DNA of 64,000 bases from an uncultured bacterium (GCA_963718575.1 OY970358.1:728108-792107), one strand, 5' to 3'. Counted from the first letter of the stretch, positions 1 through 64,000 are shown. Notes: generated from the sequence alone by a model not told the origin. Numbers and translations are program-made.

Positions 1-183
1 CGGGGGATGTTCGGGATTCAGGCGGTAATCGAGCTGGCTCACGTAGCCGTAGCCGGCAGGGATGTGTGCGAGCTCGTCGTCGATCGCGGAATCCGTGCGT
101 GCCGCCCACATCATCAGCCCGAACGAAGTGATGCAGATCAGCACGAGTGCGGTCACCGCCCACCACGAAGTGAATTTTCTCAT
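1..183 (-). CDS. Hypothetical membrane protein, N-terminal part only (gene runs off the window start)
   Basis: Minus-strand ATG at 183..181 gives MRKFTSWWAVTALVLICITSFGLMMWAARTDSAIDDELAHIPAGYGYVSQLDYRLNPEHPP with no stop before the window edge. It has a signal/TM segment and coding-like composition. It is absent from the ORF track because it is truncated. Confidence 0.35.
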   Translation of the reverse strand, partial: MRKFTSWWAVTALVLICITSFGLMMWAARTDSAIDDELAHIPAGYGYVSQLDYRLNPEHPP

Positions 184-235
184 CATAGTATATTCATTAT
201 ACAAAATAACATCGAACTCGTGTTAACATATTTCT

Positions 236-2344
236 ATGCCATCTGATAATAAGAAACTCCAGCATGAGCATGCTGCGGACGATATCCGCACCGACGATCT
301 CGTGAAGGCCACGCAGCGCGAAGCGAAGGCCGGTCGTGACCATCTGCGCGATATCCCGGTGAACAATCGCAACTACTGGCGGTTTCATGGCGAGAAAGAA
401 AGGCGTCGCCCTTTGCCGCGCGGCATCAAATGGGGGATCGCGGGGCTCATTGCGCTCTTTGTGGTCGGCTTCGCGGTGTCGTATTATCTCGTAAAGCGCG
501 AAGTGGCGGCGGCGATCTCGTTACGGATCGTGACGTTACAAACGGGCGTTACCGATCTGCAGAATCTGAACCCGCAATCTGCCGCGCAGGAATTTTCCAC
601 GTTGAACGCGTCGCCGTCGCCGTCGGGGATCTTCGGGTCGCTTGTTTCGCTCTTTGAAGGAAGCAGCGGTGCGGTGCGTTCGTTCGGCGATCTTTCGAGC
701 CAGCTTACGGCGCTTTCGGAAAATATGACGGGCCTGGAGAACGATGCATTCGGATTTGTCTCGCAGAACGGGAGCAGTACGTTTGCTGCCGATCTTGCGG
801 GAACACGCGCGACGCTCGCCGCGATCGATGCGGACGCAAAATCCCTTTCCGGCGCGGCAGCATACTTTGGCGCCGCGCCAGGGGTGAGCGGCGGCCAGGG
901 CTATCTTGCGCTCACGACGCAAGTGGAGGGGGCGGAGAATTTTCTGAATGCGTTCGTGCCGTGGCTTTCGGACGCGACGACGACGCACCATATATTGGTG
1001 CTCTTCCAGAACCCGTCGGAGATGCGCCCGGGCGGCGGATTCCTGGGAAGCTACGCGGATGTTTCAATACGGGGCGGCGCGATCACAAACGTTGCGGTGC
1101 ACGACATTGCGGATGTGGATAAGACGTTCGCACCGAAGATCGCGCCGCCCGCGCCGCTTCAACTCGAAGAGACCGCGTTCCGCCCCGCCGATGCAAATTG
1201 GTTCTTTGACTTCCCAACGACGGCATCCGAGACGATCAACATGTTCGAGCGGTCGGGATTGTATGCAGGCGCGGGCGCGTCCGGCACGCCGACCACCTTC
1301 GATGGCGTCGTTGCGGTGACGCCGCAGGTGATGAGCGATCTGCTCTCCGTAACGGGGCCGATCACATTGCCTGGCGCGACGCCGAAGGCCGCGTCCACCA
1401 CATTCACCTCCGGCACCCTCGTCGTGCAGGTGCAAAAGATCGTGCAGGCCGGCCAGGCAAAATCGGGAGGCGGAAATCAAACCTATCCAAAGGAGATCCT
1501 GGCACAGCTCTATCCCGCGATATTGCAACAGCTCGCGTCTTCGAGCGACGCACAGAAGCAGCAGATCTTGCAGCTCGCGCTCAACTGGATCACGAACAAA
1601 GATGTGATGGCCTACTTTACCGATCCCGCCTTCGAGACGTTCGCCAACGCGTACGGCGCGACGGGCGACGTCTATCAGCTTCCGTCGAACTTCAACGGCG
1701 ATTATCTTGCGGTCACGAATGCGGATATCAATAGCGATAAGTCGGAGTTGTATATGGCGCAGGATGTGACGTACGATGCCGAGATCGGCGCGGACGGAAC
1801 GCTCACCGACAATCTGACGATCAGTCGTGTGCACAATGGCAACACGAGCCCGTACTGGTGGTACAAGACGACGAATCAGGACTACATGCAGATCTTCGTG
1901 CCGAACGGCAGCGCGTTGAGCAACGAGAGCGGCGGGATCGCAAAGAGCGTGCCCGCGCCGGTCAACTACGCGCGCGACGGATACAGCACCGACCCGCTCG
2001 TCGCCGCCATCGCATCGACCACGTTGCAGAACTTTAGCTATCCAAAGATCACGACGCATACGGAATCAGGAAAGGAAGTCTTCGCGCTGTGGTCGCGCGC
2101 GTATGCCGGCTCGTCATCAACCGTTTCATTGAACTATTCGCGTGAGCTCTTCGCCGCGCCCGCGCCGGGCGTGCAGTATCAGTTCGTCTTCGAGCGCCAG
2201 TCCGGCGCCGGCGGTGAATATAACATAGAGGTGGATGCGCCGCTCGGCTACGTGTTCGCGGAGAACGATCTTGCGACGTACACGTATATTTCCACCTCCA
2301 CGCCGGGGCGAATGATCATCGATCTGACGTTACAGAAGATATAA
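236..2344 (+). CDS. Membrane-anchored DUF4012-like protein (hypothetical)
   Basis: 702-aa ORF with an N-terminal TM helix (GIAGLIALFVVGFAVSYYLV). The block 'ILVLFQNPSEMRPGGGFLGSYADVSIRGG' resembles the DUF4012 signature (recalled from memory). A weak hairpin terminator follows at ~2381-2405. Confidence 0.55.
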   Translation: MPSDNKKLQHEHAADDIRTDDLVKATQREAKAGRDHLRDIPVNNRNYWRFHGEKERRRPLPRGIKWGIAGLIALFVVGFAVSYYLVKREVAAAISLRIVTLQTGVTDLQNLNPQSAAQEFSTLNASPSPSGIFGSLVSLFEGSSGAVRSFGDLSSQLTALSENMTGLENDAFGFVSQNGSSTFAADLAGTRATLAAIDADAKSLSGAAAYFGAAPGVSGGQGYLALTTQVEGAENFLNAFVPWLSDATTTHHILVLFQNPSEMRPGGGFLGSYADVSIRGGAITNVAVHDIADVDKTFAPKIAPPAPLQLEETAFRPADANWFFDFPTTASETINMFERSGLYAGAGASGTPTTFDGVVAVTPQVMSDLLSVTGPITLPGATPKAASTTFTSGTLVVQVQKIVQAGQAKSGGGNQTYPKEILAQLYPAILQQLASSSDAQKQQILQLALNWITNKDVMAYFTDPAFETFANAYGATGDVYQLPSNFNGDYLAVTNADINSDKSELYMAQDVTYDAEIGADGTLTDNLTISRVHNGNTSPYWWYKTTNQDYMQIFVPNGSALSNESGGIAKSVPAPVNYARDGYSTDPLVAAIASTTLQNFSYPKITTHTESGKEVFALWSRAYAGSSSTVSLNYSRELFAAPAPGVQYQFVFERQSGAGGEYNIEVDAPLGYVFAENDLATYTYISTSTPGRMIIDLTLQKI

Positions 2345-2546
2345 GCATGTTCACGTAAAATAAAGACTCTGCTACAAATGCAGGGTCTGTTGGAACGCAT
2401 CCCAATCGCCCGCGGGGATGCTTCCATAAGGTTGAAGGAATTCCAATATGAGCCGGAGCGGCAATTTATCTCCGGGGGGCTCCGATCATGGTTCCTATCG
2501 CAACGTGCGACGGCATGGCATAAGTGTTATTAAAAAATCATTAAAA

Positions 2547-2574
2547 AGTTTTTGACGTCGCAGAATGAAGGCGT
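2547..2574 (+). promoter_or_regulatory. Sigma70-like promoter (TTGACG-N16-TATGAT) shared with the paralog at 45199
   Basis: The 'aaaagtttttgacgtcgcagaatgaaggcgtatgat' block lies directly upstream of the 2575 start. A near-identical block lies upstream of 45232. Confidence 0.45.
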
Positions 2575-2859
2575 ATGATTTTCGGTATGAATAAAAAAAT
2601 AACTACAATAGATGATTTGGCAGTGATGATTGGAAAAGAGTCGCGCGCAAACGAAAAGCGATTCGATGTGCTGGAAAGAAGATTTGATACGCTGGAGGGA
2701 AAATTCAGTACGATGGAAGGAAGAATGGACGGAATGGCCACGAAGCAAGACTTGTTCAAAATGGAGGCTCGTATAATGGCTAAATTTGATGAGAGGGACC
2801 TCGAAATCAAAAATCATGACTCGCGCATTCTGGCGCTCGAGAACATCGTAAAGCCATAA
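2575..2859 (+). CDS. Small coiled-coil protein (paralog of 45232..45750)
   Basis: 94 aa with repeated R(F/L)DxLE heptad/11-mer units. The segment 'MDGMATKQDL' matches 'MDGLATKEML' in the 172-aa protein at 45232. It is preceded by the same AAAAGTTTTTGAC..TATGAT promoter-like motif. Confidence 0.55.
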   Translation: MIFGMNKKITTIDDLAVMIGKESRANEKRFDVLERRFDTLEGKFSTMEGRMDGMATKQDLFKMEARIMAKFDERDLEIKNHDSRILALENIVKP

Positions 2860-2904
2860 CGGTCTTCCTTGTGATTACGCGTGATTTTCTGTAAAATCAC
2901 CGCA

Positions 2905-4719
2905 ATGGAACATATCCGCAACTTCGTCATCATCGCGCATATCGATAGCGGAAAATCGACGCTCGCCGACCGTCTGCTCGAGATGACGGGCACGGTGCCG
3001 ATGCGCTCGATGCAGGCGCAGTACCTTGACCGGATGCCGCTCGAGCGCGAGCGGGGGATCACGATCAAGATGGCTCCGGTGCGCATGGATTACTTGGCCG
3101 ACGACGGCAAAAAATATGTGATGAACCTGATCGACACGCCGGGACATTCGGATTTTGCATACGAAGTTTCGCGTGCGCTGAACGCCGTCGAAGGCGGTAT
3201 TCTACTGGTGGACGGGACGAAGGGCATCCAGGCGCAGACGCTTTCCAACCTGCGCGGTGCGCAGAAGGCGGGCTTGCGGATCATTCCTGCAGTGAACAAG
3301 ATCGATCTCAGCTTGCCGCACATTGAGAAAGTGGTGGAAGCGACTGCGGAGCTTTTGGGCGTTGAGCCGCACGAAGTATTCCGCGTTTCCGCAAAGACGG
3401 GCGCGGGCGTGAAGGAATTGCTCGAAGCGGTGGTGAAGCTCGTGCCGCCGCCGAAGATGCACGGCGCGCCCGGCGCGCAGGACAACATCTCCAAAGCGCT
3501 CATCTTCGATTCCGCATACGACGACCACAAAGGCATCATCGCGAACGTGCGCGTGTTCGGCGGCGAGTTCGGCACGGAGGATATGCATCTCGTGGCAAGC
3601 GCCGACGGGTTCAAGGCAAAGGAAGTCGGATATTTTTCGCCGGATATGAAGGCGGCCGCAAAATTAAAGACCGGCGAGATCGGCTACATCGCGACCGGCC
3701 TCAAAGAGCCGGAGCTCGTGCACATCGGCGATACGATCCTGGCGAACCGCGATTCCACCGGCATTGGTGCGGGGCGTGCAAAGGAATTGGCGCTCCCCGG
3801 TTATCGCGAGCCCGCGCCGGTCGTGTTCATCTCGTTCTATCCCGACGGCGAAACAAAATTTGATGATCTCAAGCGCGGATTTGAAAAACTGCGTTTGAAC
3901 GACGCGGCGCTCAGCTTCGAACCTGATTCGAACGAAGCGCTCGGCCGCGGATTGAAAGTCGGCTTCCTTGGTCAGCTTCACTTTGAAATTATTTCGAGCC
4001 GTCTTGAACGGGAATATAATCTGCAATTCTTGACGAGTTTTCCGTCCATCGCGTATCGCGTGCAGGACAAGGGCGTCGTGTTCACGATCAAGCAGCCCCA
4101 GGATTTTCCCGATCATCCGGAAAAAGTATGGGAGCCGCTCGTCAATCTCGAAATTCTCACCCCGCAAAGTTATTTGAGCGCCGTGCTCAACATGCAGACC
4201 ATTTTTGATATAGAGATCAGCGAGATAAAAAATATTGGCGAGAATTTATTGATCCAGGCGATCATGCCGCTCCGCGAGTTGATCCGCGATTTTGATGATC
4301 GTATGAAGTCGGTGTCGCAGGGATACGCGTCGTTCACGTACGAGCTGGCGGGGGAGCGCGAGTCGGAGGTGGAGAAGCTGGAGATCGTCGTCGTGGACGA
4401 GGTGGTGCCCGCGCTCACGCGCATCGTTCCCAAAAAAGATCTGGAGCGCGAAGGACGCCAGACGGTGGAGCGGTTAAAAGAATTGCTCCCCAAGATGCAA
4501 TTCTCGCAGGCGTTGCAGGCAAAGTCGCAGGGGCGCATCATCGCGCGCGAGACGATCACCGCCATGAAAAAAGAGCTTGGCAACTTTGGCAAGAACGGCG
4601 GCGACCGCACGCGCAAGATGAAGCTCTGGAAGAAGCAGGAGAAGGGCAAAGAGCGTCTTCAGGCCGGCGCCCGCGTGGACATCTCGCCGGAGGTCTTCCG
4701 CGAAATCCTTAAAAAGTAG
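2905..4719 (+). CDS. lepA: Elongation factor 4 (LepA)
   Basis: N-terminus MEHIRNFVIIAHIDSGKSTLADRLLE with the G-domain motifs DTPGH and NKID. C-terminus is LepA-specific (...KELGNFGKNGGDRTRKMKLWKKQ...). Start set at the internal ATG at 2905 (the ORF opens at a GTG at 2881). Confidence 0.95.
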   Translation: MEHIRNFVIIAHIDSGKSTLADRLLEMTGTVPMRSMQAQYLDRMPLERERGITIKMAPVRMDYLADDGKKYVMNLIDTPGHSDFAYEVSRALNAVEGGILLVDGTKGIQAQTLSNLRGAQKAGLRIIPAVNKIDLSLPHIEKVVEATAELLGVEPHEVFRVSAKTGAGVKELLEAVVKLVPPPKMHGAPGAQDNISKALIFDSAYDDHKGIIANVRVFGGEFGTEDMHLVASADGFKAKEVGYFSPDMKAAAKLKTGEIGYIATGLKEPELVHIGDTILANRDSTGIGAGRAKELALPGYREPAPVVFISFYPDGETKFDDLKRGFEKLRLNDAALSFEPDSNEALGRGLKVGFLGQLHFEIISSRLEREYNLQFLTSFPSIAYRVQDKGVVFTIKQPQDFPDHPEKVWEPLVNLEILTPQSYLSAVLNMQTIFDIEISEIKNIGENLLIQAIMPLRELIRDFDDRMKSVSQGYASFTYELAGERESEVEKLEIVVVDEVVPALTRIVPKKDLEREGRQTVERLKELLPKMQFSQALQAKSQGRIIARETITAMKKELGNFGKNGGDRTRKMKLWKKQEKGKERLQAGARVDISPEVFREILKK

Positions 4720-4731
4720 TAGACTAATTAC

Positions 4732-5022
4732 ATGAAAATCGCCGCCATCGTCGTTCTTTCGCTATTCATTATTATCGTCGGCGTGCAGGTTTTTTCGTTC
4801 GTCCGGCAAGAGTGGTCGTTGGGGAGTGAGCTGGCGGATGTGCAGGCAAACCTTACAAAAGCTCAGGTGCAGGAGACGAGCCTGCAGGAAGAAAATCAAT
4901 ATCTTTCGAATCCCGCAAATTTGGAAAAAGAGCTTCGCGCGCGGTTCAACTATAAGAAGCCTGGCGAGACCATGGTGATCATCGTGCCGGCAACGAGCAC
5001 GAGTGCGAGTTCCACGGATTAA
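4732..5022 (+). CDS. Septum formation initiator family protein (FtsB/DivIC-like)
   Basis: 96 aa with an N-terminal TM helix, a coiled coil, and a C-terminal 'LEKELRARFNYKKPGETMVIIV' motif typical of FtsB/DivIC. Confidence 0.6.
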   Translation: MKIAAIVVLSLFIIIVGVQVFSFVRQEWSLGSELADVQANLTKAQVQETSLQEENQYLSNPANLEKELRARFNYKKPGETMVIIVPATSTSASSTD

Positions 5023-5051
5023 TAAAACGAATTCGGTATTTTTATTTGTAG

Positions 5052-5122
5052 AGCGGGTAACGGGAATCGAACCCGTGTCTCAACCTTGGGAAGGTCGCGT
5101 TCTGCCACTGAACCATACCCGC
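5052..5122 (-). tRNA. tRNA-Gly (anticodon CCC)
   Basis: Reverse complement reads GCGGGTA..TGGTTCAGTGGCAGAACG..CGACC-TTCCCAA-GGTTG..GGGTTCGATTCCCGT..TACCCGC. It has a 7-bp acceptor stem, a T-arm, and CCC in the anticodon loop. No CCA is encoded. Confidence 0.85.
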
Positions 5123-5205
5123 GTGCGCCAGCGTCGGTTACTCCGATCGCCAACAAGAACATAAAAACGATACACGACGCGCGCGCGTTGCGCAAATGGG
5201 GGATA

Positions 5206-5250
5206 ATAAAAAAAAGAGGCCCGCTTCGCTGGTTGGCGAATGCGGGCCTC
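5206..5250 (-). terminator. Rho-independent terminator for the minus-strand gene ending at 5274
   Basis: Stem aggcccgc/gcgggcct. On the minus strand it is followed by a T8 run (the A-run at 5207-5214 on plus). Confidence 0.5.
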
Positions 5251-5273
5251 GGTTGGTTGGAAAGAGCTGCTTC

Positions 5274-6308
5274 TTATTGACTAGGAGCGGTTGCGACCTG
5301 GCTTTGTGATTGGCTGGGGCTTGCGGTCGCTGTCGGACTTGCGACCTGCGACTGACTCTGCGAGGGGTTCCCAACGTCCGTGATTGTGGTTTTGGGGTTG
5401 GCTGTGGAATGGGCTTGCGCATCCGATAGTGACGATGCGCTTGCCCCGGCGGTTGATTGTGCATTTCCGGATCCTATGACGGCCGATGAGCCGCCCTGGG
5501 CATTTATTGTGGGGCTTGACGATGCGCTTGCAGAAGCGCCGCCGCCATTGCCAACATTATTCATCTTGATGTTGCCACCGGTGCCACCTGCGCCACCGGC
5601 CGCGCTTGCAGAAGAATTTCCGCCTGCGCCACCTTTCCCACCCTTACCGCCAGCACCGCCTTGTGCAACGTTGCTGACGCTCGTGTCGACCGTCGCGCCA
5701 CCGCCACCTTGAGCAAGGTTACTACTGCTGTTGGTGAGATTGCCGCCGCTTACACTGCCTTGGTTCATCGTCATGTTGTTTCTTGTTGCACCTACGTCAC
5801 TTGCTACGACGCCAGCGACCTCGTGAAGCACACTGAGGAAGACATAGGACTTCTTCTTTGTTGTTGTGAACGCCGCTTCAGCGTCATTGAGACCTGCCTG
5901 GGATTGAGTGAGGTTTGCTTGGGCATGCATCAGTCGGATGCGCTCATTGGCATATTGCTTTCTCAGATTAGCGGTGGTGTCATTGTCTAACCCCCGCAGA
6001 TTCTCCAGGGTGTTACTCTCTTCCATCTTTGCGTTGGCCAGTGCAGTGAGTGGTCCGACCAGTGGGGTAAGATCTACTCCTGCGTTGACGGTCACCGATG
6101 ATGGTTGAGCCGGAGGCGGAGGTGGAACAGGAGCGGGTGTTGAAGCCGCTACTGTTCCGACCGGAAGTTGGGGTGTTGATGTCGCCACAGGTTTCAGCCT
6201 GTGTGAGGCATTGGGTTTTATTGCCGGGCAGTTCGCGATGGGCTGCTGGCAAAACGCCGTGGATGAAATGCTCAGCGCTAGGGCTGAAACTACAAGAAAC
6301 TTTCTCAT
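5274..6308 (-). CDS. Secreted Gly/Ser/Pro-rich low-complexity protein (hypothetical)
   Basis: Signal peptide MRKFLVVSALALSISSTAFC, GG(A/K)GG tracts, a poly-Pro stretch, and a C-terminal SQSQSQVA(S/T)P repeat. Confidence 0.6.
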   Translation of the reverse strand: MRKFLVVSALALSISSTAFCQQPIANCPAIKPNASHRLKPVATSTPQLPVGTVAASTPAPVPPPPPAQPSSVTVNAGVDLTPLVGPLTALANAKMEESNTLENLRGLDNDTTANLRKQYANERIRLMHAQANLTQSQAGLNDAEAAFTTTKKKSYVFLSVLHEVAGVVASDVGATRNNMTMNQGSVSGGNLTNSSSNLAQGGGGATVDTSVSNVAQGGAGGKGGKGGAGGNSSASAAGGAGGTGGNIKMNNVGNGGGASASASSSPTINAQGGSSAVIGSGNAQSTAGASASSLSDAQAHSTANPKTTITDVGNPSQSQSQVASPTATASPSQSQSQVATAPSQ

Positions 6309-7354
6309 CGGGGGATCTCCTTTGAAAGTAGATTGCTTTCGGTGTTAGCCCGGTAGAGGGCGATTTTTAATTCATCAACGGTCGCTTGTGCCGCCGCCAA
6401 TGTTCGTTCGCGCGCTTTTTCATGTTGCGCGATCACGAAGGTGACGAGGCGAGGAATTCCTACAACCCCTGCGGCGATCAAAGGATTGCCGGTGACGGCA
6501 AATGAAATGCCGCCCTGCGCTCCTATCTTGCCGATGGTTACCAGTGCGTGAAGAAACGGATGCCTCCCGGGAATCTTTCCGCTGTACGGCTGTATCTGCG
6601 TGCTGTCGATGGGATGGTTGATCCCTCCGACAAGCAGTTCGAACGGCTGTGCGGGAAGCTTCTTGAGTCTGACGAAGACGACCGTGTCACCGTCCTTTGC
6701 GGGAACCACGATTGATGGTTTCAGGTCGATCCTGCAGCCTCCACAAGGTAGTCCAAGCTTTTTCTCTTCCTCGTTGTTAAAGAGGATGAGTTGGGTCTGG
6801 AGCGGGCCTTGCAGATCCGGATTGCCGGCCACGAATTGATAGGCGGTAATCTTTGCGATTTTCATCGACTGCATGGCCTTCTCATTAATCGGCGCCTGGG
6901 CAGAGACAGCGGCTACGGTTTGTGCCGATGCCTGCTCGAGCGTTACAGTCGGCACTGGTGCGTTCACGGGATTCGCGAACGCTTTCGGCATGACGACCAT
7001 TTCCGACATCGTGACCGTTTCGAGGACATCGGGCGATGCGACTTCCGTAGTTGGGGAAGTCAGCTTCGCCGTCTCCGCGGGCATGTCCGGAATATTGATC
7101 CGGTCGCCCGCGTAGATTTTGTCTTCGTGGACGATCTTTGGATTCGCATCCTTGATCGCCGGGTAAAGATGCCAATCGCCGTAAACAGCGATCGCATCTT
7201 TGGAAAGTGAATCACCTCCGATGATCTCGCAGCTCGAGATATGTTCACCGGCGGGGACGCACGCGTGCTCCTTTGAAAACGTTGCTTCAAGAGCGAAGCA
7301 GGAGTTTCCACCAAGAAGCAGAAGAAGGGCAACGTGCACAAATCTTTTCATTGC
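6305..7354 (-). CDS. Secreted LysM-domain protein (hypothetical)
   Basis: Start at MKRFVHVALLLLLGG (signal peptide), with an AAGAGGA Shine-Dalgarno 6 nt upstream. LysM-like block 'DSLSKDAIAVYGDWHLYPAIKDANPKIVHEDKIYAGDRINIP'. The C-terminal domain is unknown. Confidence 0.6.
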   Translation of the reverse strand, partial: AMKRFVHVALLLLLGGNSCFALEATFSKEHACVPAGEHISSCEIIGGDSLSKDAIAVYGDWHLYPAIKDANPKIVHEDKIYAGDRINIPDMPAETAKLTSPTTEVASPDVLETVTMSEMVVMPKAFANPVNAPVPTVTLEQASAQTVAAVSAQAPINEKAMQSMKIAKITAYQFVAGNPDLQGPLQTQLILFNNEEEKKLGLPCGGCRIDLKPSIVVPAKDGDTVVFVRLKKLPAQPFELLVGGINHPIDSTQIQPYSGKIPGRHPFLHALVTIGKIGAQGGISFAVTGNPLIAAGVVGIPRLVTFVIAQHEKARERTLAAAQATVDELKIALYRANTESNLLSKEIPR

Positions 7355-7422
7355 GTCCTCTTTCCTTCTTGTTCGGGCATCATGATCTCCGACAATAGAA
7401 CATATCACTGAGCTTTATGCCG

Positions 7423-7462
7423 CCGTTGCGTAACCATCCCTCAAAAGGTGACGATTCGCCCG
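7423..7462. repeat. 40-bp direct repeat, copy 1 (ccgttgcgtaaccatccctcaaaaggtgacgattcgcccg)
   Basis: An exact 40-bp copy recurs at 7511..7550 (period 88 bp, 48-bp spacer). It lies in the promoter region of the LysM gene. Confidence 0.6.
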
Positions 7463-7510
7463 AGCGGTGTTCTCAATGAATGCCATATTGCATTTCCATA
7501 AAGCGATCTT

Positions 7511-7550
7511 CCGTTGCGTAACCATCCCTCAAAAGGTGACGATTCGCCCG
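7511..7550. repeat. 40-bp direct repeat, copy 2
   Basis: Identical to 7423..7462. Confidence 0.6.
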
Positions 7551-7596
7551 CGGATATCTTCATTATGGAACATTCAGATATCTTGAATACACAAAC

Positions 7597-8334
7597 TTAG
7601 CTGGTTTGTTGGATGGAGATAGGAGACGAAGATACTCGGCCGAGCCTGAGTACTTTCGCAGCATGCTGTGGAAGTTTGTCGAGCCGTAGCCCTTTCTCGT
7701 TCCGGAATTCGATCTTCGGGAATGAAGTATCGATCGGAGTGCTGCCGCCTGAATCATCGAACGTTGCGATGTAATCACTGACATCGCCGCCGCTCATGAA
7801 ACCCTTCTCAGGATTTGCGTGGAGGCGGACGATAAATTTGATCGGCCGGCGTTTTTCCTTCCAGAGAGCCCGGAGTGTCATCACGTCCGGGTTCACAAGG
7901 ATCGTTTCCTTTTTGAACGATCGTATCCCAAAAGCAATGCCAATAACGATCGCAAGCACTACAACAAACGTAAGAGCAATCATCACATACGACAGGGTTG
8001 ATGCGCGCCTGTCGTTGTCCGTGGAAGATCTTTGAAGATCGATCACAGCCTTTTGTGTTGTCTCGAGTGCCACCTCTTGGTTGGTGACCTGCTTGTTTGT
8101 GGCGGCGATCTGTCCACCCAGATTTCCTTGTTGGGCTTTTATCTGGGATTTCAGGGCGCTGATCGCGCTCTCCGTGCCGATAATTCTGTGTCCTTGGGCG
8201 TTAACTTTTTGCTGAAGCTCGTGGACCTGGCTCTGCGAAGCGGGGTTGTTATTGCTGTTCTGGGCGTTGGCGAGGGCTGAGCCCATCGTCAAAAGAATAA
8301 TGGTCGAAAGCAGTGTGCCAACGATAGTTCTCAT
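7597..8334 (-). CDS. Membrane protein with extracytoplasmic coiled coil (hypothetical)
   Basis: 245 aa with signal/TM MRTIVGTLLSTIILLTMGSALA, a Q/N-rich coiled coil, and a second TM (MIALTFVVVLAIVIGIAFGI). AGGAGGG Shine-Dalgarno upstream. Confidence 0.55.
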   Translation of the reverse strand: MRTIVGTLLSTIILLTMGSALANAQNSNNNPASQSQVHELQQKVNAQGHRIIGTESAISALKSQIKAQQGNLGGQIAATNKQVTNQEVALETTQKAVIDLQRSSTDNDRRASTLSYVMIALTFVVVLAIVIGIAFGIRSFKKETILVNPDVMTLRALWKEKRRPIKFIVRLHANPEKGFMSGGDVSDYIATFDDSGGSTPIDTSFPKIEFRNEKGLRLDKLPQHAAKVLRLGRVSSSPISIQQTS

Positions 8335-8594
8335 ATCTCAAAACCCTCCTAGTATTTTGATTTGGTAAGGTGCCGCTCGTTTTTTGCGGGGACTTCCGGC
8401 CCCCTGCGGTGCTAGATGTATAGCATAATTTAATACAAAAGTCAACGCGTTTTGTTGCATTTTATCCTGCTTTGTTGTATAACCATGGGAGTTAGTTCCG
8501 TTTATAGCACCTTGTCAAATACATTTTTTTGGCTCTTTTGTTTTTTTTACACCCACTAAAGAGTCGAAAAAATAACATAACATCTAAATATCGA

Positions 8595-11543
8595 ATGAAT
8601 ACATTCATTCATCAGTTTTTCACACCCAGGCGGAGTGTGGCAAAGGGATTTCACTTTATCGTGCTCCTTGCCGCATTTGCTGTGGGCGCTTTTAGTTTTG
8701 TCGCATTCAACGGGGGAATGGTTCCTTCGGTCCCGGTTGCGCATGCGCAAACAAGTTGCTCTCTCTCGGCGAACATCTTGGGTTCGGTAAGTAATGCAAC
8801 TCCTAATGTTGGAGATACGATTACCTATACCTTCGACACCAACACTTTCGGCGGAGCGGGAGTTCCGGCATCAACTTCGGTCACCATTGTTATGGCGAGC
8901 GGTACATTGCCGACAGGACTCACGTTTATTTCCTCGTCGACTTCTGGCGGACCGTATTCTGGTACGTGGTCGGGCGGAGTGATTACTTTCACTGTTACCG
9001 CAACTGTTAATGCCACCGGAACGATCGAATATGCTCCGACCTTCCAGTATAGCGATGGAGGTCAGTGCACGGACAGTATGACTGTCGCTCAGCAACCTTC
9101 TCCGGTGACCATTATTTCAACCACTCCATCAGCCGACCTCTCGATCAGCAAGACCGCTGACGCGACCTCGACGATGGTGGGCGATACGGTGGACTACGCG
9201 ATCACGGTAAAAAATCACAGCGGTTCCACGACGTCCACGGGCGCTGTGGCAACCGATATGTTGCCTTCTCAGCTTACCTTCGAAAATGCAACGGCTTCGG
9301 CCGGCACTTCGTATGCAAGCTCGACGGGTATCTGGACGATCGGCGATCTCTCGCCGAACGCCGCTGTGACGCTCGATGTCGTCGCACTCGTGAACGCGAG
9401 CGCAAGCTCTACGATCACGAATACGGCAACGGTGTCCGCAAGCACGACGGATTCGAACCTTACGAACAACAGTTCGTCAGTGACGATCGTCGTCCTGCAG
9501 GCGCCGACGTCCACGCCGACATCGACCATCCCTTTGGCCGACCTCTCCATTAACAAGACCGTTGATGCGACGTCGACCATGATAGGTGATACGTTGCATT
9601 ACACGGTTGCGGTGACGGACAATGGTCCGGCAACCTCGACCGGCGTCGTGGCGACCGACACGTTGCCGACGAGCCTTACGTTCATGAACGCGACCGCATC
9701 GGTCGGTTCTTACGCGAGCTCGACAGGCACATGGACAATCGGCGATCTCTCGCCTAGCTCGACCGCGACGCTCGACATTGCAGCGCTCGTGAATGCGAAT
9801 GCCTCCGGCACCGTCACGAACACTGCGATCGTCGGTGAAACGGCAAGCACGACGGATAACAACCTTGGGAACAACAGTTCCACGGTGACAATCCCGGTGT
9901 TTACCTCGACCCCGACGTCCACACCGACGTCAACGCCTGTTGCTGACCTCGCGATCGTAAAGACCGCGGACGTCACTTCGACCGTGGCGGGCGGCACGAT
10001 CAACTATACGTTGACCGCGACCGCATACGGCCCTGCGACGTCGACCGGCGTCGTGGCGACGGACGTTTTGCCGAACACATTGACCTTTGTTTCAGCAACC
10101 TCTTCGGAAGGCTCCTACGCGAGCTCGACGGGGATCTGGACGATCGGCGATATGAGCGCAAGCTCGACCGCAACGTTGACCATCGCAACCGTCGTGAACA
10201 GCGGCGTTGCGAGCACGACGATCGCGAATACCGGAACAATAACGGAATCGACGAGTACGGTGAATAACAATCCGAACACGTCATCGACTGTCATCGTATT
10301 GATCCCGCCGGTTGTTTGCACGACGAACTGCGGCGGAGGTGGCGGCAATGATGCCGGCCTTACGATCACGAAGACCGTGGATGCGACGACCACCCTTCCG
10401 GGTAATGTCGTGAATTACACGATCACCGCGACCGCGAACGGCCCTCAGCCTTCGACTGGCGTCGTCGCGACCGACACGTTGCCTTCCGGACTCACGTTCG
10501 TGAATGCGACGACGTCGGCAAGCACGACCTACGCGAGCTCGACAGGCACATGGACGATCGGCACGCTTGCGCCGAACGCCACTGCGACCCTTCAGATCGC
10601 GGCGCTTGTGAACGCGAGCGATACCGCGGGCATGGTCATCACCAATCAGGCGACCATCGGCGAATCGCCGACGCTCACAAACACCAATCCGGTGACGACG
10701 GCAGAAGCGACCACGACGGTTGCGGCTGCTCCATCCACCGGGACGGACCTTCAGATCCTGAAGGCCGTCGATAACGCGAGCCCGGTCACGGGCGGTACGG
10801 TCAACTTCACGATTCTCGTGACGAACGACAGTACCGCGACGACGACGTTCGTTGTGGCGCAAGACCAGTTGCCGATCGGATTGGCATTGATCTCCGCGAC
10901 GACGACGGCGAGCACGACCTACGACATGTCGACCGGCATCTGGAACATCGGAACGCTCTCTCCGGAGGCGACGACGACCTTGACTATCGCGGCAGAAGTT
11001 TCGGCAGCGGCCGGGACTCAGGTCACAAATACCGCGACTGTGACATCGACCCTCTCATCGTTCGTTGATATAGATCCTGCGAACAACAGTTCGTCGGTGA
11101 CGCTCAACGTCCAGGCCGCTCCTTGCACGAGCAATTGCGGCGGAGGCGGTGGCGGTGGCGGCGGCGGTGGTGGAACCCCGAGCGCGCAGATCGGCATTGT
11201 GAAGACGGTGGATAACGCCGACCCGGAAACGGGCGCCATCATCCATTACACATTGACCGTGAACGCGACCGGGCCGAGCGAATCGTTCGGCGTTGTGGCA
11301 TCAGACACGTTGCCTGCGGGAATCGCCTTTGACTCAGCATCCTCTTCGGAAGGTTCCTACGCGAGCTCGACGGGGATCTGGACGATTGGTGATATGGCCG
11401 CGGGGCAAAGCGCGACCTTGGTGATCACCGCAACGGTGACCGCACCTGACGGTACGACGATCACGAACACCGGAACGGTGTCACGAATCACCGACCGTCA
11501 TCAGTCCGCTTACCGGACCCATGACATCAAGTGTAACTATTGA
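8595..11543 (+). CDS. Giant DUF11-repeat surface protein, N-terminal 983 aa (continues in the +1 frame to 11970)
   Basis: Start at MNTFIHQ...TM/signal. About seven ~130-aa repeats fit the DUF11 'conserved repeat domain' (ADLSI.KTAD.TST..GDT..Y..TV.N.G..TSTGVVATD.LP..LTF..AT.S.GSYASSTG.WTIGDLS). Repeats are separated by T/S linkers and CxxNCGGGGG poly-Gly hinges. Confidence 0.7.
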   Translation: MNTFIHQFFTPRRSVAKGFHFIVLLAAFAVGAFSFVAFNGGMVPSVPVAHAQTSCSLSANILGSVSNATPNVGDTITYTFDTNTFGGAGVPASTSVTIVMASGTLPTGLTFISSSTSGGPYSGTWSGGVITFTVTATVNATGTIEYAPTFQYSDGGQCTDSMTVAQQPSPVTIISTTPSADLSISKTADATSTMVGDTVDYAITVKNHSGSTTSTGAVATDMLPSQLTFENATASAGTSYASSTGIWTIGDLSPNAAVTLDVVALVNASASSTITNTATVSASTTDSNLTNNSSSVTIVVLQAPTSTPTSTIPLADLSINKTVDATSTMIGDTLHYTVAVTDNGPATSTGVVATDTLPTSLTFMNATASVGSYASSTGTWTIGDLSPSSTATLDIAALVNANASGTVTNTAIVGETASTTDNNLGNNSSTVTIPVFTSTPTSTPTSTPVADLAIVKTADVTSTVAGGTINYTLTATAYGPATSTGVVATDVLPNTLTFVSATSSEGSYASSTGIWTIGDMSASSTATLTIATVVNSGVASTTIANTGTITESTSTVNNNPNTSSTVIVLIPPVVCTTNCGGGGGNDAGLTITKTVDATTTLPGNVVNYTITATANGPQPSTGVVATDTLPSGLTFVNATTSASTTYASSTGTWTIGTLAPNATATLQIAALVNASDTAGMVITNQATIGESPTLTNTNPVTTAEATTTVAAAPSTGTDLQILKAVDNASPVTGGTVNFTILVTNDSTATTTFVVAQDQLPIGLALISATTTASTTYDMSTGIWNIGTLSPEATTTLTIAAEVSAAAGTQVTNTATVTSTLSSFVDIDPANNSSSVTLNVQAAPCTSNCGGGGGGGGGGGGTPSAQIGIVKTVDNADPETGAIIHYTLTVNATGPSESFGVVASDTLPAGIAFDSASSSEGSYASSTGIWTIGDMAAGQSATLVITATVTAPDGTTITNTGTVSRITDRHQSAYRTHDIKCNY

Positions 11544-11970
11544 TGTTGGTGGATCGGGTGGCGGCGGGGGAGGCGGTGGCGGTGGTGGCCAGGTACTCGG
11601 CGCAAGCACGAGTACGGGCCAGGTTCTCGGCGCAAGCTGCGGACTTTACCTTGACCAGTACATCCATCCCATCCGCAAGAACCTGAACGATCCGACGGAA
11701 GTTGATAAGCTTCAGACATTCCTCAATCAGGAATTGGGCATCAACTTGCCGATCACGGGTTACTATGGCGACTCTACGATCGCCGCAGTGAATCAATTCC
11801 AGGTAAAGTACTATAACGAAGTGCTTAAACCATGGCTTCCGCTCGGACTTCCGACGGAGTTCACTCCGACGAGCTATGTTTATCAAACGACACAGCGGTG
11901 GATCAACCTCATCATGTGCCCTCCGCTCAACATCCCGATGCCGACGCTTCATGTCGACAACGGAGAATAG
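11485..11970 (+). CDS. C-terminal portion of the DUF11 surface protein in the +1 frame: poly-Gly hinge plus peptidoglycan-binding-like domain
   Basis: Frame B reads ...ESPTVISPLTGPMTSSVTIDVGGSGGGGGGGGGGGQVLGAS..., continuing the repeat/hinge pattern. The C-terminal 'GYYGDSTIAAVNQFQ' resembles a PG_binding_1 motif. The frame switch is at ~11484 (one extra nucleotide). Confidence 0.55.
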   Translation, partial: ESPTVISPLTGPMTSSVTIDVGGSGGGGGGGGGGGQVLGASTSTGQVLGASCGLYLDQYIHPIRKNLNDPTEVDKLQTFLNQELGINLPITGYYGDSTIAAVNQFQVKYYNEVLKPWLPLGLPTEFTPTSYVYQTTQRWINLIMCPPLNIPMPTLHVDNGE

Positions 11971-12017
11971 CTGATTATTCCGGAAAGGGCTTCGCCCTCG
12001 GCAGTGATCTTCTCTTG

Positions 12018-12060
12018 GATAACACAACACCCCGCGCATTGCGCGGGGTGTTGTGTTATC
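12018..12060. repeat. Perfect 20-bp inverted repeat (stem-loop) between the DUF11 gene and the CAP gene
   Basis: gataacacaacaccccgcgc-att-gcgcggggtgttgtgttatc. No U-tract follows. A TATAAT-like box and the CAP gene start lie just downstream. Confidence 0.6.
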
Positions 12061-12085
12061 GGGATAGTTATGATATAATATTTCC

Positions 12086-12749
12086 ATGATGACACGTGCG
12101 AGGGAGGCTTTCAGAAATTATTTTGTCCCGCATGAGGGCAATGACAACCGGCCGCATATCCTGCGTCCGCGCACGATCGCGTTCGTGGTGGCGATCGCGC
12201 TCGTGGCGGAATCGGCGTTCGTGTTCGGCGTAAAATATATCGTTCCGCAATCGAAATTGTTCGGCATTATTGATGCGAACGTGCTCGTGGATGAGACCAA
12301 CCAGCAGCGCGTGGCGAACGGTTTGCCGGATCTTCAGGTGAGCCCGTTGCTTACAGCGGCGGCACAGGACAAGGCGAATGACGAAGCGAGCAAGGGATAT
12401 TTTGCGCATACGAGTCCGCAGGGGCTCACGCCGTGGTATTGGTTCCAGCAGGTCGGTTACAGCTTTGATTATGCCGGTGAAAATCTTGCCGTGAATTTTT
12501 CCGATTCACAGGATGTGACGGCCGCGTGGATGAACTCGCCGGAACACCGCGCGAATATTTTAAGCGCCGATTTTACGCAGATCGGCATGGCCACTGCGCA
12601 AGGCGTCTATGAAGGCCAGGAGACCACGTTCGTGGTGGAGGAATTCGGCACGCCCGCGCCGGCGGCGGCTCCCACGCCGTTCGTGGATACGGCGAGCGCG
12701 GCGACGGCGCCCGTGACAGCGCCGGCTCCTATACGCGACGCCTCCGGTG
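12086..12749 (+). CDS. CAP/SCP (YkwD-like) domain protein, N-terminal part (frame A)
   Basis: The CAP-domain block 'GYFAHTSPQGLTPWYWFQQVGYSFDYAGENLAVNF...AAWMNSPEHRANILSADFTQIGMA' follows an N-terminal TM helix. Frame A becomes Arg-rich nonsense after ~12750. Confidence 0.7.
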
Positions 12750-13163
12750 AAAAAGCCGGTGGCAAAACCGGCGCCGGTTTCCGTCACGCCCGTGCCGGTC
12801 ATCGTCGCGATGCAAAGTTCATCCGCGCCCGGAGCGCAGCAGACATTCATCGCCGTGCAGAATGGCACGGCAACGCAGACCGTTCCGACGGCCGCGAGCG
12901 TCGGCGTCACCGCCGCCGACACGCCGCTTCCCGCGCAGAGCAATGTCATCCAGCAGATCCTCTCCGATCCGAAAGCGCTCGCCAATGATTTCTATATTTT
13001 TGTGATGGTGTTGTTCTTCATCGCCCTCACGCTGAACATCTTTGTGAACATCCGCGTGCAATATCCGCGGCTCATCGCCGGAGGGTTGCTCGTCATTGTG
13101 GTGGCGGGACTCTGCGTTGTGCTGAATCAGAATATCGGGTTCTTGCACGTGATAGTGCTGTAA
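12750..13163 (+). CDS. C-terminal part of the CAP-domain protein in the +1 frame (Pro/Ala linker plus C-terminal TM helices)
   Basis: Frame B reads KKPVAKPAPVSVTPVPV...NDFYIFVMVLFFIALTLNIFVNI...LLVIVVAGLCVVL. The frame switch is next to the 'gtgaaaaagcc' A5 run. Confidence 0.5.
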   Translation, partial: KKPVAKPAPVSVTPVPVIVAMQSSSAPGAQQTFIAVQNGTATQTVPTAASVGVTAADTPLPAQSNVIQQILSDPKALANDFYIFVMVLFFIALTLNIFVNIRVQYPRLIAGGLLVIVVAGLCVVLNQNIGFLHVIVL

Positions 13164-13201
13164 ATAAAAAAAGGACGCGTTCGATGGTTTGAAAGCGTCC
13201 T
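13163..13201 (-). terminator. Rho-independent terminator (minus strand) after the small ORF 13216..13419
   Basis: Hairpin aggacgc...gcgtcct, followed on the minus strand by T7-8 (plus-strand A-run 13163-13172). Confidence 0.55.
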
Positions 13202-13215
13202 GCGGGTTTGCGGTA

Positions 13216-13419
13216 TTAGGAGCACTCGTCTGCGGCGGGAAGATGTCCCTCCTTCATATCCTCGGCGGAAAACGATGGGGCGAGCACGCTGCTGGGTGGG
13301 GGTTTGTAATAGGTCGAAGGCCGAGGACCCGTTCTCTTCAACTTATCCAGAAAGATTCTCGTATCCTCCTCGGATCCAAATGAAGGCGCGACGGGGGCGA
13401 GGTTGTTTGTCAGTGACAT
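13216..13419 (-). CDS. Small Pro-rich protein (67 aa, hypothetical)
   Basis: Strong AGGAGG Shine-Dalgarno 7 nt upstream of the ATG (caggaggacaatgtATG) and a terminator immediately downstream. Internal repeat APVAPSFGSEED / APSFSAEDMKE. Confidence 0.4.
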   Translation of the reverse strand: MSLTNNLAPVAPSFGSEEDTRIFLDKLKRTGPRPSTYYKPPPSSVLAPSFSAEDMKEGHLPAADECS

Positions 13420-13563
13420 ACATTGTCCTCCTGAGCAATCTAAGAACCGAACTTATGTTAACCGAATAAAAAGGATTTGTGAATACTTTCCCGCCGGTTG
13501 CGGCTCCATTTTTTTTGCCGTAAGATTCAGACAACCATCCTCGCGCGGTCAGCTTTCCCCACC

Positions 13564-15354
13564 ATGCCATCCACCACCACCGAACTCATCAAAAGCAGGC
13601 TCGACATCGTGGATTTTCTGCGCGGCTATTTGACGCTCACGCCGGCGGGCAAAAACTTCAAGGCGCTCTGCCCGTTTCACAGCGAGAAGTCGCCGTCGTT
13701 CAGCATCTCGCCGGAGCGGCAGCGATTTCATTGCTTTGGGTGCGGCGCGGACGGCGACATCTTTGGCTTTGTGATGAAGTACGAGAACATGGAGTTCGGC
13801 GAGGCGCTCCGCATGCTTGCGGAAAAAGCGGGCGTGGAGCTGCGGCACGAGAATCCCGCAGAGTATCGCTTTACCGGATTGCTCTATGATCTGAACGATC
13901 GTGCCAAGGATTTTTATAAGCGCTCGCTTGCGTCGGCGCCGATCGTCAAGCAATACTTGGCGGAGCGGGGGCTCGCGCCGACGACTATCGAAGAGTTCGA
14001 GCTCGGCTGGGCGCCGAACGAACCGGAGGCGCTGTCCATGCATCTATTAAATGGCGGCGCCGCGCCGCAAGATCTTTTGCAGGCCGGGCTCTCTATAAAG
14101 ACGGAGCGCGGGATGATGCTCGACCGGTTCCGCGGCCGCGTCATGTTCCCGATTCATAATCATCTTGGCAAAGTGGTCGGCTTCACCGGCCGCATCCTTC
14201 CGCAGTTCGACACATCGAATGATCCGAAGGCAACGTACGTCACTGCAAAATATGTGAACAGCCCGGAGACGCCGATCTTCCAGAAATCAAAATTGCTCTA
14301 CGGGTTTTGGAAAAGCAAGGACGCGATCCGCGAGGCGAAAGCCGCGGTGCTCGTAGAGGGCCAGATGGATTTTTTGATGAGCTACCAGAGCGGCGTGCGC
14401 AACGTGATCGCGTCGTCGGGCACGGCGCTCACCGCCGACCACTTGCGCTCCGTGCGGCGCTTGGCTGACGAAATTATTTTATGTTTCGACTCCGACGTTG
14501 CCGGTTCCGACGCCGCCGAGCGCGCGATCGATCTTGCGGAAGCGAATGACTTTTCCGTAAAGGTGGCAACGTATCGCGGCTTCAAGGACGCGGCTGAGGC
14601 GGCGAAGGCTGATCCCTTGAATGTTCAGCGCACGGTTGCCGCCGCAGTGTCCGCGCCGTTATTTTATTTTGAAAAGTTTTTGCCGCCGGTGCCCGCGGGT
14701 GCGACGTCATCCGATCCTGCGGCGGTGACCACTCGCGATGGATTGAACAAGCTGCGCACGGTGCTGTTAAAACTGCGCAACATCGCGAGCCCGGTGGAGC
14801 GTGATTTTTGGCTGAAGGAATTGGCGAAGCGCACGGGCGTGAATGAAGCGACGCTTAAGGACGAGGCGGAGAAATCCGCGACGACACAGTATGCAACGCC
14901 GAACAATTTCGCAAACAATGGGACTACAAATGGCGGCGGCCAAGATGATCAAGCGCCCAAGCGCCAAGTCTCGCGGCAGGAACTCATCGCGGAAGATCTT
15001 CTCGCGCTCGCGCTCGCGCGCAATGATTTTGCATTTATCGAAGACTGTGTGATCTTTTTCGCGCCCGCGCAAAAAGAAATTTTTACATTACTAAAGAGTG
15101 GCAAGCGAAAGAGCGATGACGCCGCGCTCGATGCGATCGTAAACCTCATCGTGCTCCGCGATCCCACCGCGATCGGCGAACTTTCCGACGACGACATCGC
15201 CGTATTAAAAGAGGGCCTCGCCAAAGAATATTATAAAGAGCGGCGTCACATCCTCTCGCTCGCCGTGCGCAACGCCGAAGCCCGTGGCAACCAAGCCGAG
15301 GTCGACGCCGCACTCGCGGAGCTCAGTAAATTGCCGGGAGGAGGGGAGGGGTAA
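13564..15354 (+). CDS. dnaG: DNA primase DnaG
   Basis: CHC2 zinc finger (CPFHSEKSPSFSISPERQRFHCFGCGADGD) and a TOPRIM core (VLVEGQMDFL...CFDSDVAGSDAAERA). Start set at MPSTTTELIKSRLDIVDF. Confidence 0.9.
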   Translation: MPSTTTELIKSRLDIVDFLRGYLTLTPAGKNFKALCPFHSEKSPSFSISPERQRFHCFGCGADGDIFGFVMKYENMEFGEALRMLAEKAGVELRHENPAEYRFTGLLYDLNDRAKDFYKRSLASAPIVKQYLAERGLAPTTIEEFELGWAPNEPEALSMHLLNGGAAPQDLLQAGLSIKTERGMMLDRFRGRVMFPIHNHLGKVVGFTGRILPQFDTSNDPKATYVTAKYVNSPETPIFQKSKLLYGFWKSKDAIREAKAAVLVEGQMDFLMSYQSGVRNVIASSGTALTADHLRSVRRLADEIILCFDSDVAGSDAAERAIDLAEANDFSVKVATYRGFKDAAEAAKADPLNVQRTVAAAVSAPLFYFEKFLPPVPAGATSSDPAAVTTRDGLNKLRTVLLKLRNIASPVERDFWLKELAKRTGVNEATLKDEAEKSATTQYATPNNFANNGTTNGGGQDDQAPKRQVSRQELIAEDLLALALARNDFAFIEDCVIFFAPAQKEIFTLLKSGKRKSDDAALDAIVNLIVLRDPTAIGELSDDDIAVLKEGLAKEYYKERRHILSLAVRNAEARGNQAEVDAALAELSKLPGGGEG

Positions 15355-15390
15355 AAAAATAGCCCCGGGTCTCGGAGCTATTTTATTCTT
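15353..15390. terminator. Bidirectional intrinsic terminator between dnaG (+) and the STAS gene (-)
   Basis: Hairpin atagccccgggtctcggagctat with a T-run on plus (ttttattcttt) and an A7 run upstream, which gives a T7 run on the minus strand. Confidence 0.55.
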
Positions 15391-15403
15391 TGGGTGTTAC
15401 TGG

Positions 15404-15748
15404 TTACAAAAACGATCTGACGGCATCAGCTTCTTCGAAGTACATACTAAATACCGCATGGAGGTGTGTGACCTGAAGGAGATCCCGGAATGTTTTGGTG
15501 ATGGCTAAAAGTTTTAGATTCCCTCCACGCTCTTTGATTGTTGTGAATCCAGCGAAGAGTTCTCCAAGACCAGAAGAATCCACATATCCCACGTTTGCCA
15601 TGTTGAGAACGACTTTCGTCTTTCCACGTGCGATCAAATCAACAAAGGCATTACGGAGAACGATCGCGCCATCGTTTAACGTGATGCGTCCACGGCAATC
15701 CACGATAACAACATCGCCTATTTCTCGAAGCGTAAGATCCAGTGACAT
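15404..15748 (-). CDS. STAS-domain anti-sigma factor antagonist (SpoIIAA-like)
   Basis: 114 aa with 'DVVIVDCRGRITLNDGAIVLRNAF...VVLNMANVGYVDSSGLGELF...GGNLKLLAI', a typical STAS anti-anti-sigma fold sequence. Confidence 0.7.
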   Translation of the reverse strand: MSLDLTLREIGDVVIVDCRGRITLNDGAIVLRNAFVDLIARGKTKVVLNMANVGYVDSSGLGELFAGFTTIKERGGNLKLLAITKTFRDLLQVTHLHAVFSMYFEEADAVRSFL

Positions 15749-15910
15749 AGAGCCTCCTTTGTTTTGTTATGCCTTGCCAAATAATGACTCCACGCATCGC
15801 AATTGTCAATGTATATACAAGTGGCCGTGATTTGGGCTTCCATCGCTTTTCACTATATAATAGAGGGAACGGTCACCCCAACATAAATTTTAACTATTTT
15901 TAATAAACCC

Positions 15911-16942
15911 ATGGCAAATGTGCGCGTTGCGATAAACGGTTTCGGCAGGATCGGTCGGTTGTTCTTTAAGGCGGCATACGAATTGCCGAACATTGATATT
16001 GTGGCGATTAACGACTTGGGCGACGTGGAAAACCTTGCGTATCTTTTGAAGTACGACACGGTGTATGGTCGGTTTGAGAAAGAGATCAAGGCGGATTTGC
16101 CGAACGGCAAGTTGACGGTTGCGGGAAAGGAAATAAATTTCCTTCAGGTGAAGGACCCAACGCAGCTTCCGTGGAAAGCGTTGAACATTGATCTTGTGAT
16201 CGAGTCGACGGGATTGTTTGATGAATATGAAAAGGCAAAGGTGCACTTGGCGGCGGGCGCAAAGCGCGTCGTGATCACGGCGCCGGCGAAGGATGAGGAC
16301 GGTGCGGCCGGGCAGACGGTTTTGGTGGGTGTGAATGAAGACAACTTTAAGATCGCGCCGATCACGTCGAACGGTTCGTGCACGACGAATTCCGCGTCGC
16401 CGGTGATTCAAGTGTTGAGCGAAAATCCCGGCATCGTGAAAGCATCGCTCTCGACCGTGCACGCATACACCGCCACGCAGGCGCTCGTTGATGGCCCGAT
16501 CCGCGGCGGCCACGATTTCCGCAAGGGCCGCGCCGCGGCGATGAACACCGTTCCCGAAACGACCGGTGCCGCGATCAGCGTCGCGCGCGCGATTCCGGAG
16601 CTGAAGGGCAAGTTCGACGGGCTTTCGTTCCGCGTGCCGAACATCACCGGTTCCATCTCCGACATCACCTTCATCGCGAAGCGCGCGACGACCGTCGAAG
16701 AGATCGTGCAGATCCTTACCGACGCGGCGAACTCGCCGCGCTGGCAGGGCATCTTGCAGGTGACGCGCGACCAGCTCGTCTCGTCCGACATCATCGGCCA
16801 GCCGTTCGGCGCGACCGTTCCGCTCGACCTCATTAAAGTGATCGACGGCGATATGGTGAAGGTGTTGAGCTGGTACGACAACGAGGCCGGCTACGTTTCA
16901 ACGCTCATCAAGCACGTGGAGAAAGTGGCAGCGCTGCTGTAA
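15911..16942 (+). CDS. gap: Glyceraldehyde-3-phosphate dehydrogenase (type I)
   Basis: INGFGRIGR NAD-binding motif and the catalytic SCTTN block (SNGSCTTNSASPVIQVL). Full length. Confidence 0.95.
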   Translation: MANVRVAINGFGRIGRLFFKAAYELPNIDIVAINDLGDVENLAYLLKYDTVYGRFEKEIKADLPNGKLTVAGKEINFLQVKDPTQLPWKALNIDLVIESTGLFDEYEKAKVHLAAGAKRVVITAPAKDEDGAAGQTVLVGVNEDNFKIAPITSNGSCTTNSASPVIQVLSENPGIVKASLSTVHAYTATQALVDGPIRGGHDFRKGRAAAMNTVPETTGAAISVARAIPELKGKFDGLSFRVPNITGSISDITFIAKRATTVEEIVQILTDAANSPRWQGILQVTRDQLVSSDIIGQPFGATVPLDLIKVIDGDMVKVLSWYDNEAGYVSTLIKHVEKVAALL

Positions 16943-16989
16943 GTTTTCAATGCATGAAAAAAGGAGCCGCGATGTGCGGCTCCTTTTGA

Positions 16990-17268
16990 TTAGTGGATAT
17001 TCATCACGAGTTTGCGATGACGGTATCCGAGATACCACGTCGTGAGAATAATGGGTAGTGATATGAGCAAGATCCAGACACTTATTGCATCAAGTGTTCG
17101 GACGTACACCAGGATGATGGTGACCAGAGTTAAGGCGACCCGAGAACTCATGTCCGTCTTACTAGCATAGCGAAGTCTCAGTTGGGGATCGCCCCATACT
17201 CCGAGGAGGGATGCTATTGAAATCCCAAGCCAGAAAAAGGAAAGTATCCGCCACAACATATCAAACAT
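16990..17268 (-). CDS. Small integral membrane protein (hypothetical)
   Basis: 92 aa with three hydrophobic helices and lower GC than its neighbours. Confidence 0.4.
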   Translation of the reverse strand: MFDMLWRILSFFWLGISIASLLGVWGDPQLRLRYASKTDMSSRVALTLVTIILVYVRTLDAISVWILLISLPIILTTWYLGYRHRKLVMNIH

Positions 17269-17354
17269 ATTCGTCTCCTGTCGTGAATTCTATGCATTCG
17301 CGCACAGTCTGTCAATAAATATATTCGCGCTATCAAAAATGCTATCCTTATACT

Positions 17355-17807
17355 ATGACCATTTATATTGGTGCGGATCACAGGGGATTCAACTTGAAAG
17401 CGATCATCGAAGCGGAGCTTGGCGGTAGTGGTAATGATGTCGTGGACGTCGGTGCGACCACGCTCGATCCGGCGGATGACTATCCGGAGTTTGCGCGCGC
17501 GGTCGGGGAAAAGGTGTCCGCCGTTGGCGGGGACACGCGCGGGATCGTGATCTGCGGATCGGGGTTCGGTGTGGATGTTGTCGCCAACAAGTTCAAAGGG
17601 GTCCGGTCTGCGCTCGCGATGTCGCCGGAACATATCCGCGTCGGTCGTCACGACGATGACGTAAACGTGCTCGCGATCGCCGCAGACTTTATGAATCCCA
17701 CGCTCGCGCTCGAGATCGTCCGCGTGTTCCTCGAAACCCCGTTCGAGGCGGGCGAGGAACGTTACACGCGCCGGTTGAACATGATCTCCGAGATTGAAAA
17801 AGCATGA
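17355..17807 (+). CDS. rpiB: Ribose-5-phosphate isomerase B
   Basis: RpiB/LacAB family sequence: MTIYIGADHRGFNLK...GIVICGSGFGVDVVANKFKGVRSAL. Confidence 0.9.
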   Translation: MTIYIGADHRGFNLKAIIEAELGGSGNDVVDVGATTLDPADDYPEFARAVGEKVSAVGGDTRGIVICGSGFGVDVVANKFKGVRSALAMSPEHIRVGRHDDDVNVLAIAADFMNPTLALEIVRVFLETPFEAGEERYTRRLNMISEIEKA

Positions 17808-18445
17808 AAGTGATCCCCGTGCTCAACTGTCGGGACCTTGAATGCGTCCGCGAAAAGATCGAAGTCGCGAAAACGTTTTTGCCGGAAGGAAGCCTGTTGC
17901 ACCTTGACGTCACCGATGGTTTGTTCGCCACGCACAAGACGTGGGCCGATCCGATGGAGTGGACGGCGCTCAGGTCGCCGTTCGCGCTCGAAGTGCACCT
18001 CATGGTGGAACAGCCGGAAGCATATGCGGACAACTGGCTTGCCGCCGGTGCGAAGCGGTTGATTGTTCATATTGAAACGATCGGGGCGCAGTCGTTGCAT
18101 GAGATCCTCGATACCGCAAAGCGATATCATGCGGAGATCATGCTTTCATCCGAGCCGGAGTCCGCGCTTGAAGAAATGAACCCCTACCTGAAGCACTCCC
18201 GTCTCTTCCAAGTGCTCGCCGTTCAGCCCGGTCCTTCGGGACAACCGTTCCTTTCGTCCGTTCTGGAGAAGATCCGTTTTTTGAGGGAAGAACATCCGGA
18301 TGCTACAATTGAGGTTGACGGTGGTATCAATCTGGAGACGGCAAAGCTGGTGAAGGAATTCGGCGCGGACACGATCGTCTCGTCGAGCTATATTTTTAAC
18401 AGCCCCGATCCAAAAAGGGCGTACCAGGAACTCTCGGCCGTTTAG
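17804..18445 (+). CDS. rpe: Ribulose-phosphate 3-epimerase
   Basis: The RPE metal-ligand/aldolase-type TIM-barrel pattern: LHLDVTDG, HLMVEQP, VQPGPSGQPF, EVDGGIN. Overlaps the rpiB stop (ATGA). Confidence 0.9.
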   Translation: MKVIPVLNCRDLECVREKIEVAKTFLPEGSLLHLDVTDGLFATHKTWADPMEWTALRSPFALEVHLMVEQPEAYADNWLAAGAKRLIVHIETIGAQSLHEILDTAKRYHAEIMLSSEPESALEEMNPYLKHSRLFQVLAVQPGPSGQPFLSSVLEKIRFLREEHPDATIEVDGGINLETAKLVKEFGADTIVSSSYIFNSPDPKRAYQELSAV

Positions 18446-18468
18446 AAGAATAACATTTTACTATTTTT

Positions 18469-19329
18469 ATGGAATCGCTCACTGAAAAAAAACTGAAGGA
18501 GATGGAGTTGATGGCCAATCGCTTGCGCGAGGACGTCATCAAGATGGTCTCGCACGCGGGTTCCGGCCATATCGGAGGGCCGCTCGGCATGGCGGAGATC
18601 TTCACCGCGTTCTATTTTCATATTTTGAACCACGATCCAAAGAGGCCGGAGTGGCCGGATCGCGATCGGCTGGTGCTTTCGAATGGACACATCTGCCCGA
18701 TCCAGTACGCGGCGCTCGCGCACGCGGGATACTTCCCGGTGGAGGAATTGAAAACGCTGCGCCAGCTGGGCACGCGCCTGCAGGGTCACCCGCACCGCAC
18801 GGTGTTGCCCGGCATCGAGACCACATCCGGGCCGCTCGGCTCCGGCATTTCGCAGGCGAGCGGCATCGCGCTTGCGGCCCGCCTCGACGCAAAGAAATAT
18901 CAGGTGTACTGCCTGACCTCCGACGGCGAGCACCAGGAAGGCAACACGTGGGAGGCGGTGATGTTCGCCGGAAAGAATCGGCTGAGCAACCTGACGGTCG
19001 TCGTCGATCGCAACAACATCCAGATCGACGGATGTACCGAGAAAATCATGCCGCTCGAACCGTTCGCGGATAAATATCGCGCGTTCAACTGGCACGTGCT
19101 TGAGATCGACGGACACAACTTTGAGGAGATCGTCGCCGCCGCGGCGGAGGCGCGCGCGATCCACGAGCAGCCGACGGTGATCATCGCGCACACGATCCCG
19201 GGAAAAGACGTGGACTTTATGGAGAATGATTATCTCTGGCACTCGAAGCCGTTCAAGCCCGGCGAGGCGGAGAAGGCGCTCGAGGAATTGCGGACATTGC
19301 GCGGAAAGATCGAAAGCAACCATCAATAA
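18469..19329 (+). CDS. tkt: Transketolase, N-terminal (thiamine-PP-binding) subunit
   Basis: Carries HAGSGHIGGPLGMAEI and GHPH...GIETTSGPLGSGISQASGIALA motifs. The protein ends after the PP domain, i.e. the split-transketolase arrangement. Confidence 0.9.
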   Translation: MESLTEKKLKEMELMANRLREDVIKMVSHAGSGHIGGPLGMAEIFTAFYFHILNHDPKRPEWPDRDRLVLSNGHICPIQYAALAHAGYFPVEELKTLRQLGTRLQGHPHRTVLPGIETTSGPLGSGISQASGIALAARLDAKKYQVYCLTSDGEHQEGNTWEAVMFAGKNRLSNLTVVVDRNNIQIDGCTEKIMPLEPFADKYRAFNWHVLEIDGHNFEEIVAAAAEARAIHEQPTVIIAHTIPGKDVDFMENDYLWHSKPFKPGEAEKALEELRTLRGKIESNHQ

Positions 19330-19347
19330 TTATTTTTTAAAAAATCC

Positions 19348-19875
19348 ATGAAAGTCGTAAATTTCGTACTTGGGCTTGCAACGGCGGTGATCCTCGCGGC
19401 GCTCATTGCGCTCGGCATTGCGGCATTCTATCCGGCGCCGGTCGCGCCGAGCTATCCCGACAATGGGGTGACCCCTGTCGTGCCGTGCGCATCCGCCGAC
19501 ACCGCGTGCATGCAGAACAACGCCCGGATCGAAGCCCAACAGCAGGCGGCGCAGGATCAGTACAACATTGCGGAAACAGCGTACGGGAGCGCGATAAGCG
19601 TCTATGACAGGAACCTCTTCATCGTCGCGAACGTCATTGGCATCATGTTCTTCGCGCTCGGATTCTGGCTGGTCTTCGGCATTGCGCTCGCGTCGAACGC
19701 GGTGCCCGTCGGGATCATGCTCGCGGGACTGTGGAGCATCATCTACGGCTATGTGCGCGGATGGGGGAGCGTCGGTGATCAATCGAAGTTCTTCATCGGT
19801 CTTGTGATCGCGGTGATCATGATCGGCGGGAGCATGTGGCTGATCCAGCGGCGCCAGAGACTCGGCACAAAATAA
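19348..19875 (+). CDS. Integral membrane protein (4 TM, hypothetical) inserted between the transketolase halves
   Basis: 175 aa with four hydrophobic helices; no recognisable domain. Confidence 0.5.
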   Translation: MKVVNFVLGLATAVILAALIALGIAAFYPAPVAPSYPDNGVTPVVPCASADTACMQNNARIEAQQQAAQDQYNIAETAYGSAISVYDRNLFIVANVIGIMFFALGFWLVFGIALASNAVPVGIMLAGLWSIIYGYVRGWGSVGDQSKFFIGLVIAVIMIGGSMWLIQRRQRLGTK

Positions 19876-19886
19876 TCTATCACGCA

Positions 19887-20879
19887 ATGTTGAACCCCGA
19901 AGCAAAACTGAATCCGAAGATGTTCAATGACGACATCGAGATGGCGCCGACGCGCGATGGCTACGGCACGGGGCTTGTCGCCGCGGGCGAGGCGAATCGC
20001 AACGTCGTCGCGTTGTGTGCGGACCTTACGGAATCCACGCGCGTGGAAGCGTTCGCAAAGAAATTCCCCGAGCGGTTCTTTGAGGTGGGCGTCGCCGAAC
20101 AGAACATGGCGACGGTCGCCGCCGGGCTTGGCGTCACCGGAAAGATCGCGTTCATCGCGTCGTATGCCACGTTCTCCCCGGGCCGCAACTGGGAGCAGAT
20201 CCGCACGACGATCGCGTACAACGACGCGAACGTGAAGATCGCGGGACACCATGCGGGCATCTCCGTCGGGCCGGACGGTGCGACGCACCAGGCGACGGAA
20301 GACATTGCGATCATGCGCGCGATGCCGAACATGAAAGTGTTCGTGCCGTGCGACGCCGTGGAGGCGCGCAAGGCGACGCTCGCCGCGGCGCACGTGTGGG
20401 GCCCGGTCTATCTGCGCTTCCAGCGCGAGAAAACGCCGATCATGACGACCGAAGAGACGCCGTACATTCCTGGGAAAGCGGAGATATTCTGGCAATCCAA
20501 AAAACCCGAGGCGCTCATCATCGGCTGTGGCGGCCTGCTCTATAACGCGCTTCTCGCCGCGCGCGAGCTGGAGAAAGAAAAGATCGGCACGGTCGTTTTG
20601 AATTGCTCCACGATAAAGCCGATCGATGACAAGAAGATCGTCGAGCTGGCAAAGAAGATCGGCGCGGTGGTGACGGTAGAGGAGCATCAGGTGGATGGCG
20701 GCCTGGGCGGCGCGGTCGCCGAAGTGCTTGCGAAGTACGCGCCGGCGCCGATCGAGTTCATCGGCATGCAGGACATGTTCGGCGAGTCCGGCGCGCCGGC
20801 TCAATTGCTCCAAAAGTACGGCATGATGCCGAAGGATATCGTTGCGGCGGCAAAGCGGGCGTTGCGGAGGAAAAAATGA
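19887..20879 (+). CDS. tkt: Transketolase, C-terminal (Pyr and C-terminal domain) subunit
   Basis: EVGVAEQNMATVAAGL, GPDGATHQATEDIAIMRAMPNMKVFVPCD and the C-terminal domain. Start placed at MLNPEAK downstream of the upstream stop; the ORF opens at 19836. Confidence 0.9.
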   Translation: MLNPEAKLNPKMFNDDIEMAPTRDGYGTGLVAAGEANRNVVALCADLTESTRVEAFAKKFPERFFEVGVAEQNMATVAAGLGVTGKIAFIASYATFSPGRNWEQIRTTIAYNDANVKIAGHHAGISVGPDGATHQATEDIAIMRAMPNMKVFVPCDAVEARKATLAAAHVWGPVYLRFQREKTPIMTTEETPYIPGKAEIFWQSKKPEALIIGCGGLLYNALLAARELEKEKIGTVVLNCSTIKPIDDKKIVELAKKIGAVVTVEEHQVDGGLGGAVAEVLAKYAPAPIEFIGMQDMFGESGAPAQLLQKYGMMPKDIVAAAKRALRRKK

Positions 20880-20950
20880 GCGCAAAAATAGGATTAAAAA
20901 AATCTAAAAAGAAACTTGTGTTGCGCGTTGAAAAACGTAAGGTTAAACGT

Positions 20951-21115
20951 ATGAAAAAGATAGAATTGGTAAGCGCGGTGTGGCGTGAGGGCAAGTAGTA
21001 TATTGCTCAGTGTTTGAATGTGGATATTTCAAGCTTTGGAAAGACAAAATCAATTGCCCTTGCAGACTTAAAGGAAGCTTTGGAGCTCTACCTGAAGGAC
21101 GCTCCGGCATCTTAA
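20951..21115 (+). pseudogene. hicB: HicB-like (UPF0150) antitoxin remnant with an in-frame TAG stop at 20996-20998
   Basis: MKKIELVSAVWREGK*YIAQCLNVDISSFGKTKSIALADLKEALELYLKDAPAS matches the HicB N-domain pattern (..YxAxCPxLPGCxSQGDTxEEALxNxKEAIELYLE). It is split by an amber codon, and its GC is lower than the flanks. Confidence 0.5.
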
Positions 21116-21255
21116 ATTGCCAAAATTCGGCAACCGGGTATTCAAACCCAAGAATTAATGACGTGCCTATGGGCAAAAAAGAGATACCGCTCGGCACGGT
21201 GCGGTCCATTATCCGGCAATCCGAGCTGCCAAAGGAGAGATTTATGATACAATAA
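21112..21255 (+). pseudogene. hicA: HicA-like toxin C-terminal fragment
   Basis: ...ATGYSNPRINDVPMGKKEIPLGTVRSIIRQSELPKERFM matches the HicA C-terminus (GSH..hp...vtvP.Hg.KdlppGTlrsIlkQagl..eeF). The N-terminal half is missing or frameshifted. Confidence 0.4.
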
Positions 21256-21259
21256 TCTC

Positions 21260-22264
21260 ATGAAACAGAAATACGACGTGGTGTGCATCGGTGACGTGGT
21301 GATGGATGCGTTCATCACGCTGGAGGAAAAAGAGGCGCGCGTGGATTGGGACGCGTCGCATGAGCACCCGCGGCTCTCGATGTCGTTTGCGGACAAGATC
21401 CCGTATAAGGATCTCACCGTGGCGCCCGCGGTGGGGAACGCCTCGAACGTGGCCGTCGGCGCTGCCCGGCTCGGGCTGAACACGGCGATCATCACCTCGA
21501 TCGGCGGCGATCATTACGGCACCGAGATCATCGACCGCTATCACAAAGAGGGCGTGAGTACGGAATACGTAAAGATCAATAAGAACAAACCTACCAATTA
21601 TCACTTTGTTTTAAGTTACAAAGCCGAGCGGACGATCCTTATCAAACATCAGGAGTATGAATATTACGATCCGCGCAAAGTGGATTCGGAGACCGACTGG
21701 ATCTATTTCTCGTCCATCGCGGAACATACGCTTCCGTTCCATAAAAAAGTGGGGGAGTATCTTAAAAAACATCCGGAGATCAAGATGGGATTCAATCCTG
21801 GCACATTCCAGCTTCGCTTCGGTGCAAAAAAACTGCGCGAGATCTATAGACACACCTATGTATTGTTCGTGAATCGCGAGGAAGCCGCGTATATCCTTCA
21901 TACAAAAAATGAAGATATCAAATTCCTTTTTAAGGGGCTCCACAAACTGGGACCTAAGGTCGTTGTGATCACGGACGGGCCGGCCGGCGCCTATGCGTCT
22001 GACGGAATAAATCAATATTTCATGCCGCCGTATCCGGATCCGAAGCCGCCGATCTCGCGCACGGGCGCGGGCGATGCATTCTCAACGGGATTTTTCTGCG
22101 GCCTGGTCTATGGGCTCTCCGTATATGATGCTTTGCGCTGGGCGCCGATCGAATCCATGCATGTCGTGCAGTTCTTCGGTGCGCAGACGGGATTGCTGTC
22201 AAAGTCCGCGCTCATCAAGCTTTTAAAGAGGTCGCCGAAAGGATATTCGCCGAAAAGGATTTAG
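21260..22264 (+). CDS. PfkB-family carbohydrate kinase (ribokinase-like; candidate phosphofructokinase)
   Basis: N-terminal VVCIGDVVMD motif and a C-terminal TGAGDAF anion-hole motif; ribokinase fold. It sits between tkt and fba. Confidence 0.8.
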   Translation: MKQKYDVVCIGDVVMDAFITLEEKEARVDWDASHEHPRLSMSFADKIPYKDLTVAPAVGNASNVAVGAARLGLNTAIITSIGGDHYGTEIIDRYHKEGVSTEYVKINKNKPTNYHFVLSYKAERTILIKHQEYEYYDPRKVDSETDWIYFSSIAEHTLPFHKKVGEYLKKHPEIKMGFNPGTFQLRFGAKKLREIYRHTYVLFVNREEAAYILHTKNEDIKFLFKGLHKLGPKVVVITDGPAGAYASDGINQYFMPPYPDPKPPISRTGAGDAFSTGFFCGLVYGLSVYDALRWAPIESMHVVQFFGAQTGLLSKSALIKLLKRSPKGYSPKRI

Positions 22265-22281
22265 CCGGAACATTAAAAAAT

Positions 22282-23157
22282 ATGAAAACCCTCCGCGAAG
22301 TCCTTGCCGATGCCGATGCGCGCCATGTTGCCGTGGGCCACTTTAATATCTCCGATCTCGGTGCGTTGAAGGCGATTTTTGCCGCTGCGCGTGAAATGCA
22401 CCTGCCGGTGTTGATCGGCGTTTCGGAAGGGGAGCGCGAGTTCATCGGCGTGAAGACCGCCGCCGCGCTCGTGAAAAGCCTGCGCGACGCGTACGATTAT
22501 CCGATCTTCTTGAATGCGGACCACACGCACTCGCTCGATAAGGCGAAGGAAGCGGCGGAAGCGGGGTTCGACGAGATCATTTTTGATAGTTCGTCACTGC
22601 CGATGGATCAGAATATCGCGAATACAAAAGAGGCGGTTGCCGCGATCCGCGCGATCAATCCGAACATCGTGATCGAAGGCGAGATCGGCTACATCGGTTC
22701 GAACTCGGAGATCATCGCCGCCGCGCCCGCGAACCTAGCGCTCTCCACGCCGGAAGAGGCGTTGAAGTTCGTGACGGAGACCGGCGTCGACGTGCTCGCG
22801 CCGGCGGTGGGGAACATGCACGGACTTCTCGCCAGCATGGCGAGCGGCGCAGTGCACAAACATTTGCATATTGAAACGATCGCCGCGCTCAAAGCCGCGC
22901 TTGCGTCCACGAGCTGCAAGTTCATGACGTTGCACGGCGGTTCCGGCACGGAGGACGCCGACTTCATCGCCGCGGCAAAAGCTGGGATGACGATCATCCA
23001 CGTTTCGAGCGAACTGCGTCTTGCCTGGCGCCGCGGCGTGGAGGAGGGCTTGAAAGATCCGAACGAGATCGCGCCGTACAAGCTCGTCGCGCCGTCGGTC
23101 GTCGCCATCCAGAAGATCGTCACTGATCGCTTGAAGCTGTTCAACGGGCTGGCGTAG
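22282..23157 (+). CDS. fba: Class II fructose-bisphosphate aldolase
   Basis: HVAVGHFNISDL, LNADHTHSLD, and an FbaA/TBP-aldolase family C-terminus with EIGYIGS and LHGGSGT. Confidence 0.9.
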   Translation: MKTLREVLADADARHVAVGHFNISDLGALKAIFAAAREMHLPVLIGVSEGEREFIGVKTAAALVKSLRDAYDYPIFLNADHTHSLDKAKEAAEAGFDEIIFDSSSLPMDQNIANTKEAVAAIRAINPNIVIEGEIGYIGSNSEIIAAAPANLALSTPEEALKFVTETGVDVLAPAVGNMHGLLASMASGAVHKHLHIETIAALKAALASTSCKFMTLHGGSGTEDADFIAAAKAGMTIIHVSSELRLAWRRGVEEGLKDPNEIAPYKLVAPSVVAIQKIVTDRLKLFNGLA

Positions 23158-23227
23158 ATCGCTTCTCAAAATAGAGCGGATGTGTTACGGTATTTCGGTT
23201 AGCACGGCTCTTTGACTTGGAGGATTT

Positions 23228-23623
23228 ATGGCAGCATGTCAGTCTGTTCCGGAGTCTTTGGTAAGAGGGATCCCTTTCTATCAGGCCCTTTTTGCCTTCT
23301 TCTACGTTTGTCACATCAATAACGTGAAGAGTCTGCCGCTCCTTAATGATGAGGCGTGGCATATTCTTTTTTACGACGCGTACAATGTATTTGGACGTGA
23401 GCTATTGCTGATATTTGATCGCGGGTGTCTACCGCCGAGATTACAAGTCGATTCCGAGGCGGAACTCGCAATCATGGTTCTCGGCGAAACCGAAGTCTCG
23501 GAGACCCGGATATGGATATGGCGTTGGCAAGATCTTGGCAAAGAGATTGCGGACGCGCATCCCCGGCTGTTTGAATATCTGTTGATTGCGGCAAAACAAA
23601 TTCCCGGATTTCTTGGACGGTGA
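23228..23623 (+). CDS. Hypothetical protein
   Basis: 131-aa ORF with lower GC and no recognisable domain; weak support. Confidence 0.3.
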   Translation: MAACQSVPESLVRGIPFYQALFAFFYVCHINNVKSLPLLNDEAWHILFYDAYNVFGRELLLIFDRGCLPPRLQVDSEAELAIMVLGETEVSETRIWIWRWQDLGKEIADAHPRLFEYLLIAAKQIPGFLGR

Positions 23624-23706
23624 AACATGGGCCGCTTGCTGTACAGCAAGCGGCCCATTTCTTTATCAGACTTGCTCTTTTTATATTATTTGTTATACTT
23701 TCCCCT

Positions 23707-24360
23707 ATGGATTTAGCAGTCAAAACGCGCGACGTATTGGGCAAAAAGGTGAAGGCGCTCCGCAAGGAGGGTCTTATTCCTGCAGAGCTCTACGGCCACG
23801 GGTTCGAGAACATCCATCTCGCGCTTCCGGCGAAGGAATTCAATAAGGTGCTGAAGGCGGCCGGTTCCACGACGGTCGTGACGCTCCTGCTCGGCAAGGA
23901 ATCGAAGTCCGCGATGATCCACGAAGTGGCGCGTGATTCGGTCACGAGCGAGGTCATCCACGTCGATCTGCATCAGGTGCGCATGGACGAGCTTGTCAAA
24001 GCCGATGTGCCTTTGGAATTTGTCGGCGAAGCGCCGGCCGTGAAGGCGTTCAGCGCCGTCATCAACAAGTCCATGTCCACCATCGAAGTCGAGGCGTTCC
24101 CGCAGGATCTTCCGCACAGCCTCGTCATCGATCTTTCTGTTTTGGATGAGCTTGATAAGACGATCTATGTGAAGGACATCAAGCGTCCGAAAGGCGTCAC
24201 GTTCCTGATTGACGCCGAGACCGCGATCGCTACCGCGACCCCGCCCGCCGCCGAAGAAGTGGCCGCGCCAGCCGAGACCGTAGACGTCTCCGCCATCAAG
24301 ACCGAAGGCGAAGAGAAGAAAGCCGAGAGAGACGCGGAGAAAGCGACGAAAGAGGAATAG
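23707..24360 (+). CDS. rplY: Ribosomal protein L25 / general stress protein Ctc (long form)
   Basis: MDLAVKTRDVLGKKVKALRKEGLIPAELYGHG matches the L25 N-domain. Acidic/Lys-rich C-terminal extension. A terminator follows. Confidence 0.85.
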   Translation: MDLAVKTRDVLGKKVKALRKEGLIPAELYGHGFENIHLALPAKEFNKVLKAAGSTTVVTLLLGKESKSAMIHEVARDSVTSEVIHVDLHQVRMDELVKADVPLEFVGEAPAVKAFSAVINKSMSTIEVEAFPQDLPHSLVIDLSVLDELDKTIYVKDIKRPKGVTFLIDAETAIATATPPAAEEVAAPAETVDVSAIKTEGEEKKAERDAEKATKEE

Positions 24361-24372
24361 CAGTGAAAAATA

Positions 24373-24392
24373 CCCCGCGCGGGGTGTTTTTT
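24373..24392 (+). terminator. Rho-independent terminator after rplY
   Basis: ccccgcgcgggg stem followed by tgtttttt. Confidence 0.7.
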
Positions 24393-24555
24393 AATTTAAC
24401 GCCCCTTGTGGATCCGTCCGGAGTCGCCCCGGAATCTGTCGATTGTCAAAAACGATTGTTCTACTGTTGAACTGCGGATCCGGATCTTTGGGGGCGTAGC
24501 CATTTCCCCGAGAGGGCTGACTCTGCCTATCTTTTTACGTTATACTAAAAGAGCA

Positions 24556-26049
24556 ATGAAAAGGCTCTTGAAACCTCGCGTGTTAGGGGATGTTTCCGTC
24601 CAAAAGGCAAACGGTCGGAGCTGGAGCTCGTTCGGTCCGCTCGCGGCGCGCGTCAATTTGGTGGAGGAACGGATCATCCGCATCCCGCTCACGAAGACGT
24701 TGCGGTTTGCAATCATCGCCACGGCGGCGATTTTTTTGGTGTTCGGTTCCGCACTCGCGCCGACGCTTTTTAGTAAAGCTTCCGGCGATGCGTCGTCGAG
24801 CACGACGCCCACGAGCACCGATCCCACCGCCGAGCGCAGCCAGCTGGAAGGCCAGCTTGCCCAGCTTGAGATGCAGATCAATCAATATCAGGGGCAGATC
24901 CAAAGCTATCAGACGCAGGGAAAATCTTTGAACGGTGAAATTGATATTTTGAATGACAAGATCGCATCGCTCAATCTGCAGATCCAGGCGACAGGTCTTA
25001 CGCTCACGCAACTGAACACGCAGATCGCCGATAATCAGACTGAGATCACAAACCTCCAGGCGGAGATCGTCGATAAGCAGACCGCGATGACGGCGTTGAT
25101 GCAAGATCTTTATAAGAATGATCAGACGAGTCTTATTCAAGCGGTTTTGCAAAACCCCCAACTTTCTGATTTTTGGGACGATACGCAGGATCTGACCCTG
25201 CTCCAGAGCAGTCTGCGACTGACGGTCCAGCAGATCACGAGCCTTCAGACGCAGTTGCAAGATCAAGAGCAGGAATTCATAGCGTCAAAATCCGATGCGG
25301 CGAGCGTGGCGGCATATCAGGCGGCGCAGACGCAGGAGGTGGCGAGCACGGTGACGCAAAAGACCCAGCTCCTCGCCGCGACACAAGGACAGGAATCGAA
25401 GTATCAGGCGTTGCTCGTTTCGACGCAGGCGTCCGCCGCGCAGATCCGCGACCGCATCTTCCAATTGCTCGGCGGCGGCCAGCTCTCCTTTGGCGATGCG
25501 TATCAATATGCGCAGCTCGCGTCGAATGCGACCGGTATCGATCCGGCATTCATCCTTGCGATCCTCGACCGCGAATCGGCGCTCGGGCAGAATGTCGGCC
25601 AGTGCGATTATCAGACCGCGATGAACCCGGCCGACCAGCCGCTCTTTTTGAACATCGTGCAATCGCTCAATCTCAATCCAAGCACGATGACGGTTTCATG
25701 CCCGAACGCGGATGGTGCGTATGGCGGCGCGATGGGTCCCGCGCAGTTCGAGCCGTCGACGTGGGACGAATATTCGACGGCGGTTGCGGCGATCACAAAG
25801 GACAATCCGCCTTCGCCGTGGAACAATTCCGATGCGTTTGTGGCGACGGCGTTGTATTTGAAGGATAATATGACGGGATGCCAGGCGGTCTATAGCGCGG
25901 TATTGAGTCAGGAACGGTGTACGGCGGCAAAGTACTATGCGGGCGGTGATTGGAAGAATTACCTTTGGACGTACGGCGAGGCGGTTGTGGAGCAGACGCA
26001 GGGCTTCTCATCCGACATCCAGACGATCACAAACGGCAGTAATACATAA
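24556..26049 (+). CDS. Membrane-anchored coiled-coil protein with C-terminal lytic-transglycosylase-like (SLT-type) domain
   Basis: TM helix, a long Q-rich coiled coil (CwlO/PcsB-like architecture), then 'ILAILDRESALGQNVGQC...AYGGAMGPAQFEPSTW', which resembles an SLT catalytic E-S...Q...P(S/A)T block. Confidence 0.55.
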   Translation: MKRLLKPRVLGDVSVQKANGRSWSSFGPLAARVNLVEERIIRIPLTKTLRFAIIATAAIFLVFGSALAPTLFSKASGDASSSTTPTSTDPTAERSQLEGQLAQLEMQINQYQGQIQSYQTQGKSLNGEIDILNDKIASLNLQIQATGLTLTQLNTQIADNQTEITNLQAEIVDKQTAMTALMQDLYKNDQTSLIQAVLQNPQLSDFWDDTQDLTLLQSSLRLTVQQITSLQTQLQDQEQEFIASKSDAASVAAYQAAQTQEVASTVTQKTQLLAATQGQESKYQALLVSTQASAAQIRDRIFQLLGGGQLSFGDAYQYAQLASNATGIDPAFILAILDRESALGQNVGQCDYQTAMNPADQPLFLNIVQSLNLNPSTMTVSCPNADGAYGGAMGPAQFEPSTWDEYSTAVAAITKDNPPSPWNNSDAFVATALYLKDNMTGCQAVYSAVLSQERCTAAKYYAGGDWKNYLWTYGEAVVEQTQGFSSDIQTITNGSNT

Positions 26050-26059
26050 TTAAAAGATC

Positions 26060-27337
26060 ATGAAAAAAATTATCTTAAAAAACGGGTTGCGCATATTGCT
26101 CGTTCCCCAGCCGGCGAATCTTGCCGCCACGGTCCTTATTTTAGTGAAGGCGGGATCGGAATATGAATTGAAGGCTCAGAACGGCGTTTCGCATTTTTTG
26201 GAACACATGATGTTCAAAGGCACGACCGACCGACCCGAACCGGGGATGATCGCGCATGAGCTGACCGCGCTTGGCGCGCAGTTCAACGCGTTTACCGGCG
26301 AGGAATATACCGGCTATTACGCAAAGGTGCAGGCGGAAAAACTGTCGAAGATTTTAGAGATCGTTTCCGACCTGTACCTCAATCCGTTGTTTGATGAGGC
26401 CGAGATCGAAAAGGAGCGCGGCGTGATCATCCAGGAGATCAATATGTACGAGGATGATCTTCCGGCGCGCGCGGCGCGGGACTTCTCGCGGCTCGTGTAC
26501 GGCGATCAGCCCGCGGGATGGGACGTCGGCGGCGAGATCCCGATCATCAAGCGGCTCACTCGCGCCGAATTCGTTGCGTACCGCGCGCGCCGGTATGTGA
26601 TGCCGGGGACGGTCGTCGTCGTTGCGGGAAAGTTCGGCACCGCAAGCGCGAGCGCGCAGATCAAAAAGTATTTCGGCAAACTCCCACGCCGCACGGCGCC
26701 GGCAAAGAAGAAGACAACCGAACAGCAATCGTCGCCGAAGATCTCACTGCACTTCAAGGAGTCCGATCAGGCGCATCTGGTGCTCGGATTTCGCGCGTTC
26801 AACATGTTCGATAAGCGGCGCTATGCGGCGCGAGTGCTCGCCGATATGCTCGGCGGGGGAATGAGCTCAAGGCTCTTCACGCGCATCCGCGAGAAGATGG
26901 GCGCGGCGTATTATATCGGCGCCGGCACGGACCTCTCACTCGATCATGGGCTACTTTCGATTTCCGCGGGCGTCGACCGGTCAAAGATCGAACCGGTGAT
27001 CACCGCCATCCTCGAGGAGTGCGCAGCGCTTCGCGATGAAGCAGTCACAGAAAAGGAATTGCAAAAGACGAAGGATCACATGATCGGCGGCCTGGTGCTT
27101 GGGCTTGAGACATCCGATGACCTCGCGAGCTTTCATGGCAGTCAGGAAGTGCTGACCGGAGGCACCACGCCGCCGGCGGTGCTCGCCGCGCGGATAAAAA
27201 AAGTGACCGCGCGCGATGTGCAGGCCGTGGCGAAGGCGATCTTCAAGGACGCTGGACTGAATCTTGCTATTGTCGGTCCGTATAAAGAGCAAGCGCGATT
27301 TAAGAAGATTCTCCGGTTGCCAAAGCGCGGTAAATAA
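26060..27337 (+). CDS. Peptidase M16 family (insulinase-like) protein
   Basis: Inverted zinc motif HFLEHMMFKGT and a downstream EE...E block. Confidence 0.8.
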   Translation: MKKIILKNGLRILLVPQPANLAATVLILVKAGSEYELKAQNGVSHFLEHMMFKGTTDRPEPGMIAHELTALGAQFNAFTGEEYTGYYAKVQAEKLSKILEIVSDLYLNPLFDEAEIEKERGVIIQEINMYEDDLPARAARDFSRLVYGDQPAGWDVGGEIPIIKRLTRAEFVAYRARRYVMPGTVVVVAGKFGTASASAQIKKYFGKLPRRTAPAKKKTTEQQSSPKISLHFKESDQAHLVLGFRAFNMFDKRRYAARVLADMLGGGMSSRLFTRIREKMGAAYYIGAGTDLSLDHGLLSISAGVDRSKIEPVITAILEECAALRDEAVTEKELQKTKDHMIGGLVLGLETSDDLASFHGSQEVLTGGTTPPAVLAARIKKVTARDVQAVAKAIFKDAGLNLAIVGPYKEQARFKKILRLPKRGK

Positions 27338-27352
27338 TAGTAGGCTATTGCA

Positions 27353-28798
27353 ATGGACTCACGAGACGAATTCTACATCACGACCCCGATCTATTATGTG
27401 AACGACAAGCCGCATATCGGCCATGCGTATTCGACGATCGTCGCCGACACGCTCGCGCGATGGCGCGAGGCGCGCGGGGAACACGTGGTGTTCTCGACGG
27501 GCGTCGATGAGAACTCGCAGAAGACGGTGGACGCCGCAAAGAAGAACGACGAAGAAATTCACGCGTACGTGGACCGGCTCGCCGACGTCTGGGCAACGAC
27601 GTGGTCAAAGCTTGGCATCTCAAACACGGATTTTATCCGCACCACCGAAGAGCGGCACATCGAAGTCGTTAAAGACATCTGGGGCCGCATGGAAGCCGCT
27701 GGCGATATTTATAAAGGCGAATATCAGGGATTGTATTGCAAGGGGCACGAGGCGTTCATGAAGGAAGACGAGCTGACGCCCGACGGCCTTTGCCCGGACC
27801 ACAAAGTGGCGCCGGAGCTCGTCACCGAGGAAAATTATTTCTTCCGGCTTTCTAACTATCAACAGAAGCTTTTGGATTTTTACGAAACGCACGACGAGTT
27901 TGTGGCACCCGCGCATCGGTTCAACGAAGTGCGCGCGTTCGTGGAGAATGGTCTAGAAGACATCAGCTTCTCGCGCGAAAAAAAGGAGTGGGGAATCCCG
28001 GTGCCAAATGATCCGAATCAGGTGATCTACGTATGGGCGGATGCGCTCGTCAACTATATTTCCGTCGTCGGCGTTGAGGGATGGGAAGAGCATCCGGCGG
28101 ATGTGCACGCAGTGGGCAAGGATATTTTGCGCTTCCACGCCGTGATCTGGCCGGCGATGTTGATGTCTGCCGGTTTGCCACTGCCCGGACAGGTGATCGC
28201 GAACGGATTCTTTACGATCGATGGCACGAAGATCTCGAAATCGCTTGGCAATGCAATTGATCCGCTTGAACTCACCGCGCGCTATGGCAATGACGGCCTG
28301 CGCTATTTCTTGCTTCGCGAAATTTCCTACGGTGAAGACGGTGATTTTTCGGAGGAGAAAATGAAGGAACGGTACAACGCGGACTTAGCGAACGGGCTTG
28401 GCAACTTTGCCGCCCGGGTGCTCACGCTTGCAGAGAAGGAGACATTATCCACGTCGGGCGCCGTGCTCGACGGCGATTTCGATATCACGATCGAAACGAT
28501 GAAACGCTTGGTCTACGCAAAGTTAAAAGAATATAAATTCCCCGAGGCGCTCGGCGCAATCTGGGCTACAATCTCGTTTGGCGATCGCTATGTGAACGAC
28601 CGCAAGGTGTGGGAGATAAAAGACGGCGCGACGCGTGCGGTTGCGCTGTTCAACCTGGTGTCACTACTCAATGCCGTTGCGACCGAGCTTGTGCCGTTCT
28701 TGCCGGAGACATCGCGCAAGATCAAAGCAGCGATCGTGCACGAAGACGGCGCGTTGAAGACGAAGAAGCCGGAGATTCTTTTCCCGAGGATAAAATAA
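27353..28798 (+). CDS. metG: Methionyl-tRNA synthetase (short form, no C-terminal tRNA-binding domain)
   Basis: HIGH motif (PHIGHAYS) and KMSKS motif (KISKSLGN); the anticodon-binding domain follows. Confidence 0.95.
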   Translation: MDSRDEFYITTPIYYVNDKPHIGHAYSTIVADTLARWREARGEHVVFSTGVDENSQKTVDAAKKNDEEIHAYVDRLADVWATTWSKLGISNTDFIRTTEERHIEVVKDIWGRMEAAGDIYKGEYQGLYCKGHEAFMKEDELTPDGLCPDHKVAPELVTEENYFFRLSNYQQKLLDFYETHDEFVAPAHRFNEVRAFVENGLEDISFSREKKEWGIPVPNDPNQVIYVWADALVNYISVVGVEGWEEHPADVHAVGKDILRFHAVIWPAMLMSAGLPLPGQVIANGFFTIDGTKISKSLGNAIDPLELTARYGNDGLRYFLLREISYGEDGDFSEEKMKERYNADLANGLGNFAARVLTLAEKETLSTSGAVLDGDFDITIETMKRLVYAKLKEYKFPEALGAIWATISFGDRYVNDRKVWEIKDGATRAVALFNLVSLLNAVATELVPFLPETSRKIKAAIVHEDGALKTKKPEILFPRIK

Positions 28799-28806
28799 TT
28801 TATCAA

Positions 28807-29463
28807 ATGGACAAGCACCAAATTATTAATAAAACGAAGGTTCATCTCAAAGCCGAATTTGGCAAAGAGGGAACTGGTCATGATTGGTGGCATATTGAGA
28901 GAGTGTTAAATAATGCGATTACTATCGCCAAGAAAGAAAAAAGTGCAGATATTTTTATTGTTCAGCTTGGTGCGCTTTTGCATGATGTCGCGGATTTTAA
29001 ATTCCATGGCGGTGACGATACTATCGGTGGCAAAGTTGCGGCGCAATGGCTCAAAAAAATTAGTACAGATGCAGTCACAATTCAGAAGGTAGTCCATATC
29101 GTGGACAATGTTTCTTTTAAAGGGCTCGGTGTGAAGTCGAAAATGGAAAGTCTCGAAGGAAAAATAGTGCAGGATGCCGACAGACTTGATGCTATCGGCG
29201 CGCTAGGCATTGCCCGGGCATTTGCATATGGTGGTTATAAAGAGAGGCCGATTTATAATCCTGAGGTGGCTCCGAAAATGCATAATAATTTCTCCTCCTA
29301 TAAGAAAGGATCCGATTCGACTATCAATCACTTCTATGAAAAAATTCTTTATGTAAAGAATTTGATGAATACAAAAGCCGGGAAGAAAATGGCCCTACAG
29401 AGGCATAAGTTTATTGAAGTTTATCTCAAGGAATTCTATGCAGAGTGGGAGGGATTAAAATAA
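28807..29463 (+). CDS. HD-domain phosphohydrolase
   Basis: 'WHIERVL...LHDVADFK...QDADRLDAIGALGIAR' is the HD motif set. Starts 9 nt after the metG stop. Confidence 0.8.
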   Translation: MDKHQIINKTKVHLKAEFGKEGTGHDWWHIERVLNNAITIAKKEKSADIFIVQLGALLHDVADFKFHGGDDTIGGKVAAQWLKKISTDAVTIQKVVHIVDNVSFKGLGVKSKMESLEGKIVQDADRLDAIGALGIARAFAYGGYKERPIYNPEVAPKMHNNFSSYKKGSDSTINHFYEKILYVKNLMNTKAGKKMALQRHKFIEVYLKEFYAEWEGLK

Positions 29464-29480
29464 AGATGTAGCGTATTTAT

Positions 29481-30077
29481 CTACCTTCCCGCCTGATCAA
29501 ATAGATTCTCGTAGACGCGGTTGATGTCGCGCTTAAAGTGTTCGATGTCGTCATAGTTATTCTCGAGCGTGATCTCGGCGCGGGAGCCGATGTCGGGAAT
29601 ATCCACTTCGGTGCGCACTTTTTCCTGCCGGGAAAAATCTTCCCATGTGGTTGCGGCTTCGCCCACGCGGTTACGCGAGATAAGCCGCGCGTAGCGCACC
29701 TTCGGGTCGGCGGTGAGGTACACGAAGACGGATTTGATGCCGTCGTCGTTCAAGCCGCGGATCATCTTCTCGTCGCCAAGCCAGCGGACGCCGTCGAGGA
29801 TCGCCACGTCGGCGTCGTCGCTCATCAGCCGCCGCCGCATCGCCCGCGAGAGCGCTCCGTCGTGGAAGCCCGTCTCTGCGTTCATCACGATCGCCATTTT
29901 TTGCAGATTGTCGCGCGTGTGCGGGATGTCCCACAGGGTGAGCGTGTCCCGGAGGATATCCGAGAACGTGTGGCGGCTCACGCGATAGCCGTCCTCGACG
30001 AGCAGCTGGTCAAGCACATTCGCGCAGGTTTCCTTCCCGGCGAGCGGAGCCCCGATGATACCGATGACGAGTTTCAT
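29481..30077 (-). CDS. P-loop nucleotide/nucleoside kinase-like protein
   Basis: Walker A motif IGIIGAPLAGKET at the N-terminus. Similar in size to the dephospho-CoA-kinase / adenylate-kinase fold. The exact substrate is unknown. Confidence 0.5.
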   Translation of the reverse strand: MKLVIGIIGAPLAGKETCANVLDQLLVEDGYRVSRHTFSDILRDTLTLWDIPHTRDNLQKMAIVMNAETGFHDGALSRAMRRRLMSDDADVAILDGVRWLGDEKMIRGLNDDGIKSVFVYLTADPKVRYARLISRNRVGEAATTWEDFSRQEKVRTEVDIPDIGSRAEITLENNYDDIEHFKRDINRVYENLFDQAGR

Positions 30078-30094
30078 GGTGAATGGTGACGGGG

Positions 30095-30490
30095 TTATTT
30101 TCCTTTTTGCCGATAGATTTTCTTGATCTTCCAATAAAGCGGATCGCGGCCGGAGCCCGCTCCCGTCGTCGCATTCTTTTTCATGAGCTTTGCGGGATAC
30201 TTCTTTTCCGCGCGAGCAAGTTTTTCAAAAATGATTTTTTCTGTGCCCAGGCCAAGGAGGACGGCAATTTCCAGCGCATAAATAAGCACGTCGGCGAGCT
30301 CCTTTTCTATCTCCGCAAGTTTTTCCTTATCTTTCTTGACTTCCTCAAGCGAAAGATTTTCCCACTGGAAAAGTTCCAAAAGCTCTCCGCCTTCAATCAT
30401 GACCGACTTTGCGAGATCCGCCGGACGGAGCTGGTCCCAGCCGCGATCTTTAAGGAATTTGTGGACCCTCTTTTCGGCGCGTGAGTTCAT
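30095..30490 (-). CDS. MazG-like nucleotide pyrophosphohydrolase
   Basis: EGGELLE...EE...EKELADVLIY pattern of the all-alpha NTP-PPase (MazG) fold. Confidence 0.65.
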   Translation of the reverse strand: MNSRAEKRVHKFLKDRGWDQLRPADLAKSVMIEGGELLELFQWENLSLEEVKKDKEKLAEIEKELADVLIYALEIAVLLGLGTEKIIFEKLARAEKKYPAKLMKKNATTGAGSGRDPLYWKIKKIYRQKGK

Positions 30491-30549
30491 ACATTGGTAT
30501 TGTAACAAAAAAGTGCCGCATCCGGATAATTTCGGATGCGGCATGGTGG

Positions 30550-31194
30550 CTAATTGCGGCTGGTGCGGTAGATGCGCATAGTGTCCGTGAGCAAGCTGAT
30601 CACATGATTAGGCTTTGCTGCGTGGATGTACTCCGGAGAGCTTGTACCCTCCGTGAATCCCATGGTAAAGACCCCCGTCTTTTGCGCTTCCATAATTCCG
30701 CTTGCCGAATCATCCACGTAGAACGCGTTACGCGGCGGTACCTTATATCGCTCGAGGAATTCGAGGATCGCTAGCCCTTTATTGTTGGCTCCAAAGCGCA
30801 CATCGTTGAAAAGATGAAGGATATCGAATTTTCTCAGGAGTTCGATTGTGCTTTCCGGCGCGGCGCTGAGCATCACCATGAGAAGACCCTGTTCGCAGAA
30901 GTAGTTCAGGGTTTGTGCAGCTCCTCTGTGGAGGTGCATATCTCCACGGATCTTATTGTAGTGGATTTCCCATGCTGCGTAGATAGCTTCCCTGGTATAT
31001 TGCCTTGGAACGCCATGCGCGTAGTAGAACTCGGCCATGGTTTCCGCAGAGCATCCCTCCCGATACTCGCGGAGCGTGGGAATGCGAGGATTGGGTGCGA
31101 GTTCTTTGATAGTCTCAACGGTGGCGGTGTATGTCGCCTCCAGGTCGTTGAAAACCGTCCCATTCCAGTCAAAAAAACCCAGTTTGTATCGCAT
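30550..31194 (-). CDS. HAD-superfamily hydrolase
   Basis: Motif I FDWNGTV (DxDGT-like), a conserved S/T motif, and a C-terminal DD motif. Confidence 0.7.
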   Translation of the reverse strand: MRYKLGFFDWNGTVFNDLEATYTATVETIKELAPNPRIPTLREYREGCSAETMAEFYYAHGVPRQYTREAIYAAWEIHYNKIRGDMHLHRGAAQTLNYFCEQGLLMVMLSAAPESTIELLRKFDILHLFNDVRFGANNKGLAILEFLERYKVPPRNAFYVDDSASGIMEAQKTGVFTMGFTEGTSSPEYIHAAKPNHVISLLTDTMRIYRTSRN

Positions 31195-31256
31195 TAGCCC
31201 TCCTCTGGCAAGCGAAAAGTGAAAACAGCTGCCCGTATGATAAGATAGTTCTATCC

Positions 31257-32150
31257 ATGAAACAAGACCTTGCCGGTAATCTGCATTTCTTCGACGCTCA
31301 TACGCATGTGCAGTTTTCCGGCTTCGCCGCCGACCGCGACGCGGTCATTCAACGCGCACGCGAAGCAAATGTGTGGATGATCAACGTCGGCACGCAAAAG
31401 GACACCTCGCGCGCGGCGGTGGAACTTGCGCGAAAATATTCCGGGGCCGGCGGCGGTATGTATGCGGCGGTCGGACTTCATCCGGTGCACACGAGCGCGT
31501 CGTTCCACGATGCGCAGGAGCTCGGCGGCGGGGAAGCGGCAACGGCGTTCACCTCGCGCGGCGAGGCGTTCGACGCGGATTATTATCGCTCGCTCGCGCT
31601 CGATCCGCTCACGGTCGCGATCGGCGAATGCGGCCTCGACTATTTCCATTTCAATGATGATGAGGCGCGCGAGGTGCAGGTAGAAAAACAGAAAGCGGCA
31701 TTTTTGGCGCAGATCGAGCTTTCGAAAGATGTTAAAAAACCATTAATGATCCATTGTCGGAACGCATTTGCGGACCTTATCGAATTTTTGCGGCCACACG
31801 CGCATGAGCTTCCGCCGAGCGTCGTCCACTTCTTTACCGGCACGCCTGATGATGCGCGGGCATTGCTCGAGCTTGGATTCTCGTTTACCTTTGGCGGCGC
31901 GATCACGTTCCCGCCGCGGAAGGGGATGGCGCAGGGCGCATATGATGAAGTGATCTCACGTATCCCGCTCGACCGGATACTGTCCGAGACCGATGCGCCG
32001 TACGTGGCGCCCGCAGCGTTTCGCGGAAAGCGCAACGAGCCGGCGTATGTTGTGTACGCCGTGTCGCGGCTTGCTGAACTTAAACACGTTTCGCCGGACG
32101 AGATGAAGGCGCAGATTTGGGCGAACGCAAAGCGGATTTTTAGCATCTAG
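31257..32150 (+). CDS. TatD-family metal-dependent hydrolase
   Basis: FDAHTH..., GLHPV, IGECGLDYF, and a C-terminal ETDAPY block typical of TatD. Confidence 0.8.
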   Translation: MKQDLAGNLHFFDAHTHVQFSGFAADRDAVIQRAREANVWMINVGTQKDTSRAAVELARKYSGAGGGMYAAVGLHPVHTSASFHDAQELGGGEAATAFTSRGEAFDADYYRSLALDPLTVAIGECGLDYFHFNDDEAREVQVEKQKAAFLAQIELSKDVKKPLMIHCRNAFADLIEFLRPHAHELPPSVVHFFTGTPDDARALLELGFSFTFGGAITFPPRKGMAQGAYDEVISRIPLDRILSETDAPYVAPAAFRGKRNEPAYVVYAVSRLAELKHVSPDEMKAQIWANAKRIFSI

Positions 32151-32276
32151 AAGTATATTAAAAAAGCATTAAATTTTATTTGACGAAAATATCGAATCAA
32201 TTACTATCGAACTATGTCCGTGGGGCGTCGGCAATTCCTGCCCCGGCTCGGCTTTCAGGCTGACAGCGGGCATGAT

Positions 32277-32307
32277 CAAAAGACCCATTCGTTGAATGGG
32301 TCTTTTG
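32277..32307. terminator. Hairpin (caaaagaccca-ttcgttgaa-tgggtcttttg) downstream of the minus-strand small ORF
   Basis: 11-bp stem with an embedded T-run; could terminate the 32311..32577 (-) transcript. Confidence 0.4.
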
Positions 32308-32310
32308 CGG

Positions 32311-32577
32311 CTAATACACACTAAAGAAATACTTTTTCCCGTTAATTTCTTTCGACAATCTCCAAAATTCAGCATTATTTGACGGATCCTCGATAATCTC
32401 TTTCACAAAAGGCAGCGGTGCAAAATGCCGTTCCTTTTCTGCTTTGGTGCGCGGGATGCCTCGTTTTCTAAGAAGATGTTGAAATCCGAGACGGTTGAAA
32501 GTGATACATTCTTTTAGTACCTGACACCATGTTTCTCCGATGTTTTCATATAATTTCTTTGGGTTTTCATTTTCCAT
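32311..32577 (-). CDS. Hypothetical small protein (AT-rich)
   Basis: 88-aa ORF in a lower-GC patch upstream of leuS; no confident family. Confidence 0.35.
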   Translation of the reverse strand: MENENPKKLYENIGETWCQVLKECITFNRLGFQHLLRKRGIPRTKAEKERHFAPLPFVKEIIEDPSNNAEFWRLSKEINGKKYFFSVY

Positions 32578-32657
32578 CCAGCCGCCATAACAAGTGGGTC
32601 ATTAAATCTATTTAAAATGGACTATTTCCTTGCTGCGCCGTAGAATAAGTATTATCT

Positions 32658-35116
32658 ATGACTTCCTACGACCCCAAGAGCATCGAAGAAAAGTGGAATA
32701 AAAAATGGCTGGCCGACAAGGTTTTCAAGGCCGCCGACGATTCCGCGAAGCCGAAATATTATCAGCTCGAGACGTTCCCGTATCCGTCCGCGGCGGGATT
32801 GCATATGGGTCATCCAAAAGGCTATACCGCCGAGGATATCCACGCGCGCTACATGCGCATGCGCGGCCGCGAAGTGCTTTACACGATGGGTTGGGATGCC
32901 TTCGGACTCCCGACGGAGAATTATGCCATCAAGGTAGGGAAGCCGCCGAAGGAAGTTGCGCTCGCGAATACGGATAACTTCCGTCGTCAGGTGCAGATGT
33001 TCGGGTTCTCGTACGACTGGGATCGGGAGATCGACACATCCTCGCCGGAATATTATAAGTGGACGCAGTGGCTGTTCCTCCAGCTTCTATAAAAAAGGGT
33101 TGGCGTATCGCAAGGAAGCAAAAGTGAACTGGTGTCCGAAGGATCAGACCGTGCTTGCGAACGAGCAGGTGGTTGACGGTAAGTGCGAGCGGTGCGGCAG
33201 TGAGATCGAGGAGCGCATGATGGAGCAGTGGTTCTTGAAGATCACCGATTATGCGGATCGTTTGCTCGCCGACCTGAAAGGCCTCGACTGGCCCTCGGCG
33301 ACGGTCAAACGCCAGGAGGATTGGATCGGAAAGAGCGAAGGGGCGGAAATTTCGTTCCTTCTCGATTTCAAAAAAAATCCGGCGGACAACGATCGTCGCG
33401 GACCGGATGGCGAGCGCGCCGCGCTGACCGTATTCACGACGCGTCCGGATACGCTCTTCGGCGCCACGTATTTGGTGCTCGCGCCGGAGCATCCGTGGGT
33501 CACGCTCGCGCTCGATGACCAGCACGACGTGTTATTAAATAAAGATGAAGTGAAGGCATATGCAGAAGCGACATCGCACAAGACCGACCGCATGCGTCAG
33601 GAGGATGTAAAAGACAAGACCGGCGTCGAGCTGAAGGGCGTGATGGCGATCAACCCGGCAACGAAGGAGGAAATTCCGATCTGGGTTGCGGACTACGTAC
33701 TCGGCTCGTATGGCACCGGCGCGATCATGGCGGTGCCCGCACACGACGAGCGCGATTTTGATTTTGCGAAGAAGTTCGGATTGCCGATAAAAAGAGTGAT
33801 TGCCGGCGAAGGTGAATTTTCAACCGGCTATGGCGTGTTGATCGATTCCGGAACGTTTACCGGTATGGATTCCGAAAAGGCAAAAGCGGAAATCACAAAG
33901 TTTGCCGGCGGGAAATTAAAGACACAATACAAGATCCGCGACTGGTCCGTGTCGCGCCAGCGGTATTGGGGAGTGCCGATCCCGATGATTCACTGTCTAA
34001 AGGATGGCATCGTGCCGGTGCCGGAAAAGGATCTGCCCGTGGTCCTGCCCGACCTCGAGAACTATCGTCCGCAGGGGATGCCGCCGCTCGCGAGTTCGCC
34101 GGCCTTCATCAACGTAAAGTGCCCTCAGTGCGGCGGCGATGCCAAGCGCGATGCGGAGACGCTCGATACATTCGTGGATTCATCGTGGTACTTCTTACGC
34201 TATCCGGATCCGCACAACGCGGCGGAAATTTTTGGCAAGGAAAAAGTGGAGCACTGGATGCCGGTGGATATCTATGTGATCGGCGCGGAGCACACCGTTC
34301 TCCACTTACTCTACTCGCGCTTTGTCACAAAATTCCTGCATGACGAAGGATATTTCTCATTTACCGAACCGTTCGCGAAGCTTCGGCATCAAGGACTCAT
34401 CATGCGGCACCGACGGCGCGAAGATGTCCAAGAGCCGCGGCAACGTGGTGAACCCGGATGAGATCGTCGCCGAGTTCGGCACCGATGCGACCCGCATGTA
34501 TTTGATGTTCATGGGGCCGTTCGAGGACGGCGCGCCGTGGGATGTAAAAGGAATTTTGGGGGTGGAGCGTTTTTTGAAGCGATTTTGGAAATATTGCGGT
34601 GGTGCTTTGGAAAAATCGTCCGACGCACCCGAACAATCTTCCGCGCGCGCTACTCTCCATCGCACCATCAAAAAGGTGGGGGAGGACATCGAGGCGTTCA
34701 AATTCAACACCGCGATCTCGGCGCTTATGATACTCTTAAATGAGCTGGAGGCGTCCGCGCCGCTCGCGAAGGAAGATGCCGTGGCGTTGGTGAAGATCAT
34801 CCATCCGTTTGCGCCGCACATGGCACAGGAATTGTGGTCGCTCATGGGCAACGCGAATTATCTGGATTTCGAGCCGTGGCCGGCGTATGATCCGGCGCTC
34901 ATTGCGCAAGAGAAGATCACGATCGTGTTTCAGGTGAACGGAAAGACAAAAGACAATGTGGCGGTGGATGCTACGATAGAAGAGGCTGATGCAAAGGAAA
35001 TGGCGCTCGCGAATGAAAAAGTGAAGGCGGCGCTCGCGGCAGGCGGCCTGGCAGCGGGTGCGCCGCCGAAGCGCATTATCTACGTGGATAAAAAACTAGT
35101 GAACATCGTCATTTAA
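32658..35116 (+). CDS. leuS: Leucyl-tRNA synthetase, interrupted by two apparent +1 frameshifts (~33087 and ~34407)
   Basis: Three consecutive ORFs (32658..33092, 32956..34461, 34322..35116) together give an uninterrupted LeuS. The first junction is ...WTQWLFLQL|YKKGLAYRKEAKVNWCP.... The second is ...FAKLRHQGLIM|GTDGAKMSKSRGNVVNPDE... (the KMSKS motif). Each junction shows one extra C. Confidence 0.85.
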
Positions 35117-36049
35117 ATGGGAGCAAGGATCTGGCTTATCATCATTATCATCATCGGGCTCGGACTCGGGCTGTATCTCTATAGTTCCGGTGCGTTTGTA
35201 AATGGGGTAAAAGGATTCGATTCGCTGATCGATACGAGCTCTACCTTCTCGCTCTTTAATCTTGGTTCTTCCACGATCGCGCGCGGACCGTCGGCGCCCA
35301 TCGGGCCGCCCCCGCCCCAGGGAACGACGATCGCGCCGCCGCCAGCCTCCGTCACGACGACCACCATTAACCCCGCCGACATTCCGGCCGGGTACACTGC
35401 CGCAGAGCTTTCGCCATACTTCCATCAAATACTCTTGGGGAGCGTTTCCGCCGGCACGTCGTACTATTACGGCACGATCACGCTGAACTCATATTTCAAT
35501 ACCACCGGCACGATCGATATCACGGGATGGCAGATAAAGACGATGGACAGCGGCGAATACATCCCGCAGGCGATCGACGTATATGACCCGTCCGGACTCA
35601 CCCCGGCGAGCGATATCCTCGTAAAGAACGGGGATACGGTGTATCTCTATTCGTCATCCGCACCGTTCAATGTGCGATTGAACGAGTGTATCGGATATAT
35701 CGCGCAGGTCGCGAACTTCGATCCGCCGTTGCCGGATTCGTGCCCTTATATTGACCCGTCGCAAATTCAGAACTTTACCGGCCAGTGCCAGAATTATATC
35801 GAGACGCTCGGCCAGTGCCAATCGCCGAACATGTCGAGCCCGCAGATCCCGCGCACCGATTATGCATGCCAGGATTATCTGGAGAATAATTTCACTTACA
35901 AATCATGCTTTGATGAGCACGACAGCGATCCGAATTTCCTGAGCAATCAGGTATGGGTGTGGACCGGCAGCAATGTCGTTGACCAGTATCACGATACCGT
36001 AAAACTGCTCGATCGGAACGGACTGCTGGTAGATTTGTACACCTATTAA
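35117..36049 (+). CDS. Secreted/membrane-anchored protein with lamin-tail-like (LTD) beta domain (hypothetical)
   Basis: N-terminal TM, a Pro-rich linker, then 'IDITGWQIKTMDSGEYIPQAIDVYDPSG...GDTVYLYSS', which resembles an LTD; Cys-rich C-terminus. Confidence 0.45.
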   Translation: MGARIWLIIIIIIGLGLGLYLYSSGAFVNGVKGFDSLIDTSSTFSLFNLGSSTIARGPSAPIGPPPPQGTTIAPPPASVTTTTINPADIPAGYTAAELSPYFHQILLGSVSAGTSYYYGTITLNSYFNTTGTIDITGWQIKTMDSGEYIPQAIDVYDPSGLTPASDILVKNGDTVYLYSSSAPFNVRLNECIGYIAQVANFDPPLPDSCPYIDPSQIQNFTGQCQNYIETLGQCQSPNMSSPQIPRTDYACQDYLENNFTYKSCFDEHDSDPNFLSNQVWVWTGSNVVDQYHDTVKLLDRNGLLVDLYTY

Positions 36050-36123
36050 CTAACAGCAAATAAGAAGCCCACACCGTTTCGCTCCAGCGTAAGAACGCCC
36101 ACTCGCTCAACGGTGTGGGCTTC

Positions 36124-37140
36124 TTATTTGCGCTCGGTCAAGGAGGCCTTTGCGGGGAATTGTTTACCGTCGCGAAGGACAAGTAATTCCACCTCGTCGC
36201 CGACATTCGAATTTTCGAGGAAATCCTGAATGGGATGGTCGTGATCGAGCTTCTTCCCGTTTATCTCCAAAACAATATCCTTTTCCTTGATCCCTGCCTT
36301 TTCTGCCGGACTGTCGGGGACGACCGCCGCGTCGCGTTCACTCTCGTTCGTGACGAGCGCGCCGTAATTCACGGATAAATTCATCTTTTTCTTGAGCGTA
36401 TCATCGATCATCACGTAGCGAAGTCCGAGGAGCGGCCGGCGGATGCGGCCGTATTTCTTGATGTCGTCGATGTCGCGCCGCGCGGCGTTCACCGGGATCG
36501 CGAAGCCGATGCTCTGCGCGCCGGAAACGATCGCGGCGTTCACGCCGACGACGCATCCGTCGCGGTCCACGATCGGGCCGCCGGAGTTGCCGGGATTGAT
36601 CGCGGCGTCGGTCTGGATGAGGCCGCGCATTTCCTGTGGCGGCGCGTTCCGCTCGGCTTGCGCCGTGATCGAGCGTGAGAGTCCGGAGACGATGCCGACG
36701 GAAACGGTGTTGCGGAAGATGCCGAGCGCGTTGCCGATCGCGATGAGCGACTGGCCAAGTTCGAGCTTTGTGGCGTCGCCGAGGCGCACGCAGGGGAGTC
36801 TATCCACCGGGATCTTCAATATAGCGACGTCATTGATCGGGTCGCGGCTTAAGATGGTGGCGGGGAATGCGCGGCCGTCGCTCAAAATAACGGTGTACTC
36901 GGCTTTGCGCTCGCTCACTACGTGCTTGTTCGTGAGGATCAAGCCATTCGATGCCACAATGAATCCCGATCCGCCGCCGGTCTGCACCATGCCGCGATCG
37001 TCCACTGTGCCGTCCGGGATCGTCGGATTGAATCCCTTTGGGAACTGCTTTTGCAGGTCCTCGAACTTCTCCGCGATGGCAATTGAAACCACCGAAGGCA
37101 TGACTTTCTTGATGACCTTAATGACGCGTTTATCGTCCAT
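36124..37140 (-). CDS. htrA: HtrA/DegP-family serine protease (trypsin-like plus PDZ)
   Basis: GSGFIV...NKHVV, D..ILKI, GNSGGPIV catalytic triad context, and a C-terminal PDZ domain. Confidence 0.9.
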   Translation of the reverse strand: MDDKRVIKVIKKVMPSVVSIAIAEKFEDLQKQFPKGFNPTIPDGTVDDRGMVQTGGGSGFIVASNGLILTNKHVVSERKAEYTVILSDGRAFPATILSRDPINDVAILKIPVDRLPCVRLGDATKLELGQSLIAIGNALGIFRNTVSVGIVSGLSRSITAQAERNAPPQEMRGLIQTDAAINPGNSGGPIVDRDGCVVGVNAAIVSGAQSIGFAIPVNAARRDIDDIKKYGRIRRPLLGLRYVMIDDTLKKKMNLSVNYGALVTNESERDAAVVPDSPAEKAGIKEKDIVLEINGKKLDHDHPIQDFLENSNVGDEVELLVLRDGKQFPAKASLTERK

Positions 37141-37167
37141 GGGATTATTCTAACATGAAAACATGGA

Positions 37168-38058
37168 TTATCTCACAAACCTCACGTAGATTCCGGACGG
37201 CACTACGCGGTCGGAACCTTTCTCGCTTACTCGCAGTTCCCCGAAATCGCCGCTCTCAATAGTGTCGAACGAACTCTCCACGGCTTGCACGAGCGATTGC
37301 GGCGCATAGCCTGCGGCATAGCCGTTCAATAAAAAGAACGAGCCGGGCTTTTGTGAAAAGATTTTTTTGACGGCGTCGAGCAGGGGACCAATATCTTCCT
37401 CGATTTTCCACACTTCGCCATCCGGTCCGCGGCCGAATGCGGGAGGATCGAGGATGATGCCATCATACATGGAGCCGCGCCGGGCTTCGCGTTCCACAAA
37501 TTTGAGCGCGTCATCGGTGATGTAGCGTAGTGAGTCGGGCGGCACTTGCGAGAGCGTGGCGTTCTCTTTTGCCCACGTGTTGCTTTGTTTGGATGCGTCC
37601 AGGTGCGTCACCATTGCGCCGTGCTTTGCGGCTACGATACTCGCGATGCCGGTGTAGCCGAAGAGGTTTAATACCTTTGGCTTATCTTCATCGCCGCCAC
37701 GCTTTGCGAGCGTGCCCGCTTTTTCGCCGATCCATTTCCAGTTTGGCGCCTGTTCCGGAAAAACGCCGGTATGCTTGAACGACGTCAAGCGTAACGTGAA
37801 TCGCGCATCACTGTTCCAGGTGATATCCCACGTTTCCGCGCCGCCTTCGTTTTTAGAATGCCATGATCCCTTTCCGCCATCAAAGATGAACTCCGCATGT
37901 GCGGTTTTCCATGATTCCGGATGAAGCGGTTTCCATATCGCCTGCGTTTCCGGGCGGATCAAAACGAACGGCCCAAACCGCTCAAGTTTTTTATTATTGC
38001 CCGAGTCGAGGAGTTCGTAATCCGGCCAGCCGTCCGTTGCGAGATCGATGTGATTCAT
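37168..38058 (-). CDS. Class I SAM-dependent rRNA methyltransferase (RlmI/RlmK-like)
   Basis: VLNLFGYTGIASI... and DGIILDPPAFGRG motifs. Confidence 0.7.
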   Translation of the reverse strand: MNHIDLATDGWPDYELLDSGNNKKLERFGPFVLIRPETQAIWKPLHPESWKTAHAEFIFDGGKGSWHSKNEGGAETWDITWNSDARFTLRLTSFKHTGVFPEQAPNWKWIGEKAGTLAKRGGDEDKPKVLNLFGYTGIASIVAAKHGAMVTHLDASKQSNTWAKENATLSQVPPDSLRYITDDALKFVEREARRGSMYDGIILDPPAFGRGPDGEVWKIEEDIGPLLDAVKKIFSQKPGSFFLLNGYAAGYAPQSLVQAVESSFDTIESGDFGELRVSEKGSDRVVPSGIYVRFVR

Positions 38059-38067
38059 ATATGTGGA

Positions 38068-45817: not shown

Positions 45818-46501
45818 GTGATTGTTTTTCAAGGAGTTTCCAAGCATTACACGGGCCATGGGGTCGCACTCGAGGACGTAAACTTTCAAATTGATCCGGG
45901 GGAATTCGTTTCTCTCGCTGGCCGTTCGGGCGCTGGAAAGTCCACTATTATAAAACTGCTGATCGGTGAAGAAAAACCCTCGAAGGGGCGCGTTTTTTTT
46001 GGACAGTACGAGGTGAATAAATTGCAGGATAACGAATTGCCTGCATTCCGCCGCCATATCGGCGTCGTGTTCCAGGATTTCCGTTTATTGCCGACGAAGA
46101 CCGCGTACGAGAACGTTGCGTTTGCGCTTGAAGTTGCCGGTCGTCCCCAGCGCGAGATCGCGGAACTCGTGCCGCAGGTGCTCGATATGGTGGGACTCGG
46201 TGACAAGACGAAGAACTTTCCGCACGAGCTTTCCGGCGGCGAGCGCCAGCGCGTCGCGATCGCGCGTGCGATGATCCATCGCCCGGAGGTCGTGATCGCC
46301 GACGAGCCAACCGGCAATCTCGACCCGTTTCACACCTTCGAGATCATCAAGCTGTTAGAAAAGATCAATCAGCTGGGGACTACGGTGGTGCTTGCCACGC
46401 ATGATAAGGAGGTCATCAACAATCTGGAGAAAAGGGTGATAACATTGGATAAGGGCCGCCTCATTCGCGATGAAAAGAAGGGGAAATACATCCTGGTGTA
46501 A
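45818..46501 (+). CDS. ftsE: Cell division ATP-binding protein FtsE
   Basis: Walker A GRSGAGKST, the ABC signature LSGGERQRVAIARA, and Walker B VVIADEPTGNLD. Confidence 0.9.
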   Translation: MIVFQGVSKHYTGHGVALEDVNFQIDPGEFVSLAGRSGAGKSTIIKLLIGEEKPSKGRVFFGQYEVNKLQDNELPAFRRHIGVVFQDFRLLPTKTAYENVAFALEVAGRPQREIAELVPQVLDMVGLGDKTKNFPHELSGGERQRVAIARAMIHRPEVVIADEPTGNLDPFHTFEIIKLLEKINQLGTTVVLATHDKEVINNLEKRVITLDKGRLIRDEKKGKYILV

Positions 46502-46513
46502 ACTATCTATATA

Positions 46514-47422
46514 ATGTTCACTATTATTTCGCGCATATTCCATTTTGGCTTCAAAAACTTCTGGCGGAACGGCTGGCTTTCGACCGCGACGATCGCGATC
46601 ATGACGCTTGCGTCCGTCGGATTCCTCGGCCTCATCATTTTCGGTGTCGTCACGAACGCGGCGGCGAACGCCATTCAGAGCAAGATCGATATCAGCGTCT
46701 ATTTCAATACGAATACATCGGAGGATGAGATCCTGAACATCCAGCAGTCGCTCGAAGGATTGTCGCAGGTGGCGAGCGTGAATTATATCTCCCAGGACCA
46801 GGCGCTCGCGACGTTCCAGCAGAATCACGCGAACGATCCGACGGTCAGCCAGGCGGTGAACGAGCTCGATACGAATCCGCTCGAAGCGTCGCTGAACATC
46901 ACCGCGAAGGATCCGAGCGAGTACGGCGCGATCAACGACTATCTCACCTCTCCCGATCTTGCCTCGTATATCGACACGATCAGCTATTCGCAGAATCAGG
47001 ATGTGATCAACCGGCTTGCGGCGATCGTGCGCGACGTTTCGATCGGCGGATGGATCGTCACGATCTTCCTTGCGCTCGTCGCGGGGCTCGTCATCTTCAA
47101 TACGATCCGTCTTGCGATCTATTCCAACCGCGAGGAGATCGGCGTGATGCGCGTGGTGGGCGCTTCGAACAGCCTGGTGCGCGGGCCGTTCGTGGTGGAG
47201 GGGATGCTATGGGGATTGATCGCTGCGGTCATCAGCCTCATTCTGTTCGCGCCTGCGCTCTATTTTGTCTCGCCCTACCTCAGTGAATTCGGCATTGGCA
47301 TGAATGTGTTCCAGTATTTTTATACCCATATCATCCAGCTGTTTGTCTATGAACTTCTGTTCGGCGTGGTCATCGGGGGACTCTCTAGCTTCTGGGCGGT
47401 CCGCCGCTATTTGAAGAACTAG
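46514..47422 (+). CDS. ftsX: Cell division permease-like protein FtsX
   Basis: N-terminal TM, a large extracytoplasmic domain, three C-terminal TM helices, and the conserved 'IYSNREEIGVMRVVGAS' block. Confidence 0.85.
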   Translation: MFTIISRIFHFGFKNFWRNGWLSTATIAIMTLASVGFLGLIIFGVVTNAAANAIQSKIDISVYFNTNTSEDEILNIQQSLEGLSQVASVNYISQDQALATFQQNHANDPTVSQAVNELDTNPLEASLNITAKDPSEYGAINDYLTSPDLASYIDTISYSQNQDVINRLAAIVRDVSIGGWIVTIFLALVAGLVIFNTIRLAIYSNREEIGVMRVVGASNSLVRGPFVVEGMLWGLIAAVISLILFAPALYFVSPYLSEFGIGMNVFQYFYTHIIQLFVYELLFGVVIGGLSSFWAVRRYLKN

Positions 47423-47424
47423 CC

Positions 47425-48405
47425 TTGAACGAAAACCCCTCACAAGATATGCCGCCCGTGCCGCCGGCGGAGGAATCCAGTCAGCCGCCCTCGCATCACG
47501 ACGCGCCGGCGGCGTCGCGCAAAAAGAAAGCGCGCCGGCGTCTGGTCATCATTGCTGTCGTCGTGGTGCTCGCCGGCGGCATACTCTGGTATTTTCAAAA
47601 ATCGTTCTCATTGCCGTTGAGGAATATTGCCGCATTCGGGAACTCCGTCGAGACATCGATGAACAGTCAGCTCGCGCAGAACTTTTCCGCACCGTCACCG
47701 TTACAGCAGATCTCGAAGACCGCGCCGAAAAGAGCGAATACGCTCACCGATGCCGGGATCGTCATGCAGACAAACCTTCAGCGAGCGCAAAACGGCGATC
47801 TTCCGCCGCTCACCGAGAATGCCACGCTCGACGACATCGCCACGCTTCGCATCGATGACATGTTCGCCGGGCAATACTTTGCCCACGTCAATTCCTCGAC
47901 GGGGGAAAGCGCGATCACGGTTGCGAGCAGTGTGGGATATTCTTATCTTGCGCTGGGGGAGAATCTTGCGCTGGGAAATTATGCCGGCGACGCCGGGGTG
48001 GTTGCCGCGTGGATGGCGAGTCCCGGCCACCGCGCGAACATTTTGAATACGCATTATTCGGAGATCGGCGTCGCCGTGCGCGAGGGGATGTTCCAGGGAT
48101 CCGAAGCGTGGATTGCCGTGCAGGTATTCGGCCGGCCCGCCTCTGCGTGCACCGTTCCCGACCCGAATTTAAAGACCACCATAGACCTTTCCGAAAATCA
48201 AATCACCGCGATGGCGACACAGCTTCAGTCCGACAAGGCTGTCATCGACGCCATGTCCCCGCAATCCGGGCCTGCCTATAATGCCCAGGTGGAGGATTAC
48301 AACAATCTCGCGGCGGAGTACAACGATCTCGCGGCGCAGACCCAGACGGCGATCGGGGGATATGACGCGGAGGTGGCTGCATTCAATGCCTGTCTTTCCG
48401 AATAG
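47425..48405 (+). CDS. Membrane-anchored CAP/SCP (YkwD-like) domain protein with C-terminal coiled-coil-like tail, directly downstream of ftsEX
   Basis: TM helix, then 'GQYFAHVNSSTGESA...LGENLALGNY...AAWMASPGHRANILNTHYSEIGVAV', the CAP domain, paralogous to 12086. The tail is AEYNDLAAQTQTAIGGYDAEVAAFNA. Confidence 0.7.
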   Translation: MNENPSQDMPPVPPAEESSQPPSHHDAPAASRKKKARRRLVIIAVVVVLAGGILWYFQKSFSLPLRNIAAFGNSVETSMNSQLAQNFSAPSPLQQISKTAPKRANTLTDAGIVMQTNLQRAQNGDLPPLTENATLDDIATLRIDDMFAGQYFAHVNSSTGESAITVASSVGYSYLALGENLALGNYAGDAGVVAAWMASPGHRANILNTHYSEIGVAVREGMFQGSEAWIAVQVFGRPASACTVPDPNLKTTIDLSENQITAMATQLQSDKAVIDAMSPQSGPAYNAQVEDYNNLAAEYNDLAAQTQTAIGGYDAEVAAFNACLSE

Positions 48406-48544
48406 ACAATCGGTGTTTTGCGCCTCCGGGCGGATGATCATTCGGCGCAAAACACCGATTTTTTAATTTGTTATACTAAATGAGGAAAGTTCCGTCCGAA
48501 TCCGGATTTTTCCGCGTACCTTTTTTATTATTGATAGTTATGTC

Positions 48545-50161
48545 ATGAAACATCTTCGACTGGTCATAAAATGTATTGCCATTGGGTTTTTTGCGTTGCT
48601 CATATTTTTCGCCCTTTCACCATTGGGGAAGATCGGCGTTCCCAAAAAGGCCGATGCCGATTCGCTGGATGCGTATCCGAGCGTCTGTCTCGGAGGATGG
48701 CAGAATCCCAGCAATGCTTCCGGCCCGCCGGACGTGCCGCCGGGAGACGATTCTTTTACGGGTGATAATTCCGCCGTGCTCGATCAGGCACAAGCGCAGA
48801 TATTTTGCGGGTCCTTCCAGGCGAGCGATGAATCCCAGACGCCGACCGCGGTCACTCTGCATTTTTCCTGGAATGTGATCTTTTCGAGCCAGGTATCGAA
48901 TGCAACAAGCAATGACCCCGGTGATCCCGAATGGAGCAGCGTACTTGATGCGACGAGCACTGCCACCTCCACGACCACGACTCCTGCACCGACACCGTTG
49001 ACGACAGCATCATCGTCGGACGATCAGAGTCAAAGCATCGATCCGTCCGCAACGAGTGCCGATACTTCTTCGGACAACTCCGGCGGTTCGCAGGACGGCT
49101 CGGTGGCGACCTCCACGCCTCCGCCGGCGACGGTGTCTCCGCCCGCGCCCGATTCATCGGATTCCGATACGAGCTCCACGTCATTCCTGCAAACCATTCT
49201 CAGCGACCCGCTCGGCCTTTTAATCCAAAAGACCTTTGCTCAATCGGTTGATAATGATTCCACTACGGTCGACACCTCCGCTGCCGACGATAGCTCCACT
49301 GTCACCATGGATGCTTCCACGACCACTGACGATTCTTCCGTCGATACCGCAGACGATTTCATTGATGTGAGCTACTCGCTCGACGGGACGACATGGATCG
49401 ATCTCGGACCGGTAAGCGAGTCCGACTGGCAGAACTATTCGGTGACGATCCCGATAAGTTCGTGGAGCGATATCAACAACCTGCAAGTTCAGCTGAGCCC
49501 GCTCATCACTTCCGATGCCCCCACTATATATTTGGATGGCATGTGGCTGGAGGTGGATTACAATAATTCCATCCTGAACGATATTGAGAATGTGATATCG
49601 GACATCTTGCCGACGGATACGCTCTCCACTTCCACCGCGCCCACGAATTCCCTCACGCCGCAGGATGCCACCGATCAGAATCCCGCGCCTGCGCCGCTTC
49701 CGCCTCCACCCCCGCCGATTCCTCAGCATCAGTACACATTCACCCTTCAGGGTCCGCAGTCCATAAAGGTGGGGACGCTTGCGTGGTATCCGCACAACGA
49801 TGCTTCGGGCAGCGCGCCGGTGGGACGGGCAGGGCTTGCCCCTACCGTGAGCCTTCCTGCCACCAATACGATCGAAGTGTCGGGATCATGTTCTGCGGCG
49901 TACTACACCATCCTTATATTTCCGGACGAGAATGATTACGAAAGCAATCCGTCGCTTGCGTTATATAACAACGCCAACAAGTGCGTGAACGGGAGCTTTA
50001 CGCAAATGATCACCGACCTCGATCTTCCGCCGCAACTCGCGAGCGGCATCTACTATCTCGTGGTGGCAAATCAGGGAGTGAAAGGACCATGGGTCCCTTA
50101 TCCGGAAACCTATCCGATCCAACTGAGCGGCGTGTCCAATAGTGCCTCATCATCGCAATGA
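48545..50161 (+). CDS. Membrane-anchored Ser/Thr/Asp-rich surface protein with C-terminal 2-Cys domain (hypothetical)
   Basis: TM helix, long S/T/D low-complexity regions, a poly-Pro stretch, and a C-terminal ~90-aa block (SGSCSAAYYTILIFPDENDY...NANKCVNG...GIYYLVVANQ) shared with 54736..55245. Confidence 0.6.
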   Translation: MKHLRLVIKCIAIGFFALLIFFALSPLGKIGVPKKADADSLDAYPSVCLGGWQNPSNASGPPDVPPGDDSFTGDNSAVLDQAQAQIFCGSFQASDESQTPTAVTLHFSWNVIFSSQVSNATSNDPGDPEWSSVLDATSTATSTTTTPAPTPLTTASSSDDQSQSIDPSATSADTSSDNSGGSQDGSVATSTPPPATVSPPAPDSSDSDTSSTSFLQTILSDPLGLLIQKTFAQSVDNDSTTVDTSAADDSSTVTMDASTTTDDSSVDTADDFIDVSYSLDGTTWIDLGPVSESDWQNYSVTIPISSWSDINNLQVQLSPLITSDAPTIYLDGMWLEVDYNNSILNDIENVISDILPTDTLSTSTAPTNSLTPQDATDQNPAPAPLPPPPPPIPQHQYTFTLQGPQSIKVGTLAWYPHNDASGSAPVGRAGLAPTVSLPATNTIEVSGSCSAAYYTILIFPDENDYESNPSLALYNNANKCVNGSFTQMITDLDLPPQLASGIYYLVVANQGVKGPWVPYPETYPIQLSGVSNSASSSQ

Positions 50162-50790
50162 TAAAATCCCACTCGCTTCACAAAAGCAACATCGTTTTCG
50201 TCTTCAGAGAACACAATGTTCAGCCGCCGGAAAACCATGAGATCGTCGGACTTTATGCCGGCGCGGCCGCGAAGGGGGCGCAACTCGTGGATGATCCGAT
50301 GGTGCGGATGAAAGTGCTTGATGTCCCTGCGCGCGGCCTGCAGGTGGCGTGGGAGTCACGGCGTTTGCGCATCGAGGATATGCGCGCCGTCGAACCCGAG
50401 AGCTCGACGCTCGTCGAGGACGCGGTGATGGTCTACGAAACGCTCGTTGCCCCGCGAAAGATATTCCTGGATTCGTTCGGATTCAACTTTGAGGTCTATT
50501 ATCAGACGGCCGACGTCATCCGCATCAACGATCATTACAACGAGATCGCGGGGACATTCCTCGATCTCGGCACCGGACTTATGGATTTCGGATGGCAATG
50601 GACGGTCGCCGAAAAGAACGGGAAGATGATGAATGGGTATTTTCTGAAAGTGACGGCACCGCTCGAGTTCACGATGCATCACAATACGCATATCGCCGCA
50701 AAAGAGTTGCCGTCAAAGAAGGATCTGCAGGAAATGTTTCAAGACGCTTATGAGGCCACCAACCGCACTGCGGCGAAATTAAAATTATAG
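50158..50790 (+). CDS. Hypothetical cytoplasmic protein
   Basis: 210-aa ORF overlapping the upstream stop (ATGA); no signal peptide and no recognisable domain. Confidence 0.45.
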   Translation: MIKSHSLHKSNIVFVFREHNVQPPENHEIVGLYAGAAAKGAQLVDDPMVRMKVLDVPARGLQVAWESRRLRIEDMRAVEPESSTLVEDAVMVYETLVAPRKIFLDSFGFNFEVYYQTADVIRINDHYNEIAGTFLDLGTGLMDFGWQWTVAEKNGKMMNGYFLKVTAPLEFTMHHNTHIAAKELPSKKDLQEMFQDAYEATNRTAAKLKL

Positions 50791-50806
50791 CGACGCCAAG
50801 TATTTC

Positions 50807-52474
50807 ATGAGCATATCGATCGATCCAAAGAATGGCGTACGGCTGAGGCCGGCCCGTAAAACCGGCCGGGGGATTGCGGCGCTCATCATCGTACTCGAGG
50901 CGGTATTCTCCGTTTTTCTCTATATGTCGCTTGCGGAGAAGGTGTTTGTGGTGATCCCCGCCGCCGCCGCGCCGGGAGTCCCTGGTCTCATCGCGTATCA
51001 AGGCATGCTCACCGACACGTCGGGAAATCCGCTCGGCGGCGCGGGATCGGCCTACTGTTTCCGTTATTCCATTTGGGATTCGCAAACGAGCGGCAGCCAG
51101 CTGTGGCCTCAGCCCGCGCTCGGCGATGCATCGACCACGCCGTCGAATTCCACGACGACGGTGACCGACGGCGTGTTCAGCGATGAACTTGGCCGCACGG
51201 ACACGTTCGGCAGTCTCGACTTTGGCGCGGACACCACGGGGAGTTCGACATATTTTTTGCAGGTGCAGGTGAGCACCTCTTCGCTCACGTGCGCAACGGG
51301 GCTCGAGACGCTTTCTCCCCGCCAGCAGATCACGGCCGACGCATGGTCGCAGACTTCGCAATCGGTGTACGGCAATCAACTTCGCACTCTTGTCTCGAAT
51401 AACACCGTACAGCTTGGCACCGGCGCGGGCGTCGTTTCGGGATGGACCTTGCTTTCCCTCGACGTGGCGCATGGTTCCAGTGAGGCCGTCGGTGGGAGTT
51501 GCACGCAGAACGGCACGTTGTGGTACGACTCGACGCTCAACAAGGCGCTCGTGTGCGCGAACGATATCATCCAGCCGTTCTCGAACGGCACATCGAGCGT
51601 GACGAGCATCGGCACGAGCGGCACGAGCACGATACTCCTCAATAACGTATTTCTCTCCGCATACGCGAACCTTACGCTGAGCCAGAACGGGCAGACGATC
51701 AACTTCTCCGCGGCGGCGCCGGGAGGCGACGCGACGCTGTCGCGATGGGAGGATTATCTGTTGGGTACCAACACGACGGCAATAAGTCTTGCTCCTGCGG
51801 ATGCCTACTTCCAGCCATTTATTCTTCCCACTCCGGTCGCAGTGAGTAATATAAATCTTTTGAAGAGTTTCAGTTTTGGAATGCCGACCGCAACAAGCCA
51901 GGCATCGTCAGGATCGCAACGGTATTCTTATTCTCAGGGAATATCGCTCTTTAGTAGAGTGACGGCTGGCGGCGCCACTTCCCAGATGAGCGTAGTTACC
52001 ACGGCGAGTATGGGATTCACGATGCTCTTTTCCTATACTTCAACGTCCGAAATGCTAAGTGCGACATGGGTAACTAATAGCACCGGTGGAACGACGAGCT
52101 GGGGGACCACATCAAACTCCAATAACTTATCGAGCTATTGGATGTCCGCAAAATATTTTCCCGTACCGCTGGCGACAACTCTTACCGCCGGCGAATACTG
52201 GATGGGGTATGGAATGTCGAGTACGACTGCGAATGCAAACGTCAATGTAACCATCTTATCCATAAACCAGATCGGTTCCAGTATCGGGGCGAATACATTC
52301 GGGGTGCTTGGCAATACATCGGCGGGTTCACGCGCAAGCCTTTTCAACGGCGGTCAAGGTTATGGCTCTGTCCTTGTTGGAGGCGTTGTTACTAACAACA
52401 CAATGCCAATCAGTACCATCAGCGCCTCTAACGCCACCATGCAGCTTCAATACTTCAACTTCGCCGACTACTAA
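50807..52474 (+). CDS. Membrane-anchored Ser/Thr-rich surface protein with GWTL (WxL-like) motif
   Basis: TM helix LIIVLEAVFSVFLYMSLA, extensive S/T/G-rich sequence, and 'VVSGWTLLSLDVAHGS'. Confidence 0.5.
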   Translation: MSISIDPKNGVRLRPARKTGRGIAALIIVLEAVFSVFLYMSLAEKVFVVIPAAAAPGVPGLIAYQGMLTDTSGNPLGGAGSAYCFRYSIWDSQTSGSQLWPQPALGDASTTPSNSTTTVTDGVFSDELGRTDTFGSLDFGADTTGSSTYFLQVQVSTSSLTCATGLETLSPRQQITADAWSQTSQSVYGNQLRTLVSNNTVQLGTGAGVVSGWTLLSLDVAHGSSEAVGGSCTQNGTLWYDSTLNKALVCANDIIQPFSNGTSSVTSIGTSGTSTILLNNVFLSAYANLTLSQNGQTINFSAAAPGGDATLSRWEDYLLGTNTTAISLAPADAYFQPFILPTPVAVSNINLLKSFSFGMPTATSQASSGSQRYSYSQGISLFSRVTAGGATSQMSVVTTASMGFTMLFSYTSTSEMLSATWVTNSTGGTTSWGTTSNSNNLSSYWMSAKYFPVPLATTLTAGEYWMGYGMSSTTANANVNVTILSINQIGSSIGANTFGVLGNTSAGSRASLFNGGQGYGSVLVGGVVTNNTMPISTISASNATMQLQYFNFADY

Positions 52475-52479
52475 ATTCC

Positions 52480-53205
52480 ATGCAACCACAGATCATCGTC
52501 CCTGATTACAAAGGGAGACACAACCAGGACATCGGGAAATCGCAAGAGCGGCTATTACAGTCCAAGGCATATCAAGATCTCTCCACGATCATCATCTGCC
52601 CCACGCGCGGGCAGGTGTCGGCCAAGGTGGTGCAGAGCTGGATGGGACTCATGAAGCCGATGAACCAAAAAGTGATCGGGCCGTTGTTTGCGATCGCCAT
52701 GGAAGTGGGGGAGGCATACAATTCCATGATCGAAATGATACTCGGGAATCCGGAGCTCTCCACTTGGAAATATATCCTGACGATCGAAGAGGACAATATG
52801 CCGCCGCCGGACGGACTTCTTAAGCTATACGAAGACATGGATCAGTACGACGTGGTCGGCGGATTGTATTGGACGAAAGGAGAGGGCGGCCAGCCGATGA
52901 TCTATGGCGATCCCGCCGTGGAACCGATCAACTTTATTCCGCAGATCCCCGAGACCGAAGGGCTTCAGCCGGCGAACGGCCTCGGTATGGGATTCAATCT
53001 TTTTAAGATGGAACTATTCAAAGACCCTAAATTGCCGCGCCCGTGGTTCCGCACTGTACAGGAATTCATTCCGGGGCAGGGCGCGCGGGCTTACACGCAG
53101 GATTTATACTTCTACGAGAATGCCGGAAAGCTTGGCTATAAATTTGCCTGCGACACGCGCGTGAAGGTCGGCCACTATGATGCGGCGATGGACGTCGTAT
53201 GGTGA
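52480..53205 (+). CDS. Putative GT-A-fold glycosyltransferase
   Basis: 'STIIICPTRGQVSAKVVQSW' (Rossmann start), 'YILTIEEDNMPPPDGLLKL' (DxD-like EED), and a C-terminal 'QDLYFYENAGKLGYKFACDTRVKVGHYD'. Moderate pattern-level match only. Confidence 0.4.
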   Translation: MQPQIIVPDYKGRHNQDIGKSQERLLQSKAYQDLSTIIICPTRGQVSAKVVQSWMGLMKPMNQKVIGPLFAIAMEVGEAYNSMIEMILGNPELSTWKYILTIEEDNMPPPDGLLKLYEDMDQYDVVGGLYWTKGEGGQPMIYGDPAVEPINFIPQIPETEGLQPANGLGMGFNLFKMELFKDPKLPRPWFRTVQEFIPGQGARAYTQDLYFYENAGKLGYKFACDTRVKVGHYDAAMDVVW

Positions 53206-53217
53206 TACAATAAATCA

Positions 53218-54228
53218 ATGAAAAAAAATCTTCGCGTCATCCTGATCGTCATTCTCGCGCTTGTCGTCGGCGTCGCGGTGGGATACTTTGTGAACGGGCT
53301 CGTCGCCCCGCCATCGCCGGTCGTCGCGGTGCCTCAAGAACCTTCTCCAGTGCCGATGGTTCAGCCGCTCTCCACCTCCACGACGGGCTACGGGTTGTTG
53401 AATGGCGACGTCGCCTGGCAGAGCGGTCAGCACTTCATTGTCAACTTCGAACCGCTTCGTGCCCAGATCGCTTCCATCACCCAGGAGTATCCCCAGAACA
53501 CCTATATCTATTTTGATTATCTGAACAGCTCGGCCAACTTTGGCACCAACGCGCGAATGCTCTTTACGGCGGCCAGCACCGTCAAGGTTCCGCTCGCAAT
53601 GGCGGTCTATAAAATGGCGGAAGAAGGAAAATTGGACATGAACTCCAATTACACCCTTCAACAATCCGACCTTGACAGCAATTTTGGCACGCTCTACAAG
53701 GCCGGTGCCGGAGCGACGTACACTATCCAGCAGCTCGTTTCCATCATGCTTGAACAATCGGACAATACCGCCATGAATGCGCTTCTTTCCGCGCTGAACA
53801 ATATCGGGGTAGCCGATCCGTTCGCGGACGTCTATCAGCAGATGGGGTGGAATAATTTTCCCACAATCGGTCAGTCCACCAACTATGCGGATTACATAAA
53901 CATCGACGTCCATACGCTTTCCAACATGTTCCTTGCTCTTTATAATGCGAGCTACGACAGTCCTGTCGATTCGCAGGCGATCCTTTCATATCTTACGCAG
54001 ACGCCATTTAGCGATGAGATCGTCGCGGGCGTGCCTTCAAGCACTATCGTGGCCCATAAGATCGGCACCTCGGCCGACAATAACACCTATTCCGATTGTG
54101 GTATCGTGTATGCTCCGTCGCGTCCATACATCCTGTGCGTGGGATCGAGCGGCGCGAGCGAACAATCGGCAGATCAGTTCATTTCGCAGGTATCCAAAGC
54201 CACCTACCAATACGTCATTAATAACTAA
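53218..54228 (+). CDS. Membrane-anchored class-A beta-lactamase-fold serine hydrolase (PBP/beta-lactamase-like)
   Basis: TM helix, then the SxxK motif (AASTVKVP), the SDN motif (EQSDNTAMN) and a KTG-like motif (HKIGTS). Confidence 0.65.
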   Translation: MKKNLRVILIVILALVVGVAVGYFVNGLVAPPSPVVAVPQEPSPVPMVQPLSTSTTGYGLLNGDVAWQSGQHFIVNFEPLRAQIASITQEYPQNTYIYFDYLNSSANFGTNARMLFTAASTVKVPLAMAVYKMAEEGKLDMNSNYTLQQSDLDSNFGTLYKAGAGATYTIQQLVSIMLEQSDNTAMNALLSALNNIGVADPFADVYQQMGWNNFPTIGQSTNYADYINIDVHTLSNMFLALYNASYDSPVDSQAILSYLTQTPFSDEIVAGVPSSTIVAHKIGTSADNNTYSDCGIVYAPSRPYILCVGSSGASEQSADQFISQVSKATYQYVINN

Positions 54229-54229
54229 C

Positions 54230-54739
54230 ATGAAACTCGACATTGCCTGCGGGCAGAACAAGCAGAAAGGATTCAAAGGGGTCGACATCGCGCCGGGGGA
54301 GAGCGTGGATTTTGTGTGGGACCTCGAGAAATATCCGTGGGAGCCGTTCAAGGATAATTCCTTCGACGAGATCTATGTGAGCCATTATGCCGAGCATACG
54401 AAAGACCTGATGAAGTTCATGAACGAGGTTTGGCGTATTTGCGAGAACGATGCCAAGGTGACGATCGTCGGGCCGTACTACACGTCCATCCGCGCATGGC
54501 AGGATCCGACACATACCCGCGTGCTTTCGGAAGCGACATGGCTTTATTACAACAAGGATTGGCGGAAAATGAACAAGCTCGATCATTATCCGATCACGTG
54601 CGATTTCGGCGTTCAGCAGATGACCGTGTTCTTTGCACCGCCGTGGGATAAAAAAACGGAAGAGGCGCGGCAGTTCGCGCAGCAGCATTATTGGAACGTG
54701 GTCTCCGACATCTGCGTCGAACTCAAAGTCATTAAATGA
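54230..54739 (+). CDS. Class I SAM-dependent methyltransferase (Methyltransf_11-like)
   Basis: Motif I 'LDIACGQNKQKGFKGVDI'; 169 aa. The ORF opens far upstream but the ATG at 54230 directly follows the hydrolase stop. Confidence 0.65.
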   Translation: MKLDIACGQNKQKGFKGVDIAPGESVDFVWDLEKYPWEPFKDNSFDEIYVSHYAEHTKDLMKFMNEVWRICENDAKVTIVGPYYTSIRAWQDPTHTRVLSEATWLYYNKDWRKMNKLDHYPITCDFGVQQMTVFFAPPWDKKTEEARQFAQQHYWNVVSDICVELKVIK

Positions 54740-55245
54740 AGCTTTCTGATCGCACCAATAGGGAATACCGCATCCTTGCGATCGCGATCGTTTTCTTCAT
54801 CGCCGGCGCAATATTTTTCTGGCATGACGCATCGTTGCCAACCTCACATTCTTCGCCGTCCGCCGGCGCGCCCGCACCGGCCGTTTCTGTCCAGTCCGCG
54901 AACGTCGCGCCGGGCCAGCAGATCGATCCCGATTTTGCAAAATTTCCTCCGCCTGCACAGTTCAGAACATTTGTGTACAATCAGAACGGGTTTAACAAGC
55001 TGTCGACGCTTTCGATCTCCTCAATGTGCAATGCGGCATACATGGCGATCCTGATCTTCCCCGTTGCCGTCGATTACCGGAGCGATATCAATGCCGCTGT
55101 CTACAACGATGCGTTTCCGTGCACCGCCGGCCAGACATTCACGCTCGCGATCACGACAAGCGACATCGCAACCGCGCCGTTCGGAACGTATTACTTTATT
55201 GTTGCGGATCAGGAGAAAAGCGGTGCGTGGTATAATCCAAGATAA
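54736..55245 (+). CDS. Membrane-anchored protein carrying the shared 2-Cys C-terminal domain (hypothetical)
   Basis: TM helix ILAIAIVFFIAGAIFFW. The C-terminal block 'SMCNAAYMAILIFPVAVDY...FPCTAGQ...GTYYFIVADQ' is homologous to the C-terminus of 48545..50161. Confidence 0.5.
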   Translation: MKLSDRTNREYRILAIAIVFFIAGAIFFWHDASLPTSHSSPSAGAPAPAVSVQSANVAPGQQIDPDFAKFPPPAQFRTFVYNQNGFNKLSTLSISSMCNAAYMAILIFPVAVDYRSDINAAVYNDAFPCTAGQTFTLAITTSDIATAPFGTYYFIVADQEKSGAWYNPR

Positions 55246-55247
55246 GC

Positions 55248-55679
55248 ATGAAGCGTGAAAGTATTTTCTTGTGGAAGGTCGCATGGGGTACGGCGGCGGC
55301 GATCGTCGTGGCGGGTCTGCTGTTTTTTAATTTCAACGATCTTGTGATGTGGGCAACGCTGAACAACCCGTTTCAGGGGCAGTGGTCGGTGGTGCAGCTT
55401 TCGGATGGAGAGATCCTCTACGGGCATCTTTCCGGCGTGACCGGAACGACGATTGGCTTGAGCGATGTCTATCTTTTGGACAAGATATCGCCGGAGCCCG
55501 CGACGCCCGCCATCTCAAGTTCGACCGGCATCACGATGGGGGCGGCGGCAGGAGCGCCTGCCGCTCAGCCGTTGCTTGTGCCCATAAGTGACACCCCTCA
55601 GCTTTTCATCAATCGCGCCGCCGTCCTTTATTTCAAATTCGTGACGCCGGACGATCCCGCGCTCCCGTATCTCCATTAA
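55248..55679 (+). CDS. Membrane-anchored hypothetical protein
   Basis: 143 aa with an N-terminal TM helix and a Pro/Ala-rich linker. Confidence 0.45.
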   Translation: MKRESIFLWKVAWGTAAAIVVAGLLFFNFNDLVMWATLNNPFQGQWSVVQLSDGEILYGHLSGVTGTTIGLSDVYLLDKISPEPATPAISSSTGITMGAAAGAPAAQPLLVPISDTPQLFINRAAVLYFKFVTPDDPALPYLH

Positions 55680-55715
55680 TAATTCCAAACGCATCGTCGA
55701 GCGGGTGGATCGTCA

Positions 55716-57065
55716 TTGTCTGCGGCTGTGAAAAAACGAATATTTTTTTTCATATTGATAGCGGTTGGACTGCTCTCCGGCGTTTCTCATGCGCAGGTGG
55801 TCCTTATCAACTCCTCTTCCACGGATTTTTTCCTCAGGGCGGAGACTGAAAGCATCGTTGGAAATTCGCAGTCGACGGACTTCGGTCTTTTTAACAGCGG
55901 GCAGACGCTTTCACTCCCGCTCATGTCATCGGCCGATTTTCAGATCTTTTCCGGGATCATCAAGCCGATCTTCCAGCCGGTGAAGCCGATCTATGCGCAG
56001 ATCCACTATCAATGGCGAAACGATAATGGCAGCGAAACCTCCGCCACTTCCGCGACGGGAGGAAGTGAAGATACTGTGCTCACCGGCCTCGCACAGAATT
56101 CCAGTATCCGCGTCCGGATGGAAATAACGAATTCCGGCGGTACGATCCTTTCCTATTCGTCGCAGTCGTTTCAGTTGCAATACGGTCAGTTGAGCACTAC
56201 CTGTTCCGCCATCTCGTCATGGACGGGGGTCGGCACCGCGAGCGCGGTATGGGCGATGTATAACTCGGGCAATCTGACCGACGGGCAGAATACCACAAAC
56301 ATTGCCACTTCCACCGGCGGCGTGGTAGACGCGAATCACACCTTTATCGTAGCGAACGCCGGAGTGAAGACCACGACGAGCACGGTGAGCGCGATCTCCG
56401 TGCCAAGCGATTCGTTCATCGAGATGGAGTTCGATATCCAGGCGCTTTCCAGTTCCACGGCGGGTGCCACCTATTGTTTCCGGCTTACCAACGCCGGTTC
56501 GGCAACCAACTTTTCATATTCGCAATATCCGCAGGCGACGCTTTCCAGTCAGTCGATAACGCTCACGCTCAATACTGCGACCGTGAACTTGCCGGCGCTC
56601 GCTCCGGGGGTCGCCGGTTCCGCGACGACCACGGCGACCGTGAGCGTGACCGGGGCCTCGAGTGGATATACGCTATCCATCAACCGCAATTCCGCAACCT
56701 CGACGCTTACTTCGGGCACGATCCAATTCCCCGACGCTTCCGCATGGAACCCTTCGGGATCGAGCTGTGCATCCGGACAGGGGAATGGCACGACGACGCC
56801 CGGCAATACATTTTCGTTCCGCGTGGCGTCTTCCGGTACCACCGCAAACTATTGCTCGTTCTGGTGGGGTGCGAGTGACACCGGTGGAACGGCATTATAT
56901 GCGGGCGTGCCCACTTCCTCCAAGATCATCGTCAACTCCACATCGTCGGCGTCGCAAAACGGTACCACTGCGGTAACGATCATATATAGCGCGAATGCGC
57001 CATTGAGCCAGGAAGCGACAAGCTATACGGGAAGCGTTACCATCACTGCGATTGCGAACCCGTAG
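55716..57065 (+). CDS. Secreted Ser/Thr-rich WxL-like surface protein (long paralog)
   Basis: Signal peptide (TTG/GTG start ambiguity). C-terminal ~190 aa are homologous to 57119..57778 (LPALAPG...SINRNSATSTLTSGTIQFPDA...YTGSVTITAIANP). Confidence 0.55.
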   Translation: MSAAVKKRIFFFILIAVGLLSGVSHAQVVLINSSSTDFFLRAETESIVGNSQSTDFGLFNSGQTLSLPLMSSADFQIFSGIIKPIFQPVKPIYAQIHYQWRNDNGSETSATSATGGSEDTVLTGLAQNSSIRVRMEITNSGGTILSYSSQSFQLQYGQLSTTCSAISSWTGVGTASAVWAMYNSGNLTDGQNTTNIATSTGGVVDANHTFIVANAGVKTTTSTVSAISVPSDSFIEMEFDIQALSSSTAGATYCFRLTNAGSATNFSYSQYPQATLSSQSITLTLNTATVNLPALAPGVAGSATTTATVSVTGASSGYTLSINRNSATSTLTSGTIQFPDASAWNPSGSSCASGQGNGTTTPGNTFSFRVASSGTTANYCSFWWGASDTGGTALYAGVPTSSKIIVNSTSSASQNGTTAVTIIYSANAPLSQEATSYTGSVTITAIANP

Positions 57066-57118
57066 TTATCCACAGGTATGATAGTTTGAAGGATTGAGAA
57101 TATGCTATTATCTAAGTA

Positions 57119-57778
57119 ATGGAAAAATCACTGGTCGGGCCTTCTTTGAAAGTGTTCTCGTTCGTCGTATCTATAGCGGTGTTGGTCGGTGTCATTGCAA
57201 ATTTTGGAGGAAAAATTTTCACGCCGACGGCGCATGCATTGACATCCACTTCGACCACGCAAACGATCAATGTGACGGTCAATCAAGTCATCACGCTTTC
57301 GCTTGGTACCTCCACGTTAAGCCTGCCGGCTCTTACGCCGGGCGCTCCGGTCACCGCAACGACGAGCGCGACGGTCACCACAAACGCATCTGCGGGATGG
57401 CAGTTGGATTTCAACCGCAACAGTGCCACATCGACGATCGCATCCGGCACCATAACCTTCCCTGATGCAACTCCCTTCAACGGTTCCAACGCAACGACAA
57501 CAGCGAACCTTACGAATAGCGGACAGGTGCTCGCATTCCGCGCCTATCAGACGGGTACGAGCGCGGGTATCTACAATGCGACAACCTGGGGAGCAAACGA
57601 TGCAGCAAGCGCCATGTGGGCCGGTTTTCCCACCTCGACCGTTGTTGCGGTGAGCACAAGCACATATATCGGTAGCGCACAGACCGTTGTATACGGGGTC
57701 TATGCCAACGCACCGGCCACACAGGTTGCCACCAACTATACCGGAACGATCACTGTCACAGCGATAGCGCTTCCGTAA
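57119..57778 (+). CDS. Secreted WxL-like domain protein
   Basis: Signal/TM, then 'ASAGWQLDFNRNSATSTIASGTITFPDA', the first WxL-like motif in its usual context. C-terminal 'YTGTITVTAIALP'; T/S-rich. Confidence 0.55.
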   Translation: MEKSLVGPSLKVFSFVVSIAVLVGVIANFGGKIFTPTAHALTSTSTTQTINVTVNQVITLSLGTSTLSLPALTPGAPVTATTSATVTTNASAGWQLDFNRNSATSTIASGTITFPDATPFNGSNATTTANLTNSGQVLAFRAYQTGTSAGIYNATTWGANDAASAMWAGFPTSTVVAVSTSTYIGSAQTVVYGVYANAPATQVATNYTGTITVTAIALP

Positions 57779-57808
57779 GGCGGGTGTGGTGTGGTATCCT
57801 TATCCAAT

Positions 57809-58714
57809 ATGAAAAAGAACGCAGGGGTTCTGTCTCTCACCTTCGCCGCGGTTTTAAGCTTATTTTTTTTGTTCCCCAATCAAAGTCACGCGCAAGTAGG
57901 AATATCCCTGTTTCCGATAAAATTCGATGTCACTGTTGCGCCGGGTCAGACCTATTCCGATACGGTCACCGTCATCAATCCGAACAATTTCCCGATCGGC
58001 GTCCAGCCGGAGGTGGAGAACATCGCAGGCGGCAACCAGGGTTCGATCGATCTGACCGACACCGACATCCCGCACGGACTTTCCGCGTGGATCAACCTCA
58101 ATGAGGCGGAATTCACGCTTGCTCCGCAACAACAGCTGCAGATACCATTCACAATCACGGTGCCGGCTGACGGCGAGCCGGGCGGCCATTATGGCGCGAT
58201 CCTTTTCCGCGGACTTTCTGCGGGATCTTCGACCAATGCCGGGGTCGGTATCTCCGGCAGGGTGGGGACGGTCATTCTTTTGAATGTGCCGGGCGCATCC
58301 TATGCCACCGGAAATGTGGCGAGTTTCGCTGGCCCTGCCGCGTATGTCTCCCACGGTCCGTTCCCGTTCACATTCACGGTGAACAACACCGGTAACACGC
58401 ACTTTACTCCACAGGGACAGATCGCGTTGAGCGGTCCGTTCTTTGGCAATGCCGTGGTGCCATTCACCTCCGGAATCGTTTTCCCCGGTTATGATCGGAC
58501 GTTCACCGCAAGCTGGCCGGGGCGCTACGCGTTCGGCCCCATCACGGCGACGCTTTCGCTTACCATACCCGACAACACGAGCACGGTGGTCGAGACCATC
58601 ACATTCTTTGCCTTTCCATGGCAGGAGACGCTGATCGTGCTCGTCATTCTTCTTGTCCTTTTCTTTATCTTTAAGACCTGGAAGAAGAATTTCAAGATTG
58701 TGCGGGTAAAGTGA
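57809..58714 (+). CDS. DUF916 (CscA)-like cell-surface protein with C-terminal TM anchor
   Basis: Signal peptide, then 'ISLFPIKFDVTVAPGQTYSDTVTVINPNNFPIGVQ...ITVPADGEPGGHYGAILF' matching the DUF916 pattern (YFDL..PG..QTL.V.L.N.S...I ... GG.Y). C-terminal helix LIVLVILLVLFFIF followed by basic residues. Confidence 0.55.
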   Translation: MKKNAGVLSLTFAAVLSLFFLFPNQSHAQVGISLFPIKFDVTVAPGQTYSDTVTVINPNNFPIGVQPEVENIAGGNQGSIDLTDTDIPHGLSAWINLNEAEFTLAPQQQLQIPFTITVPADGEPGGHYGAILFRGLSAGSSTNAGVGISGRVGTVILLNVPGASYATGNVASFAGPAAYVSHGPFPFTFTVNNTGNTHFTPQGQIALSGPFFGNAVVPFTSGIVFPGYDRTFTASWPGRYAFGPITATLSLTIPDNTSTVVETITFFAFPWQETLIVLVILLVLFFIFKTWKKNFKIVRVK

Positions 58715-58726
58715 TACAGTAAGAAG

Positions 58727-59941
58727 GTGAAGAAGGTAATATGCAGCGCCATATTCTTCGGGGCATTGTTTCCGGTTCTCATTGCGAGCGCCCAGATTTA
58801 TAATGCGGCGAATTCTATGCAGTTGACGGTCACGGTGGTATATCCTCCGGTCGCTCCCGCTGACCTTAATGCCACGACAACATCGAGTTCGGAGATCGAT
58901 CTTTCTTGGGTGACTACCAGTACGAATCAGGCCGGATTTTCCATAGAAGAGTCGGTGGGGAACGATGCTCTTTTTACACCGATCGACACGGTCGGGCCGG
59001 CGGCCAGGAGTTATTCACGCACCGGACTTTTGCCGAGCACGACCTATTTCTATCGGGTGAGGGCGTATAATGGCGCGGGTTCAAGTGCGCCGTCCAACGA
59101 AGCCGCCGCAACGACATCCGCTGCTCCTTCGGGCAATACCGGCGGCGGATCGGGTGCCGGCGGTTCTTCCGGTGGCGGTGGAGGAGGAGGCGGATCGTCA
59201 TATGTGCCGCCGGTCTTCCAGACGTCGGCGATGTTCAGCGGTATCGCATATCCATTGAGCACGGTCACGCTCCTTGAAAATGGCCAGGTTGCCGCCGTGA
59301 CGCAATCGGGGCCTGATGCAACATTCCAAATAAACCTTGCGAATCTTCCGGCCGGAACATATAACTTTGGGGTCTCTGCAAAGGATCCGCAGGGAAACCA
59401 TTCGGCCATCCAGACGTTTTCAAGCACCCTCACTCCCGGCGCGGAGACGGTGATCAGCGGGATATTTTTCCCGCCTACCATCACCGCAGATAAAGTGCAG
59501 GTGAAGCGGGGGGATGTGCTTACATTATTCGGATACGCCGCGCCACAAGGGCAGGTTGCCGTGATGGTCAATTCCCTGAATGAGATCTCGGCGACCGTGA
59601 CATCGACCGCGTCGGGGCTATGGACCTATCCGGTGAGCACCGACCAGCTGGAGATGGGAGGGCACACGGCGCATGTGTGGGAAGCAGCCGACGGCAACGT
59701 GACGCCGGATTCGGAAATATTCTCATTCACGGTCGGCAATACCGACGTTGCTGCGCCGCCGGTATCGGCGGGTCCGTCGAAAGGCGATGTGAACGGAGAC
59801 GGGAAAGTAAACCTCCTTGATTTTTCGATCATGGCCTATTGGTGGGGAAAGTCGAATCCGCCGGCGACGTTGCGGCTCGACGGCAAACCGGAGATCGACC
59901 TTGCCGATTTCAGCATCATGGCATATTACTGGACCGGCTGA
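58727..59941 (+). CDS. Secreted FN3-domain protein with C-terminal type-I-like dockerin
   Basis: GTG start and signal peptide. FN3 region (PADLNATTTSSSEIDLSWV...STTYFYRVRAYNGAGSSAPS). Poly-Gly linker, Ig-like region, and C-terminal 'GDVNGDGKVNLLDFSIMAYWW...LDGKPEIDLADFSIMAYYW', two dockerin Ca-binding repeats. Confidence 0.7.
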   Translation: MKKVICSAIFFGALFPVLIASAQIYNAANSMQLTVTVVYPPVAPADLNATTTSSSEIDLSWVTTSTNQAGFSIEESVGNDALFTPIDTVGPAARSYSRTGLLPSTTYFYRVRAYNGAGSSAPSNEAAATTSAAPSGNTGGGSGAGGSSGGGGGGGGSSYVPPVFQTSAMFSGIAYPLSTVTLLENGQVAAVTQSGPDATFQINLANLPAGTYNFGVSAKDPQGNHSAIQTFSSTLTPGAETVISGIFFPPTITADKVQVKRGDVLTLFGYAAPQGQVAVMVNSLNEISATVTSTASGLWTYPVSTDQLEMGGHTAHVWEAADGNVTPDSEIFSFTVGNTDVAAPPVSAGPSKGDVNGDGKVNLLDFSIMAYWWGKSNPPATLRLDGKPEIDLADFSIMAYYWTG

Positions 59942-59942
59942 C

Positions 59943-60845
59943 ATGAAAAAAACATTCCCGGTGATAGTGTTTGCGATCGCGCTCATGTTTCCCTGGCGTT
60001 CATTCGCGTCCGTGATGACCATCGCGCCATCGCCCACGAACTCCGATATGATCGTGGTCAGCCTTGATACGCAGGGGGATTCCATCAATGCGATACAGGG
60101 ACATTTTACATTTGATACAAACGCATTTTTTGTGAATGAGGTGAGTGACGGAAATTCCATCGTCAATTTCTGGGTCGAGGCGCCGGCGTTTTCAAACACC
60201 TCCGGCACGTTGGATTTTGCGGGGATCATTCCCGGAGGGGAAGTGACAGCTGATGGAGTCATTGCCACGATCGGCATCACCCCGCGGGGATCGGTTGCGA
60301 CGTCGGGCTTTGCGCTCGTTTCCGCGCAGGCACTTTTGAATGACGGGAACGCGACGCCGTCGGACCTTTCCGTGGCAAGCAAGCCATTTCCGCTCGTGGC
60401 CGGAAGTGTTCCGCTGATAGGCCAGAACTCACTCGCGCCCGATCCGTTCACGCCACAGGTCGGCCGGGATCCGGGCATTTTCAACGGACAGTATTTCGTC
60501 GCCTTTACCGCCACGGACCAGGGATCCGGTATCGACCACTACAATGTGCTCGAGGTGCCGGCAGGGACGAAGATATCGACATCATCCGACTGGCAATGGG
60601 CGACCTCCCCTTATCTTCTCCGCGATCAGACGCTTTCAAGCGATATTTATGTGCGTGCGTTCGACGAGTCGGGAAATTTCCGCACGGAAGAGATCCCCGC
60701 AAAACATAAAAAGCCGGGGGGGTCGCTCCCGTGGGGGGATATCGGAATGTCCGCCGTAGCCATAGTGTTACTATTATTAGTGATAGGACTTATCCGCAAG
60801 CGTCGAACATGGAAAAGGAAACGATCCGCAGGAAATTTTGCGTAG
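59943..60845 (+). CDS. Membrane-anchored cohesin-domain protein 1
   Basis: Signal peptide MKKTFPVIVFAIALMF. Cohesin-like block 'DSINAIQGHFTFDTNAFFVNEVSDGNSIVNFWVEAP...GTLDFAGII...DGVIATIGITP'. A second beta domain contains 'SGIDHY'. C-terminal TM AVAIVLLLLVIGLI + RKRR. Starts 2 nt after the dockerin gene stop. Confidence 0.6.
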   Translation: MKKTFPVIVFAIALMFPWRSFASVMTIAPSPTNSDMIVVSLDTQGDSINAIQGHFTFDTNAFFVNEVSDGNSIVNFWVEAPAFSNTSGTLDFAGIIPGGEVTADGVIATIGITPRGSVATSGFALVSAQALLNDGNATPSDLSVASKPFPLVAGSVPLIGQNSLAPDPFTPQVGRDPGIFNGQYFVAFTATDQGSGIDHYNVLEVPAGTKISTSSDWQWATSPYLLRDQTLSSDIYVRAFDESGNFRTEEIPAKHKKPGGSLPWGDIGMSAVAIVLLLLVIGLIRKRRTWKRKRSAGNFA

Positions 60846-62233
60846 CACTTGGGGCCGTCGCGCTGTGTGTGGTTCTTTGGGGTGCCCATGACGCCCACGC
60901 GGCGATGCTTTCCCTCTCTCCGCAATCGGGAACCTATTTTACCGGGAGAAGCTTCAGCGTCTCCGTGGAAGTTTCCTCGCCCGGAGAGGCGATCAATGCG
61001 GTACAGGGCGAGGTCACTTTCCCGAAGAATGATCTCGAAGTGCTTTCGGTCTCTAAAGCGAATTCCGTTCTGAATCTCTGGGTGCAGGATCCGACATTTT
61101 CAAACCAGGATGGTACGGTTGATTTTGCGGGAGTCGTCCTGAGTCCCGGGTTTCAAGGCGCCGCCGGAAATGTAATTACGATCACCTTCGAAGCGAAGAG
61201 TGCCGGCGTCGCTCCGCTCTCGATCGATCCGGCGTCGGTGCTTGCGAATGACGGAAGCGGAACGGATATCTTGACCGCCACGCAGGGCGCTTCGTTCACG
61301 ATGGCTCCGCTTTCTACGGTGCCGGGTCCCCCGGCCACGGGAAACGTGAATATGGATATGGCATCGAGTACGGTGTCACCGTCGACCGTCATTACCTCGA
61401 GCCCGCTCATCACAAACGGAGCATGGTACAACATCAACCAGGTCACCTTTAACTGGAATGTTCCGGCGGGCGCCGACGGCATCAATTACATGATATCGAC
61501 CGACCCCAACCTCCACCTCCCGGACGTGAATCAAGGATTGGTCTCGCAGACCTCGTATGATCTTTCGAACTTTGCCGACGGCGTCTGGTACTTTTTTGTG
61601 AGCTTCGAAAATGGCAGTGTATGGTCGCCGCCGGCGGTGGAGAAGCTGATGCTTGATCGCACCCCGCCCGATTCATTTGTCATCACGCGGGAAGATACCG
61701 ACCTAACGGATCCCCAGCCGGTGTTCTCGTGGCTCGCGACCGACGGGATGTCTGGCATCGACCACTACGAAGCGAAGATCGGCGACGGTGACTGGTTCAA
61801 TCCTGCGAACTTTCAGAGTGGAAATTCATTGTATGCGTTGCCGGTTCAGTCACCGACGGCCGGCCGCTGGCTCACGGTGCGGGCGTTCGACAAGGCAGGG
61901 AATTATACCGATGCCTCGATCAGTTTCCGCGTGCTCGCGCCGGAGGCATCATGTGCGGGAGCCGCGACGTTATGCGCACTTTCCGAATTCTTCGTGCAGT
62001 GGAGCTGGTTGATGGTGTTCATGCTGATCATCCTTCTTATCGTGGCATACGGTTTTATCTATCATCTTCTACGGTGGAAGAAGCGTTCGTCGAAAGTATT
62101 GAAAAAATTCGAAGATATATTGAGCGGGGATCTCGGCGGACCTCACCTTTTAGCCGAACAGCCCGAACTCGAAAAAATCGTTCAGCCCGTTGTTGACGAT
62201 GTGAGGGAAGGGGGAGAAGGACCGAAGGAATAG
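60809..62233 (+). CDS. Membrane-anchored cohesin-domain protein 2
   Basis: Signal peptide. Cohesin-like block 'EAINAVQGEVTFPKNDLEVLSVSKANSVLNLWVQDP...GTVDFAGVV...NVITITFEAKSAG'. 'SGIDHY' beta domain shared with protein 1. C-terminal TM LMVFMLIILLIVAYGFIY + RWKKR. Overlaps the upstream gene by 37 nt. Confidence 0.6.
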   Translation: MEKETIRRKFCVALGAVALCVVLWGAHDAHAAMLSLSPQSGTYFTGRSFSVSVEVSSPGEAINAVQGEVTFPKNDLEVLSVSKANSVLNLWVQDPTFSNQDGTVDFAGVVLSPGFQGAAGNVITITFEAKSAGVAPLSIDPASVLANDGSGTDILTATQGASFTMAPLSTVPGPPATGNVNMDMASSTVSPSTVITSSPLITNGAWYNINQVTFNWNVPAGADGINYMISTDPNLHLPDVNQGLVSQTSYDLSNFADGVWYFFVSFENGSVWSPPAVEKLMLDRTPPDSFVITREDTDLTDPQPVFSWLATDGMSGIDHYEAKIGDGDWFNPANFQSGNSLYALPVQSPTAGRWLTVRAFDKAGNYTDASISFRVLAPEASCAGAATLCALSEFFVQWSWLMVFMLIILLIVAYGFIYHLLRWKKRSSKVLKKFEDILSGDLGGPHLLAEQPELEKIVQPVVDDVREGGEGPKE

Positions 62234-62279
62234 CGGCGCAGCTGGCAATACGGGCTTATTTTTGTTACTATTCCGATAT

Positions 62280-63026
62280 ATGTTGAGCATTTCCCTTCGT
62301 GCCGAAGACATTTTCCACATTGGCTCATGGCCGGTGACGAATGCGGTACTCCTGGCATTTTTCGTTCTTGTATTGCTTACCATGCTCGCGGTTATTTTAA
62401 AGAGCAGGCTTAAGACAATTCCGGGGATGCTCCAGAACATCGTTGAAGCGATCATAGAGGGTGCACTGGATTTGATGGATTCGGTATTGGGAAGTCGTAA
62501 GCAATCAGAAAAATATCTACCGCTTGTTCTCACCATTTTCCTTTTTGTGCTTTTTTCAAACTGGTTCGGACTTGTGCCGGGCGTCGGGTCGATCGTGATT
62601 GGCCACGGCGCGAGCGCGGTACCCCTGCTCCGATCGCCTGCAAGCGATCTCAACTTTACGCTCGCACTCGCATTGATCGCTGTCACGATGGTGAATATCT
62701 TTGGTATTGCGGCGATGGGGATGAAAGAGCGCGTCTCGGTTTTTTTCAATTTCAGCAGTCCGCTCAAGTTTTTCGTGGGCATACTTGAGCTTATCTCAGA
62801 ATTTGCTAGAATTATCTCGTTCACGTTCCGTCTCTTCGGCAACGTGTTCGCCGGCGAGGTGCTGCTCGCGATCATGGCGCTCCTTGTGCCATATCTCGTT
62901 CCGTTGCCGTTCATGTTTTTGGAAATATTCGTCGGATTCATACAAGCATTCATTTTCGGAATGCTTACCCTCGTATTCGTTGCGTTGGCGGTCACCCCTC
63001 ACGAAGGTGAGGAGGCGGGTCACTGA
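62280..63026 (+). CDS. atpB: F0F1 ATP synthase subunit a
   Basis: Multi-TM protein with conserved 'FRLFGN' and 'GEVLLAIM' (Arg-containing TM4) motifs. The ORF opens at 62262; the ATG at 62280 (MLSISL...) is equally possible. Confidence 0.85.
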   Translation: MLSISLRAEDIFHIGSWPVTNAVLLAFFVLVLLTMLAVILKSRLKTIPGMLQNIVEAIIEGALDLMDSVLGSRKQSEKYLPLVLTIFLFVLFSNWFGLVPGVGSIVIGHGASAVPLLRSPASDLNFTLALALIAVTMVNIFGIAAMGMKERVSVFFNFSSPLKFFVGILELISEFARIISFTFRLFGNVFAGEVLLAIMALLVPYLVPLPFMFLEIFVGFIQAFIFGMLTLVFVALAVTPHEGEEAGH

Positions 63027-63335
<309 letters not shown>

Positions 63336-63356
63336 TCGCTCGTGCAGTAAACTCAT

Positions 63357-63860
63357 ATGCAACAATTATTGGATCAATTAGGCATCAATTGGCAGCTCCT
63401 GCTCAGTCAGGCGGTCAATTTTATTCTGCTTTTGATCGTGCTGCGCATTTTTGTGTATAAGCCGTTGTTGAAATTGCTGCACGACCGGCGGGCGAAGATC
63501 GAAGAGGGGCTTACGAAGGCCGAAGAGGCCGAACGCCGGCTCCGCGAGGTGGACGAGATCGGCAAGGGAAAGATCAAAGATGCTGAGCATCAGGCAATCG
63601 CTATCTTGAAGCGGACGGAATCCGATGCGAAGACGCTCGAAGAGAAGCTTCTTGCGGAGGCGAAGCGCCACGAAGAGGAGGCGATGAAGAGCGCCGCCAC
63701 TCGGCTGCGCTCGCAGGAGGAAGAGTCGCGCCGGGCGCTCGATAAGGAGGCGGCGGCGCTCGTGCGCCTTGCCATCACGAAGACAGTCGAGCTCTCGCCG
63801 GAAAAGATCGATGACGCATTAATCGCAAAAGCCGTAAGCGAGGCCAAACACGCCGCATGA
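63357..63860 (+). CDS. atpF: F0F1 ATP synthase subunit b
   Basis: One N-terminal TM helix then a long charged coiled coil, in the atpB-E-F order. Confidence 0.85.
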   Translation: MQQLLDQLGINWQLLLSQAVNFILLLIVLRIFVYKPLLKLLHDRRAKIEEGLTKAEEAERRLREVDEIGKGKIKDAEHQAIAILKRTESDAKTLEEKLLAEAKRHEEEAMKSAATRLRSQEEESRRALDKEAAALVRLAITKTVELSPEKIDDALIAKAVSEAKHAA

Positions 63861-64000
63861 AGTACGCTCCGCACATTTATGCAAAGGCGCTCGTGGAGGT
63901 ATTGAGCGATACAAAGCGAACGAGTGGGAAAGACGATGCCGTGATCGCAAAGAATTTTCTCGCGCTCGTGCGGAGGAACAACGACGAAGCCCATTTAAAA
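63857..64000 (+). CDS. atpH: F0F1 ATP synthase subunit delta (5' part; gene runs off the window end)
   Basis: MKYAPHIYAKALVEVLSD... is a typical OSCP/delta N-terminus. The ATG overlaps the atpF stop (ATGA). Confidence 0.65.
   Translation, partial: MKYAPHIYAKALVEVLSDTKRTSGKDDAVIAKNFLALVRRNNDEAHLK

Follow-up and report, generated by a model that had tools for sequence, protein, structure and literature searches.

The described systems closest to the locus reported here are the cellulosomal type I systems (C. thermocellum OlpA/OlpC and A. cellulolyticus ScaC; structures 3ul4, 4dh2, and 4uyp), the type II cohesin-X-dockerin systems (C. thermocellum SdbA/CipA; 2b59 and 5k39), and non-cellulosomal pairs, i.e., the Archaeoglobus fulgidus cohesin (2xdh) and the Clostridium perfringens toxin/glycosidase cohesins (2vo8, 2w1n, and 2jh2). 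Cellulosomes are recognized by several cohesins and/or a CBM, together with dockerins borne on enzymes. Type II systems are recognized by an alpha-helix inserted into the cohesin, which also has beta-flaps, by a fusion of X module and dockerin, and by an SLH or sortase anchor. The cohesin fold itself is a nine-stranded flattened beta-sandwich (jelly-roll), and a dockerin consists of two tandem repeats of ~22 residues. Each repeat comprises an EF-hand-like Ca2+ loop 12 residues long, with D/N at positions 1, 3, and 5 and D at position 12, and then a helix; in the dockerin fold, the two helices are antiparallel and pack around the two Ca2+ sites.

Patescibacteria account for much of the diversity of uncultured bacteria; many are thought to live on other cells, and their surface systems are, with few exceptions, not understood. 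An OD1 “cellulosome-related cluster” was noted as early as 2013, when it was called “putative cellulosome-related” and tied to carbon degradation (Kantor et al. 2013, PMC3812714). Bell et al. (bioRxiv 10.1101/2021.08.21.457207) likewise interpreted the cohesin and dockerin proteins expressed from a Shapirobacterales genome as a cellulosome. Here, we describe a trio of genes, A, B, and C, in a 64-kb stretch of DNA (the window), which probably encodes a cell-surface display or attachment device, not a cellulose-degrading machine.

One dockerin protein and two membrane-anchored cohesin proteins

Genes A-B-C encode one secreted, enzyme-free dockerin protein and two membrane-anchored cohesin proteins (Table 1). 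A domain census of the window found this one dockerin, these two cohesins, and none besides. By hydropathy, all three proteins have a signal peptide and only B and C have a C-terminal transmembrane (TM) helix, which in both is followed by basic residues; the N-terminal hydrophobic signal of A comes without a TM helix. The open reading frames, all on the + strand, lie where the original prediction had placed them, and the motifs it quoted are present: GDVNGDGKVNLLDFSIMAYWW at residues 353–373 and LDGKPEIDLADFSIMAYYW at residues 385–402 of A, and SGIDHY in B and C. The prediction had also described the genes as coupled, with stop and start 2 nt apart. Genes A and B do adjoin, with a gap of 1 nt between the TGA (59939–59941) and the ATG (59943), whereas gene C (ATG 60809) begins inside gene B, giving a junction of a different kind. 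B and C are paralogues, with 33% identity between their cohesin regions (E 4e-16) and 27% between their SGIDHY domains.

The 404-aa, GTG-initiated form of A corresponds to the JGI gene call; the NCBI start, giving 374 aa, would delete the signal peptide. The start of gene C is backed by an identical database protein of 474 aa (P0241). At least 996 homologues were found for the C-terminal half of A and at least 498 for C. Two minus-strand open reading frames over A and B (59050–59571 and 59723–60514) were set aside as shadow ORFs, the plus-strand genes being well supported. A promoter/terminator scan was uninformative, with counts equal to those for shuffled sequence.

Table 1. Coordinates of the trio, its domains, and the genes upstream of it (positions in the window)
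Feature	Position	Strand	Evidence or detail
g449, secreted beta-rich protein	55716–57065	+	C-terminal YTG.I.V.TAIA.P end, common with g219
g219, secreted beta-rich protein	57119–57778	+	C-terminal YTG.I.V.TAIA.P end, common with g449
g307, DUF916/WxLIP_PGBD and C-terminal TM helix	57791–58714	+	PF06030, 34.9 bits vs 27.3
Gene A, secreted 404-aa dockerin-bearing cargo protein	58727–59941	+	ORF; GTG start; TGA stop
A signal peptide, res 1–23	58727–58795	+	Hydropathy; hydrophobic core 4–22; ...IASA/Q
A FN3 domain, res 43–126	58853–59104	+	Pfam fn3, 39.9 bits, cut-off 25
A poly-Gly/Ser linker, res 136–158	59132–59200	+	G149–G151 nearly invariant in 34 orthologues
A two Ig-like domains, res 166–232 and ~240–336	59222–59734	+	Big_13, 28.3 bits; Big_6, 27.4 bits
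A dockerin, res 352–404	59780–59938	+	Dockerin_1, 22.4 bits, E 1.4e-4
Gene B, 300-aa type I membrane protein, N-terminal cohesin	59943–60845	+	264 homologues of ~300 aa
B cohesin domain, res 23–150, nine beta-strands	60009–60392	+	AF2 model
B FN3/Ig-like stalk with SGIDHY, res 165–255	60435–60707	+	Strands 172–251 in model
B TM helix, res 266–284, and basic cytoplasmic tail RKRRTWKRKRSAGNFA	60738–60842	+	Hydropathy; model helix 264–297
Gene C, 474-aa type I membrane protein, N-terminal cohesin	60809–62233	+	37-nt overlap with B
C cohesin domain, res 32–170	60902–61318	+	Identity to B cohesin 33%, E 4e-16; Pfam 19.8 bits
C two Ig/FN3-like stalk domains, res 195–290 and SGIDHY domain 291–380	61391–61948	+	Big_13 in orthologues
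C TM helix, res 399–417, and 57-aa charged cytoplasmic tail	62003–62230	+	Hydropathy; alignment

The predicted architecture of dockerin, cohesins, FN3/Ig-like domains, and TM anchors is borne out by Pfam, Foldseek, orthologue matches, and hydropathy. By Pfam alone, the outcome was divided. The gathering cut-offs are 22.9 bits for Dockerin_1 (PF00404), 24.1 for Cohesin (PF00963), 25 for fn3, and 27.3 for WxLIP_PGBD (PF06030); the fn3 match of A is well above its cut-off, whereas the matches to Dockerin_1 in A (22.4 bits, with an alignment covering repeat 1 only) and to Cohesin in B (20.6 bits, E 5.6e-4) and C (19.8 bits, E 9.5e-4) are significant yet just below theirs. The domain calls are nevertheless beyond chance: full-length homologues of each protein number in the hundreds, and ~70 species-level genomes keep the gene order.

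The N-terminal module of A varies across the family, being fn3 in 14 of 34 orthologues and a Cys-rich module in others. The second Ig-like domain is conserved in the alignment of A orthologues, and Big_6 is found in 31 of the 34. Repeat 1 of the A dockerin is canonical (DVNGDGKVNLLD and the helix DFSIMAYWW). Repeat 2 keeps its helix (DFSIMAYYWTG-COOH) behind a degenerate loop, RLDGKPEIDLAD, in which positions 1 and 5 have no ligand; loop 2 is degenerate in the window genome and four relatives. In the family consensus both Ca2+ loops are canonical, and among 69 orthologues loop 1 is canonical in 66 and loop 2 fully so in 32. Dockerin_1 matches 27 of 34 A orthologues at E<=1e-3 (best 5.9e-10), and a dockerin-only family profile matches the solved dockerin 2y3n_B across both repeats (E 2.5e-7). 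The helices and the C-terminal end are conserved more strongly than the Ca2+ ligands, and the two helices of the dockerin (DFSI.AYWY and DFSI.AYYWTG-COOH) are nearly identical to each other. Dockerins of this subtype nearly always form the exact C-terminus of proteins of 200–500 aa. Among 34 orthologues and 9 long carriers, they are accompanied by a BNR propeller or by fn3, Big_6, or Big_13 domains.

Folds were modeled with AF2. The model of the 59-aa window dockerin (helices 18–27 and 47–58) has a pLDDT of only 65.8, below 50 in loop 2. Repeat 1 of this low-confidence model superposes on dockerins at 0.4–0.6 Å over 20 residues, and its best Foldseek matches are dockerins (5nrk and 4dh2), with E values of 1.5–9, i.e., not significant; we therefore left it out of the positive evidence. 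For B, sequence alone was too weak: single-sequence and B-family profile searches matched no PDB cohesin, and the Pfam Cohesin match was seen in 7 of 35 B orthologues at E<=0.01 (20 of 31 in the C family at E<=1e-3, best E 2.4e-10). Fold comparison was therefore needed. The B model (pLDDT 87.3) is the anticipated cohesin jelly-roll, a flattened sandwich of nine strands with no helix within the cohesin; its best 39 Foldseek matches in the PDB are all cohesins, which clearly outrank every other fold. The best match, 2w1n, is a construct of cohesin plus FN3; the stalk of B also gives a sub-threshold NCBIfam match to an OmpL47-type barrel. In C, the SGIDHY domain is similar to an FN3 domain of a chitinase (6bt9, E 0.0018), and Big_13 is found in 19 of 31 orthologues. 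Sixteen conserved cohesin positions are common to B and C.

The original prediction called the system type-II-like. Indeed, as in type II systems, a secreted component would be anchored at the cell surface, and an Ig-like domain precedes the dockerin of A. However, a linker lies between these two domains, the anchor is a TM helix, and the modeled cohesin has no inserted helix. Judged from the model, the cohesin fold is type-I-like, closest to cellulosomal type I cohesins, with a lower fit to type II.

Distribution and gene order in Patescibacteria

Relatives of B are found in 279 species genomes. In a synteny sample of 76 species-level loci, B is immediately preceded by a dockerin gene in 62 of 63 loci and immediately followed by a second cohesin gene in 69 of 72. 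The median A-B spacer is 19 nt (1 nt in the window), and the median B-C distance is −22 nt, i.e., an overlap. The genes flanking the trio vary between genomes; therefore, the trio itself is the conserved unit. It is kept across many Patescibacteria lineages, whatever their habitat, with hundreds of species-level genomes carrying it, and the homologues already carry NCBI names (“cohesin domain-containing” and “dockerin type I repeat-containing” protein). Far from being unusual in Patescibacteria, as originally supposed, the trio is a standard yet uncharacterized gene cluster of this group.

Two apparent connections were dropped. SEML1_0315 of Southlakia, an essential “dockerin-domain” protein (PMC10633639), was considered as an orthologue; its gene (927 aa) stands alone, flanked by genes for an alpha/beta hydrolase and a tRNA, and is not part of a trio operon. 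At a single locus (L068), the genes after B encode PilM, a pilin, and a prepilin peptidase. Since PilM and PilD are absent from all other loci, we regard this link to type IV pili as a local coincidence. The source genome of the window measures 0.88 Mb.

Proposed surface display and competing explanations

We think it fairly probable that A-B-C constitute a cohesin-dockerin display module, self-contained and non-cellulosomal, on the surface of Paceibacteria-type (Patescibacteria) cells; the surface docking module originally proposed is consistent with the domain, fold, and orthologue evidence. B and C would be exported by Sec and then retained in the membrane by the C-terminal TM helix, each presenting one type-I-like cohesin atop an FN3/Ig-like stalk of one domain (B) or two (C). 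A would be secreted without an anchor of its own; docking of its C-terminal dockerin in the cohesin of B, C, or both would hold it at the surface. Facing outward would be the two Ig-like domains of A, a poly-Gly hinge, and the variable N-terminal module, which is FN3 here. Without a catalytic domain, A is most likely an adhesin or structural surface element, the target of which may be a host, a substrate, or the cell wall. B and C are co-conserved, usually overlap, and have the same conserved cohesin residues. The dockerin, with two faces, probably takes B or C in alternation or bridges them. We infer the pairing of A with B and C from genetic linkage; physical binding, its Ca2+ dependence and stoichiometry, and an adhesive role are predicted. 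The conservation of the dockerin helices and C-terminal end, together with the positions common to both cohesins, fits a conserved protein-protein interface. Against this reading stand the sub-cut-off Pfam scores of the window proteins, the low-confidence dockerin model, the degenerate loop 2, and the lack of any PDB cohesin among the matches to the B-family profile.

Previous authors have read such CPR genes as cellulosomal, and the modeled cohesin fold is nearest to cellulosomal type I cohesins. Both points would favor a minimal cellulosome, in which B and C are anchoring scaffoldins showing dockerin-borne, polysaccharide-degrading enzymes for the use of complex carbon. We consider this very improbable because the cargo never bears a catalytic domain: A, the sole dockerin protein of the window, consists of FN3/Ig-like domains with no catalytic or carbohydrate-binding module, and GH, CE, PL, and CBM domains are absent from its 34 orthologues and from 9 long carriers of the dockerin subtype. 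The term “scaffoldin” used in the original prediction is not supported either, since B and C carry one cohesin each, making multi-enzyme scaffolding impossible, and have no CBM match; retention of the trio irrespective of habitat also argues against a cellulosome. Relative to cellulosomal type I systems, the trio has a C-terminal TM helix in place of SLH domains, it lacks a CBM, a multi-cohesin scaffoldin, and enzymatic cargo, and its dockerin has a distinct DFSI.AYYW helix signature, an exact WTG end, and a loop 2 that is often non-canonical. The non-cellulosomal pairs differ from it in other respects: the trio has its cohesins on dedicated type I membrane proteins, an enzyme-free dockerin cargo, and predicted A-B/C binding, and, as a fixed three-gene operon, it is conserved throughout an entire candidate superphylum.

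Many genomes are reported to contain non-pairing orphans among their dockerin-like and cohesin-like modules (Peer and colleagues, 2009, FEMS Microbiol Lett). The modules of the trio might share the fold without binding, A, B, and C being three independent surface proteins with Ig-like stalks and, on A, a Ca2+- or glycan-binding tail, co-transcribed for a common envelope structure, perhaps with the upstream DUF916-type genes. This is unlikely given the occurrence, at nearly all loci, of one dockerin gene next to and translationally coupled with two cohesin genes, the invariance, beyond that of the Ca2+ ligands, of the dockerin helices (the cohesin contacts in known complexes), the identical conserved surface motifs in B and C, and the clear lead of cohesins in the fold ranking. 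The joint retention of B and C (69 of 72 loci, mostly overlapping), a conserved difference between the dockerin helices (AYWY.R vs AYYWTG-COOH), and a cytoplasmic tail of ~90 aa, helical and conserved in the C family, would suit a trans-envelope sensor or attachment clamp, in which one asymmetric dockerin bridges B and C (1:1:1) and the C tail couples contact to a cytoplasmic partner. This speculative arrangement is improbable: the B and C cohesins show no differentially conserved position at the 80% level, which argues against two distinct specificities, the C tail is shortened to 57 aa in the window genome, and the neighborhood holds no conserved cytoplasmic partner gene. Equally improbable, in our estimation, is a lineage-wide Patescibacteria surface organelle built on such a clamp, with a variable adhesin tip toward the host and a coupling to the cytoplasm through the conserved helical tail of C. 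If true, it would mean that a cohesin-dockerin system was re-purposed for episymbiotic attachment or contact sensing, not enzyme assembly.

The display module that we favor would turn scattered “cellulosome-like” annotations into one defined, testable system for surface display or attachment. In metabolic reconstructions of CPR bacteria, the trio genes should not be taken as evidence for cellulose degradation. For the cohesin-dockerin field, they offer a large, divergent subtype with DFSI.AYYWTG-COOH helices, natural variants without a second Ca2+ loop, and possibly a one-dockerin/two-cohesin arrangement.

Upstream genes and WxL/Csc loci

The genes g449, g219, and g307 (55716–58714, + strand) are probably further members of the A-B-C operon. 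The arrangement resembles Firmicutes WxL/Csc loci in that g307, a DUF916 (WxLIP_PGBD) membrane protein of the kind found in such loci, comes after two secreted beta-rich proteins, one small and one large. We rejected g219 and g449 as WxL-domain proteins, since 21 members of the g219/g449 family gave no Pfam match to the WxL domain at E<=1, and the window proteins gave no NCBIfam match to it; only a resemblance in gene grammar is left. The upstream genes further differ from WxL/Csc loci in having no LPXTG protein and in being linked to A-B-C, through a g307-type gene, in only about half of loci (directly upstream of A in 33 of 59). In the window, the g449-g219, g219-g307, and g307-A spacers are 53, 12, and 12 nt.

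Layout of the trio in the window

The window holds one dockerin gene and two cohesin genes in total, all of them adjacent: gene A encodes the dockerin protein, and genes B and C encode membrane-anchored cohesin proteins. The three genes are tightly packed on the + strand, and every motif quoted in the original prediction is found in their products. The A stop and B start codons are separated by 1 nt, and the C start codon lies inside B, giving a 37-nt overlap; this start is matched by an identical 474-aa database protein. The GTG start of A at 58727 is backed by a 404-aa JGI call and by orthologues of about 400 aa with signal peptides. The NCBI/ENA protein for A has 374 aa, begins at internal Met31 (window 58817), and lacks the signal peptide. 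This genome's exact trio proteins are annotated as "hypothetical"; many trio homologues already carry NCBI cohesin or dockerin names.

Protein A has a hydrophobic signal at its N-terminus, and no transmembrane (TM) segment was found beyond it. Both B and C carry a signal peptide and a single C-terminal TM helix (B 266–284, C 399–417) with a basic stop-transfer stretch.

Features of the trio and of the genes upstream (nucleotide positions refer to the window, residues to protein A)
Feature	Position	Strand	Remarks
CAP/cysteine-rich secretory family protein	47425–48405	+	
Four ORFs	48545–53205	+	210–555 aa; without Pfam match
Class A beta-lactamase-like protein	53218–54228	+	Beta-lactamase2, E 2.3e-39
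g449, g219, g307	55716–58714	+	spacers 53, 12, 12 nt; directly upstream of A
Gene A	58727–59941	+	404 aa; GTG start, TGA stop
A, fn3	residues 43–126		Pfam 39.9 bits, above cut-off
A, Big_13/Big_6	residues 166–232		Pfam
A, Dockerin_1	residues 352–370		Pfam 22.4 bits, cut-off 22.9
Gene B	59943–60845	+	300 aa
Gene C	60809–62233	+	474 aa; ATG start

Cohesin and dockerin modules

The modules of the trio are members of the cohesin and dockerin superfamilies. Pfam upheld the predicted domains only in part: fn3 scored above its cut-off, but the Dockerin_1 and Cohesin scores of the window proteins fell below theirs, with Cohesin at 20.6 bits for B and 19.8 bits for C against 24.1, significant but formally sub-threshold. 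Among orthologues, Pfam matched Dockerin_1 in 27/34 A proteins (best E 5.9e-10), and Cohesin in 20/31 (best E 2.4e-10) and Big_13 in 19/31 C proteins. Homologues number at least 996 for A (query: its C-terminal 245 residues), 264 for B, nearly all about 300 aa, and at least 498 for C.

An AF2 model of B built from a 35-orthologue alignment (pLDDT 87.3) has nine beta-strands in residues 23–146, a second beta domain at 172–251, and a helix spanning the TM segment. The cohesin fold anticipated for B was borne out by Foldseek, in which the 39 best PDB matches were all cohesins. The best was 2w1n, a cohesin + FN3 construct; others include 6kgc_A (TMt 0.73), 2xdh from Archaeoglobus (0.73), and 2vo8 from C. 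perfringens (0.70). Judged by their identity, B and C are clear paralogues, sharing 33% across the cohesin (E 4e-16) and 27% across the "SGIDHY" domain, a beta domain common to both. Sixteen conserved cohesin positions are common to the two, including N49-A50, S72, W77, P81, F92, G94, G99, L131, N133-D134-G135, and G137, and comparison of both families revealed no differently conserved position.

Another feature of the C family is a cytoplasmic tail of about 90 aa that is conserved, charged, and helix-prone, and of which the window protein (residues 418–474, window 62060–62230) lacks about 24 residues. The tail shows weak likeness to proteins with a TM segment and a long helix, e.g., ATP synthase subunit b (E 0.006), which is probably compositional.

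The dockerin family consensus, GDLNGDxRVNLVDFSIxAYWYKR..PPA..DLNGDGKVDLxDFSIMAYYWTG-COOH, is at the sequence level two canonical repeats of Ca2+ loop plus helix. A profile of only the last 59 residues matched the solved dockerin 2y3n_B across both repeats (E 2.5e-7), followed by other cellulosomal dockerins. AF2 gave the two expected helices for the window dockerin at low confidence (pLDDT 65.8), with non-significant Foldseek matches to dockerins. The second loop is degenerate (RLDGKPEIDLAD) in the window genome and four relatives; of 69 orthologues, 66 have a canonical loop 1 and 32 a canonical loop 2. The helices hardly vary, nor does the C-terminal [YF][YFH]W[TS]G end. The constant core of A comprises a poly-Gly linker, a pair of Ig-like domains, and the dockerin; the module at the N-terminus is variable, being FN3 in 14/34 orthologues and Cys-rich in others. 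This module is separated from the first Ig domain by a poly-Gly/Ser run with Pro-rich stretches on either side (residues 136–158, window 59132–59200), which is kept in 34/34 orthologues, with G149–151 nearly invariant. The run may serve as a hinge or be a site of processing.

Distribution, known systems, and proposed mechanism

A pattern and tblastn scan, with each GTDB species represented by one genome, detected B relatives in 279 genomes. Reliably named carriers are, within Parcubacteria/Paceibacteria, Wolfe-, Kaiser-, Nomura-, Vogel-, Lipton-, Niyogi-, and Jorgensenbacteria, and further Uhr-, Falkow-, Magasanik-, and Veblenbacteria and Doudnabacteria. Gene order was determined in 80 retrieved loci by ORF calling and profile searches. 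A dockerin gene lies immediately upstream of B in 62 of the 63 loci with room for one, the sole exception having an extra cohesin gene in between, and a C-type cohesin gene lies immediately downstream in 69/72. The full trio is present in 67 of the 80 loci. The median spacer is 19 nt for A–B and −22 nt for B–C, which overlap in most loci. The flanks vary: ATP synthase follows the trio in the window and in one other locus (L001), and the downstream side of another (L003) has formyltransferase and deformylase genes on the opposite strand. It is therefore the trio itself that forms the conserved unit. Far from being unusual in Patescibacteria, as had been supposed, it is widespread and ordinary for the clade.

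We rejected a cellulosome reading: the trio lacks a multi-cohesin scaffoldin and a CBM, and among the A proteins and long dockerin carriers scanned its dockerin was not seen on carbohydrate-active enzymes. An exhaustive HMM search of 1.84 billion cluster representatives returned 6320 dockerin-profile matches at E<=1e-3, of which 1242 reach E<=1e-10. In the best 150, a lone dockerin copy nearly always forms the very C-terminal end of a 200–500-aa protein. Ten of the longest carriers had no GH, CE, PL, or CBM domain; eight had Dockerin_1, either by itself or accompanied by fn3 or Big_6, one had a BNR propeller, and the tenth was a multi-dockerin protein bearing a subtilase. The trio is a widespread, dedicated, enzyme-free dockerin/two-cohesin membrane-anchored module of Patescibacteria. 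The original observation is confirmed, and its interpretation holds as to a membrane-anchored cohesin/dockerin module, but not as to a type II-like or exceptional one: the trio is not type II.

As type I membrane proteins, B and C would each present one cohesin on an FN3/Ig stalk; secreted A would be held at the cell by its dockerin docking into these cohesins, exposing a variable, non-catalytic tip. Since the same 16 positions are conserved in B and C and none differently, both probably recognize the same kind of dockerin face; a dockerin offers two such faces, so A may either alternate between B and C or link the two. We infer the A–B/C binding, its Ca2+ dependence and stoichiometry, and an adhesive role. 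Given such binding, the trio would work in the manner of OlpA, OlpC, and ScaC, which are single-cohesin anchoring proteins of cellulosomes, and of the non-cellulosomal pairs of Archaeoglobus and C. perfringens. Peer et al. (2009) reportedly described cohesin and dockerin modules outside cellulosomes across all three domains of life.

Earlier mentions of cohesin/dockerin genes in CPR genomes are only passing, and our literature searches found no paper describing the conserved trio. Cohesin and dockerin proteins are expressed by a Shapirobacterales genome (bioRxiv 10.1101/2021.08.21.457207). Southlakia has an essential dockerin-domain protein (PMC10633639), which is encoded by a lone gene and is ruled out as a member of a trio operon. 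The trio is of value mainly as a correction to "cellulosome" readings of CPR genomes and as a clearly delimited, testable candidate system that may serve in surface display or attachment.

Neighboring genes and variant loci

In roughly half of the loci, the window among them (g449, g219, and g307), three further surface-protein genes lie upstream of A. Of the window genes, g449 and g219 encode secreted, T/S/A/N-rich beta proteins with a common C-terminal end, Y-T-G-(T/S)-(I/V)-T-(V/I)-T-A-I-A-(L/N)-P. The third, g307, encodes a DUF916/WxLIP_PGBD protein whose score of 34.9 bits exceeds the cut-off and which has a TM helix at its C-terminus. In gene grammar, the three resemble Firmicutes WxL/Csc loci; a WxL HMM had no match in 21 members of the g219/g449 family.

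Two copies of the system lie about 3 kb apart on one 682-kb chromosome (L018:4961-15286), the first with one more C-type cohesin gene separating its dockerin gene from B. On a 400-kb contig labelled "uncultured Gammaproteobacteria" (a binchicken MAG; L068:8799-11895), the place of C is taken by a type IV pilus set that comprises PilM along with a response regulator, a type IV pilin (MNKKGFTLIELLVVIAIIG...), and a prepilin peptidase. No other trio locus yielded PilM or PilD.

In 14 loci (L013, L029, L032, L034, L037, L039, L048, L052, L061, L064, L068, L071, L073, and L081), a giant related protein of 1000–2000+ aa adjoins the trio, usually upstream in place of g449/g219/g307; that of L068 has no Pfam match, and that of L032 lies downstream of C. 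In several of the 14, there is a cross-match between the N-terminus of A and g449.
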